This document shows positions 1 to 24,000 of a DNA stretch of 24,000 nucleotides, piece by piece. This stretch comes from Lacticaseibacillus baoqingensis. GTDB lineage: Bacteria; Bacillota; Bacilli; Lactobacillales; Lactobacillaceae. The position numbers were made by a program, and so were the translations under genes. Location of the stretch: contig NZ_RHOI01000036.1 of NCBI RefSeq assembly GCF_003946165.1, positions 2,212 through 26,211 of the forward strand, given 5' to 3'. Every line of letters begins with the position of its first letter. Within the stretch, counting starts at the first letter, position 1. The notes under the pieces were generated by a model, which saw only the letters and a list, made by a program, of their open reading frames with translations, ran no database searches and had not been told where the DNA came from.

Positions 1-496
1 CGCCGCCTACTGGGATGATGTAGACCTTGTGTCCGGCGGCTTCAAGCGCCGCTTTTTGCTTTAAGGCTAATGCCATCGCATATTCATCCGCTTGTGCTTC
101 CGTGCGGTCAGCCATGGACACATAGGTGATCTTGGCGCCTAAGATCTTGTCGATCAAAATATTGCCGCGATCACTGGTTTGATCTGGCGGCGTGATCGTT
201 TCTAAATACAACCATGGCGTCAATCCCAGCTTACGGGCGGCCACAGCCGTTTCCATCGCGTGATTGGACTGGGTCGCGCCGAAGGTGATCACCGTATCTG
301 CCCCTTGTGCCAACGCATCCCCCAGCAAAAACTCGAGCTTGCGGATCTTATTGCCGCCAAATAAATTTGGCCCAGTCAGATCATCACGCTTGAGCCACAA
401 ATTCACCCCTAATTGTTTTGAAAGCCGCTTAAGCTGATGTACTGGCGTAGGAAAAAAGCCTAAGTGTTCCCGTCGTAATCCATTGTATGCTGCCAT
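1..496 (-). CDS. PLP-dependent D-cysteine desulfhydrase / ACC-deaminase family protein, N-terminal ~165 codons (3' end lies beyond the window)
   Basis: Manual minus-strand translation from ATG at 496-494: MAAYNGLRREHLGFFPTPVHQLKRLSKQLGVNLWLKRDDLTGPNLFGGNKIRKLEFLLGDALAQGADTVITFGATQSNHAMETAVAARKLG..., open to position 1. The GGNKxRKLE PLP-lysine motif is typical of this family. AGGGGG RBS lies 6 nt upstream. Confidence 0.8.
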   Translation of the reverse strand, partial: MAAYNGLRREHLGFFPTPVHQLKRLSKQLGVNLWLKRDDLTGPNLFGGNKIRKLEFLLGDALAQGADTVITFGATQSNHAMETAVAARKLGLTPWLYLETITPPDQTSDRGNILIDKILGAKITYVSMADRTEAQADEYAMALALKQKAALEAAGHKVYIIPVGG

Positions 497-575
497 ATTC
501 TGCCCCCTGCATTGCGTTTGGTCATCTTGCTTCACAATATGGCAGTTAAAGATAGCGCTGTCAATTCATTGCACG

Positions 576-606
576 AAAAAAGACCAGTCGTCGTGACTTG
601 TCTTTT
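576..606 (-). terminator. Rho-independent terminator after nrdI
   Basis: Minus strand reads AAGACAAGTC-ACGAC-GACTGGTCTT followed by TTTTT, about 15 nt downstream of the nrdI stop. Confidence 0.6.
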
Positions 607-620
607 GTTGTTGCCCATTA

Positions 621-1103
621 TTAAACCAGTGCCCGTTTGACACCGCGCTTGTCGAAGTCGCGTTGATAATTGCACATTGCGGTATAGATCTTCGCTGCTT
701 CTTCATTATTGCCGCGCAATTCGAACAAGCCGATCACCGGCGAATTAAAGCGGCGCGCGTAATGCTTGGCCGTTAAACCAAATTGAGCGTTGAAGTTGCG
801 GTTGCCGCTGCCGATGATGCCCAGCAAGTTATCGGTATTGCCGGCTTGCAGCTCATCGCGAAAGTCTAAAGTCATGACTTCCTTATAGCCGTTGTTGATC
901 CCATCCCCGCCATCAAGGTAAGTCGGTACCATCGCAAAAAATGGTTTGTCCATGATGCTGGTATCGACAGTTTCACTATATTCTACGGCATGCAACTGCG
1001 GGTTGGCAGGATCTAAAGCGTGCTGCTTGTCCGCGTATGCCCCCAGGCGCTTCGCAAAAGCCCGTGTATTACCGGAAATCGAAACGTAAAAAAGATTCAG
1101 CAT
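621..1103 (-). CDS. nrdI: NrdI, flavodoxin-like flavoprotein of class Ib ribonucleotide reductase
   Basis: 160 aa ORF with N-terminus MLNLFYVSISGNTRAFAKRL (the NrdI-type SxxGNT FMN loop). Start overlaps the nrdF stop in a TAATG junction. Confidence 0.9.
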   Translation of the reverse strand: MLNLFYVSISGNTRAFAKRLGAYADKQHALDPANPQLHAVEYSETVDTSIMDKPFFAMVPTYLDGGDGINNGYKEVMTLDFRDELQAGNTDNLLGIIGSGNRNFNAQFGLTAKHYARRFNSPVIGLFELRGNNEEAAKIYTAMCNYQRDFDKRGVKRALV

Positions 1104-2089
1104 TACTTATCGCCTGCTTCCGGATCCGAGATCACGTCGATATTGTAATCATCATCATTCATCGCTTCAACTTGGCCCAGTAAGTAACCATTGCCGACTT
1201 GTGAGAAGAAATCATGGTTAGATGTCGTCGTGTTGATCCCGTTCATGATGATCGGGTTCACATCGCTAGCCGTGGTTGGGAACATGCTTTCTTTGCCTAA
1301 GTTCATCAAAGCCTTGTTGGCATTGTATTCAACGAAAGTCATCACTTGCTTGGTCCAGCCCACTTGGTCATAGCACAACGCCGCATACTTTTCTTCATTC
1401 GCGTAAAGCTTATATAACAAGTCATAAGCCCAATCATCTTGTTTTTGCTTTTCAGCATCAGACAGCTGATTGTAGGCGATTTGATACTTATAGCCGATAT
1501 AGGTGCCATGCACCGATTCGTCCCGCAAGATCAACTTGATGATCTCAGCTACATTGTTCAGCTTATTGTTGCCCAGATAATAAAGCGGTGTGTAGAACCC
1601 AGAATAAAACAGGCAGGTTTCCAGGAACACGTTAGCAACTTTTTTGTGCAACGGATCCGGATCATTGCGGTAAAGATCAACGATCCACTTGGCTTTATTT
1701 TGTAAAAACTCTTCAGAATCGGACCATTGGAAGATCTCATCGATTTCGGCTTGGGTGTTCAACGTCGAGAAAATGGTGGAATATGACTTGGCGTGAACAG
1801 ATTCCATGAATTGGATGTTGTTCAAAACCGCTTTTTCATGCGGTGTAATGGCACCAGTTGTCAAAGCCCGCATCCCATCTTGGCTTTGCACAGTATCCAA
1901 TAAGGTCAAACCGCCAAAAACGTGACCGACGACCCATTGGTGGGTGCTGTCGAGTTCCCGCCAGTCGTCCATGTCGTTGGAAACCGGGATCCGCGTATCC
2001 AACCAGAATTGTTCGGTAAGTTTTTCCCATGTCGCCTTGTCGACGGCGTCTGAGACGCGGTCCCAGTTAATCGCCTGATAATTTTCCAT
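1103..2089 (-). CDS. nrdF: Class Ib ribonucleoside-diphosphate reductase beta subunit NrdF
   Basis: 328 aa ORF with R2-type metal and radical motifs (ESVHAKSYS, RDESVHGTY, FYSGF). Acidic C-terminal tail. Translationally coupled to nrdI. Confidence 0.95.
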   Translation of the reverse strand: MENYQAINWDRVSDAVDKATWEKLTEQFWLDTRIPVSNDMDDWRELDSTHQWVVGHVFGGLTLLDTVQSQDGMRALTTGAITPHEKAVLNNIQFMESVHAKSYSTIFSTLNTQAEIDEIFQWSDSEEFLQNKAKWIVDLYRNDPDPLHKKVANVFLETCLFYSGFYTPLYYLGNNKLNNVAEIIKLILRDESVHGTYIGYKYQIAYNQLSDAEKQKQDDWAYDLLYKLYANEEKYAALCYDQVGWTKQVMTFVEYNANKALMNLGKESMFPTTASDVNPIIMNGINTTTSNHDFFSQVGNGYLLGQVEAMNDDDYNIDVISDPEAGDK

Positions 2090-2172
2090 AATGTGATGTG
2101 CTTCCTTTCGTCGGGGGTGTTAAAATATCACTTGCGCGCCTAATCTTACCACAGGTTGCCAATCCCGCCTAA

Positions 2173-2188
2173 TCGCAAGATGTTGCAC
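2173..2188. promoter_or_regulatory. Degenerate NrdR-like box (distal)
   Basis: TCGCAAGATGTTGCAC; the core CAAGATGTTG matches 8 of 10 positions of the CwAtATaTwG core. Its centre is 31 bp from the stronger box, the spacing typical of tandem NrdR boxes. Confidence 0.35.
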
Positions 2189-2193
2189 GTGAG

Positions 2194-2222
2194 TTGACCA
2201 TAGACACAATATACAGTATCAT
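2194..2222 (+). promoter_or_regulatory. Candidate sigma-A promoter of nrdE
   Basis: TTGACC (2194-2199), 17 nt spacer, TATCAT (2217-2222). The NrdR box sits in the spacer. Predicts a ~195 nt leader. Confidence 0.5.
2204..2219. promoter_or_regulatory. NrdR box
   Basis: ACACAATATACAGTAT matches 14 of 16 positions of the remembered NrdR consensus acaCwAtATaTwGtgt. Located in the nrdE / nrdF-nrdI divergent region and overlaps both predicted promoters. Confidence 0.6.
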
Positions 2223-2236
2223 ACACTTATTCTCAA
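2208..2236 (-). promoter_or_regulatory. Candidate sigma-A promoter of nrdF-nrdI
   Basis: On the minus strand: TTGAGA (2236-2231), 17 nt spacer, TATATT (2213-2208). The -10 lies inside the NrdR box. Confidence 0.45.
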
Positions 2237-2248
2237 ACACTTACTAAA

Positions 2249-2367
2249 ACACAGAGCGCAGCAAGCCGCACTTAGGCCTGTGGGTAAGGCGGCTTGGGTG
2301 CGGTGCAGTATGCACCGTGACCGAGACGACTTACCTGCAATGCCGTTGTGGTGCGCAACTCGACTAT
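2249..2367 (+). repeat. Long-hairpin intergenic repeat, copy D (in the nrdE 5' leader)
   Basis: Shares ACAGAGCGCAGCAAG..GCACTTAG..TGTGGGTAAGGC.GC.TGGGTGCG and the ..GCGCAACTCGAC end with the copies at 4591-4911. Folds as GTGGGTAAG / CTTACCTGC around an apical CGGTGCA-GTA-TGCACCG hairpin. Confidence 0.75.
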
Positions 2368-2422
2368 AAAACCCCGAGCAAAACCGCGTTTTTCGGTAAC
2401 ACTCGACAAAAGGAGTAACGTC

Positions 2423-4594
2423 ATGGGCCTCAAGTCTATTGATCCAGAACAAGTCACCTACTTCAAACTCAATAATGAAATCAACATCCCCGTCAACGGC
2501 CAGATCCCGCTTAACAAGGATAAAGAAGCATTGGCTGCATTTTTCAAAGAAAATGTTGAGCCGAACACCAAAAAATTTGCCAGCCTCAAAGAACGGCTCG
2601 CTTTTTTGGTGGACAATAATTATTATGAAGCCGCATTTTTAAGCAAGTACACCCCAGAATTCTTACAAAAGCTGACCGACTACCTAGCCGCCCAAGACTT
2701 CCAGTTCCAGTCATTCATGGCCGCTTACAAGTTTTATGCCCAATACGCGTTGAAGACTGACGATAACGAAGAATACCTCGAATCCTTCCCAGATCGGGTC
2801 TTTGCTAACGCATTATTCTTCGCAGATGGCAATGAAGAATTAGCCCTGCGCTTAGCCGACGAAATGATCCATCAACGCTATCAGCCGGCTACCCCATCAT
2901 TTCTCAATGCTGGGCGCGCGCGCCGCGGCGAATTAGTGTCTTGTTTCTTGTTGCAAGTGACTGATGACATGAACGCGATCGGCCGCGCGGTGAACTCTGC
3001 TTTAGAGCTTTCGCGGATCGGCGGCGGCGTGGGGATCACCTTGTCTAATTTGCGTGAAGGCGGCGCTCCGATCAAAGGGATCGAAGGCGCAGCCAGCGGC
3101 GTTTTGCCCGTCATGAAGCTGCTTGAAGATTCTTTTTCTTACTCCAACCAACTGGGCCAGCGGCAAGGGGCCGGCGTCGTTTACTTGAACGTCTTCCATC
3201 CTGATATTATCGCCTTTTTAGGCGCTAAAAAGGAAAATGCCGATGAAAAGTATCGGTTGAAGACCTTAAGCCTCGGCGTGATCGTTCCTGATAAGTATTA
3301 TGACTTGGTGAAAAATGATGAGGACATGTACCTCTTTTCACCATATTCCGTTGAACGCGAATACGGCCAGCCATTTTCTTACATCGACATCACCAAGGAA
3401 TACGACAACATGGTCGCTAACCCGAACATCACCAAGAAAAAGATCCGGGCGCGGGATCTGGAAACCGAGATCTCTAAGCTCCAACAAGAATCCGGCTATC
3501 CTTACATTTTAAATATTGATACCGCCAACAACGCCAGCCCGATCGCCGGCAAGATCATCATGTCCAACTTGTGCTCCGAGATCTTGCAAGTGCAAACCCC
3601 ATCGACTTTGAACAACCGCCAAGAATATGACGTCATGGGCACAGATGTTTCTTGCAACCTCGGCTCGACCAACATCCCGAACTTGATGAAGAGTCAAGAC
3701 TTCGAAAAGTCTGTCGATGCAATGGTGCGGGCATTGACCTATGTCACCGACCATTCTGAGATCGACGTGGTCCCATCTGTGCAACACGGCAACGATCTGG
3801 CCCACTCCATCGGTTTAGGGGCGATGGGCTTGCATACCTATTTTGCCAAGCATCACATGCACTATGGTTCGCCTGAATCGTTGGACTTCACCAACCAATA
3901 CTTCTTGCTGCTTAACTACTACACCTTGAAGGCCTCCAACAAGATCGCACGCGAACGCAAGCAAGTCTTCCACAATTTCGAAGCTTCCAAGTACGCAGAT
4001 GGCAGTTACTTTGACAAGTATCTTCAAGGCGATTGGGGCATCAAATACGATACGGTGAAGGCACAATTTGCCGGCATCCACATCCCGACCAAAGCCGACT
4101 GGGAACAGTTGAAAGCCGATGTGATGAAAGATGGGCTTTACCACCAAAACCGCATGGCCGTAGCCCCAAACGGCTCTATTTCCTACATTAACGACACCTC
4201 TTCTTCCTTACATCCGATCGTGAACCGGATCGAAGACCGTCAAGAAAAAACGATCGGGACGATCTACTACCCAGCTTCCGGTTTGGCTAACGACACCTTG
4301 CCATACTATCAAAGTGCCTATGACACCAACATGACCAAGGTCATCGACGTCTATGCCGCTGCGCAACAGCACGTCGATCAAGGGATGGCGATGACGCTCT
4401 TCATGCGTTCCACGATCCCGGCAGGACTTTATCCATGGAAAGAAGGCCGCACCGACAAGATGACCACGCGTGATCTCAACATCTTGCGCAACTATGCCCA
4501 CGCTAAAGGCATCAAGTCGATCTACTATATCCGGACCTTCACCGACGACGAAGACGAAATCGGCGCCAATGCCTGCGAGAGCTGCTCAATCTAA
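2423..4594 (+). CDS. nrdE: Class Ib ribonucleoside-diphosphate reductase alpha subunit NrdE
   Basis: The listed ORF runs 2348-4594. The ATG at 2423 follows AAAGGAG at 7 nt spacing and gives MGLKSIDPEQVTYFKLNNEINIP, an NrdE-type N-terminus. Contains the active-site NLCSEI motif and a C-terminal CESC redox pair. Confidence 0.95.
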   Translation: MGLKSIDPEQVTYFKLNNEINIPVNGQIPLNKDKEALAAFFKENVEPNTKKFASLKERLAFLVDNNYYEAAFLSKYTPEFLQKLTDYLAAQDFQFQSFMAAYKFYAQYALKTDDNEEYLESFPDRVFANALFFADGNEELALRLADEMIHQRYQPATPSFLNAGRARRGELVSCFLLQVTDDMNAIGRAVNSALELSRIGGGVGITLSNLREGGAPIKGIEGAASGVLPVMKLLEDSFSYSNQLGQRQGAGVVYLNVFHPDIIAFLGAKKENADEKYRLKTLSLGVIVPDKYYDLVKNDEDMYLFSPYSVEREYGQPFSYIDITKEYDNMVANPNITKKKIRARDLETEISKLQQESGYPYILNIDTANNASPIAGKIIMSNLCSEILQVQTPSTLNNRQEYDVMGTDVSCNLGSTNIPNLMKSQDFEKSVDAMVRALTYVTDHSEIDVVPSVQHGNDLAHSIGLGAMGLHTYFAKHHMHYGSPESLDFTNQYFLLLNYYTLKASNKIARERKQVFHNFEASKYADGSYFDKYLQGDWGIKYDTVKAQFAGIHIPTKADWEQLKADVMKDGLYHQNRMAVAPNGSISYINDTSSSLHPIVNRIEDRQEKTIGTIYYPASGLANDTLPYYQSAYDTNMTKVIDVYAAAQQHVDQGMAMTLFMRSTIPAGLYPWKEGRTDKMTTRDLNILRNYAHAKGIKSIYYIRTFTDDEDEIGANACESCSI

Positions 4595-4712
4595 CCAGAG
4601 CGAAGCAAAGCGGTTATAGGAGTGTGGGTAAGGCAGCGTGATGCGTTATGGCGTCAGCCATAGCGTGGCGCGATGACTTATCCGCGACCCCGTTGCTTTG
4701 CGCAGCTCGACG
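4591..4712 (+). repeat. Long-hairpin repeat, tandem copy A (122 nt)
   Basis: Begins at the nrdE stop codon (cTAAccagagcg). Near-identical to copy B. Long imperfect hairpin with apical CGTTATGGC-GTCA-GCCATAGCG. Confidence 0.85.
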
Positions 4713-4833
4713 CTAACCAGAGCGAAGCAAAGCGGTTTTAGGGGTGTGGGTAAGGCAGCGTGATGCGTTATGGCGTCAGCCATAGCGTGGCGCGATGACT
4801 TACCCGCGACCCCGTGCTTTGCGCAGCTCGACG
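4713..4833 (+). repeat. Long-hairpin repeat, tandem copy B (121 nt)
   Basis: Direct head-to-tail repeat of copy A, differing by a few substitutions and one indel (ttatagga/ttttaggg, cttatcc/cttaccc, ccgttgc/ccgtgc). Confidence 0.85.
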
Positions 4834-4911
4834 AGACCAGAGCGAAGCAAGGACGCACTTAGCGATGTGGGTAAGGCAGCCTGGGTGCGTCGCGGCACGC
4901 AGCTCGACGAT
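4834..4911 (+). repeat. Long-hairpin repeat, short variant copy C (~78 nt)
   Basis: Has the same ends (GACCAGAGCGAAGCAAG... and ...GCAGCTCGACGAT). Its interior resembles copy D (GCACTTAG, TGTGGGTAAGGCAGCCTGGGTGCG) but lacks the CTTACCC arm. Confidence 0.7.
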
Positions 4912-4912
4912 A

Positions 4913-4967
4913 GCAAAATAAAACCACTAGGAGCGTCCAAAAACGCCGCCTAGTGGTTTTATTTTGC
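4913..4967 (+). terminator. nrdE terminator hairpin
   Basis: Perfect 17 bp stem AAAATAAAACCACTAGG / CCTAGTGGTTTTATTTT. The T-rich 3' arm is followed by GCTTTC. Confidence 0.7.
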
Positions 4968-4992
4968 TTTCAGGCAGTTTCTCCCACCCATC

Positions 4993-5022
4993 AAAAAAAG
5001 CCGCATGCTCGCGGCTTTTTTT
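4993..5022 (-). terminator. Terminator of the PNPOx-family gene
   Basis: AAAAAAAGCCGC-ATGCTC-GCGGCTTTTTTT. On the minus strand the stem is followed by a U-run. Confidence 0.65.
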
Positions 5023-5075
5023 GTCATAATTGAATGATCCCGATCGGTTCTGTGACATGGTAGGGCAGTACCAGA

Positions 5076-5441
5076 TCAGATCTTTTGTTGAACATCATCG
5101 ATGGTGACGATTAACATCCGCGTCAGCCAAGGAAATTCGGCCTGCTTTTGGTCAAAAGCAGCGCCGTGGTCGACGAATTCGCCAGTTCCATGCACATGGA
5201 AGCCGGCACCAGGGCCGACGGTGCCTTCGACGGCTTTAGAGCCGAAGGTCAGCGTGAGATGATTATCCTGTGGAAAGTCTGCTTCAATGCTATGCATCCC
5301 GGCAGCCGGGATCAATAATTGGTTCTCTTTCAGCGTAATGTACGACATCCACGTATTGACCACATGGGCCGGGTGCGCGTTGATCGTAATGATCGTGACC
5401 GGACCTTCATGCTGCAACACTTCTAAAAATTTCGGATTCAT
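5076..5441 (-). CDS. Pyridoxamine 5'-phosphate oxidase-family FMN-binding (split-barrel) protein
   Basis: 121 aa ORF. AAGGAGG RBS 7 nt before the ATG. Size and sequence pattern (HEGPVTIITI..., IPAAGMHSIEADF) fit small PNPOx-like proteins. Confidence 0.7.
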   Translation of the reverse strand: MNPKFLEVLQHEGPVTIITINAHPAHVVNTWMSYITLKENQLLIPAAGMHSIEADFPQDNHLTLTFGSKAVEGTVGPGAGFHVHGTGEFVDHGAAFDQKQAEFPWLTRMLIVTIDDVQQKI

Positions 5442-5687
5442 CAGTTGCCTCCTTATGTGCCAACGTTCAACATACTAATTATAAGTCAGTTAGGGTTGAG
5501 GCAATAGCAACAAAATTGTCTAATTAATTATCGATATCTATCCTCGATAGAAAACGTGTGCTTGTCTAGTTTCTTATCTGAAACTGTCTTTTTATGTGCC
5601 GACCACCCAACCCAAGCCCTGCGTTTTGTGCTAGAATGTAAGTTAATCACAGGTTTTTTATTGCCTAATGAACAAGGAGGGTACCGC

Positions 5688-6569
5688 ATGTATCAAGCAT
5701 TATGGAGCGCCACCAGCGTCGACTTGGATCTCGGCGCCTTGAGCGCCGCGCCTGATCCAGAAGCTGGCGGCACCCAATTAGCAATTATTCAATGTCGACG
5801 GGAATGTCTCATGCGCCTCAAAGGCCGCCCGTTAGCTTTAAAAACGGGTGACATCGTCTTGATCCACAATCCCATGCCGGCCACGCTTGAAGCTTACAGC
5901 CCACAACGGCCGCTGCAAGCCCGCTTTTTCATCTTGCCGGTAGCCAACACCGTGGGGATCGGGCCTAACGCCATGATCACCAGCTTCTTGCAAAGCACCG
6001 ATACCGCCCACATCGTGTTCCGGCGGATCGCGCATGAGCTGACCAATGGCTATTGTGAACAGCTGGCCCGCTTGATGCTGATGCAGCCGCAAGATGGCTA
6101 CTTACGCTATGAAGCGTCGATGTTGGCCAATTTGTTGCTCACTGAGCTGTCGCGAGCGCGGTTGAATGCGATGATGATCATCGAATCTGACTTCCCAGAA
6201 GACAACTTACGCGGCGCTGATAAGGCGCACCAAGTCGGTTTGATCTTGAACTATATCATGGCCCATATCGACAGCGTAACGTTAAAATCTGCCGCAGATT
6301 ACTTTGGCTACGAGCCGAATTACTTCTCCCGGTTGTGCCACGATTTGTTCAAGAAACCATTTTCTGCTGAATTGCGCTTCATTCGCATGAACCAAGCCAA
6401 GAAGATGCTGGCGATGACTGCCCAAAGCGTCGCAGAGATCGGCTTTAGCCTCGGCTACAAGAATCCGGCCAATTTCGACCATACCTTCAAAAAACAATTC
6501 AACATCACCCCTTCTGCCTACCGCCGCCAAGCCCAACGCGCCCAAGCCGCCGATACAGAAGTGCATTAA
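5688..6569 (+). CDS. AraC-family transcriptional regulator
   Basis: C-terminal double HTH (LKSAADYFGYEPNYFSRLCHDLFKKPF...VAEIGFSLGYKNPANFDHTFKKQFNITPSAYRR). The ATG at 5688 follows AAGGAGG. The listed ORF start at 5556 has no RBS. Confidence 0.9.
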   Translation: MYQALWSATSVDLDLGALSAAPDPEAGGTQLAIIQCRRECLMRLKGRPLALKTGDIVLIHNPMPATLEAYSPQRPLQARFFILPVANTVGIGPNAMITSFLQSTDTAHIVFRRIAHELTNGYCEQLARLMLMQPQDGYLRYEASMLANLLLTELSRARLNAMMIIESDFPEDNLRGADKAHQVGLILNYIMAHIDSVTLKSAADYFGYEPNYFSRLCHDLFKKPFSAELRFIRMNQAKKMLAMTAQSVAEIGFSLGYKNPANFDHTFKKQFNITPSAYRRQAQRAQAADTEVH

Positions 6570-6595
6570 AAAAGCCGCCAATGGCGGCTTTTTTA
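6568..6595. terminator. Bidirectional terminator between convergent genes
   Basis: AAAAAAGCCGCC-AAT-GGCGGCTTTTTT, flanked by A and T runs on both sides. Confidence 0.75.
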
Positions 6596-6601
6596 ATGCG
6601 A

Positions 6602-7138
6602 TCAACTAAAGTTGCCTGGCGTCAATATCTCCCCAGGCACACGGTATACCTTCGACCCGCGGTCACCGGCAAACCCTACCGGCACGATCGCCTCTGCGTC
6701 AAACTGTCCGCCGGCAAGCGCCGCGTCGTCGACTAGCCGCTCGGTAATGTGCGCGGTAAAGTTCACGTAACCTTGGTAGACTTGCGTGGCGTCGATTTTC
6801 AACAACAGTGCGGCAAACGCCGCTGTCAGCACGGGTAACCCATTGATCTTGTCATGGGCAAAACGCGGATCAGTCAACTTGGCGGTTCCTGGATGGCTGC
6901 CGGCAAACTCGACCATATCCAAATGCGTCCGATCCAAAAAATTGATCGTTCCTTGCCGATAGGTTAATAGCTGCATCGCCGCATTCGTGTCACTGCTGAG
7001 CCCAAAACAATACATCCCGCCTAAGCTATACCCAGAGCTGCAAGTCGTAACATTATAGCCGAAGCGTTCATCTTGATAGCCGATAATAAAGATCGGATAG
7101 TTAAAATACATGTGCCTAGTTGGATAAGAAACAAGCAT
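6602..7138 (-). CDS. Hypothetical protein (178 aa), family not recognised
   Basis: ORF with AAGGGGG RBS 6 nt before the ATG at 7138, 19 nt downstream of the DUF488 gene stop. No motif I can name. Confidence 0.6.
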   Translation of the reverse strand: MLVSYPTRHMYFNYPIFIIGYQDERFGYNVTTCSSGYSLGGMYCFGLSSDTNAAMQLLTYRQGTINFLDRTHLDMVEFAGSHPGTAKLTDPRFAHDKINGLPVLTAAFAALLLKIDATQVYQGYVNFTAHITERLVDDAALAGGQFDAEAIVPVGFAGDRGSKVYRVPGEILTPGNFS

Positions 7139-7157
7139 AATGGGCCCCCTTGTGTGG

Positions 7158-7517
7158 TCACTGCGCTAAGCGTTCACTCAGATAGTCGCTTAACACGACG
7201 GCGTTGTTGTGTTGGGTATCTTTAGCCCCATATAATAATAAAACCCGTTTTTCGTCGCTGGCCTTAAGCTTGGCCACTAACGCTTCAACAGCTGGATTCG
7301 CATCCAATTCGGCGCGATAACGCTGGGTAAATTCACTAAATTTTTCCGGATCATGGCCAAACCACTTACGCAACTCCGTACTTGGCGCGACGGTTTTATC
7401 CCAAGCGTCTAACGCGGCTTTTTCCTTGCTCACACCGCGCGGCCAGACGCGATCGATCAAGACACGCAAGCCTGCTGGCGCATCATGTGCATAGATCCTT
7501 ACTGGTAATAATTCCAT
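7158..7517 (-). CDS. DUF488 (YeaO-like) family protein
   Basis: MELLPVRIYAHDAPAGLRVLIDRVWPRGVSKEKAALDAWDKTVAPSTELRKWFGHDPEKF matches the DUF488 signature (DRxWPRG, APSxxLRxWFxH). The internal ATG at 7517 has a GAGGTG RBS. The upstream extension to 7643 lacks support. Confidence 0.85.
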   Translation of the reverse strand: MELLPVRIYAHDAPAGLRVLIDRVWPRGVSKEKAALDAWDKTVAPSTELRKWFGHDPEKFSEFTQRYRAELDANPAVEALVAKLKASDEKRVLLLYGAKDTQHNNAVVLSDYLSERLAQ

Positions 7518-7536
7518 TCCGATCACCTCTGCCTTG

Positions 7537-7565
7537 ATTAAAGCAGGCCTAAGCGGCGCCGTCAA
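7537..7565 (-). promoter_or_regulatory. Candidate promoter of the DUF488 operon
   Basis: Minus strand: TTGACG, 17 nt spacer, TTTAAT, about 20 nt upstream of the RBS. Confidence 0.4.
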
Positions 7566-7690
7566 ATTATCCACCTGTGTATAACTATCGAAAATACTGT
7601 GAGCTGTCCACATGTGGATAAAGGCTAACGTTTCACCCAGCATTCACGTATAATAGAGTGACTAACAGCCAATCTCAAGGGAGGCCTCTC

Positions 7691-9679
7691 ATGCACAAAA
7701 ATACCCGGACGCTGCTCACCGCCAGCATTGCCGCGATCGTTTTAGTCGCCGGCAGCTTCACTTGGTACCACTGGCACCACCAGCGTGCTGAAGCCCAAGC
7801 CGTTGCTGCCACTGCCAAAGCGTACACCCAAGCCTTCGCCAAACGGCAATACCCGACCATGGCCAAGCAAATCGATACCGGCCAGCTCAAAGGCACCGGT
7901 TGGCACTACACGAAAAAGCAGCTGATCGCACGCAATCAAGCGGTATTTGACCGCGTCGGTGCCAGCCGCATCAAGATCAGCAAGCTCACCACCACCCCTA
8001 GTGCCCATAACACCTATCAATTGCGCTTCACTGCCACGATGAAAACCAAAGTCGGGCAGCTCAAAGCCTTGCACTACCAAGCCAAGATCGTCAAGCGCAA
8101 CGACACCTGGCGCGTTCGCTGGACGCCTGCGCTTTTATTCCCGCAGATGGCCGGCAAAGACACGGTCCAATTGACCACCACCAAAGCGGTACGCGGCCAG
8201 ATCTACGACCGCAACGGCCAACTGCTCGCCAAAAACGGCACCGTCTTGCAAGCCGGTTTGATCCCAGGCAAACTCGGCACCGGCAGCACCCGCACGCAAA
8301 ACTTGCAAAAAATCGCCACGGCTTTCAACGTTAAAGTCTCAAGCTTAGAAACCTTGCTCAACCAAGCTTGGGTCACCGCCGATACATTTGTCCCAGTCAA
8401 AGTCGTCACCGCTGCCCCTGAATTGACCGGCGTCAACTACCAAACCGTCGGCTCGCGAACGTACCCGCTTGGTGCGGCTGCCGCGCAGCTGATCGGTTAT
8501 GTCGGCGAAGCTACCGCTGCCTACTTGAAGAAATCGCCAACCTTGACCGCCGGCAGCGATGTCGGCAAAGCCGGGCTGGAACAGACTGAAGACACCAAAT
8601 TGCGCGGCGTTGATGGCGGTGCGATCACCATCGGCCACGGCGATCAAACCACGACGCTGCTGAAAACCAACCCTAAAAACGGCCAAGATCTGCACTTGAC
8701 CATTGACGCTGCCAAGCAGCAAAAAGCCTATACCCAACTCGGCAATCAAGCCGGCACCGTGGTAACGATGGATCCAAAAACCGGCGCCTTGCTGACCTTA
8801 GCCAGCGCCCCTAGCTACGATCCCAACAAGTTCGTCAATGGCATCAACCAAAGCGATTATGACGCTTATGCCAAGGATCAAGCACTGCCTTTTGTCAGCC
8901 GCTTCACCCAGCGCTATGCGCCAGGCTCGACATTCAAGATGCTGACGGCAGGGATCGCTTTGGCCAATCAAACGATCACCGCCAACACCACCAAGACGAT
9001 CTCCGGGCTCAAATGGCAAAAAGATGCGTCTTGGGGGTCCTACCAAGTTACCCGCACCGTTAATGCCAGCTCAGAAAATATGACCGCCGCGCTGGTCAAC
9101 TCCGACAACATTTGGTTTGCCCAAGCGGCGTTACAAATGGGGCAAGCCGCATACCTCAAGGGCCTGCAGCCATTTTTCAAGGCGACCGCAGATTTACCGC
9201 TGGCCATGAAGCCTGCGCAGATCTCAAATTCCGGCAAGCTTGATCGCGAGACTTTGTTAGCTGACACCGCCTACGGACAAGGGCAGCTGTTGCTTTCGCC
9301 GATTGAACAAGCCGCGATGTACAGCGCCATTGCCAATGGCGGCACCATGCAGCAGCCGACCTTGGTCCAAGAGACGACGGGCAAAAGGATCAGCGTGTTG
9401 CCAGCCGCCGCAGCCAACACCGTCAAAACAGCGCTGACGCATGTCGTGTCTGACAGTGCCGGCACCGCCCATGGCTTGGCGCTTGCCGGCCACACCATCG
9501 CTGCCAAAACCGGTACGGCAGAGTTGAAAAAGCAACAAGATACTAATGGTAAGACCAATGGGTTTCTCGTCGCCATGGACGCCGACCACAATACCTATCT
9601 CACGGTGACCTTGATCGAAAATACCGGCAGCGACAGTGTCGTTACTGCCATGAAACCTTATCTCGCCAGCCTTTACTAA
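7691..9679 (+). CDS. Class B penicillin-binding protein with MecA-type N-terminal domain (PBP3/PBP2a-like transpeptidase)
   Basis: N-terminal TM anchor, then the transpeptidase motifs STFK (PGSTFKML), SDN (VNSDNIW) and KTGT (AKTGTAE). The ATG at 7691 follows GGGAGG. A TATAAT at 7649-7654 argues against the GTG at 7658. Confidence 0.9.
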   Translation: MHKNTRTLLTASIAAIVLVAGSFTWYHWHHQRAEAQAVAATAKAYTQAFAKRQYPTMAKQIDTGQLKGTGWHYTKKQLIARNQAVFDRVGASRIKISKLTTTPSAHNTYQLRFTATMKTKVGQLKALHYQAKIVKRNDTWRVRWTPALLFPQMAGKDTVQLTTTKAVRGQIYDRNGQLLAKNGTVLQAGLIPGKLGTGSTRTQNLQKIATAFNVKVSSLETLLNQAWVTADTFVPVKVVTAAPELTGVNYQTVGSRTYPLGAAAAQLIGYVGEATAAYLKKSPTLTAGSDVGKAGLEQTEDTKLRGVDGGAITIGHGDQTTTLLKTNPKNGQDLHLTIDAAKQQKAYTQLGNQAGTVVTMDPKTGALLTLASAPSYDPNKFVNGINQSDYDAYAKDQALPFVSRFTQRYAPGSTFKMLTAGIALANQTITANTTKTISGLKWQKDASWGSYQVTRTVNASSENMTAALVNSDNIWFAQAALQMGQAAYLKGLQPFFKATADLPLAMKPAQISNSGKLDRETLLADTAYGQGQLLLSPIEQAAMYSAIANGGTMQQPTLVQETTGKRISVLPAAAANTVKTALTHVVSDSAGTAHGLALAGHTIAAKTGTAELKKQQDTNGKTNGFLVAMDADHNTYLTVTLIENTGSDSVVTAMKPYLASLY

Positions 9680-9690
9680 CGGGTGGCAGT

Positions 9691-9726
9691 AAAAAAAGCC
9701 GGGTGCGCACGCACTCGGCTTTTTTG
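9691..9726. terminator. Bidirectional terminator between the PBP and GGDEF genes
   Basis: AAAAAAAGCCGGGTGCG..CGCACTCGGCTTTTTT. Confidence 0.75.
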
Positions 9727-9730
9727 CTGT

Positions 9731-10843
9731 TCAATTACCGGCAACAACTTGATCACGCCCGCCGCGCTTAGCCGCATACAGATTCGCATCCGCACGAGCG
9801 ATCGTGATGTCATTGCGCTTGTCGCCAGCCATCACCTTCGTGATCCCAGCAGAAACGGTCAGGTGCAATTTAACTCCTGCCGTCGCGATGGTCAATTGCC
9901 GCAAATGCGCCACATAGCCATCCACGATCGCGCGCACTTGTTGATCAGTGGCCCCGCCAGCGATCAACAAGCTGAATTCTTCGCCGCCAGTGCGATACAG
10001 CGTACATGGAAACGCCGACTGATCAAGGTAAGTCTCCAGATCACTGGCAAACGCCTTGAGCACATCGTTGCCTGCCAAATGCCCATAAGTATCATTGATC
10101 CGCTTGAAGTGATCGATATCCAGCATCACCAAATGCACCGCCGGCATATTCCCATCTAAGCTCAATTGATGATACCGCCCAAAGTCGCTGGTGAATTTGC
10201 TCAAACTATGGACGCCAGTCAAGGCATCATGTTGATTATCGTACTCCAAGGTACTGGTTTTTTGTTGGCGATAAACCAACAAATAATCATACATATGCGC
10301 CAGCACGATCACAACGACAAAACAAACCCAAACTGCCAGCGTCTCGCCTAAAGGATAATGAAACGCATACATATCAAACAACCAATAAACCAAGCTGATC
10401 ACGCTTAAAACAAGGCCATGCCGCAGCCAGTTGGCTTTGATCCAATCTTGATACCAGTTGATCGGCAACAACAGCACCAAGATCAATACCTGCCATGCCA
10501 TCGCCCAGTAATTCCACTGCCAAAACGGCCATAAGGAGACAAAAAAGCCGACCAGCAGCCAGGCGAAAGCACGCCGATCCTGCAACCGTTTGGACACATA
10601 GATCAACGCGCCATTACGGATCGCATTGGCGGTCCAGGTGAATGTCGTGCCGAATAAGCGCAGCATACGCACAAACATGATGACAGCGAGCACATAAATC
10701 ACCACCGCCGCAGCCGCAGAGATCCGCCGGTGCAGCCAGCGCTGGACCAACTCCGGTCCGAGGTCTTCAACGATTTCCAGTGACGCCACGAAACCGATCA
10801 TAAAAAAGAAAGTCCAAAAAAATGTATTGCCAACTAATGCCAT
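9731..10843 (-). CDS. Membrane-bound diguanylate cyclase (multi-TM N-terminus plus GGDEF domain, GGEEF active site)
   Basis: 370 aa. The N-terminal ~190 aa is strongly hydrophobic. The C-terminus has DALTGV..., VMLDIDHFKRINDTYGH, RTGGEEF and SAGI. Confidence 0.9.
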   Translation of the reverse strand: MALVGNTFFWTFFFMIGFVASLEIVEDLGPELVQRWLHRRISAAAAVVIYVLAVIMFVRMLRLFGTTFTWTANAIRNGALIYVSKRLQDRRAFAWLLVGFFVSLWPFWQWNYWAMAWQVLILVLLLPINWYQDWIKANWLRHGLVLSVISLVYWLFDMYAFHYPLGETLAVWVCFVVVIVLAHMYDYLLVYRQQKTSTLEYDNQHDALTGVHSLSKFTSDFGRYHQLSLDGNMPAVHLVMLDIDHFKRINDTYGHLAGNDVLKAFASDLETYLDQSAFPCTLYRTGGEEFSLLIAGGATDQQVRAIVDGYVAHLRQLTIATAGVKLHLTVSAGITKVMAGDKRNDITIARADANLYAAKRGGRDQVVAGN

Positions 10844-10911
10844 GATGTTTTCCCCAATAAACTCACGTGTTTACCGTTAAGCATACCGCAACCCCGCACT
10901 GGTTGCCATTG

Positions 10912-10937
10912 AAAAAAGGCTGCCACCATGGCAGCCT
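10912..10937 (-). terminator. Intrinsic terminator 2 inside the GGDEF leader
   Basis: Minus strand: AGGCTGCCA-TGG-TGGCAGCCT followed by TTTTTT, about 70 nt upstream of the GGDEF ATG. Confidence 0.65.
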
Positions 10938-11030
10938 CTTCACGGAATAGATCGCCGCCGAAGCGGCACGATTTACACACACGTTGATCAGCTCGTTGAC
11001 GGTTCGGGGGAAAGATCAACAGAGCCTTGG

Positions 11031-11083
11031 AAAAGAACAAAACGACCCGCCGCAACAGGCCGAAGCCTCTGCGCACGGGTCGT
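11031..11083 (-). terminator. Intrinsic terminator 1 inside the GGDEF leader / end of a candidate sRNA
   Basis: Minus strand: ACGACCCG..GAGGC-TTCG-GCCT..CGGGTCGT followed by TTTGTTCTTTT. Confidence 0.6.
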
Positions 11084-11154
11084 CTCAAGCGTACCATCGA
11101 AATGGTCTGTACTTGAGTGAGCGGTCAAATTCACTTGTTCTAAATCCAAAAACT

Positions 11155-11183
11155 ATTTTACGGCTTGACGTGTCTTGACGCAA
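11155..11183 (-). promoter_or_regulatory. Candidate promoter driving the structured leader/sRNA
   Basis: Minus strand: TTGCGT (11183-11178), 17 nt spacer, TAAAAT (11160-11155). Confidence 0.45.
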
Positions 11184-11204
11184 CCCTAAAATGATTATTT
11201 TAAT

Positions 11205-11227
11205 AAAAAACCGCCTTTACAGGCGGT
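11205..11227 (-). terminator. Terminator of the WxL gene
   Basis: Minus strand: ACCGCCT-GTAA-AGGCGGT followed by TTTTTT. Confidence 0.75.
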
Positions 11228-11304
11228 CCGCCAGCTTTCCTTTGTCAGTTGAGCTTCGCGGCGATATAACTTAGCCAATACTTACACTTACTCCCCCACG
11301 CAAC

Positions 11305-11823
11305 TTACGAGGCATCAATGGGCCCGGCAAACAACATCCAGCGTAAGGCCGCATGATATGTTGTGCCTGGCTTGCCAGCTGGAATATACAACGCCACCGT
11401 TTTTAGCGCCGGCGCTGCACCAGCGGCTTTCACGACGACTTGTGCCGTCGGGTGCGCCGCTGTTTCCAGTTGTGCACCTGCTAATGGCTGGTGCGCATCA
11501 TCTGCAATCACACTCGCCTGAACTAACATCGCCCATGGACCATGCGCCGCAGCATCAATGGCTGCTTTGGTGCCATCGATTGGTGCCGTTAATGCCTGTG
11601 CTTGGCTGCCGCCAACGATGCGACCGAAGTCAACATCTGGCAAGGCTTGGATGGCCATCACACTCCCGGAGGCCTCCGTAAACGACACCGACGCCGTGCT
11701 TGCTTGCGTGTCGTCAGCCTCGACGACAACCGGCGCGCACCACGCCACTAGTCCGGCCAAACCCGCTAACAACACGAGTGACCGCACCTGAATAAGCTGT
11801 TTGATCAAAAACGATTCCCCCAA
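11305..11823 (-). CDS. Small secreted WxL-domain cell-surface protein
   Basis: Signal peptide (LVLLAGLAGLVAWCAPVVVEA). LPDVDFG motif and C-terminal YHAALRWMLFAGP, matching the YxxxLxWxLxxxP distal WxL motif. The real start may be the TTG at 11808, which follows a GGGGGA RBS. Confidence 0.7.
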   Translation of the reverse strand: MGESFLIKQLIQVRSLVLLAGLAGLVAWCAPVVVEADDTQASTASVSFTEASGSVMAIQALPDVDFGRIVGGSQAQALTAPIDGTKAAIDAAAHGPWAMLVQASVIADDAHQPLAGAQLETAAHPTAQVVVKAAGAAPALKTVALYIPAGKPGTTYHAALRWMLFAGPIDAS

Positions 11824-12137
11824 ACCGACTGATGATCACACATTTCTGCGTAAGAAGTCTATACTTTTATAGCACAAAACCAGCCGAAAAACCAGAAAAT
11901 TATGATTATATTACATAAAAATGAATCAGAGCGATTTTTCCTGCTTTGCTAAACACCATTGCAATGCGTTTATATACCATAAAAACACCAAATGCCTTGT
12001 ACAAAAGATAACCACGGGATTTTTCACGTCCTCGAGTCGTCTGACAACACTTTTTTGAAGATCTAGGGTATACTGCAAATATGATGGCGTAAACCATTGG
12101 TGTCCACCCACTATCAATTGTTTGGAGGAATGTCGCC

Positions 12138-12608
12138 ATGGACCAATATAAGATCTACTACAATACAATGCCGATCGACGATGACGGGTTGGGTTTCGTT
12201 GTCGGTTTGATCACGGAATTACCCCCTAGCCGCTTACATGTTAAGGGCCGCAGTCGCAATCTGCTGGCTTACATGCCGGTTTTACGCATGGGCCAGCCGG
12301 CTTATCCAGTACTCAATGAAAAACTGCACGTGATCACCCGCAAAGCATGGGAAGCTGCCCCTGATGACGCTGCGTTTTTAGTCACGGATTGGTTTTTACG
12401 CTACCCGATGATCGATTCGCTGACCTATTTTGACACTTATGACCCCTTCCACAACTTGACACCGCACATCTTGCCAGGCGACCGTTGGCGCCGCCCGATC
12501 CAACTTGCCAAGCAACAGCTCCATGATGACCTTGAGCGCTTCACCAAAGGCCAGCCTACTAAGTTGATGCAATTACCGGTAAAACTAGAAGATCTCGGGT
12601 ATTTTTAG
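12138..12608 (+). CDS. Hypothetical protein (156 aa), family not recognised
   Basis: ORF with GGAGGA RBS 8 nt before the ATG. Followed by a strong hairpin. Confidence 0.6.
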   Translation: MDQYKIYYNTMPIDDDGLGFVVGLITELPPSRLHVKGRSRNLLAYMPVLRMGQPAYPVLNEKLHVITRKAWEAAPDDAAFLVTDWFLRYPMIDSLTYFDTYDPFHNLTPHILPGDRWRRPIQLAKQQLHDDLERFTKGQPTKLMQLPVKLEDLGYF

Positions 12609-12641
12609 AGGCTGAGCCCCAAAGCGGTTTTAGCCCATGAT

Positions 12642-12695
12642 AAAAGCGCCTTGAAACCGCGATTCTAACACGAATCGTGGCCCCAAGGCGCTTTT
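12642..12695. terminator. Bidirectional terminator hairpin between convergent genes
   Basis: AAAAGCGCCTTG...(inner CGATTC-TAACAC-GAATCG)...CCAAGGCGCTTTT. Confidence 0.65.
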
Positions 12696-12776
12696 GTCGC
12701 TGGGCGCGGCTTGTTAGGGCGCACCTAGACGATGATGTCCTAGTCACGTTTGTGTTAGCAAGTAATTTGCTGTGCT

Positions 12777-13328
12777 CTATTGATCCACTGTTAGCATCTG
12801 GTCGATCATGACATCATGATCTTCGATTGGCCAAGCCGGCGCAGCATACACCATGATCGGTGCGGCTAACACCACTGTTGGGCCTTGATAGCGCTGCAAG
12901 AAGCGGTCATAATAGCCCCCGCCAAACCCAATGCGGGCATGGGTGTTCAGCGCATACGCGATCCCCGGGACCAACAATAGATCCGGCTGGTCGTTAACTT
13001 TAGCTTCATCATAGGGCGGCTCCGGGATCCCAAACGCACTCGTGATCCGGCCAGCTGCGCCAGGGTCTGGCAAAAATGCCATTTGCCGCTTGGGCAAACA
13101 GCGCGGGATCAAGACTTGCTTTCCCGCAGCCGCGGCAGCGGCGATGATCGGCGCAGTTGGAACTTCAAATGGGCTGCTGATGGTGACTCCGATCGTTTTC
13201 GCATCACGCCAGCTGGGCAACCCCTGCAACTTCGCTAATAAGGTTTCACCGGCCAATTGCGTCTCTTGCGCATGCGCTTTTAGCCGCGCGATCTGTTGCT
13301 GACGAAAAGCTTTTTTCTCTGCACTCAT
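12777..13328 (-). CDS. 5-formyltetrahydrofolate cyclo-ligase
   Basis: 183 aa with the family motif IGFGGGYYDRFL and N-terminal K..R.....RL pattern. AAGGAGG RBS. Confidence 0.85.
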   Translation of the reverse strand: MSAEKKAFRQQQIARLKAHAQETQLAGETLLAKLQGLPSWRDAKTIGVTISSPFEVPTAPIIAAAAAAGKQVLIPRCLPKRQMAFLPDPGAAGRITSAFGIPEPPYDEAKVNDQPDLLLVPGIAYALNTHARIGFGGGYYDRFLQRYQGPTVVLAAPIMVYAAPAWPIEDHDVMIDQMLTVDQ

Positions 13329-13351
13329 GCCAACACACCTCCTTGCGCCTC

Positions 13352-13380
13352 ATTATCTAAGACAGACGGTGCCGCGTCAA
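13352..13380 (-). promoter_or_regulatory. Candidate promoter of the cyclo-ligase gene
   Basis: Minus strand: TTGACG, 17 nt spacer, GATAAT. Confidence 0.45.
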
Positions 13381-13425
13381 TTGTGTTCAGCTATCGAATT
13401 TATGGTTGGGATTGTACCCTTCGTC

Positions 13426-13460
13426 AAAAAACGCCTTGGCAACCTATCGTCGCCAAGACG
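13426..13460 (-). terminator. Terminator closing the nine-gene operon
   Basis: Minus strand: CGTCTTGGC-(11 nt loop)-GCCAAGGCG followed by TTTTTT, 29 nt after the M42 stop codon. Confidence 0.65.
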
Positions 13461-13488
13461 TCTTGCCAGTCTGATTGGAATCACCTGC

Positions 13489-14589
13489 TTATTGATGCGC
13501 TTGGATCCCGATGGCTTGCTTCATCCCATCCAGATGCTGCCAATCGATTTGTTGACAAAATACTGTCAGCAAGCGGATCGTCTGCTCATAATCCGTGCGG
13601 CTGATCAACAGGCGCGGCGAGTGCATGTAACGCGTCGGCAGCGAAGCGGTCATGGCCACGACGCCATCGAGCATTTTATGAATACTGCACGCATCGGTGC
13701 CGCCGTCCGTCATGAAATCATAACGCACGTCCAAGTCATTAGCTTGGGCGATTTGGGTCATCATCGCGATCAAACTCGGATTGCTCAGCGTCAAATGATC
13801 GACCATCGACAACACCAGTCCACCGCCAAGTTTCATCCCGGCTGTATCCAGCGGTGTGTCAGTGGCAGTGGTGACATCTAAGGCCACCGCGACATCTGGC
13901 AAGATCGTGTGCGTGGCCGTGCGCGCCCCGCGAATGCCGACTTCTTCTTGAACCGTCGCAGCAAAATACAGATCGGCATCGGTATGGACCCCTTCAAGGT
14001 TGCGCATGACTTCCAGCATCGTCCCTAAATTGACGCGGTCATCCCAGCCTTTGCCGCATAATAGATCCGGATCATTCATCACCCGAAACTTGGTATTTGG
14101 CGTGACCATATCCCCAATTTGAATGCCAAGATCCAAGATCGCCTGACGATTTTTGACCCCCATATCCAAAAATAGGTCCATCGGTGCGATCACTGTATTT
14201 TTGACTTTTTGAGACAACCCGTGCGGGGCACGGGCGCCGACGATGCCGATGTACTTTTCACCCGTCATCGTGGTGACGGTCAGTTCATGGGCAGGCATCA
14301 CATGCCCCCACCAGCCGCCAACTGGCAGCAACTTGATATAGCCGGCATCTGTGATCTCGCGTACCATGAACCCGACTTCATCCATATGGGCCGAAAACAT
14401 CACCTTCGGGCCATGACCGCTGCCATGCTTGATCATGATGGTCGAGCCAAGGTTGTCATGGATGATCTCATCACATAACGGTGCCCCATACTCAGCGACG
14501 ATGCGACTGACTTCACGCTCACAGCCGCCGATCCCGTCTGCTTCTGAGACCCGGCGTAAGATATTTAAATCGATCTGCTTAAAAGTCAT
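13489..14589 (-). CDS. M42-family metallo-aminopeptidase (FrvX/YsdC/PepA-like), paralog 2
   Basis: 366 aa with FSAHMDEVGFMV and the typical M42 layout. AGGAGG RBS. Confidence 0.9.
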   Translation of the reverse strand: MTFKQIDLNILRRVSEADGIGGCEREVSRIVAEYGAPLCDEIIHDNLGSTIMIKHGSGHGPKVMFSAHMDEVGFMVREITDAGYIKLLPVGGWWGHVMPAHELTVTTMTGEKYIGIVGARAPHGLSQKVKNTVIAPMDLFLDMGVKNRQAILDLGIQIGDMVTPNTKFRVMNDPDLLCGKGWDDRVNLGTMLEVMRNLEGVHTDADLYFAATVQEEVGIRGARTATHTILPDVAVALDVTTATDTPLDTAGMKLGGGLVLSMVDHLTLSNPSLIAMMTQIAQANDLDVRYDFMTDGGTDACSIHKMLDGVVAMTASLPTRYMHSPRLLISRTDYEQTIRLLTVFCQQIDWQHLDGMKQAIGIQAHQ

Positions 14590-14600
14590 CGGCGCGCCTC

Positions 14601-15662
14601 CTAACGGTTCTCGGCTTTAAAGGCCGCGATCTGCTCTGGCGTCAGCTGTTGAATGAAGGCGATCAAGGCTTGCTGGGCGCTTTGGAGGTCGCCTAAGTCC
14701 GCCACTTGCTGGGGAGTATCCATGTTGCGCACCGCGACATTGACGAACAACGTCGGCGTACCGGTGCGCAGCTTATTGATCCATGCGGCATCTGAACCGG
14801 CAAGCGAGTAATAGTACTGATATGGCAGGCCTTGGGCTTCACAAACTTGCTTAAGCGTCTGCAATAATAAGCGGTTAGGCAAAACGGTTTGATCAAAAAA
14901 GTTCAGCAATACGCCGTCTCCTAAGCGCCCGATGCGATCTTGAGCATCTTTTTGAGTATCAAACGCCGCATCGGTATCGACGACGATCCCAAGATCTGGT
15001 TGCACGGCATTGGTCGCCGTTTGTACCCCGCGTAATCCAACCGTTTCTTGCACCGTACACCCGACGTACAAGTCAAAAGGCAAAGCTTCGCCAGCAACTG
15101 CCTTGAGCAGTGCGATCCCCATGAGCGGGGCATAGCGGCCATTGAAGGCTTTGGCGATGACGCGTTGACTGCCTGCATTATGGACCAAGGCCTCGGCAAA
15201 AACGGCGCGATCACCGATTTGCAAGCCGCTTTGTTGCGCTTGTTTGGCCGATGCAAAGCCGCAGTCGATCAACACATCCTGTTTTGCCGTCATCGCGTTG
15301 CCCGCCGTGTCGTGCGCCAACAGCGTCCCCATCACGGTTTGTCCGTTAGCCAAGGTGAAGCGCACCGCCGAACCCAGCAAACTGGCCTTAAGCGGCTCGC
15401 CTAAGGCTAACCCTGCGATCGTCCCGTTGTCATTGAACCGCTTGGCGACAAAGCCCACTTCATCCATGTGTCCTGAAACCATCACACGCGGTGCATTGGG
15501 CGTTTTGGCGCGCTTGATGGCATAAATCGAGCCAAGATTGTCATAAACGAAGTCATCAGCATATGGCGCCAGCTGCTCGCGTAAGTATGCCGATACCCGC
15601 CGTTCATCCCCTGGCGCCCCGTCCAAAGCCATCAACGCTTGCAACACCTGTTCGTCAACCAT
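14601..15662 (-). CDS. M42-family metallo-aminopeptidase, paralog 1
   Basis: VSGHMDEVGFVA motif. The ATG at 15662 follows AAGGAG and avoids overlap with the upstream stop; the listed start at 15683 has no RBS. Confidence 0.9.
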   Translation of the reverse strand: MVDEQVLQALMALDGAPGDERRVSAYLREQLAPYADDFVYDNLGSIYAIKRAKTPNAPRVMVSGHMDEVGFVAKRFNDNGTIAGLALGEPLKASLLGSAVRFTLANGQTVMGTLLAHDTAGNAMTAKQDVLIDCGFASAKQAQQSGLQIGDRAVFAEALVHNAGSQRVIAKAFNGRYAPLMGIALLKAVAGEALPFDLYVGCTVQETVGLRGVQTATNAVQPDLGIVVDTDAAFDTQKDAQDRIGRLGDGVLLNFFDQTVLPNRLLLQTLKQVCEAQGLPYQYYYSLAGSDAAWINKLRTGTPTLFVNVAVRNMDTPQQVADLGDLQSAQQALIAFIQQLTPEQIAAFKAENR

Positions 15663-15679
15663 ACTCCCACTCCTTTTTC

Positions 15680-16198
15680 TCAATAGCAGTTTGCTGCCGC
15701 AAACGCACTGGTATCTTCTTTTTTGACCTTCATCGCCGCTAAGGTCAAGATCTTTTGCAAGGCGTCAGTCAAGCCGATCCCGCCTTTTTTCGGCATTTTG
15801 ACGATCGTCACTTGATTTCGATACTCGCTGATCGCCGCTTCACACTCTTGACTCATCGCTGCCACTGCCGGCAAGCCGTGCGCTTCAAGCGCGGTGGCGA
15901 CGGTGGCGCACAGCATGCCGTATTTTTCATAATTGAACGCCGGCCCACAAATCACGACGTCTGGTGCTAATTTGTGGCACATCGCCACCAGCTTGTTAGT
16001 CACGGTTTGCGGATCTGCCATGAACGTATCATCCCCGCAATAAAGCGTCGCTAACACCGTCGCATCCACTGCCGGCAGAAAATTCGTAAACATGTCCACG
16101 GCGCCGATCGCCAGCTTCTTGCCGCCTAATGGCAGATCCCCGCGCTCCTTGCCGCCGAACCCAGCTTGGATCTGATCAAGAATAAAAATGACTTTCAT
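15680..16198 (-). CDS. Short GrdB-like protein (resembles the N-terminal region of glycine/sarcosine/betaine reductase protein B), function unknown
   Basis: 172 aa. MKVIFILDQIQAGFGGKERGD resembles the GrdB/PrdB N-terminal xxNQFFAGIGGEEKAD pattern as I recall it. No in-frame TGA, so no selenocysteine region. AAGGAGG RBS. Confidence 0.55.
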   Translation of the reverse strand: MKVIFILDQIQAGFGGKERGDLPLGGKKLAIGAVDMFTNFLPAVDATVLATLYCGDDTFMADPQTVTNKLVAMCHKLAPDVVICGPAFNYEKYGMLCATVATALEAHGLPAVAAMSQECEAAISEYRNQVTIVKMPKKGGIGLTDALQKILTLAAMKVKKEDTSAFAAANCY

Positions 16199-16232
16199 CG
16201 CAATTCCTCCTTGGCTTGGCGCCTACATTTGG

Positions 16233-17582
16233 CTAAAGATCATCAAATGAAATGTCGTCAAATGAGATATCATCCGTTTCGTCTTTTTTATCGGTGGCGT
16301 CGGCTTCTTCTTTAAGATAGTTATTGTCCAAGATCTTGATGAATGGGTAATACACCAAGCAGCCTAGGATCAGCAGCAAGATCTGATAGACTGCCGCGAC
16401 CCAGCTTCCGGTCGATAAATAACCGGAAAAGCCGACCGGCGTCGTCCATGGTAAAGCGACCCCATTGGTATACGGAATAATTCCCAGCTTCGTCACCGCC
16501 GTGGAGATCAAGAGGTTCATCAATGGCACCAGGTTGAATGGGATCAAAATGATCGGATTCAACACGATCGGTAACCCAAAGATGATCGGCTCATTGATCC
16601 CAAAGATCCCCGGGATCAATGACAGCTTCCCGAGCTGCTTGATCCGCTGCGACTTGCAAAACAAGATCATCACGATGATCAACGACAGCGTTGAACCGCC
16701 GCCGCCGAAGTTGGTGAAGAAGTTGGAAAATGGATCCGTAAAGATATTTGGCAACGTTTTGCCGGCTTGGAAGGCATCCAAGTTTTCCATGGTCAACACC
16801 TTGGTGATCGGGCCAAAAACGGAATTGGCCACCGCCGGCCCATTGATCCCAAACGACCAAAACAGCGTGCAGGCTAACCCATAGATCACTTGTGCAAACA
16901 AGGTGTTCCCAGCACCTTTAAGCGGCGTCTGCAAGATCTCGAAGATGAAGTTGTGCACGGTCCCAAAACTGGTCATCCCCACAAAGATGCGCACGAAGAA
17001 GAACACGATCATCACTAAGCCGCTAGGAATCAAGGCGGCAAACGAATCCGCCACTGCCGGTGGGACCCCATCAGGCATCTTGATCGTCCAGCCGCGCTTG
17101 GCGGCAAACGCATACAGCTGTACCGCCACTAACGCCACAACTAAACCTAAGAAAATGCCGTTGGTGCCCAAGTATTCCGTGTCCAACCCAACAATGCTAG
17201 TGCCGCCTTTTAATACGAGGTCAGTAGGCGTCAAGATGATGAACGCCACGATCGCCACCCCAGCGGCTTGGATCGCATCCGTATCAAGTTGGCGGCCATA
17301 GGCGTAGGCGGTGCCAAAACACGATAAAAAGCCCACTAAGTTAAACACTGACCGCGACACATTAGCAAACCACGACTGCCATTGAGACCCTAAGATCCCG
17401 TTCCAAAATTCGACCCAATGCGGGATGGGAAAGTTATTGAACAAAAGAAATAACGACGCCACGATGATCAATGGGGTGGTGATCAAGAAGCCATCACGGA
17501 TGGCAATCAGGATCTTGTTTTTCCCCAGCTTTTCAGCCAGCGGCATCAAGGTCTTTTCCAATGCGTGTAACATAGTCTTCAC
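16233..17582 (-). CDS. PTS EIIC, lactose/cellobiose/chitobiose (type 3) family
   Basis: 449 aa polytopic membrane protein with the typical N-terminus MPLAEKLGKNKILIAIRDGF. Unusual acidic tail DETDDISFDDISFDDL. Confidence 0.9.
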   Translation of the reverse strand: MKTMLHALEKTLMPLAEKLGKNKILIAIRDGFLITTPLIIVASLFLLFNNFPIPHWVEFWNGILGSQWQSWFANVSRSVFNLVGFLSCFGTAYAYGRQLDTDAIQAAGVAIVAFIILTPTDLVLKGGTSIVGLDTEYLGTNGIFLGLVVALVAVQLYAFAAKRGWTIKMPDGVPPAVADSFAALIPSGLVMIVFFFVRIFVGMTSFGTVHNFIFEILQTPLKGAGNTLFAQVIYGLACTLFWSFGINGPAVANSVFGPITKVLTMENLDAFQAGKTLPNIFTDPFSNFFTNFGGGGSTLSLIIVMILFCKSQRIKQLGKLSLIPGIFGINEPIIFGLPIVLNPIILIPFNLVPLMNLLISTAVTKLGIIPYTNGVALPWTTPVGFSGYLSTGSWVAAVYQILLLILGCLVYYPFIKILDNNYLKEEADATDKKDETDDISFDDISFDDL

Positions 17583-17600
17583 TCCTCCAAAATGTGGCGG

Positions 17601-17927
17601 TTACTGGGCTTTTTTCTTCAAGGCGAGCAAGGCTTGCTTCAGCACGCGTTCGCCGTTCATGGTGCCATAATCTTGGCTGTCGATCAGGATCACCGGGGTG
17701 CCGTCTTGCCCATATTTTTCAGCCGTTTCGTCATACAAATATTTCACTTGCGGGCCAAGCATGATCACATCCGGATGTTCTTCATCGACAATATTTTGGA
17801 GCAATCCGTGGGGCTTGGCGGCAACCGTCACTGGCATCTTGTGGGCATCTGCTACATCTTGCATCTTTTGGGCCAATAGACTAGTCGACATGCCTTGGCT
17901 GCAAAACAGATAAATTTTCTTACTCAT
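17601..17927 (-). CDS. PTS EIIB, lactose/cellobiose/chitobiose family
   Basis: 108 aa. KKIYLFCSQGMSTSLLAQKM closely parallels E. coli ChbB (IYLFCSAGMSTSLL), including the phospho-Cys. Confidence 0.92.
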   Translation of the reverse strand: MSKKIYLFCSQGMSTSLLAQKMQDVADAHKMPVTVAAKPHGLLQNIVDEEHPDVIMLGPQVKYLYDETAEKYGQDGTPVILIDSQDYGTMNGERVLKQALLALKKKAQ

Positions 17928-17945
17928 GATGATTTCCTCCTTGAT

Positions 17946-18905
17946 CTAATCGATCGGTGCCTTGATCCGACGTTCGTATGCGTCAAGCCATTCTTGGGTG
18001 ATCGGCTCGATGCGGGTTTGGTGGTCTGCTGCCGGATGAGCGATCAAGATCTGCGGGGCAGCATCCGCAGTGGCAACGCTAAAGGTAAATTCTACATTGG
18101 TCGCCACGCCCCACTCACCGCGATTATTCATCGCCACTAAAGAGAATTCGCCGCATTTGCCATAACGCGCCTGCAAGGTTTCTGCAAAACTGTAAACCGC
18201 CTGATCTGCGGCTTCTTGCGGGGTTTTGCCGGCAGCCATTTGGCGAACGATCTCATAGCTCAAACAGCCTTTCATCAAGTCTTCGCCTAAGCCGGTGGCC
18301 GCCGCCCCGCCAACGGCACTATCCACATAAAAACCCGATCCTGACAGCGGCGAATCGCCGACGCGCCCGGCTTTTTTCATAAACAAACCAGAAGTCGACG
18401 TCGCCGTGGCCATCGACCCATTGCCTGCCAACGTCACGGCACCGACGGTATCATGGCCATCATAAGGACTCAGGTCCGACGCGCGCATCGCCGCCAAACG
18501 TTGTTGCCAAAGCTTCTTAGCGCGCGGCGTCAACATGTTCACCATTTCAAAGCCTTGCAGTTGCGCATATTTAGTGGCACCAGCGCCAACACGGAAGCTA
18601 TTGTAGTGCTCATGGCTCAGCGCCCGCGCCACTGAAACGGCGTGCAAAACGTTATGGATCCCAGCGACCGCCCCTTGAGCAAAGGTGTCCCCATCCATGA
18701 ATGCTGCATCCATTTCCACCTCGCCTTCTTCATTCGGCAAGCCGCCATAACCCACTGATTTGTAGTATTCATAGGCTTCTACGCGTTTGATCAACGCTTC
18801 TACCGCATCGCCTGCAGTGCCGCCAGCCGCTAATTGCCGGCTGGCATCCACGACACCGTCATGTGCCATACGCCAAGTGGCGATCGTCCCCCACATTGTC
18901 ATCAC
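17946..18905 (-). CDS. Ntn-hydrolase glycosylasparaginase (N4-(beta-N-acetylglucosaminyl)-L-asparaginase)-type enzyme
   Basis: GHDTVGAV autoprocessing site, GRVGDSPLSGSGFYVD and AAATGLGEDLMK resemble aspartylglucosaminidase more than the EcAIII-type isoaspartyl peptidase. The start may be the ATG at 18902 (TGATG overlap with the upstream stop) rather than the GTG at 18905. Confidence 0.8.
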   Translation of the reverse strand: MMTMWGTIATWRMAHDGVVDASRQLAAGGTAGDAVEALIKRVEAYEYYKSVGYGGLPNEEGEVEMDAAFMDGDTFAQGAVAGIHNVLHAVSVARALSHEHYNSFRVGAGATKYAQLQGFEMVNMLTPRAKKLWQQRLAAMRASDLSPYDGHDTVGAVTLAGNGSMATATSTSGLFMKKAGRVGDSPLSGSGFYVDSAVGGAAATGLGEDLMKGCLSYEIVRQMAAGKTPQEAADQAVYSFAETLQARYGKCGEFSLVAMNNRGEWGVATNVEFTFSVATADAAPQILIAHPAADHQTRIEPITQEWLDAYERRIKAPID

Positions 18906-20218
18906 CCTTTCGTCAATGCCAACATGCTTTGCATATAGATCTGCATGTTTTTGGCGAGGTCATCTTCTGTCATCCATTCATCTTGTTTATGCGCGATCCC
19001 TTTTTGTCCGGGAAATGACGGCCCAAACGCGAGGATATTGGGCATCACCCGCGCATAAGTGGCGCCGGTAGTGGTCACAGGCGTTGGGTTTAAGCCGGTC
19101 ACCGCCCCATATACCGCCGACAACGTTTGGATCTCCGGGCGGGTTTGATCATGCATCACGCCTGGCAGCCGCCGCAGTACCTGCAGTTGGGTTTGCGGCG
19201 GCAGGCTTGATTGCAAACGCGCTGTCACCGTGGCTTCGCTGACGGATACCGGATAGCGGATCGCCAACCCCAAGCGCAAGCCGGCAGCCGTTTTGCTCAA
19301 GCGATATGGCGTCATGATCAAGGCCCCAGAATCAGCATCTTCAAGCGCCAAGTCCAGGCCTTGGCCGTGATGTTGATCCGCCAGATGCGTGACGATCCAA
19401 GCAAAATACGCTTGCAGCGCTTCAGGGCCCAGTTTGGCCGCCACGATCTGCTTGGCCAACTCAGTCAACGCATTCACGCCTAATTCCGGGGCGTTGGTCG
19501 GCGCGCGCTTGCCAATGGCCTTGAACACCTGTCCTGCCAACGTGGTGCTGAGTTGATCCGGCACATGATCTTTGGCCTGTTCGCCGACGATCGGCCCTAA
19601 GGCGGCAGCAGCTGGCAAAGTCGTGTCTAACGCATAGTTGACGATCCCGCGTTCGCCATACACCACCGGATATTTGCCATCTGGGGTGAACCCAAACTGC
19701 GGTGGCGCCTCATGTTCAAGATATAATGGCACATCGGCACAGCCGCTTTCTTCATCAGAACCAAAGATCAGCCGAATCGTTTTGGCGGGTTGAAACCCCA
19801 TGTTGCACAACAGCTTCATCCCATAAAGACACGCCATGATCGGCCCTTTATTATCCAAAACCCCGCGGCCGTACAGCGTGCCATTGTGCCGGGTCAATTC
19901 AAAAGGCGGCGTGTGCCAACCAGATCCGGCGGCAACGACATCCAAATGCCCCACGATGCCAAGATAATCGGTATCATCATCACCCCATTGCACATACGCC
20001 ATGGCGTCATTGACGATGCCGGTTTTGAACCCATAGGCTTGACCCATTTGCGCCACTAGCGCCAACGCTTGCTTGGGCCCTGATCCAAATGGCGCCGCAT
20101 CAGCAGCAGCCCCGCGCACACTTTCCACTTGGATCATCTCAGCCAAATCAGCGATGAACGCTTCCCAATGCAAAGCGACCACTGGTTTGATGCGACTGTC
20201 CATCCTAAGCATAAGCAC
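18902..20218 (-). CDS. pepV: M20-family dipeptidase, PepV/Sapep-like
   Basis: 438 aa with GHLDVVAAGSGWHTPPF, LYGRGVLDNKGP and FGSDEESG metal and active-site motifs. Confidence 0.85.
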   Translation of the reverse strand: MLMLRMDSRIKPVVALHWEAFIADLAEMIQVESVRGAAADAAPFGSGPKQALALVAQMGQAYGFKTGIVNDAMAYVQWGDDDTDYLGIVGHLDVVAAGSGWHTPPFELTRHNGTLYGRGVLDNKGPIMACLYGMKLLCNMGFQPAKTIRLIFGSDEESGCADVPLYLEHEAPPQFGFTPDGKYPVVYGERGIVNYALDTTLPAAAALGPIVGEQAKDHVPDQLSTTLAGQVFKAIGKRAPTNAPELGVNALTELAKQIVAAKLGPEALQAYFAWIVTHLADQHHGQGLDLALEDADSGALIMTPYRLSKTAAGLRLGLAIRYPVSVSEATVTARLQSSLPPQTQLQVLRRLPGVMHDQTRPEIQTLSAVYGAVTGLNPTPVTTTGATYARVMPNILAFGPSFPGQKGIAHKQDEWMTEDDLAKNMQIYMQSMLALTKG

Positions 20219-20228
20219 TCCCTTCTCG

Positions 20229-20954
20229 TCACGGCCGCCGCATCAGCGTCGACTTGAACGAATACTTATCACTGCGATAATACGATTGGTCATACAAAAT
20301 CGGCTTGCCATCACTGGTAAATGTCACCGTATGCGACACGAGCAGCGGCGCGTTGCGCTTTTGATCCAATAATGCCGCCAAGCGCTCATCTGCCGCAGTC
20401 GCTTCGATTTCTTGATGCGCATAAGCGATATCCACTTGCTGCTCTAAGATTGCAAACAACGAGCCTTCAAAGTCTTTGGCCTGCTTGCCGGCGACATACT
20501 CGTGGCACAACACCACCTCTTCGATCGTCATCGGATCATCATCCCAAAAACGCCGCCGGACCAGCCGGTCATACTGACCATTGGGCCGTCCAGGCGTGGC
20601 CAGCTTAGCTAAGATCGCCGGGCTTGGGGTGATCAGCGGCTCATAGGCTAAAACCTCTGTGTGGCTGGTTTTGCCATAGCTTTGCGCGACTTCCGTGAAC
20701 CCTTGCAAGCCATTTTGCCCACTGGCGATCTTGTCTTGGCTTTGCTCAACCACATAGGTCCCATAGCCCGGTTTTTTGACCAGCAGGTGTTGATTGATCA
20801 ACACGCCGATCGCCTTGCGGATGGTCATGCGCGTGACCCCAAATTCTTCTGCCAAAGTATATTCAGATGGCAGCCGCTGGGCCGGGACATAGTAGCCTTC
20901 TTGGATCCGTTGTTGGATCGTTTTGACCACCGTTGCATATTTTGGTTCACTCAT
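20229..20954 (-). CDS. GntR-family regulator, HutC subfamily (wHTH plus UTRA effector domain)
   Basis: 241 aa. N-terminal LPSEYTLAEEFGVTRMTIRKAI wHTH, with a length and C-terminus typical of UTRA. The ATG overlaps the asdA stop by 8 nt. Confidence 0.9.
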   Translation of the reverse strand: MSEPKYATVVKTIQQRIQEGYYVPAQRLPSEYTLAEEFGVTRMTIRKAIGVLINQHLLVKKPGYGTYVVEQSQDKIASGQNGLQGFTEVAQSYGKTSHTEVLAYEPLITPSPAILAKLATPGRPNGQYDRLVRRRFWDDDPMTIEEVVLCHEYVAGKQAKDFEGSLFAILEQQVDIAYAHQEIEATAADERLAALLDQKRNAPLLVSHTVTFTSDGKPILYDQSYYRSDKYSFKSTLMRRP

Positions 20955-22536
20955 TTGATTGCCCCCTTTTGTTGGCCCATGTCACTTGCAGATCATCCAT
21001 CCAATGGATCAAGCGCGCCCCAATTTGCGCATATTGGCGCGTGGCCAAGTTAGCCAAAGAGATCCGCACCGCCCATGGATGGCTGCCAAAATCACGCGTT
21101 TGCAAGAGCATCACATTCTCATCTGCCGCCAGCTGCACCAATAGCTGCCGCGGCGAATAGCGTGTTTTGACAAATGCGGCAAATGCCTGGCCATAGCGTG
21201 CCTGGATCCAGGCCATTAGATCCAGCTCGCAATAATATGCCGTATCATGACGCGTCTCAGGCAGCGGCAGCCCTAACGTAGCAAACAGCTGTTTTTCGCG
21301 AGTGCGGCAAATCGCCATCACCTCGGCTTGATACGCCGCGCCATCGACCAAGCAGCCATACAGCGAAAACAAGGCGATCATCACTTGCTGCACCGCCGAC
21401 AAGCCAGCCGCATGGTTGAGCGCGATATCGCGCGAATCGGCGACTAAGCGATCGATAAACGGCAACGGCGCATCACTGGTCACCGCGGCATACCGTGCCG
21501 CGACCGTCGCCGCTTGCGCCGGCGGGAGCCGTTGCAACAAGCGGTCAAACACATTGTCTTGTGCCATGGCGATTGCCCCAACGCGCCACCCGGTTGCGCC
21601 AAAGTACTTCGAAAACGAGTACAGACACACCGTATTGCGCGGCAATACCGCAAACAACGACTGAAACCCGCTGGCAAACGTCCCGTAAACGTCATCGGTC
21701 AAGATCATCAAGTCTGGCCGCGCTTCATTAACGATCGTTTGGATCTGCCGGATATTGGCGGCACCTAAGGCGTTGGCCGTGGGGTTGCTGGGATTGACCA
21801 CGAACACGGCGGTGACCAAAGGATCGCGCAGCTTATCCAATTCAACCGCTGGATAATGATACGTGGTGCGCCCGGCTGCCCGAGTTTGCGTCGATCGGAT
21901 CGCCACCACATCAAAATGGTATTGCGGCAGCTTGGTGATCTCTAGATATGGCGCAAAGGTCGGCAACAACAAAGCGATACGCGCCCCGGGCTCAAGCAAA
22001 TGCGTGTTGATTAGCGTGTCAAACAAATAACAGATCCCTGCCGTCCCCCCTTCAACCGGAAAAACATCAAAGGCAGGTGCTGCTTGTCCAAACAAATTTT
22101 GTTGTAAATAAGCCTTCAACGGGTGCTCACAAACTGGTAAACACCGCGCCGGCGCCGGATAATTGTCGCCAATGATCGCATCACACGCCGCATCCAGCCA
22201 AGCGGCCGCTGGCATCCCTAAGTCAGTTGCCGACAACGCCAAGAGCTGCTCCAAAAACGTTGACCCAGCCCCTGGGCGCGTTTGCAAAAAAGCCAAAAAG
22301 CGCGCCAAGCGATCGGCTGCCGGCATGACCATCGTACCGGTCAAGCCCCCTTGTTGGGTTTCTTGAGTAGCAAATTCACCTAAGAGAAAAAACGCCTCAC
22401 GCGGTACCGGTGCCGTCCAGTTAGGATTGCCGCGACCGGCGTCTAAGACCTGCTGGCGCTTGGGGTCAACGACGTGTTTTTGGAGATATAAGCTGAGTTC
22501 GAACGGGCTGAGTGCTTCTAGCTGTGCGTCTTGCAT
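20947..22536 (-). CDS. asdA: Aspartate 4-decarboxylase (bifunctional aspartate aminotransferase/beta-decarboxylase)
   Basis: 529 aa. LSPFEL, DAGRGNPNW, VNPSNP, DLMILTDDVYGTF, YSFSKYFGATGWR and FIDRLVADSR..ALNH all match the AsdA/AspD family as I recall it. Confidence 0.9.
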   Translation of the reverse strand: MQDAQLEALSPFELSLYLQKHVVDPKRQQVLDAGRGNPNWTAPVPREAFFLLGEFATQETQQGGLTGTMVMPAADRLARFLAFLQTRPGAGSTFLEQLLALSATDLGMPAAAWLDAACDAIIGDNYPAPARCLPVCEHPLKAYLQQNLFGQAAPAFDVFPVEGGTAGICYLFDTLINTHLLEPGARIALLLPTFAPYLEITKLPQYHFDVVAIRSTQTRAAGRTTYHYPAVELDKLRDPLVTAVFVVNPSNPTANALGAANIRQIQTIVNEARPDLMILTDDVYGTFASGFQSLFAVLPRNTVCLYSFSKYFGATGWRVGAIAMAQDNVFDRLLQRLPPAQAATVAARYAAVTSDAPLPFIDRLVADSRDIALNHAAGLSAVQQVMIALFSLYGCLVDGAAYQAEVMAICRTREKQLFATLGLPLPETRHDTAYYCELDLMAWIQARYGQAFAAFVKTRYSPRQLLVQLAADENVMLLQTRDFGSHPWAVRISLANLATRQYAQIGARLIHWMDDLQVTWANKRGQSNE

Positions 22537-22564
22537 GATCGGCCTCCGAATTTAGTGTTTACTA

Positions 22565-22580
22565 TATGGTATATACTATA
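22565..22580. promoter_or_regulatory. Candidate GntR/HutC operator
   Basis: TATGGTATATACTATA has a perfect 8 bp palindrome core GTATATAC (the GT-N-TA-N-AC pattern typical of HutC/NagR/DasR-type sites). It overlaps the predicted -10 of the operon promoter. Confidence 0.55.
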
Positions 22581-22602
22581 TCGGCGGGCAGACTTTTAGC
22601 AA
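22575..22602 (-). promoter_or_regulatory. Candidate promoter of the asdA-to-M42 operon
   Basis: Minus strand: TTGCTA (22602-22597), 16 nt spacer, TATAGT (22580-22575). GGAGG RBS before the ATG at 22536. Confidence 0.5.
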
Positions 22603-22682
22603 GCGTTTTCATCATTTTCTCACTTGCTCTGTTTGCCAACTTATAAGAGAATAATTCTAACGTTTTTATTGGAGGGGATAGG

Positions 22683-23438
22683 ATGGTGATCATTGCCGCG
22701 GCCAATGCCGTGATCGGTGCTTTGGTCGGGATGACTGGCGTGGCCGGGTTCTTGCTGCCGATGTTATACGCCGGCTTTTTAGGGTACACACCGACAACCG
22801 CTTTAGCATTCAGCTTTTTGGCCTTCATTGTTTCAGGGCTGCTTGGTGCCCGCAATTATGCGCGCGCCGGACTATTAGACCGGCGCTTGGCGGGCATTGT
22901 CAGCATTGGCTCGCTAGTTGGGGCGTTGGCAGGGGTGAAGCTCAACTTGTTATTATCGCCTGACCTAGTCACCGCGATCTTATACTTAGTCGTTTTGGCT
23001 TCAGGCGCGGCGATCTTGATCCAACAAGCGCGTTTGCGCCCTGTCGACCATCCCCAAAGCCCCTTACTGACTCACTCAGGATTCTTATTCGGTTTTGGTT
23101 TGCTCACCGGGGCGCTATGTGCGTTATCCGGAGCCGGCGGACCCGTCTTGGTCATGCCATTGTTAGTGGTTTTAGGCTGTGCGCCACACGTCGCTGTCGG
23201 CGTCGCCTTGTTGAATTCAGTGGCTATTTCCGTGCCCGCTGCGATCGGTTACTTCACCCAGATCCATTGGCAAGCTTACCTGCCGCTGTTGGCGATCATT
23301 ATCGTCACGCACGGACTAGGCGTATGGTGGGGCAGCACCGTTGGCCCTAAGATCAATGCGAATGTCCTAAAAATCGGTACCGCCAGCTTTTCTGTTGTGT
23401 TAGCGTTGTTCAAACTGATCAGCACTTGGGTCCATTGA
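22683..23438 (+). CDS. TauE/SafE-family sulfite/organosulfonate exporter-like permease
   Basis: 251 aa, Gly/Leu-rich polytopic protein with internal duplication typical of TauE/SafE. GGAGGGG RBS. Confidence 0.8.
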   Translation: MVIIAAANAVIGALVGMTGVAGFLLPMLYAGFLGYTPTTALAFSFLAFIVSGLLGARNYARAGLLDRRLAGIVSIGSLVGALAGVKLNLLLSPDLVTAILYLVVLASGAAILIQQARLRPVDHPQSPLLTHSGFLFGFGLLTGALCALSGAGGPVLVMPLLVVLGCAPHVAVGVALLNSVAISVPAAIGYFTQIHWQAYLPLLAIIIVTHGLGVWWGSTVGPKINANVLKIGTASFSVVLALFKLISTWVH

Positions 23439-23462
23439 CTACTTCGTTCATCAATCACAAAC

Positions 23463-23508
23463 AATAGCGCGACCATCGAGCGACTTTTCGCTCAATGATC
23501 GCGCTATT
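23463..23508 (+). terminator. Hairpin after the TauE-family gene (possible terminator)
   Basis: AATAGCGCGA..GAGCGA-CTTT-TCGCTC..TCGCGCTATT. No clear U-run follows. Confidence 0.4.
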
Positions 23509-23649
23509 AGTCATTTACGGGTAATTTAGGGCACTAAATAGATGCTCGATGGTTCACATGTACTGAAATATCAGTTTCCGCTAACCCTTAATTGTCACGC
23601 TTTCATTCACTTTTTCATATATATTCAAGCAATTATTGACAAAAAGCGC

Positions 23650-23678
23650 TTGCAGTAAACCGGTTTCCACGATATACT
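23650..23678 (+). promoter_or_regulatory. Candidate promoter of the SDR gene
   Basis: TTGCAG, 17 nt spacer, TATACT. Predicts a ~210 nt leader. Confidence 0.45.
23655..23668. promoter_or_regulatory. LacI/GntR(LacI-type)-like palindromic operator
   Basis: GTAAACCGGTTTCC has a perfect 10 bp palindrome AAACCGGTTT in the promoter spacer. A related half-palindrome AGAAACCGTTAC lies at 23726-23737. Confidence 0.45.
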
Positions 23679-23896
23679 CTGTTTGTGGTTTCTTAAACAA
23701 GAACGCCGTTTCTTTTTAAGAAATTAGAAACCGTTACTTTACTTCTGCTAAACGCCATGCTAGCAGCGTTTGGCGGAAGTGATCGTCACAATTGCTATTA
23801 TTTTGTGCGTTACTGCTCAATCCAATTGAGCGGATGTTGCCCGTAGTCACTGCACAGGTTTATCCCTGTGTCGTCACACTTAAAGGAGTTACGACA

Positions 23897-24000
23897 ATGT
23901 CATTCACAGAACAATCTTTCCGTCTCGATGGTAAAGTTGCTTTAATCACTGGTGCTAGTTATGGGATCGGTTTTGCGATCGCCAGCGCGTATGCCGCTTA
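23897..24000 (+). CDS. SDR-family oxidoreductase, gluconate 5-dehydrogenase-like (5' end only)
   Basis: Manual translation: MSFTEQSFRLDGKVALITGASYGIGFAIASAYAA. The TGASYGIGFAIA Rossmann motif matches Ga5DH/IdnO-type SDRs. AAAGGAG RBS. Confidence 0.7.
   Translation, partial: MSFTEQSFRLDGKVALITGASYGIGFAIASAYAA

Follow-up and report, generated by a model that had tools for sequence, protein, structure and literature searches.

The window analysed here is a stretch of 24,000 nt from Lacticaseibacillus baoqingensis, whose genome assembly comprises 2.86 Mb in 82 contigs, with 50.9% G+C. We focused on nrdE and on the spacer that separates it from the divergently oriented nrdF and nrdI, where a repeat unit lies in the nrdE leader. 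The relevant features are the following, given in window coordinates.

621-1103, minus strand: nrdI, divergent from nrdE
1103-2089, minus strand: nrdF, divergent from nrdE
2194-2222, plus strand: promoter-like site for nrdE, TTGACC-17-TATCAT, upstream of the insertion
2204-2219, palindrome, no strand assigned: NrdR-box-like palindrome ACACAATATACAGTAT, within the promoter spacer
2208-2236, minus strand: promoter-like site for the divergent nrdF-nrdI, TTGAGA-17-TATATT, overlapping the NrdR box
2245-2247, plus strand: TAA, 4 bases upstream of the leader unit, not a gene's stop codon
2248-2368 (core 2252-2364), plus strand: full repeat unit of the 113-nt short-apex subfamily, a long hairpin with a decayed basal stem
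2365-2407, plus strand: stub, an internally deleted second unit of 43 nt that ends in CTCGAC and abuts the RBS
2410-2425, plus strand: RBS AAGGAG and nrdE start codon, the start being conserved in relatives
2423-4594, plus strand: nrdE, class Ib ribonucleotide reductase large subunit (Pfam RNR_N, Ribonuc_red_lgN, Ribonuc_red_lgC)
4596-4901, plus strand: three-unit array beginning 1 nt past the nrdE stop, with two full units and one internally deleted unit

Only two promoter-like sites were found between positions 2000 and 5100, namely, the one for nrdE at 2194-2222 on the plus strand and the one for nrdF-nrdI at 2208-2236 on the minus strand. Both hexamers of the nrdE site are kept in 10 of the 10 aligned species, and the sister genome described below has this site as well. 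The NrdR-like box has two mismatches to the box pattern, is the sole such site in the window, and is conserved in relatives; the genome also contains an nrdR gene. A TCTCAA block after the -10 is likewise conserved in the seven closest species. The repeat element lies downstream of this conserved nrdE promoter, immediately outside the -35 of the nrdF-nrdI site, and upstream of the RBS, in agreement with an earlier sequence-only reading that had placed it between a promoter with an NrdR box and the RBS.

That reading had described a 119-nt member of a repeat family in the nrdE leader. A covariance model of the family (R1, built from alignment A2 of 40 full units) found this member at 2248-2368 on the plus strand with 105.5 bits and an E value of 2e-29, and nhmmer gave a core of 2252-2364. 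The inserted DNA is longer than the 119 nt described, amounting to ∼161 nt, since the 43-nt stub had been missed. The ends and the stem that had been reported are present: the unit carries CAGAGCG at 2252-2258 and CTCGAC at 2359-2364, and its minimum-energy fold contains the GTGGGTAAG/CTTACCTGC stem together with the apical hairpin CGGTGCA-GTA-TGCACCG. Compared with the conserved ends of the family, the 5′ CAGAGCG is exact, while the 3′ end reads CAACTCGAC where the family has CAGCTCGAC, a single change that breaks one terminal pair. The RNA of the plus strand folds with -56.5 kcal/mol (z -3.7) versus -43.4 kcal/mol (z -1.2) for the minus strand, and the unit forms 34 of the 39 pairs of the family consensus, with 5 wobbles, consistent with the G-U pairing on one strand only that had been noted earlier.

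The repeat family to which this unit belongs is abundant in the genome, where iterated nhmmer searches detected 106 units of ∼115 nt in 48 arrays. Most arrays are arranged head to tail with a period near 121 nt, and the units, 113 to 117 nt long, keep one orientation within each array. Two subfamilies can be distinguished: the main one, which includes the leader copy, starts with CAGAGCG and ends with CAGCTCGAC, and the second one ends with GCGCGTT. Several of the contigs C35, C40, C44, C47, C49, and C27 begin or end inside repeat arrays, suggesting that the family breaks short-read assembly and that the 106 units are a lower bound. A weak, diverged match (30 bits, E value of 8.6e-7) lies elsewhere in the window, at 12602-12734 on the plus strand between two convergent genes; it agrees with a diverged fifth member that the sequence-only reading had recorded separately. 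Across the genus, 33 of 37 Lacticaseibacillus genomes contain family matches, with counts per genome from 0 to at least 95. The family is rare outside Lacticaseibacillus, where 7 genomes in 3 of the 41 other genera sampled gave weak matches, one or two each. Rfam returned nothing relevant at the gathering score for the whole window or at E values up to 10 for positions 2050 to 5100, and our literature searches retrieved no paper on Lactobacillaceae that describes the family.

The consensus hairpin of the 40 aligned units has 39 pairs, with 95.3% of the alignment cells paired. Changes on both sides occur at 30 of these pairs, and none of 500 shuffles reached the observed value; this agrees with the earlier view that structure is kept while sequence varies. 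When the 3′ partners were slid by 1 to 3 columns, 29 to 48% of the cells stayed paired. Five of the pairs are retained as wobbles, G-U or U-G, in all or most of the units (for instance, all 40 at columns 21/107), and the reverse strands of neighbouring units score about 17 to 23 bits with model R1. The covariation, the fixed wobbles, and the strand-biased scores together indicate that the fold is real, conserved, and specific to one strand. The family-wide conservation of structure and wobbles further implies that the fold matters to something, be it the host or the element. The outermost pairing consists of only 3 bp (AGC/GCT), the whole unit forming an imperfect palindrome, and the unpaired motifs CAGAGC, TTAGG, GTTG, and GCTCGAC are nearly invariant across units.

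Within this family, the leader unit is somewhat degenerate. Its apex had been taken for a swapped hairpin; the hairpin is there as described, but rather than a private replacement it is the short apex typical of the 113-nt subfamily, which occurs in 10 of the 40 aligned units. Relative to the nearest paralogues, the closing pair of the apex has changed from G-C to A-U, on both sides, along with one loop base, and the G-U intermediate of this change is present in one paralogue. Five of the 39 consensus pairs are broken in the leader unit, against a family median of 1. Helices 1 and 2, at the base, have lost 4 of their 11 pairs, and helices 3 and 4 are intact but for one pair; the base of the hairpin is restored in the minimum-energy fold solely through a shifted, G-U-rich pairing. 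The arms of the unit are of different types: GCAAGCCG on the 5′ side and, on the 3′ side, TGCGGTGCG, which is the normal partner of GCACCGCG. Given these mismatched arm types and the excess of broken pairs, the leader unit looks like a recombinant, the remnant of a deletion between two different units.

We then considered where the arrays lie in the genome. On a rough dicodon-scored gene set, on which all our context counts rest, 17 main-type arrays begin no more than 8 nt past the stop codon of a same-strand gene. At two further arrays (C18:26812 and C23:92774), the frame of the upstream gene runs 24 nt into the first unit, where the repeat appears to supply the gene's last codons and its stop codon. 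The leader unit is unlike such typical array starts, as no gene ends at the TAA 4 nt upstream of it; the open frame that ends there has only 24 codons and begins inside the -35 box. Its placement within a divergent spacer is also unusual. Main-subfamily arrays in co-directional contexts lie mostly on the sense strand of transcripts (15 sense versus 5 antisense). One array of six units (C10:15547-16240, locus L031) is located between a 745-codon gene and a 147-codon gene, a relA-dtd-like pair in which the product of the second gene begins like Dtd (D-aminoacyl-tRNA deacylase); it starts 1 nt past the first stop and ends 40 nt before the next start. As this array lies within an operon, ∼700 nt of hairpins must be transcribed there. 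Another array, of 2 units, ends 30 nt upstream of a start codon. With arrays inside operons and no room for promoters, read-through of the hairpins must be common.

Array orientation was not biased relative to local GC skew (27 with, 21 against), and we therefore rejected a replication-linked orientation of the kind seen for single-strand transposases. The genome's sole Y1_Tnp gene has a long ORF alongside, as an IS200/IS605-type unit, and no family repeats lie beside it, so that a link between the repeats and this Y1 transposase was rejected as well. One reverse-transcriptase-like gene was located in the genome. A MITE would be expected to have terminal inverted repeats, a target-site duplication, and a related autonomous IS; we did not identify a parent IS for the repeat family. 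The nearly invariant unpaired motifs, the fixed wobble positions, and the consistent position just past stop codons would also be seen if the units were binding sites for a shared protein acting on RNA or DNA, in which case the nrdE copies would put the gene under that factor. We consider this quite unlikely, given that copy numbers vary within a single genus from none in some species to more than 90 in others, which fits an expanding element better, that no candidate protein emerged, and that the only Y1 transposase gene stands without adjacent repeats.

Arrays of the second subfamily showed a feature of their own. At six loci they are preceded by a conserved segment of ∼370 nt that is 93 to 95% identical between copies and contains no long ORF (C12:90750-91127, C23:120914-121285, C27:29046-29416, C18:18149-18521, C45:95806-96174, and C56:77204-77569; locus L153 shows one of them). 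The segment has a promoter-like sequence, TTTACA-17-TATCTT, and a terminator-like hairpin directly before the first unit, and it gave no Rfam match. It may represent either a multicopy gene for a noncoding RNA or the main part of a composite element.

The sequence-only reading had proposed a comparison of the nrdE locus among relatives, and this comparison was informative about the history of the leader copy. The spacer between nrdF and nrdE measures 333 nt here versus 171 to 172 nt in six related species (G006, G001, G010, G013, G007, and G018), which retain the same -35 TTGACC, the NrdR-like box, and the -10 TATCAT. Their empty site is clean: ∼161 nt are missing between ACTTAC(T) and the RBS, a block that corresponds to one full unit plus the 43-nt stub. 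Outside this species and its sister lineage, none of the sampled loci had a family copy between nrdF and nrdE. Judged by these alignments, the leader copy was inserted downstream of the conserved promoter and before the RBS, in this species and its sister lineage only. The earlier reading had held that a random insertion with no conserved structure would speak against its proposal; the related genomes do show an insertion, but the structure is conserved throughout the family. A possible AAAA duplication at the leader site is indistinguishable from an A-rich linker, and a 32-nt word from the left flank matched no contig in a metagenome scan.

The sister lineage is represented by the metagenome-assembled genome UW_DM_LACCAS3_1 (G050, locus L064), whose NrdE is 95% identical. 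Its nrdE leader contains five units and the same stub, at the same site and with the same 5′ junction. The stub, which retains the start of a unit and the CTCGAC end, is homologous between the two genomes and is not present in the empty sites of the relatives. Although the two genomes share 92.6% identity in the promoter flank, the leader unit is only 62 to 68% identical to any of the five sister units. The sister array contains two pairs of similar units, 2 and 5 (99% alike) and 1 and 4 (87%). The combination of a shared site, stub, and junction with divergent units suggests that the site was occupied before the lineages split and that the array has since been rebuilt, probably by duplication, deletion, and exchange of units. 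In the next species out, G006 (NrdE 92% identical), both sides of nrdE are empty, yet many copies occur elsewhere in the genome. A second empty site, obtained by comparing G006 with contig C14 of the present genome, has approximate boundaries, and its flanks past the stop codon do not align.

A different arrangement was seen in an uncultured Lacticaseibacillus genome assembled from the Hadza metagenome data set. Here, a diverged family unit (L066:1349-1490, 33 bits) sits in antisense between nrdH and the nrdE RBS, and the beginning of another unit comes after it, directly adjacent to this RBS. This independent antisense unit implies that the region upstream of nrdE has been hit at least twice in the genus.

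What the insertion does to nrdE was addressed by inspecting the leader for known types of control. There is no U run after the hairpin, past position 2364, and the terminator scan made no call on the plus strand of the leader; since, in addition, arrays of this family lie inside operons, we rejected an intrinsic terminator or attenuator. No promoter-like site was found in or after the leader array, either here or in the sister genome. The structure of the RBS region is not significant (z 0.03), nor is any masking of the RBS by the stub, and the hairpin of the unit is retained when the predicted leader is folded as a whole. A cis-regulatory leader RNA or riboswitch of nrdE was rejected too, as the element is absent from the six nearest sampled species and from the other nrdF-nrdE spacers outside the sister lineage, and has no Rfam match.

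These results leave RNA-level tuning to be weighed, in which the leader hairpin would be kept because it stabilises the 5′ end or is processed by an RNase that is either specific for double strands or dependent on the 5′ end, and the length of the array would set the level of nrdE. The retention of the array in two species, the strand-specific fold with its G-U pairs on the mRNA strand, and the sense-strand excess of co-directional arrays would all be in line with such a role. However, the sequence of the units has not been conserved at the locus as that of the flank has, the copy number is 1 in one species and 5 in the other, the basal stem is decayed, and six related species with the same promoter do without the insert. 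Moreover, at least ∼24 nt separate the predicted 5′ end from the start of the hairpin, which is far for 5′-end protection by the standard of Bacillus 5′ stabilisers. Tuning is, in our estimate, possible but unlikely. In our reading, the leader carries one unit and a stub of a dispersed genus repeat, inserted ancestrally. Because its sequence is not conserved at the locus, its copy number varies, its base is decayed, and six species live without it, we regard this insert as most likely a tolerated passenger. Some observations point the other way. The array has been retained in both insertion-bearing species, and selection could be behind this; the independent antisense unit before the nrdE RBS of a third species hints at a hotspot or a benefit. 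The leader unit may have a modest effect on mRNA stability or processing.

Downstream of nrdE, the two full units at 4596-4832 are 97% alike and resemble units on contigs C18, C14, C21, C33, and C10 at 88 to 92%. There are three post-nrdE units in this genome versus one in the sister genome. The third, internally deleted unit and the single 3′ unit of the sister share one type of short apex, and we take these two to be orthologous; new units seem to have been added at the stop-codon side of the array. The gene is thus bracketed in the same orientation by the leader unit on its 5′ side and the three units at 4596-4901 on its 3′ side, as the sequence-only reading had observed.

From this bracketing the same reading had derived long-range interactions between the two ends and recombination across nrdE. 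If the 5′ and 3′ copies acted jointly, they would either pair the ends of the nrdE mRNA or serve as direct repeats for excision or amplification of the gene, and the fact that they flank nrdE in one orientation, both in this genome and in its sister, would be in line with this. Neither route found support. Cofolding of the leader unit with the 3′ units yields a gain of just 1.7 to 4.5 kcal/mol over the separate hairpins. The longest identical word between the 5′ and 3′ elements is 12 nt, at an overall identity of ∼70%, and 12 nt of identity is too short for efficient homologous recombination, given minimal homology lengths. Nor is the element specific to nrdE, as the 48 arrays of the genome show: chance alone would give 0.74 genes with an array on either side in this genome (P = 0.17), so that the two-sided flanking of nrdE requires no special explanation. 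We therefore regard joint action as very improbable.

The family shares features with several known classes of interspersed repeats. The pneumococcal BOX, RUP, and SPRITE elements are described by Croucher et al. (2011, PMC3049150) as interspersed repeats that are judged mainly parasitic and are cotranscribed with neighbouring genes, and one BOX element is described there inside a leader with T-box riboswitches. They resemble the present family in being small structured repeats that lie between genes in a Lactobacillales genome, number about a hundred copies, and are limited to a narrow group of species. They differ in architecture, BOX being composed of boxA-boxB-boxC modules, while the Lacticaseibacillus family is a single module of ∼115 nt repeated head to tail; its arrays also often start no more than 8 nt from a stop codon, unlike BOX, RUP, and SPRITE. 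The ERIC/IRU elements of enterobacteria and the Correia elements of Neisseria, like the present family, are imperfect palindromes of 100 to 150 nt in transcribed intergenic DNA that form long RNA hairpins, and such hairpins can alter mRNA stability. Those elements are mostly single, with clear terminal inverted repeats and a duplicated TA target, whereas the Lacticaseibacillus units form tandem arrays, pair at their ends over only 3 bp, and show no clear duplication of a target.

REP sequences and BIMEs are likewise extragenic palindromes that cluster after gene ends, and a protection of mRNA has been proposed for them. Their units measure 20 to 40 nt, alternate in orientation, and are linked to a RAYT gene; with units of 113 to 117 nt arranged head to tail, and no RAYT found, we rejected an assignment to this class. 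Integron attC sites, such as the Vibrio cholerae repeats, are imperfect dyads of ∼120 nt that act in a strand-specific manner and lie right after a stop codon, so that they resemble the present family in length, in conserved structure with variable sequence, in strand specificity, and in position. The present arrays differ from them in having no cassette ORFs between units, in being scattered over the genome, and in showing no core-site pattern. It is thus the single module, the stop-codon position, and the strand-specific wobbles that set the Lacticaseibacillus family apart from BOX, RUP, SPRITE, ERIC, Correia, and REP.

A bolder reading of the same features would make the family a new small mobile element that inserts in one orientation 3′ of TAA through a folded, strand-specific intermediate and grows in tandem, with array length in the nrdE 5′ untranslated region acting as an evolvable dial of expression. 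Insertion directly 3′ of TAA would place the element mostly at stop codons. If this were true, a change in array length, from 1 unit here to 5 in the sister genome, would dial a tightly regulated gene, but we think the proposal as a whole unlikely.

Returning to the tolerated passenger, the following course of events best explains our observations. Before this species and its sister diverged, their ancestor would have acquired, in its short nrdE leader, an array of a dispersed, tandemly amplifying, strand-specific hairpin repeat of ∼115 nt, ∼16 nt past the expected transcription start and immediately before the RBS. Duplication, deletion, and unit exchange would then have altered it, leaving one recombinant unit and the deleted stub here and five units in the sister. 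The unit would be transcribed from the conserved, putatively NrdR-controlled promoter and would lengthen the 5′ untranslated region from ∼32 nt to ∼193 nt, if the start is placed ∼7 nt past the -10 as the conserved consensus match suggests. The predicted hairpin would fold on itself, neither terminating transcription nor covering the RBS, and its effect on nrdE would be at most an altered stability or processing of the mRNA; a dedicated regulatory or bracketing device would not be involved.

For nrdE itself this outcome is deflationary, as the hairpin would not be a new control element of ribonucleotide reductase. The leader copy is a further member of the repeat family, now with a documented insertion origin, and the locus gives two clean empty-site comparisons for a family that unites strand-specific structure, stop-codon adjacency, and tandem growth. 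With none, one, or five units around one conserved NrdR-controlled promoter, the locus amounts to a natural experiment, and its three states would make it possible to test directly the effect of long structured repeats on a bacterial 5′ untranslated region.

Follow-up and report, generated by a model that had tools for sequence, protein, structure and literature searches.

Tandem hairpin repeats flanking nrdE in Lacticaseibacillus baoqingensis as part of a dispersed family of intergenic elements

Repeat units on either side of nrdE

The window, a stretch of 24,000 nucleotides from the Lacticaseibacillus baoqingensis genome, carries nrdE (2423-4594, + strand), encoding the class Ib ribonucleotide reductase alpha subunit (Pfam RNR_N, Ribonuc_red_lgN and Ribonuc_red_lgC), with copies of a structured repeat on both sides of the gene. 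Its 723-aa product is identical to the counterpart in GCA_042680485.1, and its start was placed at the ATG at 2423, the first possible GTG at 2348 having been rejected. A predicted promoter (2194-2222, + strand), composed of the -35 element TTGACC (2194-2199), a 17-nt spacer and the -10 element TATCAT (2217-2222), matches the consensus at 10 of 12 positions in a consensus scan, and this block is conserved upstream of nrdE in L003, L004 and L005. At the other end lies an intrinsic terminator (4909-4971, + strand) with 23-nt arms (4909-4931 and 4949-4971) that are 96% complementary and followed by TTTTATTTT; its hairpin is also present in the fold of the complete nrdE 3' UTR. The repeat copies occupy the intervals from promoter to Shine-Dalgarno sequence and from stop codon to terminator, and would be co-transcribed with nrdE provided that the predicted promoter and terminator are real.

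An earlier note on this DNA had claimed three tandem hairpin units after nrdE, extending from the stop codon to the terminator. The array is real: Tandem Repeats Finder detected it at 4591-4880 (period 122, 2.4 copies, 91% matches, score 478), it starts at the nrdE stop codon TAA (4592-4594), and its conserved bases reach 4908, directly before the first base of the terminator. Unit A (4596-4711, + strand) is full length, with 116 nt between termini and a covariance model match of 95.9 bits, and unit B (4718-4832, + strand) is full length at 115 nt, which is also the family's modal size, with a model match of 98.7 bits. The + strand RNA of each folds into one long hairpin, at -59.1 kcal/mol for unit A (z -5.1; complement -38.8) and -67.0 kcal/mol for unit B (z -7.3; complement -48.0), and 0 of 200 shuffles folded as well as A or B. 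The paired segments listed in the earlier note, GAGC/GCTC, GCAAAGCGG/CCG(T)TGCTTTGC, GTGGGTAAG/CTTA(C/T)CCGC and the apical CGTTATGGC-GTCA-GCCATAGCG, are all present in the minimum free energy structures of both units, and the folds bear out that the T versus C difference between A and B in CTTAYCC turns a G-C pair into G-U. Unit B also belongs to the seed alignment A3 considered below.

Unit C (4838-4908, + strand), listed in the earlier note as a unit of about 78 nt, does not fold as A and B do and is an internally deleted copy that abuts the terminator. Set against the intact units L131:6764-6876 and L027:1915-2029 in an alignment, it has lost about 45 nt of the 3' arm, leaving the 5' half of a unit of another subfamily fused straight to the 3' terminus. 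It matches the covariance model weakly (21.7 bits, E 0.006) and folds at about chance level (-28.4 kcal/mol, z -1.3).

A fourth copy, on the same strand as the array, is located in the nrdE 5' leader (2252-2364), outside the coordinates covered by the earlier note. This leader unit is full length, with the termini CAGAGCGCAG ... CGCAACTCGAC and a model match of 72.9 bits (E 1e-16), and the position of the predicted promoter places it inside the transcript. In an alignment with units A to C it has the architecture of the other units with a different apical stem, and it folds at -56.5 kcal/mol (z -4.1; complement -43.6). Read from the sequence, a remnant or 'mini' unit (2374-2407, + strand) consisting of GAGC, a small hairpin and CTCGAC follows it and immediately precedes the Shine-Dalgarno sequence AAGGAG (2410-2415); an equivalent remnant, CCGAGC-CCC-GCAGCTCGAT, is held by L131 at the matching position.

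Occupancy of the nrdE locus varies between relatives, with 0, 1 or 5 units in the leader and 0, 1, 3 or 4 at the 3' end. The L131 locus has five leader units and, after nrdE, one intact unit of the C type, while L. zhaodongensis has four differing units past the nrdE stop codon. The nrdE of L002 is 99.1% identical at the nucleotide level, and the interior of its leader unit is unrelated; this contig terminates within a unit. In five other species, L. daqingensis, L. absianus, L. kribbianus, L. pabuli and L. paracasei, nrdE has no copy of the element in its leader or at its 3' end (loci L003, L004, L005, L007 and L008).

Unit architecture and strand asymmetry

Units across the family share the invariant ends CAGAGCGNAG ... 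CGCARCTCGAC, a conservation that is partly a product of the search, which required near-exact termini. These ends pair as a basal stem GAGC/GCUC with a symmetric 3x3 internal loop, 5'-GNA/5'-GCA, flanked by CA... and ...GAC and followed by a GC-rich stem whose closing pairs, C-G and G.U, are invariant. A K-turn was considered for the basal loop and rejected by inspection, the tandem of G.A and A.G not being in the required position. Atop this basal module stands a long hairpin that is free in sequence and fixed in length, the span being 112-123 nt with a mode of 115 among the units listed. The interiors comprise more than 30 unrelated sequences, every one of which gives a single long hairpin, with z-scores of -4 to -10 for the folded units and a mean of -66 kcal/mol over 114 units.

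Covariation, on which the earlier note had let its reading depend, is very strong in both alignments. In the seed alignment A3, 95.1% of cells are paired, 25 of the 42 pairs have two-sided changes and the covariation score is 0.412 against 0.144 when shuffled, a score of 0.412 being reached by 0 of 500 shuffles. In the cross-species alignment A6, 92.2% of cells are paired, 37 of the 42 pairs have such changes and the score is 0.878, compared with 0.197 when shuffled. Certain G.U pairs hardly vary in either A3 or A6.

The earlier note had also proposed, from the single G-U change between A and B, that selection acts on one strand. This proposal holds family-wide, the share of G.U among pairs being 10.4% for the element strand and 1.7% for the complement, and the selection may act on the transcript, as that note held, or on a single-stranded DNA intermediate. 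The element strand folds more stably in 113 of 114 units, and 1x1 mismatches are G.A or A.G in 205 cases and C.A or A.C in 21, while among rare private transitions the excess of G.U over A.C is just 18 to 8. Arrays lying after terminators have an asymmetry that matches that of arrays elsewhere (ddG -11.9 vs -12.9), and as low transcription is expected there, this equality argues against selection on each local mRNA.

Distribution, orientation and position

The extent of the family was assessed by one scan of a genome collection, which required near-exact termini and returned at least 116 stretches, so that the counts are lower bounds. Among the matches listed, 61 stretches belong to Lactobacillaceae, and these loci contain at least 126 pattern-matched units in at least 78 arrays, with at least about 165 sense-strand covariance model matches. 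Units are carried by at least 13 genomes, and L. jixiensis by itself contributes no fewer than 64. A further 55 matches from other phyla were rejected as chance, having no hairpin and folding at -43.5 vs -46.2 kcal/mol on the two strands, and among the matches listed real units come only from one Lacticaseibacillus clade and a few related MAGs.

These units could not be assigned to a described family, an outcome that agrees with the earlier note, which had named a match to a known MITE or IS end among the results that would overturn its reading. Rfam gave no match in the window at the gathering threshold and only noise at E up to 10, and on six other array-bearing loci it returned tRNAs alone. 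A blastn search with the array found no match in annotated plasmids and phages, and eight pattern-scan matches in viral contigs were all dismissed as chance, having no hairpins. The literature on palindromic repeats and MITEs in Lacticaseibacillus and Lactobacillus contained no relevant description. The ends of a TnpB/IS605 element 4 kb upstream on the same contig are unrelated to the unit termini.

The orientation of the arrays is non-random with respect to genes, contrary to the outcome that the earlier note had named as refuting its reading, copies pointing both ways irrespective of transcription. Judged by crude ORF calls, the upstream gene is co-oriented with the array in 55 cases and opposite in 14, and between genes of the same direction 32 arrays are co-oriented and 5 opposite. 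Local gene direction predicts orientation (about 86%) far better than does local GC skew (46 to 32), and where the two are in conflict genes are followed in six of eight loci, although this separation of transcription from replication by 8-kb GC skew is suggestive only.

Array starts are concentrated at gene ends, with 27 of 62 following a terminator hairpin and T-tract, 12 located at a co-oriented stop codon and some arrays coming after tRNA genes. The neighbouring genes include gyrB/gyrA, ldh, tRNA and many unrelated others. Within arrays the units are head-to-tail, with the head CAGAGCG and the other terminus CTCGAC, a terminal inversion that is only partial (GAGC...GCTC), linkers of 4-9 nt and a loose WWAC ahead of the units. 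No consistent target-site duplication was found across 78 flanks, a duplication of TA fitting some sites and not the common GAAAC-type junctions, and the arrays surveyed yielded no filled and empty site pair with exact boundaries. Two inverted copies in L028 enclose ordinary genes, the ORFs between them encoding a CBS domain protein and QueT, which ruled out a special gene at this position.

Interpretation and comparison with known systems

The array downstream of nrdE is probably a local cluster of a dispersed family of non-coding elements of about 115 nt, which occupies intergenic regions in one Lacticaseibacillus clade and would have a generic effect on mRNA. Many copies, strong folding, a narrow host range and copy-number polymorphism all characterise it as a dispersed structured intergenic repeat. 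The view of the earlier note that this is an undescribed family resembling ERIC, BOX or RUP is supported by the dispersal, the orientation, the covariation and the lack of a match to a known family, and assignment to the general kind formed by REP, ERIC, BOX and RUP is likewise supported.

Units would arrive at new sites through a mechanism acting in trans, with insertion that appears polar and directed to A/T-rich sequence just past gene 3' boundaries such as terminator T-tracts, stop codons and tRNA ends. Local recombination at the conserved termini may then make arrays grow, shrink and reshuffle, which would explain why close relatives differ in copy number and interior at one site. It is only distribution and polymorphism that argue for mobility, since no mobilising enzyme, duplication or exact pair of filled and empty sites was found. 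Within the nrdE mRNA the copies would form very stable hairpins, and by analogy with REP, BOX and ERIC the most likely consequence would be a generic effect on the stability or processing of mRNA 3' ends, these copies probably not being a regulatory device specific to nrdE.

An unlikely alternative is that the units are non-autonomous single-stranded DNA hairpin transposons, similar to IS200/IS605 PATE or REP/RAYT elements and moved by a trans-acting HUH-type enzyme. The RNA structure would then be a by-product, and the strand asymmetry and the polar insertion would both arise because the enzyme reads a single DNA strand. This would agree with an asymmetry that is independent of local transcription context, with polar insertion beside T-tracts, a loose WWAC and no obvious target-site duplication, and with head-to-tail arrays, as expected of a mechanism by which an element's end restores the target it was inserted into. 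The architecture, conserved at the base, variable at the top and with extrahelical bulges, also resembles structure-specific sites in single-stranded DNA. However, no Y1/HUH transposase occurs near arrays in the sampled loci, an all-against-all blastp of 474 ORFs found no multi-copy transposase near arrays and only housekeeping orthologues, and the one nearby IS605-type element has the unrelated ends described above. The orientation of arrays follows genes better than GC skew, and a G.U share of about 10% of pairs, some of them nearly invariant, is more typical of RNA hairpins. Compared with PATEs derived from IS200/IS605, the units have the loose WWAC and no duplication was seen, but each forms a single long hairpin rather than two subterminal ones.

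Less probable again is a new type of mobile element defined by its structure, with a single-stranded RNA or DNA intermediate, fixed-polarity targeting to the 3' boundaries of transcription or translation, and an enzyme or host factor reading only the basal module and stem length. Such an element would account together for the more than 30 unrelated interiors that keep one length, the G.U and G.A features that do not vary, the context-independent asymmetry and the lack of a recognisable transposase.

It is very improbable that each unit is a small-RNA gene in its own right or a processed RNA module, similar to type III antitoxins or CRISPR, whose basal loop is recognised by a partner protein. 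Tandem direct repeats, an invariant basal module, strict length and conserved non-canonical G.A and G.U pairs, which often mark protein-binding sites, would suit this explanation, but the consensus scan detected no promoter-like site within or before the 3' array, and the loci sampled have no conserved neighbour gene, toxin or cas gene. The units are dispersed over at least about 80 sites with varied neighbours, their interiors are self-complementary and not spacer-like, and Rfam provides no match. For this array in particular, a type III antitoxin or CRISPR array was rejected, its neighbours being nrdE and a PNPOx-like gene.

Scarcely credible, and largely refuted by the distribution of the family, is the reading, close to the second suggestion of the earlier note, that the repeats are a dedicated cis-acting nrdE element governing mRNA stability, processing or translation: in the window copies do lie both before and after nrdE, the arrays are inside the predicted transcript and L131 and L. 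zhaodongensis likewise have units at the nrdE 3' end, but five related species have none at either end of nrdE, the family adjoins dozens of unrelated genes, copy number and sequence differ even where nrdE is 99.1% identical, and one of the three 3' units is broken.

The family reading therefore removes a tempting but wrong interpretation, that of a dedicated nrdE 3'-UTR regulator, and documents an abundant undescribed Lacticaseibacillus repeat with a covariance model and diagnostic termini. These repeats break short-read assemblies, as in contig L002, make UTRs longer or shorter by hundreds of nucleotides and can affect how stable neighbouring mRNAs are, so that their annotation matters for the genomics of this group. 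They also offer a clean example from nature in which selection acts on shape and length and not on sequence, and the strong strand-specific signal together with polar placement beside terminators makes them a good system for studying how hairpin repeats without a transposase spread.

Among known systems, integron attC sites are similar in architecture only, having a conserved base, extrahelical bases, a variable top and strand-specific folding; the units have the termini CAGAGCG and CTCGAC, no GTTRRRY/RYYYAAC core, no ORFs or cassettes between them and no integrase, and they occur in an unsuitable host group, so that attC was rejected. Group IIC introns insert, always in one orientation, directly after intrinsic terminator motifs made up of an inverted repeat and a run of T's; they are ribozyme retroelements, from several hundred nt to about 2 kb in size, that encode a reverse transcriptase (PMC1702495). 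The likeness is confined to this insertion-site preference, the units being 115 nt long without ribozyme domains or protein.

Correia elements of Neisseria, whose RNA is cut by RNase III, and bcr1 of the Bacillus cereus group are MITEs whose terminal inverted repeats are clear and whose target-site duplication is defined (TA and TTTAT). The units resemble them as non-coding elements in the range of 100-155 nt that are transcribed and form long hairpins, but differ in their polar insertion and in that no duplication could be defined. REP sequences are 20-40 nt long, have a GTAG head, alternate in orientation within a cluster and are accompanied by a RAYT gene, and their hairpins in mRNA guard against 3'-5' exonucleases. 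REP/BIME and the units are both extragenic palindromes at gene 3' ends with strand-specific, single-strand recognition, but membership of the REP/BIME-RAYT system was rejected, the units being 112-123 nt, head-to-tail and headed by CAGAGCG, with no Y1 transposase in the sampled loci; the short size, GTAG head, alternating orientation and RAYT gene were all unseen here. ERIC or IRU elements of Enterobacteriaceae have one consensus sequence and no direct tandem arrays. They share with the units an imperfect palindrome of about 115-127 nt, one long hairpin, a location in transcribed intergenic regions and orientation-dependent RNA effects, and differ in taxon and sequence and in lacking the invariant basal GNA/GCA loop module.

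The pneumococcal repeats BOX, RUP and SPRITE mirror coding bias, are enriched 3' of CDSs and were judged parasitic, likely affecting co-transcribed genes; BOX is a single A-B(n)-C element, and both RUP and BOX have proposed cognate IS (PMC3049150). The units seem to have no evident sequence relation to the BOX and RUP modules, and neither these repeats nor the units are known to serve a function for the host. No cognate IS was found for the present family, which unlike RUP and BOX has more than 30 unrelated interiors of fixed length, and unlike BOX each unit has its own two termini and arrays are made of whole hairpins joined head-to-tail. The two groups agree in being small non-coding repeats with a tight RNA fold in a narrow clade of Gram-positive lactic-acid bacteria, with a bias to the coding strand, enrichment 3' of CDSs, co-transcription with neighbouring genes, predicted in the case of the units, and a variable number of internal modules.

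Repeat units around nrdE

Tandem Repeats Finder detects a single strong array after nrdE (4591-4880; period 122, 2.4 copies, 91% matches, score 478), whose upstream ORF starts at ATG 2423, after AAGGAG, ends at TAA 4592-4594 and encodes a product with the Pfam domains RNR_N, Ribonuc_red_lgN and Ribonuc_red_lgC. Units A (4596-4711) and B (4718-4832) each fold into a single long hairpin as plus-strand RNA (-59.1 kcal/mol, z -5.1, and -67.0 kcal/mol, z -7.3), their complements reaching -38.8 and -48.0 kcal/mol. The tandem hairpin array described in the earlier note is thus real, the paired segments listed there all occur in the folds of A and B, and the G-C to G-U difference between these units is present. 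Of the three hairpins claimed, the third, unit C (4838-4908), proved to be a deleted copy rather than a short version. Aligned with complete members of its subfamily from two MAGs (L131:6764-6876 and L027:1915-2029), unit C matches up to ...CCTGGGTGCGTCGCGGCAC and continues directly with the 3' terminus; the loss of about 45 nt of 3' arm accounts for its chance-level fold (z -1.3) and weak covariance-model score (21.7 bits).

The array does reach the terminator, its final conserved base being 4908 and the inverted repeat of the terminator (arms 4909-4931 and 4949-4971, 96% complementary, with a T-run after them) opening at 4909; the entire nrdE 3' UTR folds at -195 kcal/mol (z -8.1). The repeats are not limited to this UTR, since a full-length fourth copy lies on the same strand in the nrdE 5' leader (2252-2364), downstream of a promoter-like site (2194-2222, TTGACC-17-TATCAT), and a small unit remnant (2374-2407) sits immediately 5' of the nrdE Shine-Dalgarno sequence. 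The nrdE copies are therefore placed between predicted promoter and Shine-Dalgarno sequence and between stop codon and terminator, and the covariance model found no further copies in the 24-kb window or an additional 7.5 kb of its contig.

Other features of the locus include ACACAATATACAGTAT (2204-2219), which overlaps the predicted -10 hexamer, is kept upstream of nrdE in three relatives and may be an NrdR box. A second hairpin (4993-5022, AAAAAAAGCCGCATGCTCGCGGCTTTTTTT) between an A-run and a T-run is probably a bidirectional terminator serving also the convergent gene at 5076-5441. Divergent from nrdE lie nrdF-nrdI (621-2089), with nrdH absent; nrdH is directly 5' of nrdE in L. zhaodongensis, L. 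pabuli and L. paracasei, and nrdF is downstream of nrdE in L. paracasei.

Unit architecture and strand-specific pairing

All copies begin with CAGAGCGNAG and end with CG(C/T)N(A/G)CTCGAC. In every copy the basal stem GAGC/GCUC is topped by a symmetric 3x3 internal loop (5'-GNA / 5'-GCA) and then by 7-8 bp of GC-rich stem with closing pairs C-G and G.U; a 5'-side U-rich bulge of 4-6 nt (often YUUAG) leads on to a long hairpin. Members of the main subfamily, units A and B among them, have in this hairpin a conserved block, UAAG-G-CR-G / A-YG-A-CUUA, in which two 1x1 G.A loops flank a 2-bp helix. The terminus-to-terminus span is 112-123 nt (mode 115, 49 units), with rare short units of 29, 54, 71 and 85 nt; the shortest, a 'mini' unit just 3' of the carB terminator in L. 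zhaodongensis (L006:3226-3254, ACAGAGCGGAGGCCGGGGCCGTAGCTCGAC), consists of basal stem, 3x3 loop and a tiny hairpin. At least 32 interiors with mutual similarity below 70% retain the common architecture, and in the seed alignment helical shells recombine as modules, P2 for example being GCAGCC/GGGCTG, GTGGCG/GCGCCA or GCAAAG/GCTTTG joined to various inner helices.

Covariation, a check proposed in the earlier note, supports the fold. Across 48 gap-free 115-nt units, 95.1% of cells are paired, both-sided changes occur in 25 of 42 pairs, and the covariation score is 0.412 vs 0.144 in shuffles (reached by 0 of 500) and 0.04-0.08 in slid registers. For 48 model-aligned units from other species the values are 92.2%, 37 of 42, and 0.878 vs 0.197, in an alignment that favours the structure through having been fitted to the covariance model.

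In 113 of 114 units the element strand is the more stable of the two (means -66.2 vs -53.6 kcal/mol for the complement), and G.U makes up 10.4% of its pairs vs 1.7% in the complement, with near-invariant G.U pairs in 46, 47 and 44 of 48 sequences. Likewise, 1x1 mismatches are far more often G.A/A.G (205) than C.A/A.C (21), and sense copies score 115-130 bits under the covariance model vs 25-43 bits for antisense shadows. One strand is thus selected as a single-stranded molecule, which bears out family-wide the strand-specific selection, though not necessarily on the transcript, that the earlier note had surmised from one change between units A and B. This signal need not mean that each local mRNA is selected: units following terminators are as asymmetric (-11.9 kcal/mol, 37/37) as those elsewhere (-12.9 kcal/mol, 82/83), and the excess of G.U over A.C among rare private transitions is just 18 to 8, so that much of the signal is inherited with the family.

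Dispersal and polar placement

A scan of contigs from one genome per species with the termini pattern returned at least 116 stretches, 61 of those listed being from Lactobacillaceae. The listed matches include L. daqingensis, L. absianus, L. kribbianus, L. parakribbianus, L. zhaodongensis, L. pantheris, L. songhuajiangensis and L. hulanensis, several MAGs, a strain labelled Ligilactobacillus pabuli and a Candidatus Ligilactobacillus MAG, and L. jixiensis has at least 29 eight-kb blocks with matches. The 55 listed stretches from unrelated phyla show random-like folds and no strand bias (-43.5 vs -46.2 kcal/mol), and the chance rate, calibrated with the two-termini pattern on a viral collection, was 8 matches and 0 hairpins. 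Within the listed Lactobacillaceae loci a looser pattern gave at least 126 units in at least 78 arrays (44 singles, 24 doublets, 7 triplets, 2 quadruplets and 1 quintuplet); the covariance model gave at least about 165 sense-strand units, so the pattern understates the length of many arrays. Dispersed in this way, the family is not tied to nrdE, which speaks against the earlier note's other suggestion, a cis-acting mRNA stability or processing element, as a device specific to nrdE.

Arrays are placed in a polar manner just 3' of gene ends. Among 62 classed array starts (those not merely continuing a degenerate unit), 27 lie within 16 nt past a terminator hairpin and T-tract, 12 no more than 14 nt from a co-oriented stop codon and 3 directly against a divergent gene's start, leaving 20 as "other". 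Some arrays begin 7-36 nt past co-oriented tRNA genes (L019:3984-4464 and L117:5150-5435), being classed as continuation (L019) or "other" (L117:5198). By crude ORF calls, the upstream gene at listed loci is co-oriented with the array in 55 cases and opposite in 14, and where both flanking genes point the same way co-oriented arrays outnumber opposed ones 32 to 5, so the orientation of copies elsewhere, which the earlier note had proposed to record, is not random. Correlation with local GC skew is weak (46 vs 32) and, where skew and gene majority conflict, orientation follows the genes at 6 of 8 loci, suggesting that it tracks genes rather than skew. Facing convergent arrays occur 35 nt apart at L097:3505-3871 (+) and L097:3906-4021 (-).

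Arrays also occupy the gyrB-gyrA spacer, within a conserved operon close to the replication origin, in three genomes (L. daqingensis L042:1493-1734, a MAG L027:1667-2153 and L. jixiensis L121:476-546), and L. daqingensis has a further one 3' of gyrA (L108:6338-6581). Immediately before a unit the sequence tends to be WWAC, and within arrays units are separated by A-rich linkers of 4-9 nt (most commonly GAAAC); the flanks did not yield a consistent target-site duplication.

A second, unrelated self-complementary family of about 270 nt, starting GAAGACCACAGCGTA, occurs at L052:1492-1782, inverted at L052:2151-2399, and in about 19 more copies in L. jixiensis loci (e.g. L028:1146-1411, L088:1946-2210). 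It lies directly 3' of many hairpin arrays in L. jixiensis, whose genomes thus carry mosaic intergenic repeats, and is absent from the window.

Turnover at nrdE and the kind of element

The window's NrdE is identical to a protein in GCA_042680485.1, the closest named relatives being Lacticaseibacillus daqingensis, L. absianus and L. kribbianus (88-89% identity), with L. paracasei at 84%. Orthologous loci were compared in six named species and one further strain. L. daqingensis, L. absianus and L. kribbianus have no repeat unit in their nrdE leaders, which are 130-170 nt shorter, and the nrdE stop codon directly abuts unrelated sequence in L. kribbianus, L. pabuli and L. paracasei. The window has one leader unit and, after the stop codon, A, B and the broken C-type unit; a related MAG (L131, nrdE 84% identical) has five leader units with a mini remnant and one intact C-type unit after the stop; and L. 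zhaodongensis, where no leader unit was found, has four tandem units of another type from the stop codon, with the same terminal blocks and wholly different interiors. In L002, another strain of the window's species (nrdE 99.1% identical in nucleotides), at least the start of one unit follows the stop, the contig ending within it at L002:2632. Its single leader unit, of another subfamily, has flanks and termini identical to those of the window's and an unrelated, equally self-complementary interior similar to units 2 and 5 of the MAG leader. The simplest account would be expansion, contraction and conversion through recombination between conserved termini. In the 1.1 kb that follow nrdE in L. 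pabuli CP117884, two other very long inverted repeats (L007:12235-12445 and L007:12850-13050) contain neither the family's termini nor a covariance-model match.

Local array dynamics may thus reflect recombination, and the family's spread a trans-acting mechanism with a single-stranded intermediate. The main rival, single-stranded DNA transposition of the IS200/IS605 or RAYT type, would also act on one strand, and we consider it less likely. No transposase was found to accompany the repeats among the genes checked near arrays, as the earlier note had observed for the nrdE array, genes between inverted copies in L028 are ordinary, and no multi-copy protein lies near arrays. A TnpB / IS605 OrfB gene (L001:4637-5821) is present in an AT-rich element about 4 kb upstream of nrdF/nrdI on the window's contig, and the ends of this element are unlike the repeat termini. 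The arrays were also rejected as CRISPR, type III antitoxin or attC arrays. IS110-type elements target palindromic repeats, and a repeat unit of L. absianus (L004:16957-17071), 256 nt from an IS110-family transposase gene (15478-16701), may for that reason have been an insertion site.

The window has no Rfam match and six other array loci have tRNA matches only, the array has no similarity to annotated plasmids or phages, and no description was found in the searchable literature, in line with the earlier note's view of the family as undescribed. The repeats are dispersed, polymorphic and non-coding, with a conserved fold and strand-specific pairing. The combination of a constant length and an invariant basal module with many mutually unrelated interiors, six-fold G.U asymmetry, polar terminator-proximal placement and the lack of a known mobiliser makes the family a useful system to study. 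The nrdE units could affect their mRNA as generic hairpins, acting as a 3' exonuclease barrier or a double-strand RNase target, as has been proposed for REP, BOX, ERIC and Correia elements (PMC3049150). The likeness to ERIC, BOX and RUP elements drawn in the earlier note was right: these hairpin repeats are a previously undescribed family of a known kind of element, not an nrdE regulator.

Follow-up and report, generated by a model that had tools for sequence, protein, structure and literature searches.

The first ~115 nt of the RNA encoded on the minus strand at positions 10844-11183 of the window (the whole 24,000 nt stretch of DNA analysed here, to which all window coordinates refer) form a 5′ domain that is one member of a previously undescribed structured RNA family of the Lactobacillaceae. 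Using blastn and two covariance models (R1 and R2), we recovered 70 distinct copies of this domain in six genera, all belonging to the Lactobacillaceae. On balance we favour, with moderate confidence, a reading of the window RNA as a sensor domain with a conditional terminator, followed by an anti-Shine-Dalgarno effector hairpin and by read-through into a GGDEF gene. That the family as a whole consists of cis-regulatory conditional terminators of a c-di-GMP/WxL regulon we regard as highly probable.

Structure of the window RNA and its 5′ domain

The features read from the minus strand are collected in Table 1. An earlier note, made from the sequence of this DNA alone, had described a promoter, three UUCG hairpins, two intrinsic terminators and the start of a GGDEF gene about 70 nt past the second terminator, and all of these lie where it had placed them, the distance between T2 and the GGDEF ATG being 68 nt; a scan of the window detected no promoter-like site between the two. 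The UUCG loops are peculiar to the window copy, relatives carrying other loops, and the position of P5 is held in relatives by a hairpin of other sequence, GAGCCGUUUAAUCGGC. The note's view of the region as a structured, non-coding, riboswitch-like leader with two terminators was borne out by folding of the 307 nt stretch (z = −4.3, with 0 of 100 shuffles as good) and of its two halves (z = −5.3 for the 5′ domain and −4.1 for the 3′ half), and by a terminator scan of the window which detected both the T1 and T2 sites, each with a GC-rich hairpin and a U-run (T2 reading AGGCTGCCA-TGG-TGGCAGCCT at 10937-10917, then TTTTTT to 10912). The proposed TTGCGT-17-TAAAAT promoter is present, and a TTGCnn-17-TAnnnT arrangement stands at a fixed distance from the domain in those type-1 copies (copies followed by the conserved 3′ module described below) which retain upstream sequence, with differing spacer sequences; in the window it fell under the threshold of the consensus scan because its −35 box matches the consensus at only 3 of 6 positions. 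The transcript start, the stops and the read-through of the window RNA are all predicted.

Table 1 Positions of the window RNA, its parts and the adjoining genes.
Feature	Coordinates	Strand	Basis or remark
Promoter, TTGCGT (11183-11178), 17 nt, TAAAAT (11160-11155)	11155-11183	−	Sequence; comparative layout
Predicted transcript start	near 11147	−	Inferred from promoter position
5′ sensor-like domain, three-helix junction with built-in intrinsic terminator T1	11031-11147	−	Covariance models, covariation, fold
P1	11141-11135 paired with 11040-11034	−	5′ domain
J1/2 junction, GCUCAC	11122-11117	−	5′ domain
P2	11117-11084	−	5′ domain
P2 hairpin ACCAT-TTCG-ATGGT	11106-11093	−	Nested in CTCAAG (11117-11112)...CTTGAG (11089-11084)
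P3, long hairpin, cap GGC-TTCG-GCC at 11067-11058	11083-11042	−	5′ domain
U-tract after P3, TTTTGTTCTTTT	11042-11031	−	~107-116 nt from the start near 11147
T1 (P3 and U-tract), tail UUUUGUUCUUUU	ends at 11031	−	Terminator scan, folding
P4, hairpin with C-rich apical loop CUUUCCCCCGAACC (11014-11001), putative anti-Shine-Dalgarno effector	10991-11025	−	Kept in all type-1 copies
Conserved single-stranded block GUGUGUGUA (GUGUGUGCA in relatives)	10972-10980	−	3′-module listing
P5, small hairpin GCCGC-UUCG-GCGGC	10954-10967	−	Sequence
T2, intrinsic terminator, 9 bp stem AGGCUGCCA/UGGCAGCCU and U6	10912-10937	−	Sequence, terminator scan, folding
GGDEF diguanylate cyclase gene with N-terminal membrane region, ATG at 10843	9731-10843	−	Pfam PF00990, E=4.6e-27
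WxL-like secreted protein gene, 167 aa, TTG start at 11808	11305-11808	−	BLASTP
Intrinsic terminator of WxL-like gene	11208-11229	−	Terminator scan
G-rich ribosome-binding site of WxL-like gene, GGUUUGGGGGAAU	11814-11826	−	Sequence, pairing scan

The copies share one layout over ~105-125 nt: the promoter is followed by an A-rich strand, a junction ending in GCUCA, P2 and then P3, which opens with (G/A)ACGACCCGU and closes with CGGGUCGUUUU. The base of P3 (ACGACCCG/GGGUCG, including the CCC/GGG pairs) and the junction are almost invariant, whilst P2 and the distal part of P3 vary freely. GCUCAN was found in 66 of the 70 copies and NNACGACCCR in 69, at least five U among the nine bases after P3 in all 66 copies with a scorable tail, and a promoter-like pattern upstream of 41 of the 70. 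P1, formed between the A-rich 5′ strand and the U-tract with its following bases, covaries between copies (CAAG/CUUG, UUGAG/CUCAA and UUAAG/CUUAA, with the longer variants CAAGAACAA/UUGYUCUUG, UUGAGAA/UUCUCAA and UUAAGAACAA/UUGUUCUUAA). Because of this pairing, the first terminator of the earlier note forms one arm of a three-helix junction: it is terminator-like, as proposed, but P3 is an integral and conserved part of the domain. Minimum-energy folds of the window copy and of one relative gave exactly the same three-helix junction.

The window copy scored 100.3 bits with R1, in whose seed it was included, and 85.6 bits with R2. Its domain shares 70-77% identity with copies in relatives, and in several species of the genus blastn picked up 2-4 partial matches in each genome. 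A MAFFT/RNAalifold alignment, which was not fitted to any covariance model, supported P2 and P3 with compensatory changes in 12 of 24 pairs. The alignment of 47 sequences to R1 is fitted to that model, and hence biased towards the structure; in it 87% of cells were paired, against 70% after shuffling of columns and 41-47% with slid partners, and double changes occurred in 27 of 33 pairs.

Inspection of the aligned copies revealed no conserved antiterminator competing with P3. Two candidates were discarded as not conserved: pairing of GCUCA with the GGGU of the 3′ arm amounts to merely 4-5 weak pairs, and pairing of a 5′ AACGAC with GUCGUU is confined to one EAL sub-lineage. GCUCAC could pair with the GUGUGUGCA block (6 of 7 positions, with a U-U mismatch), both partners being invariant.

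Distribution and gene context of the family

Within the genus, R1 matched 14 of 37 genomes and the broader R2 matched 22, three of which (G043, G047 and G020) were rejected as plain terminators at gene ends in genomes without EAL or GGDEF genes. True matches therefore occurred in 19 of the 37 genomes, 18 of them with EAL genes and the remaining one with a GGDEF gene, so that within the genus the motif is restricted to genomes carrying GGDEF or EAL genes. All 13 genomes lacking an EAL match were devoid of true matches, and five EAL-positive genomes had no motif match at all; these counts overstate the co-occurrence, since genomes of related species are not independent data points. EAL-domain matches number ~9-22 per 2-3.4 Mb genome in one clade of the genus, and 0 or 1-4 in other species.

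In a 151-genome sample of the Lactobacillaceae, true copies were present in five further genera. Samples of the order and the class (151 genomes each, including the window's own) yielded no convincing copies outside the Lactobacillaceae, the matches there being plain terminators and a T-box, all of them false. Dropped on inspection were seven marginal R2 matches at family level, every match at order level and, from the class sample, the T-box; plain terminators scored far below true copies and were recognisable as false. A looser pattern, GCTCAC-N(10-40)-GACGACCCG, run over genome contigs was abandoned, the matches listed being chance occurrences in high-GC genomes. Single genomes contained up to eight matches. 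The window's own genome has four copies: the window copy, two in front of tandem EAL genes (C6:4808-4902 and C6:5807-5899) and one heading a small RNA (C2:42790-42904). The tandem genes (C6:4700-6600, plus strand) encode stand-alone EAL proteins of 233 and 219 aa, each with a short-form leader of the build UGCUCAA - hairpin - AUACGACCCG - hairpin - GGGGUCGUUUUUU.

The earlier note had recognised no known riboswitch family, in agreement with our searches of Rfam 15. No family reached its gathering threshold anywhere in the window; a permissive search of 10700-11350 (E<=10) returned noise only, and one of 13 diverse other copies (E<=5) returned nothing overlapping the domain. Over these searches the noise consisted of isrD, a snoRNA and ctRNA, beside an unrelated T-box elsewhere. 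A text search of the literature likewise found no description of the family.

We assigned a class to the gene downstream of each of the 70 copies and checked representatives against Pfam. EAL genes follow 33 copies, WxL genes 13 and GGDEF genes 7, whilst 17 have no open-reading frame of these classes within ~600 nt; five of the latter are cut by a contig end and most of the others lead into structured RNA. The EAL proteins are stand-alone and of ~220 aa, and EAL leaders were also found in the five further genera. In the leaders the promoter comes first, then the domain with its U-tract, and last the ribosome-binding site and start codon; in EAL and WxL leaders ~10-25 nt part the U-tract from the latter two, so expression of these genes would require the terminator to be overcome. 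The copies display features generally sought in riboswitches: the domain is structured and conserved, its helices covary, its junction bases are kept, and it sits in cis between promoter and open-reading frame together with an expression platform, P3 and the U-tract being terminator-like in all 66 copies scored. In four loci (L178, L163, L164 and L172), ATTTCACA(A/C) boxes are repeated in the ~125 nt spacer between a type-1 T2 and an EAL gene, and may be an operator for a transcription factor.

A gene-association signature of this kind led to the discovery of the known c-di-GMP riboswitches. As the motif marks EAL, GGDEF and WxL genes, in a genome where the Rfam models found neither a c-di-GMP-I nor a c-di-GMP-II riboswitch, a c-di-GMP-linked signal is the leading candidate for the input. 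Among the observations counting against the favoured reading, only a minority of EAL and GGDEF genes carry the motif (in the window's own genome it precedes 2 of 9 EAL and 1 of 6 GGDEF matches), and a number of copies stand at the front of small RNAs that have no c-di-GMP gene beside them. Moreover, the same domain precedes cyclase and phosphodiesterase genes alike, so a simple feedback logic is not obvious. The link to c-di-GMP genes drawn in the earlier note is supported by the gene context of the family, and the GGDEF ortholog in the relative G013 also follows a type-1 RNA, but the suggestion that the device gates c-di-GMP synthesis holds only in part, as the family mostly precedes EAL and WxL genes and is not specific to the GGDEF gene. 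Overall, the note's riboswitch-like or attenuator reading was broadly right.

The 3′ module and its complementarity to a WxL ribosome-binding site

In type-1 copies the conserved 3′ module starts ~10 nt past T1 and comprises the hairpin with the C-rich loop (CUUCCCCCAAACC in place of the window's sequence), the conserved block, a small hairpin and, in all of these copies, a terminator at the position of T2. The gap between T1 and this module is too short to hold a promoter, which argues that T1 is read through at least sometimes, whether through leakiness or regulation. The second half of the window RNA had been put forward as a second riboswitch-like element, a view we replace with that of an effector hairpin: its C-rich loop forms 13 contiguous pairs (one of them G-U) with GGUUUGGGGGAA, which at 11826-11814 serves the WxL-like gene immediately upstream as ribosome-binding site. 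The product of this WxL-like gene matches, over its full length (BLASTP, E=1e-13), a Pfam-verified WxL protein encoded behind a type-1 RNA in another species.

Across the 2.86 Mb genome just two sites can pair with all 13 loop bases, the antisense of the RNA itself and this ribosome-binding site. Four other species have a WxL gene, a type-1 RNA and a GGDEF gene in this order, and in them loop and Shine-Dalgarno sequence match perfectly over 12 bp; in two further species the C-rich hairpin and the Shine-Dalgarno sequence (GGUUCGGGGGAAAC) lie within one leader of the orthologous WxL gene, with G-C in place of an A-U pair. The closest synteny partner, G013, has no G-rich WxL ribosome-binding site nearby. 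As the pairing site is unique in the genome, and both synteny and pairing recur in other species, an anti-Shine-Dalgarno function is supported, and the C-rich loop probably acts as such an effector on the adjacent WxL gene. The terminator of the WxL-like gene ends only ~25 nt 5′ of the −35 box of the RNA, and read-through from that gene would put the anti-Shine-Dalgarno hairpin inside its own 3′ UTR.

In the four species sharing the WxL-RNA-GGDEF order, the GGDEF ribosome-binding site lies within ~20 nt of T2, so there the whole type-1 RNA is also the GGDEF leader. A cis anti-Shine-Dalgarno action on the GGDEF gene was rejected as a general role, with only a 7 bp match in the window and none in orthologs. 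G-rich GGGGGA ribosome-binding sites occur across the genome in front of EAL, WxL-cluster and EPS genes but also of housekeeping genes, and we therefore claim no enrichment. Sites of the UU(U/C)GGGGGAA type at C42:1007, 4747 and 5575 and at C23:110645, belonging to an apparent exopolysaccharide cluster (a priming sugar transferase and its neighbours) and to a secreted protein probably of a WxL cluster, could be targeted by the C-rich loop as well.

The small RNA at C2:42790-43075 (plus strand) in the window's own genome represents a second build, type-2, also seen at L177, L169, L170, L158 and L145, in which the 5′ domain, under a promoter of its own, leads into 3-5 hairpins with loops CUUGGGAG or GCUUGGGGC and then into a terminator, with no open-reading frame. 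These loops resemble Shine-Dalgarno mimics, and could be sponges for C-rich RNAs or for a protein. The pairing core between type-1 C-rich loops and type-2 CUUGGGAG loops is just ~5 bp in most species, and any pairing of the two is speculation. At L182, L183, L201 and L203, in another genus of the Lactobacillaceae, the 5′ domain leads into long structured non-coding stretches that contain either C-rich loops (UUCCCCCCAAUU) or a G-rich loop (CUUCGGGGGAUUCAUGA) imitating a ribosome-binding site together with its start codon.

Proposed mechanism, alternatives and comparison with known RNAs

In the reading we favour, a ~235 nt RNA would be transcribed from the promoter in Table 1, and its 5′ domain would act as a cis-acting sensor, with termination at T1 depending on a signal tied to c-di-GMP. 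The likeliest signal would be c-di-GMP or a closely related nucleotide such as pGpG, recognised directly by the RNA in the manner of a riboswitch. Read-through of T1 would produce the 3′ module, whose C-rich loop would pair with the ribosome-binding site of the WxL gene, T2 would end the RNA after this module, and read-through of T2 would yield the GGDEF mRNA. We infer termination at T1 and T2 in vivo, and its regulation, from the arrangement of the elements, and the signal may act in either the on or the off direction. With its three-helix junction, invariant junction bases and freely varying arms across six genera, the domain looks like an aptamer, and direct sensing of a small molecule stands at slightly under an even chance; c-di-GMP as the particular ligand is a plausible but more tentative suggestion. 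As a broader and equally tentative proposal, the GCUCA/ACGACCCG three-way junction may constitute a third, structurally unrelated class of c-di-GMP- or pGpG-sensing riboswitch, restricted to the Lactobacillaceae and controlling stand-alone EAL, GGDEF and WxL genes, which in some loci, the window included, would gate a trans- or neighbour-acting anti-Shine-Dalgarno small RNA, and for which the G-loop RNAs may serve as sponges.

The strongest competitor is a protein-dependent attenuator, in which the GCUCA junction and the ACGACCCG/GGGUCG stem base would bind a terminator or antiterminator protein, possibly itself responsive to c-di-GMP, and the RNA would bind no small molecule. The most conserved bases of the domain lie in the helix base and the adjoining junction, as they do in RAT/LicT-type and PyrR-type protein sites, and would equally suit a protein-binding site; the lack of a conserved competing antiterminator helix on inspection also points this way, and the gene association fits equally well. 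We nevertheless rate this explanation as rather unlikely, as no candidate protein gene adjoins the inspected loci, and invariant junction bases combined with variable, covarying arms in six genera are the usual look of an aptamer.

Less probable again is an independent small RNA gene without sensing, the 5′ domain being a structural, stability or processing module shared by a paralogous small RNA family, its terminator merely leaky and its proximity to GGDEF, EAL and WxL genes the result of co-inheritance in one genomic island. Such a gene would account for the type-2 copies heading RNAs with no open-reading frame behind them, for the window copy's own promoter and strong T2, and for a C-rich loop suggestive of action in trans. 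It does not sit well with the 53 of 70 copies which have a promoter on one side and the beginning of an EAL, GGDEF or WxL gene on the other, in many cases with only 10-25 nt from U-tract to start codon, as genes behind such a terminator would stay silent unless it were overcome, nor with the EAL linkage being kept in five other genera. That the element is a dispersed repeat or an ordinary terminator without regulatory function, or that the 87 aa open-reading frame at 10834-11097 is a genuine gene, is very improbable indeed, even though the element is multi-copy and an open-reading frame spans it. The frame is present in the list of open-reading frames and, as the earlier note remarked, lacks a ribosome-binding site and crosses both T1 and T2; we rejected it as a gene on these grounds and because indels between copies in P2 and P3 are not multiples of three. 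A repeat is further opposed by the constant orientation and position of the element relative to promoters and start codons and by the compensatory changes which preserve its helices, and a plain terminator by the far lower scores such terminators reach.

Little is understood about c-di-GMP signalling in lactobacilli, and the RNA family described here points to a compact regulon that unites EAL phosphodiesterases with GGDEF cyclases and WxL surface proteins, in a clade where each genome has ~9-22 EAL matches. Whatever the sensor, the family would connect second-messenger level with the expression of surface adhesins in food and gut lactobacilli in a form open to direct testing, and it supplies ~70 natural sequence variants for biochemistry. 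If the domain binds a nucleotide messenger directly, it would be a new riboswitch class in which the terminator hairpin is a conserved arm of the aptamer.

The c-di-GMP-I riboswitch (GEMM-I, RF01051) is likewise a 5′ leader built on a three-helix junction, often followed by an intrinsic terminator, and stands before the same kinds of genes, GGDEF, EAL and surface adhesin genes; one example, the Bc2 RNA, lies upstream of a collagen-adhesion protein gene in Bacillus thuringiensis (PMC4933901). It differs in its conserved bases, the RNA described here having no conserved GNRA tetraloop or receptor, and in the terminator hairpin, which in the present family is built into the motif as a conserved arm. 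The RF01051 model found no match in the window at gathering, in 10700-11350 at E<=10 or in 13 copies at E<=5, and its best score in the window's own genome, away from the window RNA, was 21.6 bits against a cut-off of 35. The c-di-GMP-II riboswitch (RF01786) is also a Firmicute leader RNA tied to c-di-GMP-controlled genes, but has a pseudoknotted fold in place of the three-way junction seen here, and its model matched neither the region nor, at E<=1, the whole genome. The nearest RNA described in print is the ykoW motif, an orphan three-stem junction upstream of an EAL-domain gene in which P1 overlaps the Shine-Dalgarno sequence, a weak riboswitch candidate reported only from Thioalkalivibrio with 11 representatives (Narunsky et al. 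2024, PMC11109978). Going by its published description, that motif is set apart by its gammaproteobacterial hosts and Shine-Dalgarno overlap, as opposed to Lactobacillaceae and a terminator here.

The C-rich loop recalls a different group of RNAs. The Rfam model for the RsaE/RoxS-type small RNAs (RF01820) had no match in the window or region. C-rich loops of these Firmicute RNAs pair with G-rich Shine-Dalgarno regions, and the C-rich motif here is similarly complementary to a G-rich Shine-Dalgarno sequence (13 bp, at a single genomic site, with conserved gene order and a compensatory change in other species); the two differ in sequence, in the class of target (WxL) and in the sensor-like domain upstream of the effector. 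In overall design the closest parallels are EutX of Enterococcus and Rli55 of Listeria, small RNAs controlled by a B12-dependent riboswitch, whose effector sequesters EutV. There, as proposed here, a sensor with a conditional terminator gates a downstream effector and a second terminator ends the long form, but ligand and fold are different, and the effector in the window RNA is a C-rich loop complementary to a ribosome-binding site. Should the 5′ domain bind a nucleotide messenger directly, the window RNA would be a new example of a riboswitch gating a regulatory small RNA.

Follow-up and report, generated by a model that had tools for sequence, protein, structure and literature searches.

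Described systems for glycosylated asparagine

The closest described system is the ega (enterococcal glycosylasparaginase) locus of Enterococcus faecalis, through which GlcNAc-Asn is used via a PTS (Combret et al., Res Microbiol 2024;175:104169). As described in papers citing this work, the locus encodes, in order, a GntR regulator, a dipeptidase, the glycosylasparaginase EgaG, EIIB, and EIIC, followed by a GrdB-like gene that is a pseudogene in strain OG1RF. The transporter is termed the GlcNAc-L-Asn PTS and its EIIA, CelA1, is encoded outside the ega locus. According to the same descriptions, transport, the asparaginase requirement, and the supply of EIIA in trans have been shown experimentally for the E. 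faecalis homologues. A first-pass annotation of the DNA studied here stated that it knew of no described PTS route for Asn-linked glycan cores, which is out of date; published genetics of the homologous ega locus support its proposal of GlcNAc-Asn import by a lac/cel PTS.

A second system is the alf-2 cluster of Lacticaseibacillus casei/paracasei BL23, which serves 6'-fucosyl-GlcNAc-Asn (6'FN-Asn) (Becerra et al., mBio 2020, PMC6960285). As reported there, AsnA2 and AsdA from L. casei have had their activities characterised biochemically, and Fig. 7 of that paper shows asnA2 with neighbouring PTS genes in several lactobacilli, including L. sakei and L. curvatus. Related genes are found in Latilactobacillus sakei LSA1689-LSA1693, of which LSA1690, LSA1692, and LSA1693 are reported to be higher on ribose than on glucose.

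Organisation of the L. baoqingensis operon

The window analysed is a 24-kb stretch of Lacticaseibacillus baoqingensis DNA. Nine ORFs lie on its minus strand between 13489 and 22536, separated in operon order by junctions of -8, +10, -4, +18, +18, +34, -4, and +11 nt. The -4 overlap between the GrdB-like and M42a genes becomes a gap of ~17 nt if the ATG at M42a codon 8, which is preceded by the ribosome-binding site AAGGAG, is the true start. All nine ORF lengths agree with those of the homologues in L085, the one other assembly with the full nine-gene order, and hence none of them is a pseudogene. Pfam and NCBIfam bear out the family assignments of the operon proteins.

The window shares with ega, as the latter is described, the core order of GntR, M20 dipeptidase, glycosylasparaginase, lac/cel EIIB, EIIC, and GrdB-like genes, and the lack of an EIIA gene in the locus. 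This link is based on the descriptions in citing papers together with ~29 enterococcal/Vagococcus loci of the same architecture. Enterococcal loci of this type carry the same operator motif upstream as the window. The operon here differs in starting with asdA and ending with a pair of M42 genes, and its GrdB-like gene is intact. It also has one promoter/operator and an overlap of pepV with the asparaginase gene, whereas E. faecalis ega is described as two transcription units.

The first four genes follow the asdA-alfR2-pepV-asnA2 order of alf-2, as the first-pass annotation had recognised and as both the published cluster (PMC6960285) and the L. rhamnosus locus confirm, sharing 57-76% identity with their L. 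rhamnosus orthologues. In place of the AlfC fucosidase, AlfH MFS permease, and SugK kinase of alf-2, the window carries the PTS genes for EIIB and EIIC, the GrdB-like gene, and the M42 pair. Pfam and NCBIfam profile searches found no AlfC, AlfH, SugK, or EIIA in the window, in agreement with the earlier reading for the first three. The 'type A' clusters found in Lactobacillus, Pediococcus, and Lacticaseibacillus, like the L. sakei genes, share with the window the asparaginase, a GntR_LSA1692-type regulator, the GrdB-like gene, a cel-type EIIC (53-59% identity; 38-46% for the GrdB-like protein), and PepV. However, they have no EIIB or M42 genes, carry asdA in only some cases, and place the GrdB-like gene before EIIC.

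Promoter, operator, and terminator

A single promoter and operator and a single strong terminator serve the nine tightly joined genes. The predicted sigma-70-type promoter (22575..22602, minus strand) has a -35 box TTGCTA (22602-22597), a 16-nt spacer, and a -10 box TATAGT (22580-22575), with 9/12 matches to consensus, and orthologous loci show the same arrangement of promoter, conserved operator, and cre-like site. Overlapping the -10 box is the predicted GntR/HutC repressor operator AGTATATACC (22568..22577, minus strand), with palindromic core GTATATAC. Nowhere else in the 24-kb window is AGTATATACY matched exactly. Across 1.66 Mb of related loci there are 147 copies of GTATATAC, nearly always just 5' of the first cluster gene or the asparaginase gene. 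A cre-like catabolite-responsive element, TGAAAACGCTTGCT (22598..22611, minus strand), with one mismatch to WGWAARCGYTTWCW, overlaps the -35 box and may be a CcpA site. A GAAANCGYTTGCA element lies at equal distance upstream of the operator in the orthologous promoters of loci L003, L006, L007, L021, and L024.

The Rho-independent terminator (13428..13464, minus strand) consists of a 16-bp stem, a 5-nt loop, and a U run. The surrounding 86 nt (13405-13490, minus strand) fold at -33.1 kcal/mol (z = -4.3) and none of 200 shuffles folds as well, making the terminator stronger than first claimed. Scanning of the window found no terminator-like matches in the intergenic gaps and only weak intragenic ones, with stems of 5-7 bp. 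The initial description of co-directional genes joined by overlaps or short gaps, with a single upstream promoter/operator and no internal hairpin terminators, thus stands.

The catabolic core

The first gene, asdA (20947..22536, minus strand), encodes a 529-aa aspartate 4-decarboxylase that scores 662 bits against the TIGR03801 equivalog (cutoff 435) and is 61-63% identical to the first-gene products of L003, L008, L012, L013, and L085. It is followed by a putative 241-aa GntR/HutC-family repressor of the AlfR2/EgaR type (20229..20954, minus strand) with Pfam GntR and UTRA domains, scoring 319.5 bits against the NF041547 GntR_LSA1692 equivalog (cutoff 275). The regulator is 57% identical to that of the L. 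rhamnosus alf-2 locus, and the alf-2 regulator is described as a repressor of the same family. A GlcNAc-6P-like effector had been suggested for it; the glycoamino acid itself is likelier, since alf-2 is reported to be induced by 6'FN-Asn only (PMC6960285).

The third gene encodes a 438-aa PepV-like M20 dipeptidase (18902..20218, minus strand; TIGR01887 Sapep subfamily, 386 bits), which matches PepV (1LFW, 5e-45) and Sapep (3KHX, 1.4e-44). The fourth encodes an Ntn hydrolase of PF01112, a predicted glycosylasparaginase of the AsnA2/EgaG type (17946..18905, minus strand; 316-319 aa, according to which start codon is used). Its HDT153 autoprocessing site and residues W11, T171, R181, D184, T204, and G205 are invariant in an alignment of seven close orthologues. 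No alignment column separates PTS-linked from AlfH-linked asparaginases, and hence the sequence offers no mark of a phosphorylated substrate.

PTS, GrdB-like protein, and M42 pair

The 108-aa EIIB (17601..17927, minus strand; PF02302) belongs to the lactose/cellobiose/chitobiose family and matches E. coli ChbB (1H9C, 2e-18), with the phosphorylated Cys aligning in IYLFCS. The 449-aa lac/cel family EIIC (16233..17582, minus strand) scores 398.7 bits against the TIGR00410 subfamily, matches Bacillus cereus ChbC (3QNQ, 1.5e-94), and falls in a clade termed type C.

The GrdB-like gene, which invariably adjoins EIIC in the loci compared, encodes a 172-aa GrdB-related protein without selenocysteine (15680..16198, minus strand; NF041545 equivalog, 235.6 bits vs. 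cutoff 175). Of the 347 positions in the GRDB profile it matches 2-163 only. Its AF2 model has an alpha/beta fold (pLDDT 97), and a structure search of the PDB found no significant neighbour for this model. The GrdB-like gene and PepV may be accessory, since L. casei is reported not to need PepV for growth on 6'FN-Asn (PMC6960285) and the GrdB-like gene is described as a pseudogene in OG1RF.

M42a (14601..15683, minus strand; PF05343) is 353-360 aa long, the ATG at 15662 being its likely start codon, and its nearest structure is PepA (3KL9, 1.4e-51). It is a degenerate paralogue missing three of five metal ligands, with the equivalents of D182, E213, and H323 being N, T, and D, and those of E213 and H323 are gone in 11 of 12 orthologues. 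Due to this loss M42a is probably non-catalytic. M42b (13489..14589, minus strand; PF05343, 285 bits) is a canonical 366-aa TET-type aminopeptidase matching B. subtilis YsdC (1VHE, 2.4e-82). All six of its catalytic and metal residues are kept, both here and in the 14/14 homologous M42b-type proteins examined. The two proteins probably form a heteromeric M42 assembly. Of the three peptidases proposed in the first-pass annotation the families hold, but only two are probably active.

E. coli frvABXR, sgc, and ypdDEFGH are also PTS operons carrying M42 aminopeptidases. Like the window they combine a sugar PTS with an M42 peptidase, and sometimes other peptidases, but they belong to different PTS families and have neither an asparaginase nor a GrdB-like gene. 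A ypd-like IIA-IIB-IIC-M24-M42-aminotransferase cluster adjoins the asparaginase locus in three enterococci.

Distribution of related loci

Among 80 species loci anchored on the asparaginase, a lac/cel EIIC adjoins the asparaginase gene in 55, with a GrdB-like gene also present in 41 of these. AlfC/AlfH occur in seven and no locus has both, which agrees with the idea that PTS and AlfH/AlfC/SugK versions are mutually exclusive. The EIIC clade of the window is accompanied by the GrdB-like gene and an M42 pair in every locus seen, and this combination also occurs in Enterococcus, Vagococcus, one Clostridia genome, and one Erysipelotrichaceae genome. A Crassaminicella cluster additionally carries nagA, nagB, EIIA, ptsI, and ptsH, an indication that the product is GlcNAc-6-P.

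Substrate of the operon

The gene content, homologies, conserved synteny, and conserved operator of the locus are best explained by PTS-dependent catabolism of GlcNAc-beta-Asn, a remnant of N-glycoproteins, or of short peptides carrying it, with a probability of roughly 0.78. Locus L084, where the PTS genes, the GrdB-like gene, and the paired M42 genes occur but an asparaginase gene does not, counts against this reading. It is very unlikely that the PTS is instead an ordinary cellobiose/chitobiose transporter beside an amino-acid/peptide catabolic cluster, the two halves serving unrelated substrates. ChbC and ChbB are the nearest solved structures of EIIC and EIIB, and the cellobiose EIIC model is the top NCBIfam match; however, EIIC scores below the equivalog cutoffs for both cellobiose (434) and chitobiose (760), and Pfam and NCBIfam searches found no phospho-beta-glucosidase or other glycoside hydrolase in the operon. 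In a neighbour-joining tree, the EIICs linked to an asparaginase group in clades of their own, separate from the remaining cel-type EIICs of the same loci. This linkage in 55 of 80 species, the single promoter/operator and overlapping genes binding both halves, and the description of the homologous E. faecalis PTS as the GlcNAc-L-Asn PTS argue likewise. It is likewise very unlikely that the substrates are beta-aspartyl (isoaspartyl) peptides, cleaved by the Ntn hydrolase as an isoaspartyl peptidase with M20 and M42 enzymes completing the breakdown. Pfam Asparaginase_2 does include isoaspartyl peptidases and some sources annotate homologues as 'isoaspartyl peptidase/L-asparaginase-like', but the protein scores only 103 bits against the beta-aspartyl-peptidase equivalog (cutoff 567) and its best PDB relatives are Elizabethkingia glycosylasparaginase chains (4e-49) rather than E. 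coli EcAIII (2e-25). It is also 76% identical to the L. rhamnosus orthologue of AsnA2, whose glycosylasparaginase activity is reported biochemically, and isoaspartyl peptides would leave no place for a sugar PTS. By profile and PDB matches the enzyme is of the glycosylasparaginase type, and the isoaspartyl alternative raised earlier is unsupported.

A refinement of the GlcNAc-Asn reading, rather than a contradiction of it, is that the type C EIIC imports something other than free GlcNAc-Asn, such as GlcNAc-Asn oligopeptides or longer glycan-Asn compounds like chitobiosyl-Asn, in which case the M42 assembly would be essential for intracellular release of the glycoamino acid. The window EIIC shares only about 50-53% identity with the ega-architecture EIICs of enterococci and lies in a different clade, and its substrate could therefore differ from theirs. 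The M42 pair is found in 11/11 type C loci seen and is absent from types A and B, and M24 and M42 peptidases also occur in other cel-type PTS operons. Conversely, no PTS is known to transport peptides, M42a is missing metal ligands, and co-regulated peptidases could process ordinary peptides set free along with the glycoamino acid. This refinement is possible, if somewhat doubtful.

Proposed pathway and significance

For GlcNAc-Asn catabolism, EIIC and EIIB, together with an EIIA supplied from another genomic locus, would import the compound with phosphorylation of its sugar at C6. The intracellular glycosylasparaginase would then convert 6-P-GlcNAc-Asn to aspartate and 6-P-GlcNAc-1-amine, the latter yielding GlcNAc-6-P and ammonia and entering glycolysis via NagA and NagB, while AsdA would decarboxylate aspartate, giving alanine and CO2. 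PepV and the M42 assembly, probably catalytic M42b with degenerate M42a, would release glycosylated Asn from peptides, in keeping with the trimming of glycopeptides by M42 and M20 peptidases suggested earlier. The repressor would bind the operator over the -10 box and be let go upon binding of the glycoamino acid, with the cre-like site contributing glucose repression.

As a PTS route of this kind has already been shown in Enterococcus faecalis, the operon is an extended variant of a known PTS system and not a new pathway. This analysis adds the conserved operator AGTATATACY over the -10 box, the cre-like site over the -35 box, and the metal-ligand loss of M42a, in an operon that would allow L. 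baoqingensis to use GlcNAc-Asn, the stub remaining after glycoprotein degradation.

Organisation of the operon

The nine ORFs between 13489 and 22536 are all intact and all lie on the minus strand, with junctions of -8, +10, -4, +18, +18, +34, -4, and +11 nt in gene order. Upstream of asdA is a sigma-70-like promoter on the minus strand (22602–22575), with TTGCTA and TATAGT 16 nt apart, and the last gene is followed on the same strand by a terminator (13428–13464) which RNA folding resolves as a hairpin of 16 bp followed by a U run. The 86 nt terminator region has a folding energy of -33.1 kcal/mol and a z-score of -4.3 against shuffled sequence. None of the weak terminator-like matches within the cluster falls in an intergenic gap, and an Rfam search of 13000–23000 for an RNA leader or riboswitch returned no match. 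The first-pass annotation had described nine co-directional genes in one operon free of internal terminators, which is borne out by the intact ORFs, tight junctions, promoter, terminator, and empty gaps.

Two start sites affect the gene boundaries. In M42a, the first of two M42 genes (14601–15683), the ATG at codon 8 is preceded by an AAGGAG ribosome-binding site and is more likely the true start. Database entries for the asparaginase begin at codon 2 or codon 4, and its gene either abuts pepV or overlaps with it. An internal asparaginase promoter at 18922–18895 was rejected, as its transcription start falls downstream of every plausible start codon and it lacks an operator. Recent horizontal transfer was also rejected, the operon GC of 0.50–0.57 being near that of the flanks. 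These carry housekeeping genes, including nrdI-nrdF and a divergently arranged nrdE, a PBP (PBP2-type transpeptidase), a GGDEF protein, a 5-FTHF cyclo-ligase, and TauE; an AraC regulator and a DUF488 protein also lie in the window. Three ORFs of 156–178 aa (6602–7138, 11305–11823, and 12138–12608) have no Pfam match. A very strong, perfect 20-bp hairpin at 23463–23508, directly downstream of the plus-strand TauE-family gene (22683–23438), probably acts as the terminator of that gene or as a bidirectional one.

Gene identities and relationship to the alf-2 cluster

Pfam, NCBIfam, and PDB sequence searches identify all nine minus-strand products. AsdA, encoded by the first gene, matches equivalog TIGR03801 (662 bits) and the GntR/HutC regulator matches equivalog NF041547 'GntR_LSA1692' (319.5 bits against a cutoff of 275). 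The M20 dipeptidase is of the PepV/Sapep type (PepV 1LFW, 5e-45). The asparaginase is an Asparaginase_2 Ntn hydrolase whose best solved relatives are the Elizabethkingia glycosylasparaginases (4e-49). Its autoprocessing HDT153 aligns with the glycosylasparaginases of the PDB and the catalytic and binding residues are invariant, so that it is predicted to be an intracellular Ntn-type glycosylasparaginase with an autoprocessing Thr. The EIIB (PF02302) aligns at the phospho-cysteine of ChbB and the lac/cel family EIIC (PF02378) is related to ChbC (3QNQ, 1.5e-94). A 172-residue GrdB-like protein (equivalog NF041545 'GrdB_like_no_Se') and the products of M42a and M42b (13489–14589), both matching PF05343, complete the set. 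EIIA, fucosidase, MFS permease, ROK kinase, and glycoside hydrolase were all absent from the window by Pfam and NCBIfam. Adjacent lac/cel EIIB and EIIC genes without PTS_IIA are an arrangement like that of ega, the glycosylasparaginase locus of E. faecalis, and an EIIA encoded elsewhere in the genome would lie outside the window.

At 76% identity, the asparaginase matches a very common protein of L. rhamnosus whose gene lies in the order alfC-alfH / gntR-pepV-asnA2-sugK, with 57% identity for both the regulator and PepV. This arrangement corresponds to the alf-2 cluster known from L. casei BL23, in which AsnA2 and AsdA are reported to have been shown to be a glycosylasparaginase and an aspartate 4-decarboxylase, respectively (PMC6960285). 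The order asdA-alfR2-pepV-asnA2 is common to alf-2 and the window, as the first-pass annotation had correctly stated. The two differ in their sugar-specific partners: the AlfC alpha-1,6-fucosidase, AlfH MFS permease, and SugK ROK kinase are all present in the L. rhamnosus locus (3/3) and all missing from the window (0/3). PTS genes in alf-2-type clusters are included in the legend of Fig. 7 of the same report, a figure covering L. manihotivorans, L. gasseri, L. johnsonii, L. curvatus, and L. sakei (PMC6960285). A phosphate-binding signature was sought in the asparaginase alignment, where no residue column tells PTS-linked from AlfH-linked enzymes. This fits an enzyme tolerant of O6 substituents, as described for L. 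casei AsnA2 and fucose (PMC6960285).

Distribution of PTS-linked glycosylasparaginase loci

Scanning one genome per species with an alignment of asparaginase orthologues yielded 80 loci, whose genes were assigned by BLAST with the window proteins and the AlfC, AlfH, and SugK of L. rhamnosus as references. A lac/cel EIIC lies beside the asparaginase in 55 loci and AlfC/AlfH in seven, with neither found in 18. No locus has both (0/80), so the PTS and AlfH versions are mutually exclusive in this set, a possibility raised by the first-pass annotation. The GrdB-like gene is present in 41 of the 55 PTS loci and adjoins EIIC every time.

A neighbour-joining tree of EIIC contains three asparaginase-linked clades. 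Type A, from lactobacilli and pediococci, has the order GrdB-like, EIIC and no EIIB. Type B, from enterococci, shows the ega architecture, with the order EIIB-EIIC-GrdB-like. Type C comprises EIIB (mostly; it was not detected beside the cluster in three loci), EIIC, GrdB-like, and two M42 genes. It includes the window, seven Enterococcus and Vagococcus species with EIICs 70–76% identical, and two SRA-derived contigs. In one of these contigs (L085) the nine genes all recur in unchanged order, at 56–80% identity. The combination, whose conservation the first-pass annotation had left to be checked, is therefore conserved, if uncommon.

Clostridia have type C loci as well. In Crassaminicella profunda (L083, 5672–20522) a co-directional cluster runs nagA, nagB, IIA, IIB, IIC, GrdB-like, M20, M42, M42, followed by IIA, Asparaginase_2, IIB, CutC, a PRD/Mga-type regulator, ptsI, and ptsH. 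This set of genes suggests that the pathway ends in GlcNAc-6-P. An Erysipelotrichaceae locus (L084, 5154–12841) encodes a PRD regulator, an RDD protein, IIC, IIB, GrdB-like, M42, and M42 with no asparaginase nearby, indicating that the PTS/GrdB-like/M42 module can stand without it. Three enterococci (L038, L050, and L053) carry a second cluster ~2 kb upstream of an ega-type locus (72–5981 in L038), its PTS genes lying 6–7 kb upstream of the asparaginase locus. This cluster starts with the EIIA_2 end of a regulator and cel-type IIA, IIB, and IIC, which are followed by two peptidases (M24 of the Xaa-Pro type and an intact M42) and a class I/II aminotransferase. It resembles the E. coli ypd operon.

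Comparison with the ega locus

Among the closest described systems is ega. According to a preprint citing Combret et al., OG1RF_10933 (GntR regulator) and 10934 (dipeptidase) share one promoter, while OG1RF_10935–10939 are served by a second and include the asparaginase EgaG, a lac/cel EIIB and EIIC, and an oxidoreductase pseudogene. The same preprint describes the pseudogene product as a putative oxidoreductase akin to protein B of glycine reductase. In subsequent work the group names this transporter the 'GlcNAc-L-Asn PTS' and shows its EIIA to be CelA1, from the cellobiose locus, and citing papers call the ega locus important during infection. Both ega and the window have a GntR/HutC repressor of the EgaR/AlfR2/LSA1692 type with an operator upstream. 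However, ega consists of two transcription units (regulator with dipeptidase, asparaginase with PTS), whereas the window has a single operator and one predicted unit; neither an operator nor a usable promoter was found upstream of its asparaginase gene. The type C EIIC of the window belongs to a sister clade of the enterococcal EIICs of ega architecture, at ~50–53% identity. This comparison takes E. faecalis ega from its description, and E. faecalis is absent from the best 120 matches to the E. caccae asparaginase.

The first-pass annotation had proposed PTS-linked Asn-glycan catabolism as a route not previously described. The PTS/asparaginase scheme was essentially right, while the novelty does not hold, the route having been published for the homologous ega locus. 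What is new here is that one operator precedes a combination of asdA, a type C PTS, a GrdB-like protein, and an M42 pair with one degenerate and one catalytic member.

Regulation

The candidate binding site of the repressor is AGTATATACC, which overlaps the -10 box. The operator AGTATATACY (22568–22577, minus strand; palindrome GTATATAC) occurs once in the window. In 1.66 Mb of related loci GTATATAC has 147 copies, nearly all directly ahead of either the asparaginase gene or the gene that opens the cluster. In enterococci it is present at both positions, often as two copies 14 bp apart, a footprint in keeping with the pair of promoters described in E. faecalis. For the window the footprint points to just one regulated promoter, as pepV and the asparaginase gene abut. 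The Crassaminicella profunda locus has a different regulator type and lacks the GTATATAC operator. The one other near match in the window, AGTCTATACT (one mismatch, 11856–11865), lies next to the ORFs 11305–11823 and 12138–12608, in a stretch to which no gene family is assigned, and may be due to chance.

A cre-like element, TGAAAACGCTTGCT (22598–22611, minus strand), overlaps the -35 box, and a similar element, GAAANCGYTTGCA, occupies the same place in several orthologous promoters. Its conserved position suggests that CcpA acts in addition to the GntR repressor. Expression of the L. sakei homologues is modestly higher on ribose than on glucose. As alf-2 is reported to be induced by 6'FN-Asn only (PMC6960285), the effector is likelier to be the glycoamino acid than GlcNAc-6-P, which makes the GlcNAc-6P-like effector suggested by the first-pass annotation less likely.

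The M42 pair and the GrdB-like protein

In the M42 peptidase PhTET2 the five metal ligands and the catalytic Glu are H68, D182, E212, E213, D235, and H323. M42b has H, D, E, E, D, H at these positions, a complete set, while M42a has H, N, E, T, D, D, with the equivalents of D182, E213, and H323 replaced by N, T, and D. The E213 and H323 equivalents are missing in 11 of 12 M42a orthologues, with similar losses in Enterococcus, Vagococcus, and a Clostridia genome; the Erysipelotrichaceae protein alone keeps all ligands. All M42b-type homologues examined are intact. M42a and M42b share only 28.5% identity, and every type C locus has both genes. M42a has the signature of its fold family (PF05343) but probably no two-metal site, and the pattern suggests that the pairing of an active enzyme with a pseudo-enzyme is conserved. 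We infer catalytic and non-catalytic subunits, possibly of one TET-like particle. Of the three peptidases originally proposed, PepV and M42b are therefore probably active and M42a a degenerate paralogue.

The GrdB-like protein covers positions 2–163 of the 347-position Pfam GRDB profile and scores far below the cutoffs of the GrdB equivalogs. Full-length selenoprotein B of glycine/sarcosine/betaine reductase has ~430 residues, with selenocysteine in its C-terminal half. The model has an alpha/beta fold (pLDDT 97) with no significant solved structural neighbour. A profile search of 1.84 billion representatives showed a small family, with 36 members at E <= 1e-30, and no informative domain fusion. 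As the gene is a pseudogene in OG1RF, it is not essential there for GlcNAc-Asn use. Twelve enterococcal loci of ega architecture (L028–L030, L034, L036, L039–L041, L048, L049, L055, and L072) have no detectable GrdB-like ORF after EIIC, which together with the OG1RF pseudogene suggests repeated loss in enterococci.

Proposed pathway and alternatives

The favoured reading, with a probability of roughly 0.78, is that the PTS imports and phosphorylates GlcNAc-Asn or a near relative. The asparaginase would then release Asp and 6-P-GlcNAc-amine, the latter decaying to GlcNAc-6-P, AsdA would dispose of the aspartate, and PepV and M42 would trim peptides, all under the GntR repressor and catabolite repression.

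EIIB and EIIC could instead form a plain cellobiose or chitobiose PTS. The EIIC scores below the cutoffs of both the cellobiose model TIGR00359 (398.7 against 434.45) and the chitobiose model NF007634 (199 against 760). It also belongs to a dedicated asparaginase-linked clade. With no phospho-beta-glycosidase beside EIIC in the operon and one promoter for all nine genes, such a transporter is unlikely. The beta-aspartyl peptides put forward earlier as an alternative substrate are similarly improbable. The asparaginase does match E. coli isoaspartyl peptidase (EcAIII, 2e-25), but far more weakly than the glycosylasparaginases. It reaches only 103 bits against the beta-aspartyl-peptidase model NF007589 (IaaA; cutoff 567), short of equivalog level, and its 76% identity to the AsnA2 orthologue likewise argues against these peptides. 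Amadori compounds such as fructose-asparagine were rejected as substrates, as the operon has neither a deglycase (SIS-domain) nor a kinase gene.

Within the GlcNAc-Asn pathway, it is conceivable but rather doubtful that the type C PTS carries glycopeptides, with GlcNAc-Asn in a short peptide, and that the M42 pair releases the glycoamino acid. A self-compartmentalised heteromeric particle of M42b and degenerate M42a would trim the phospho-glycopeptide to 6-P-GlcNAc-Asn, with the GrdB-like protein as a new accessory factor of the transporter or pathway. If true, it would mark the first demonstration of a PTS carrying a peptide-linked sugar and would hint at a function for the M42 genes of PTS operons such as frv, sgc, and ypd. 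The GrdB-like protein and the catalytic/degenerate M42 pair stand out as two conserved components.

The conserved operator, along with the three EIIC clades, provides practical markers for annotating such loci in Lactobacillales and Clostridia. Every N-glycoprotein is ultimately reduced to GlcNAc-Asn by endoglycosidases and proteases, and for bacteria that can use this remnant, host or food glycoproteins become a source of carbon and nitrogen. The operon would represent a fuller version of this pathway in a Lacticaseibacillus, adding aspartate disposal by AsdA and a peptidase module.
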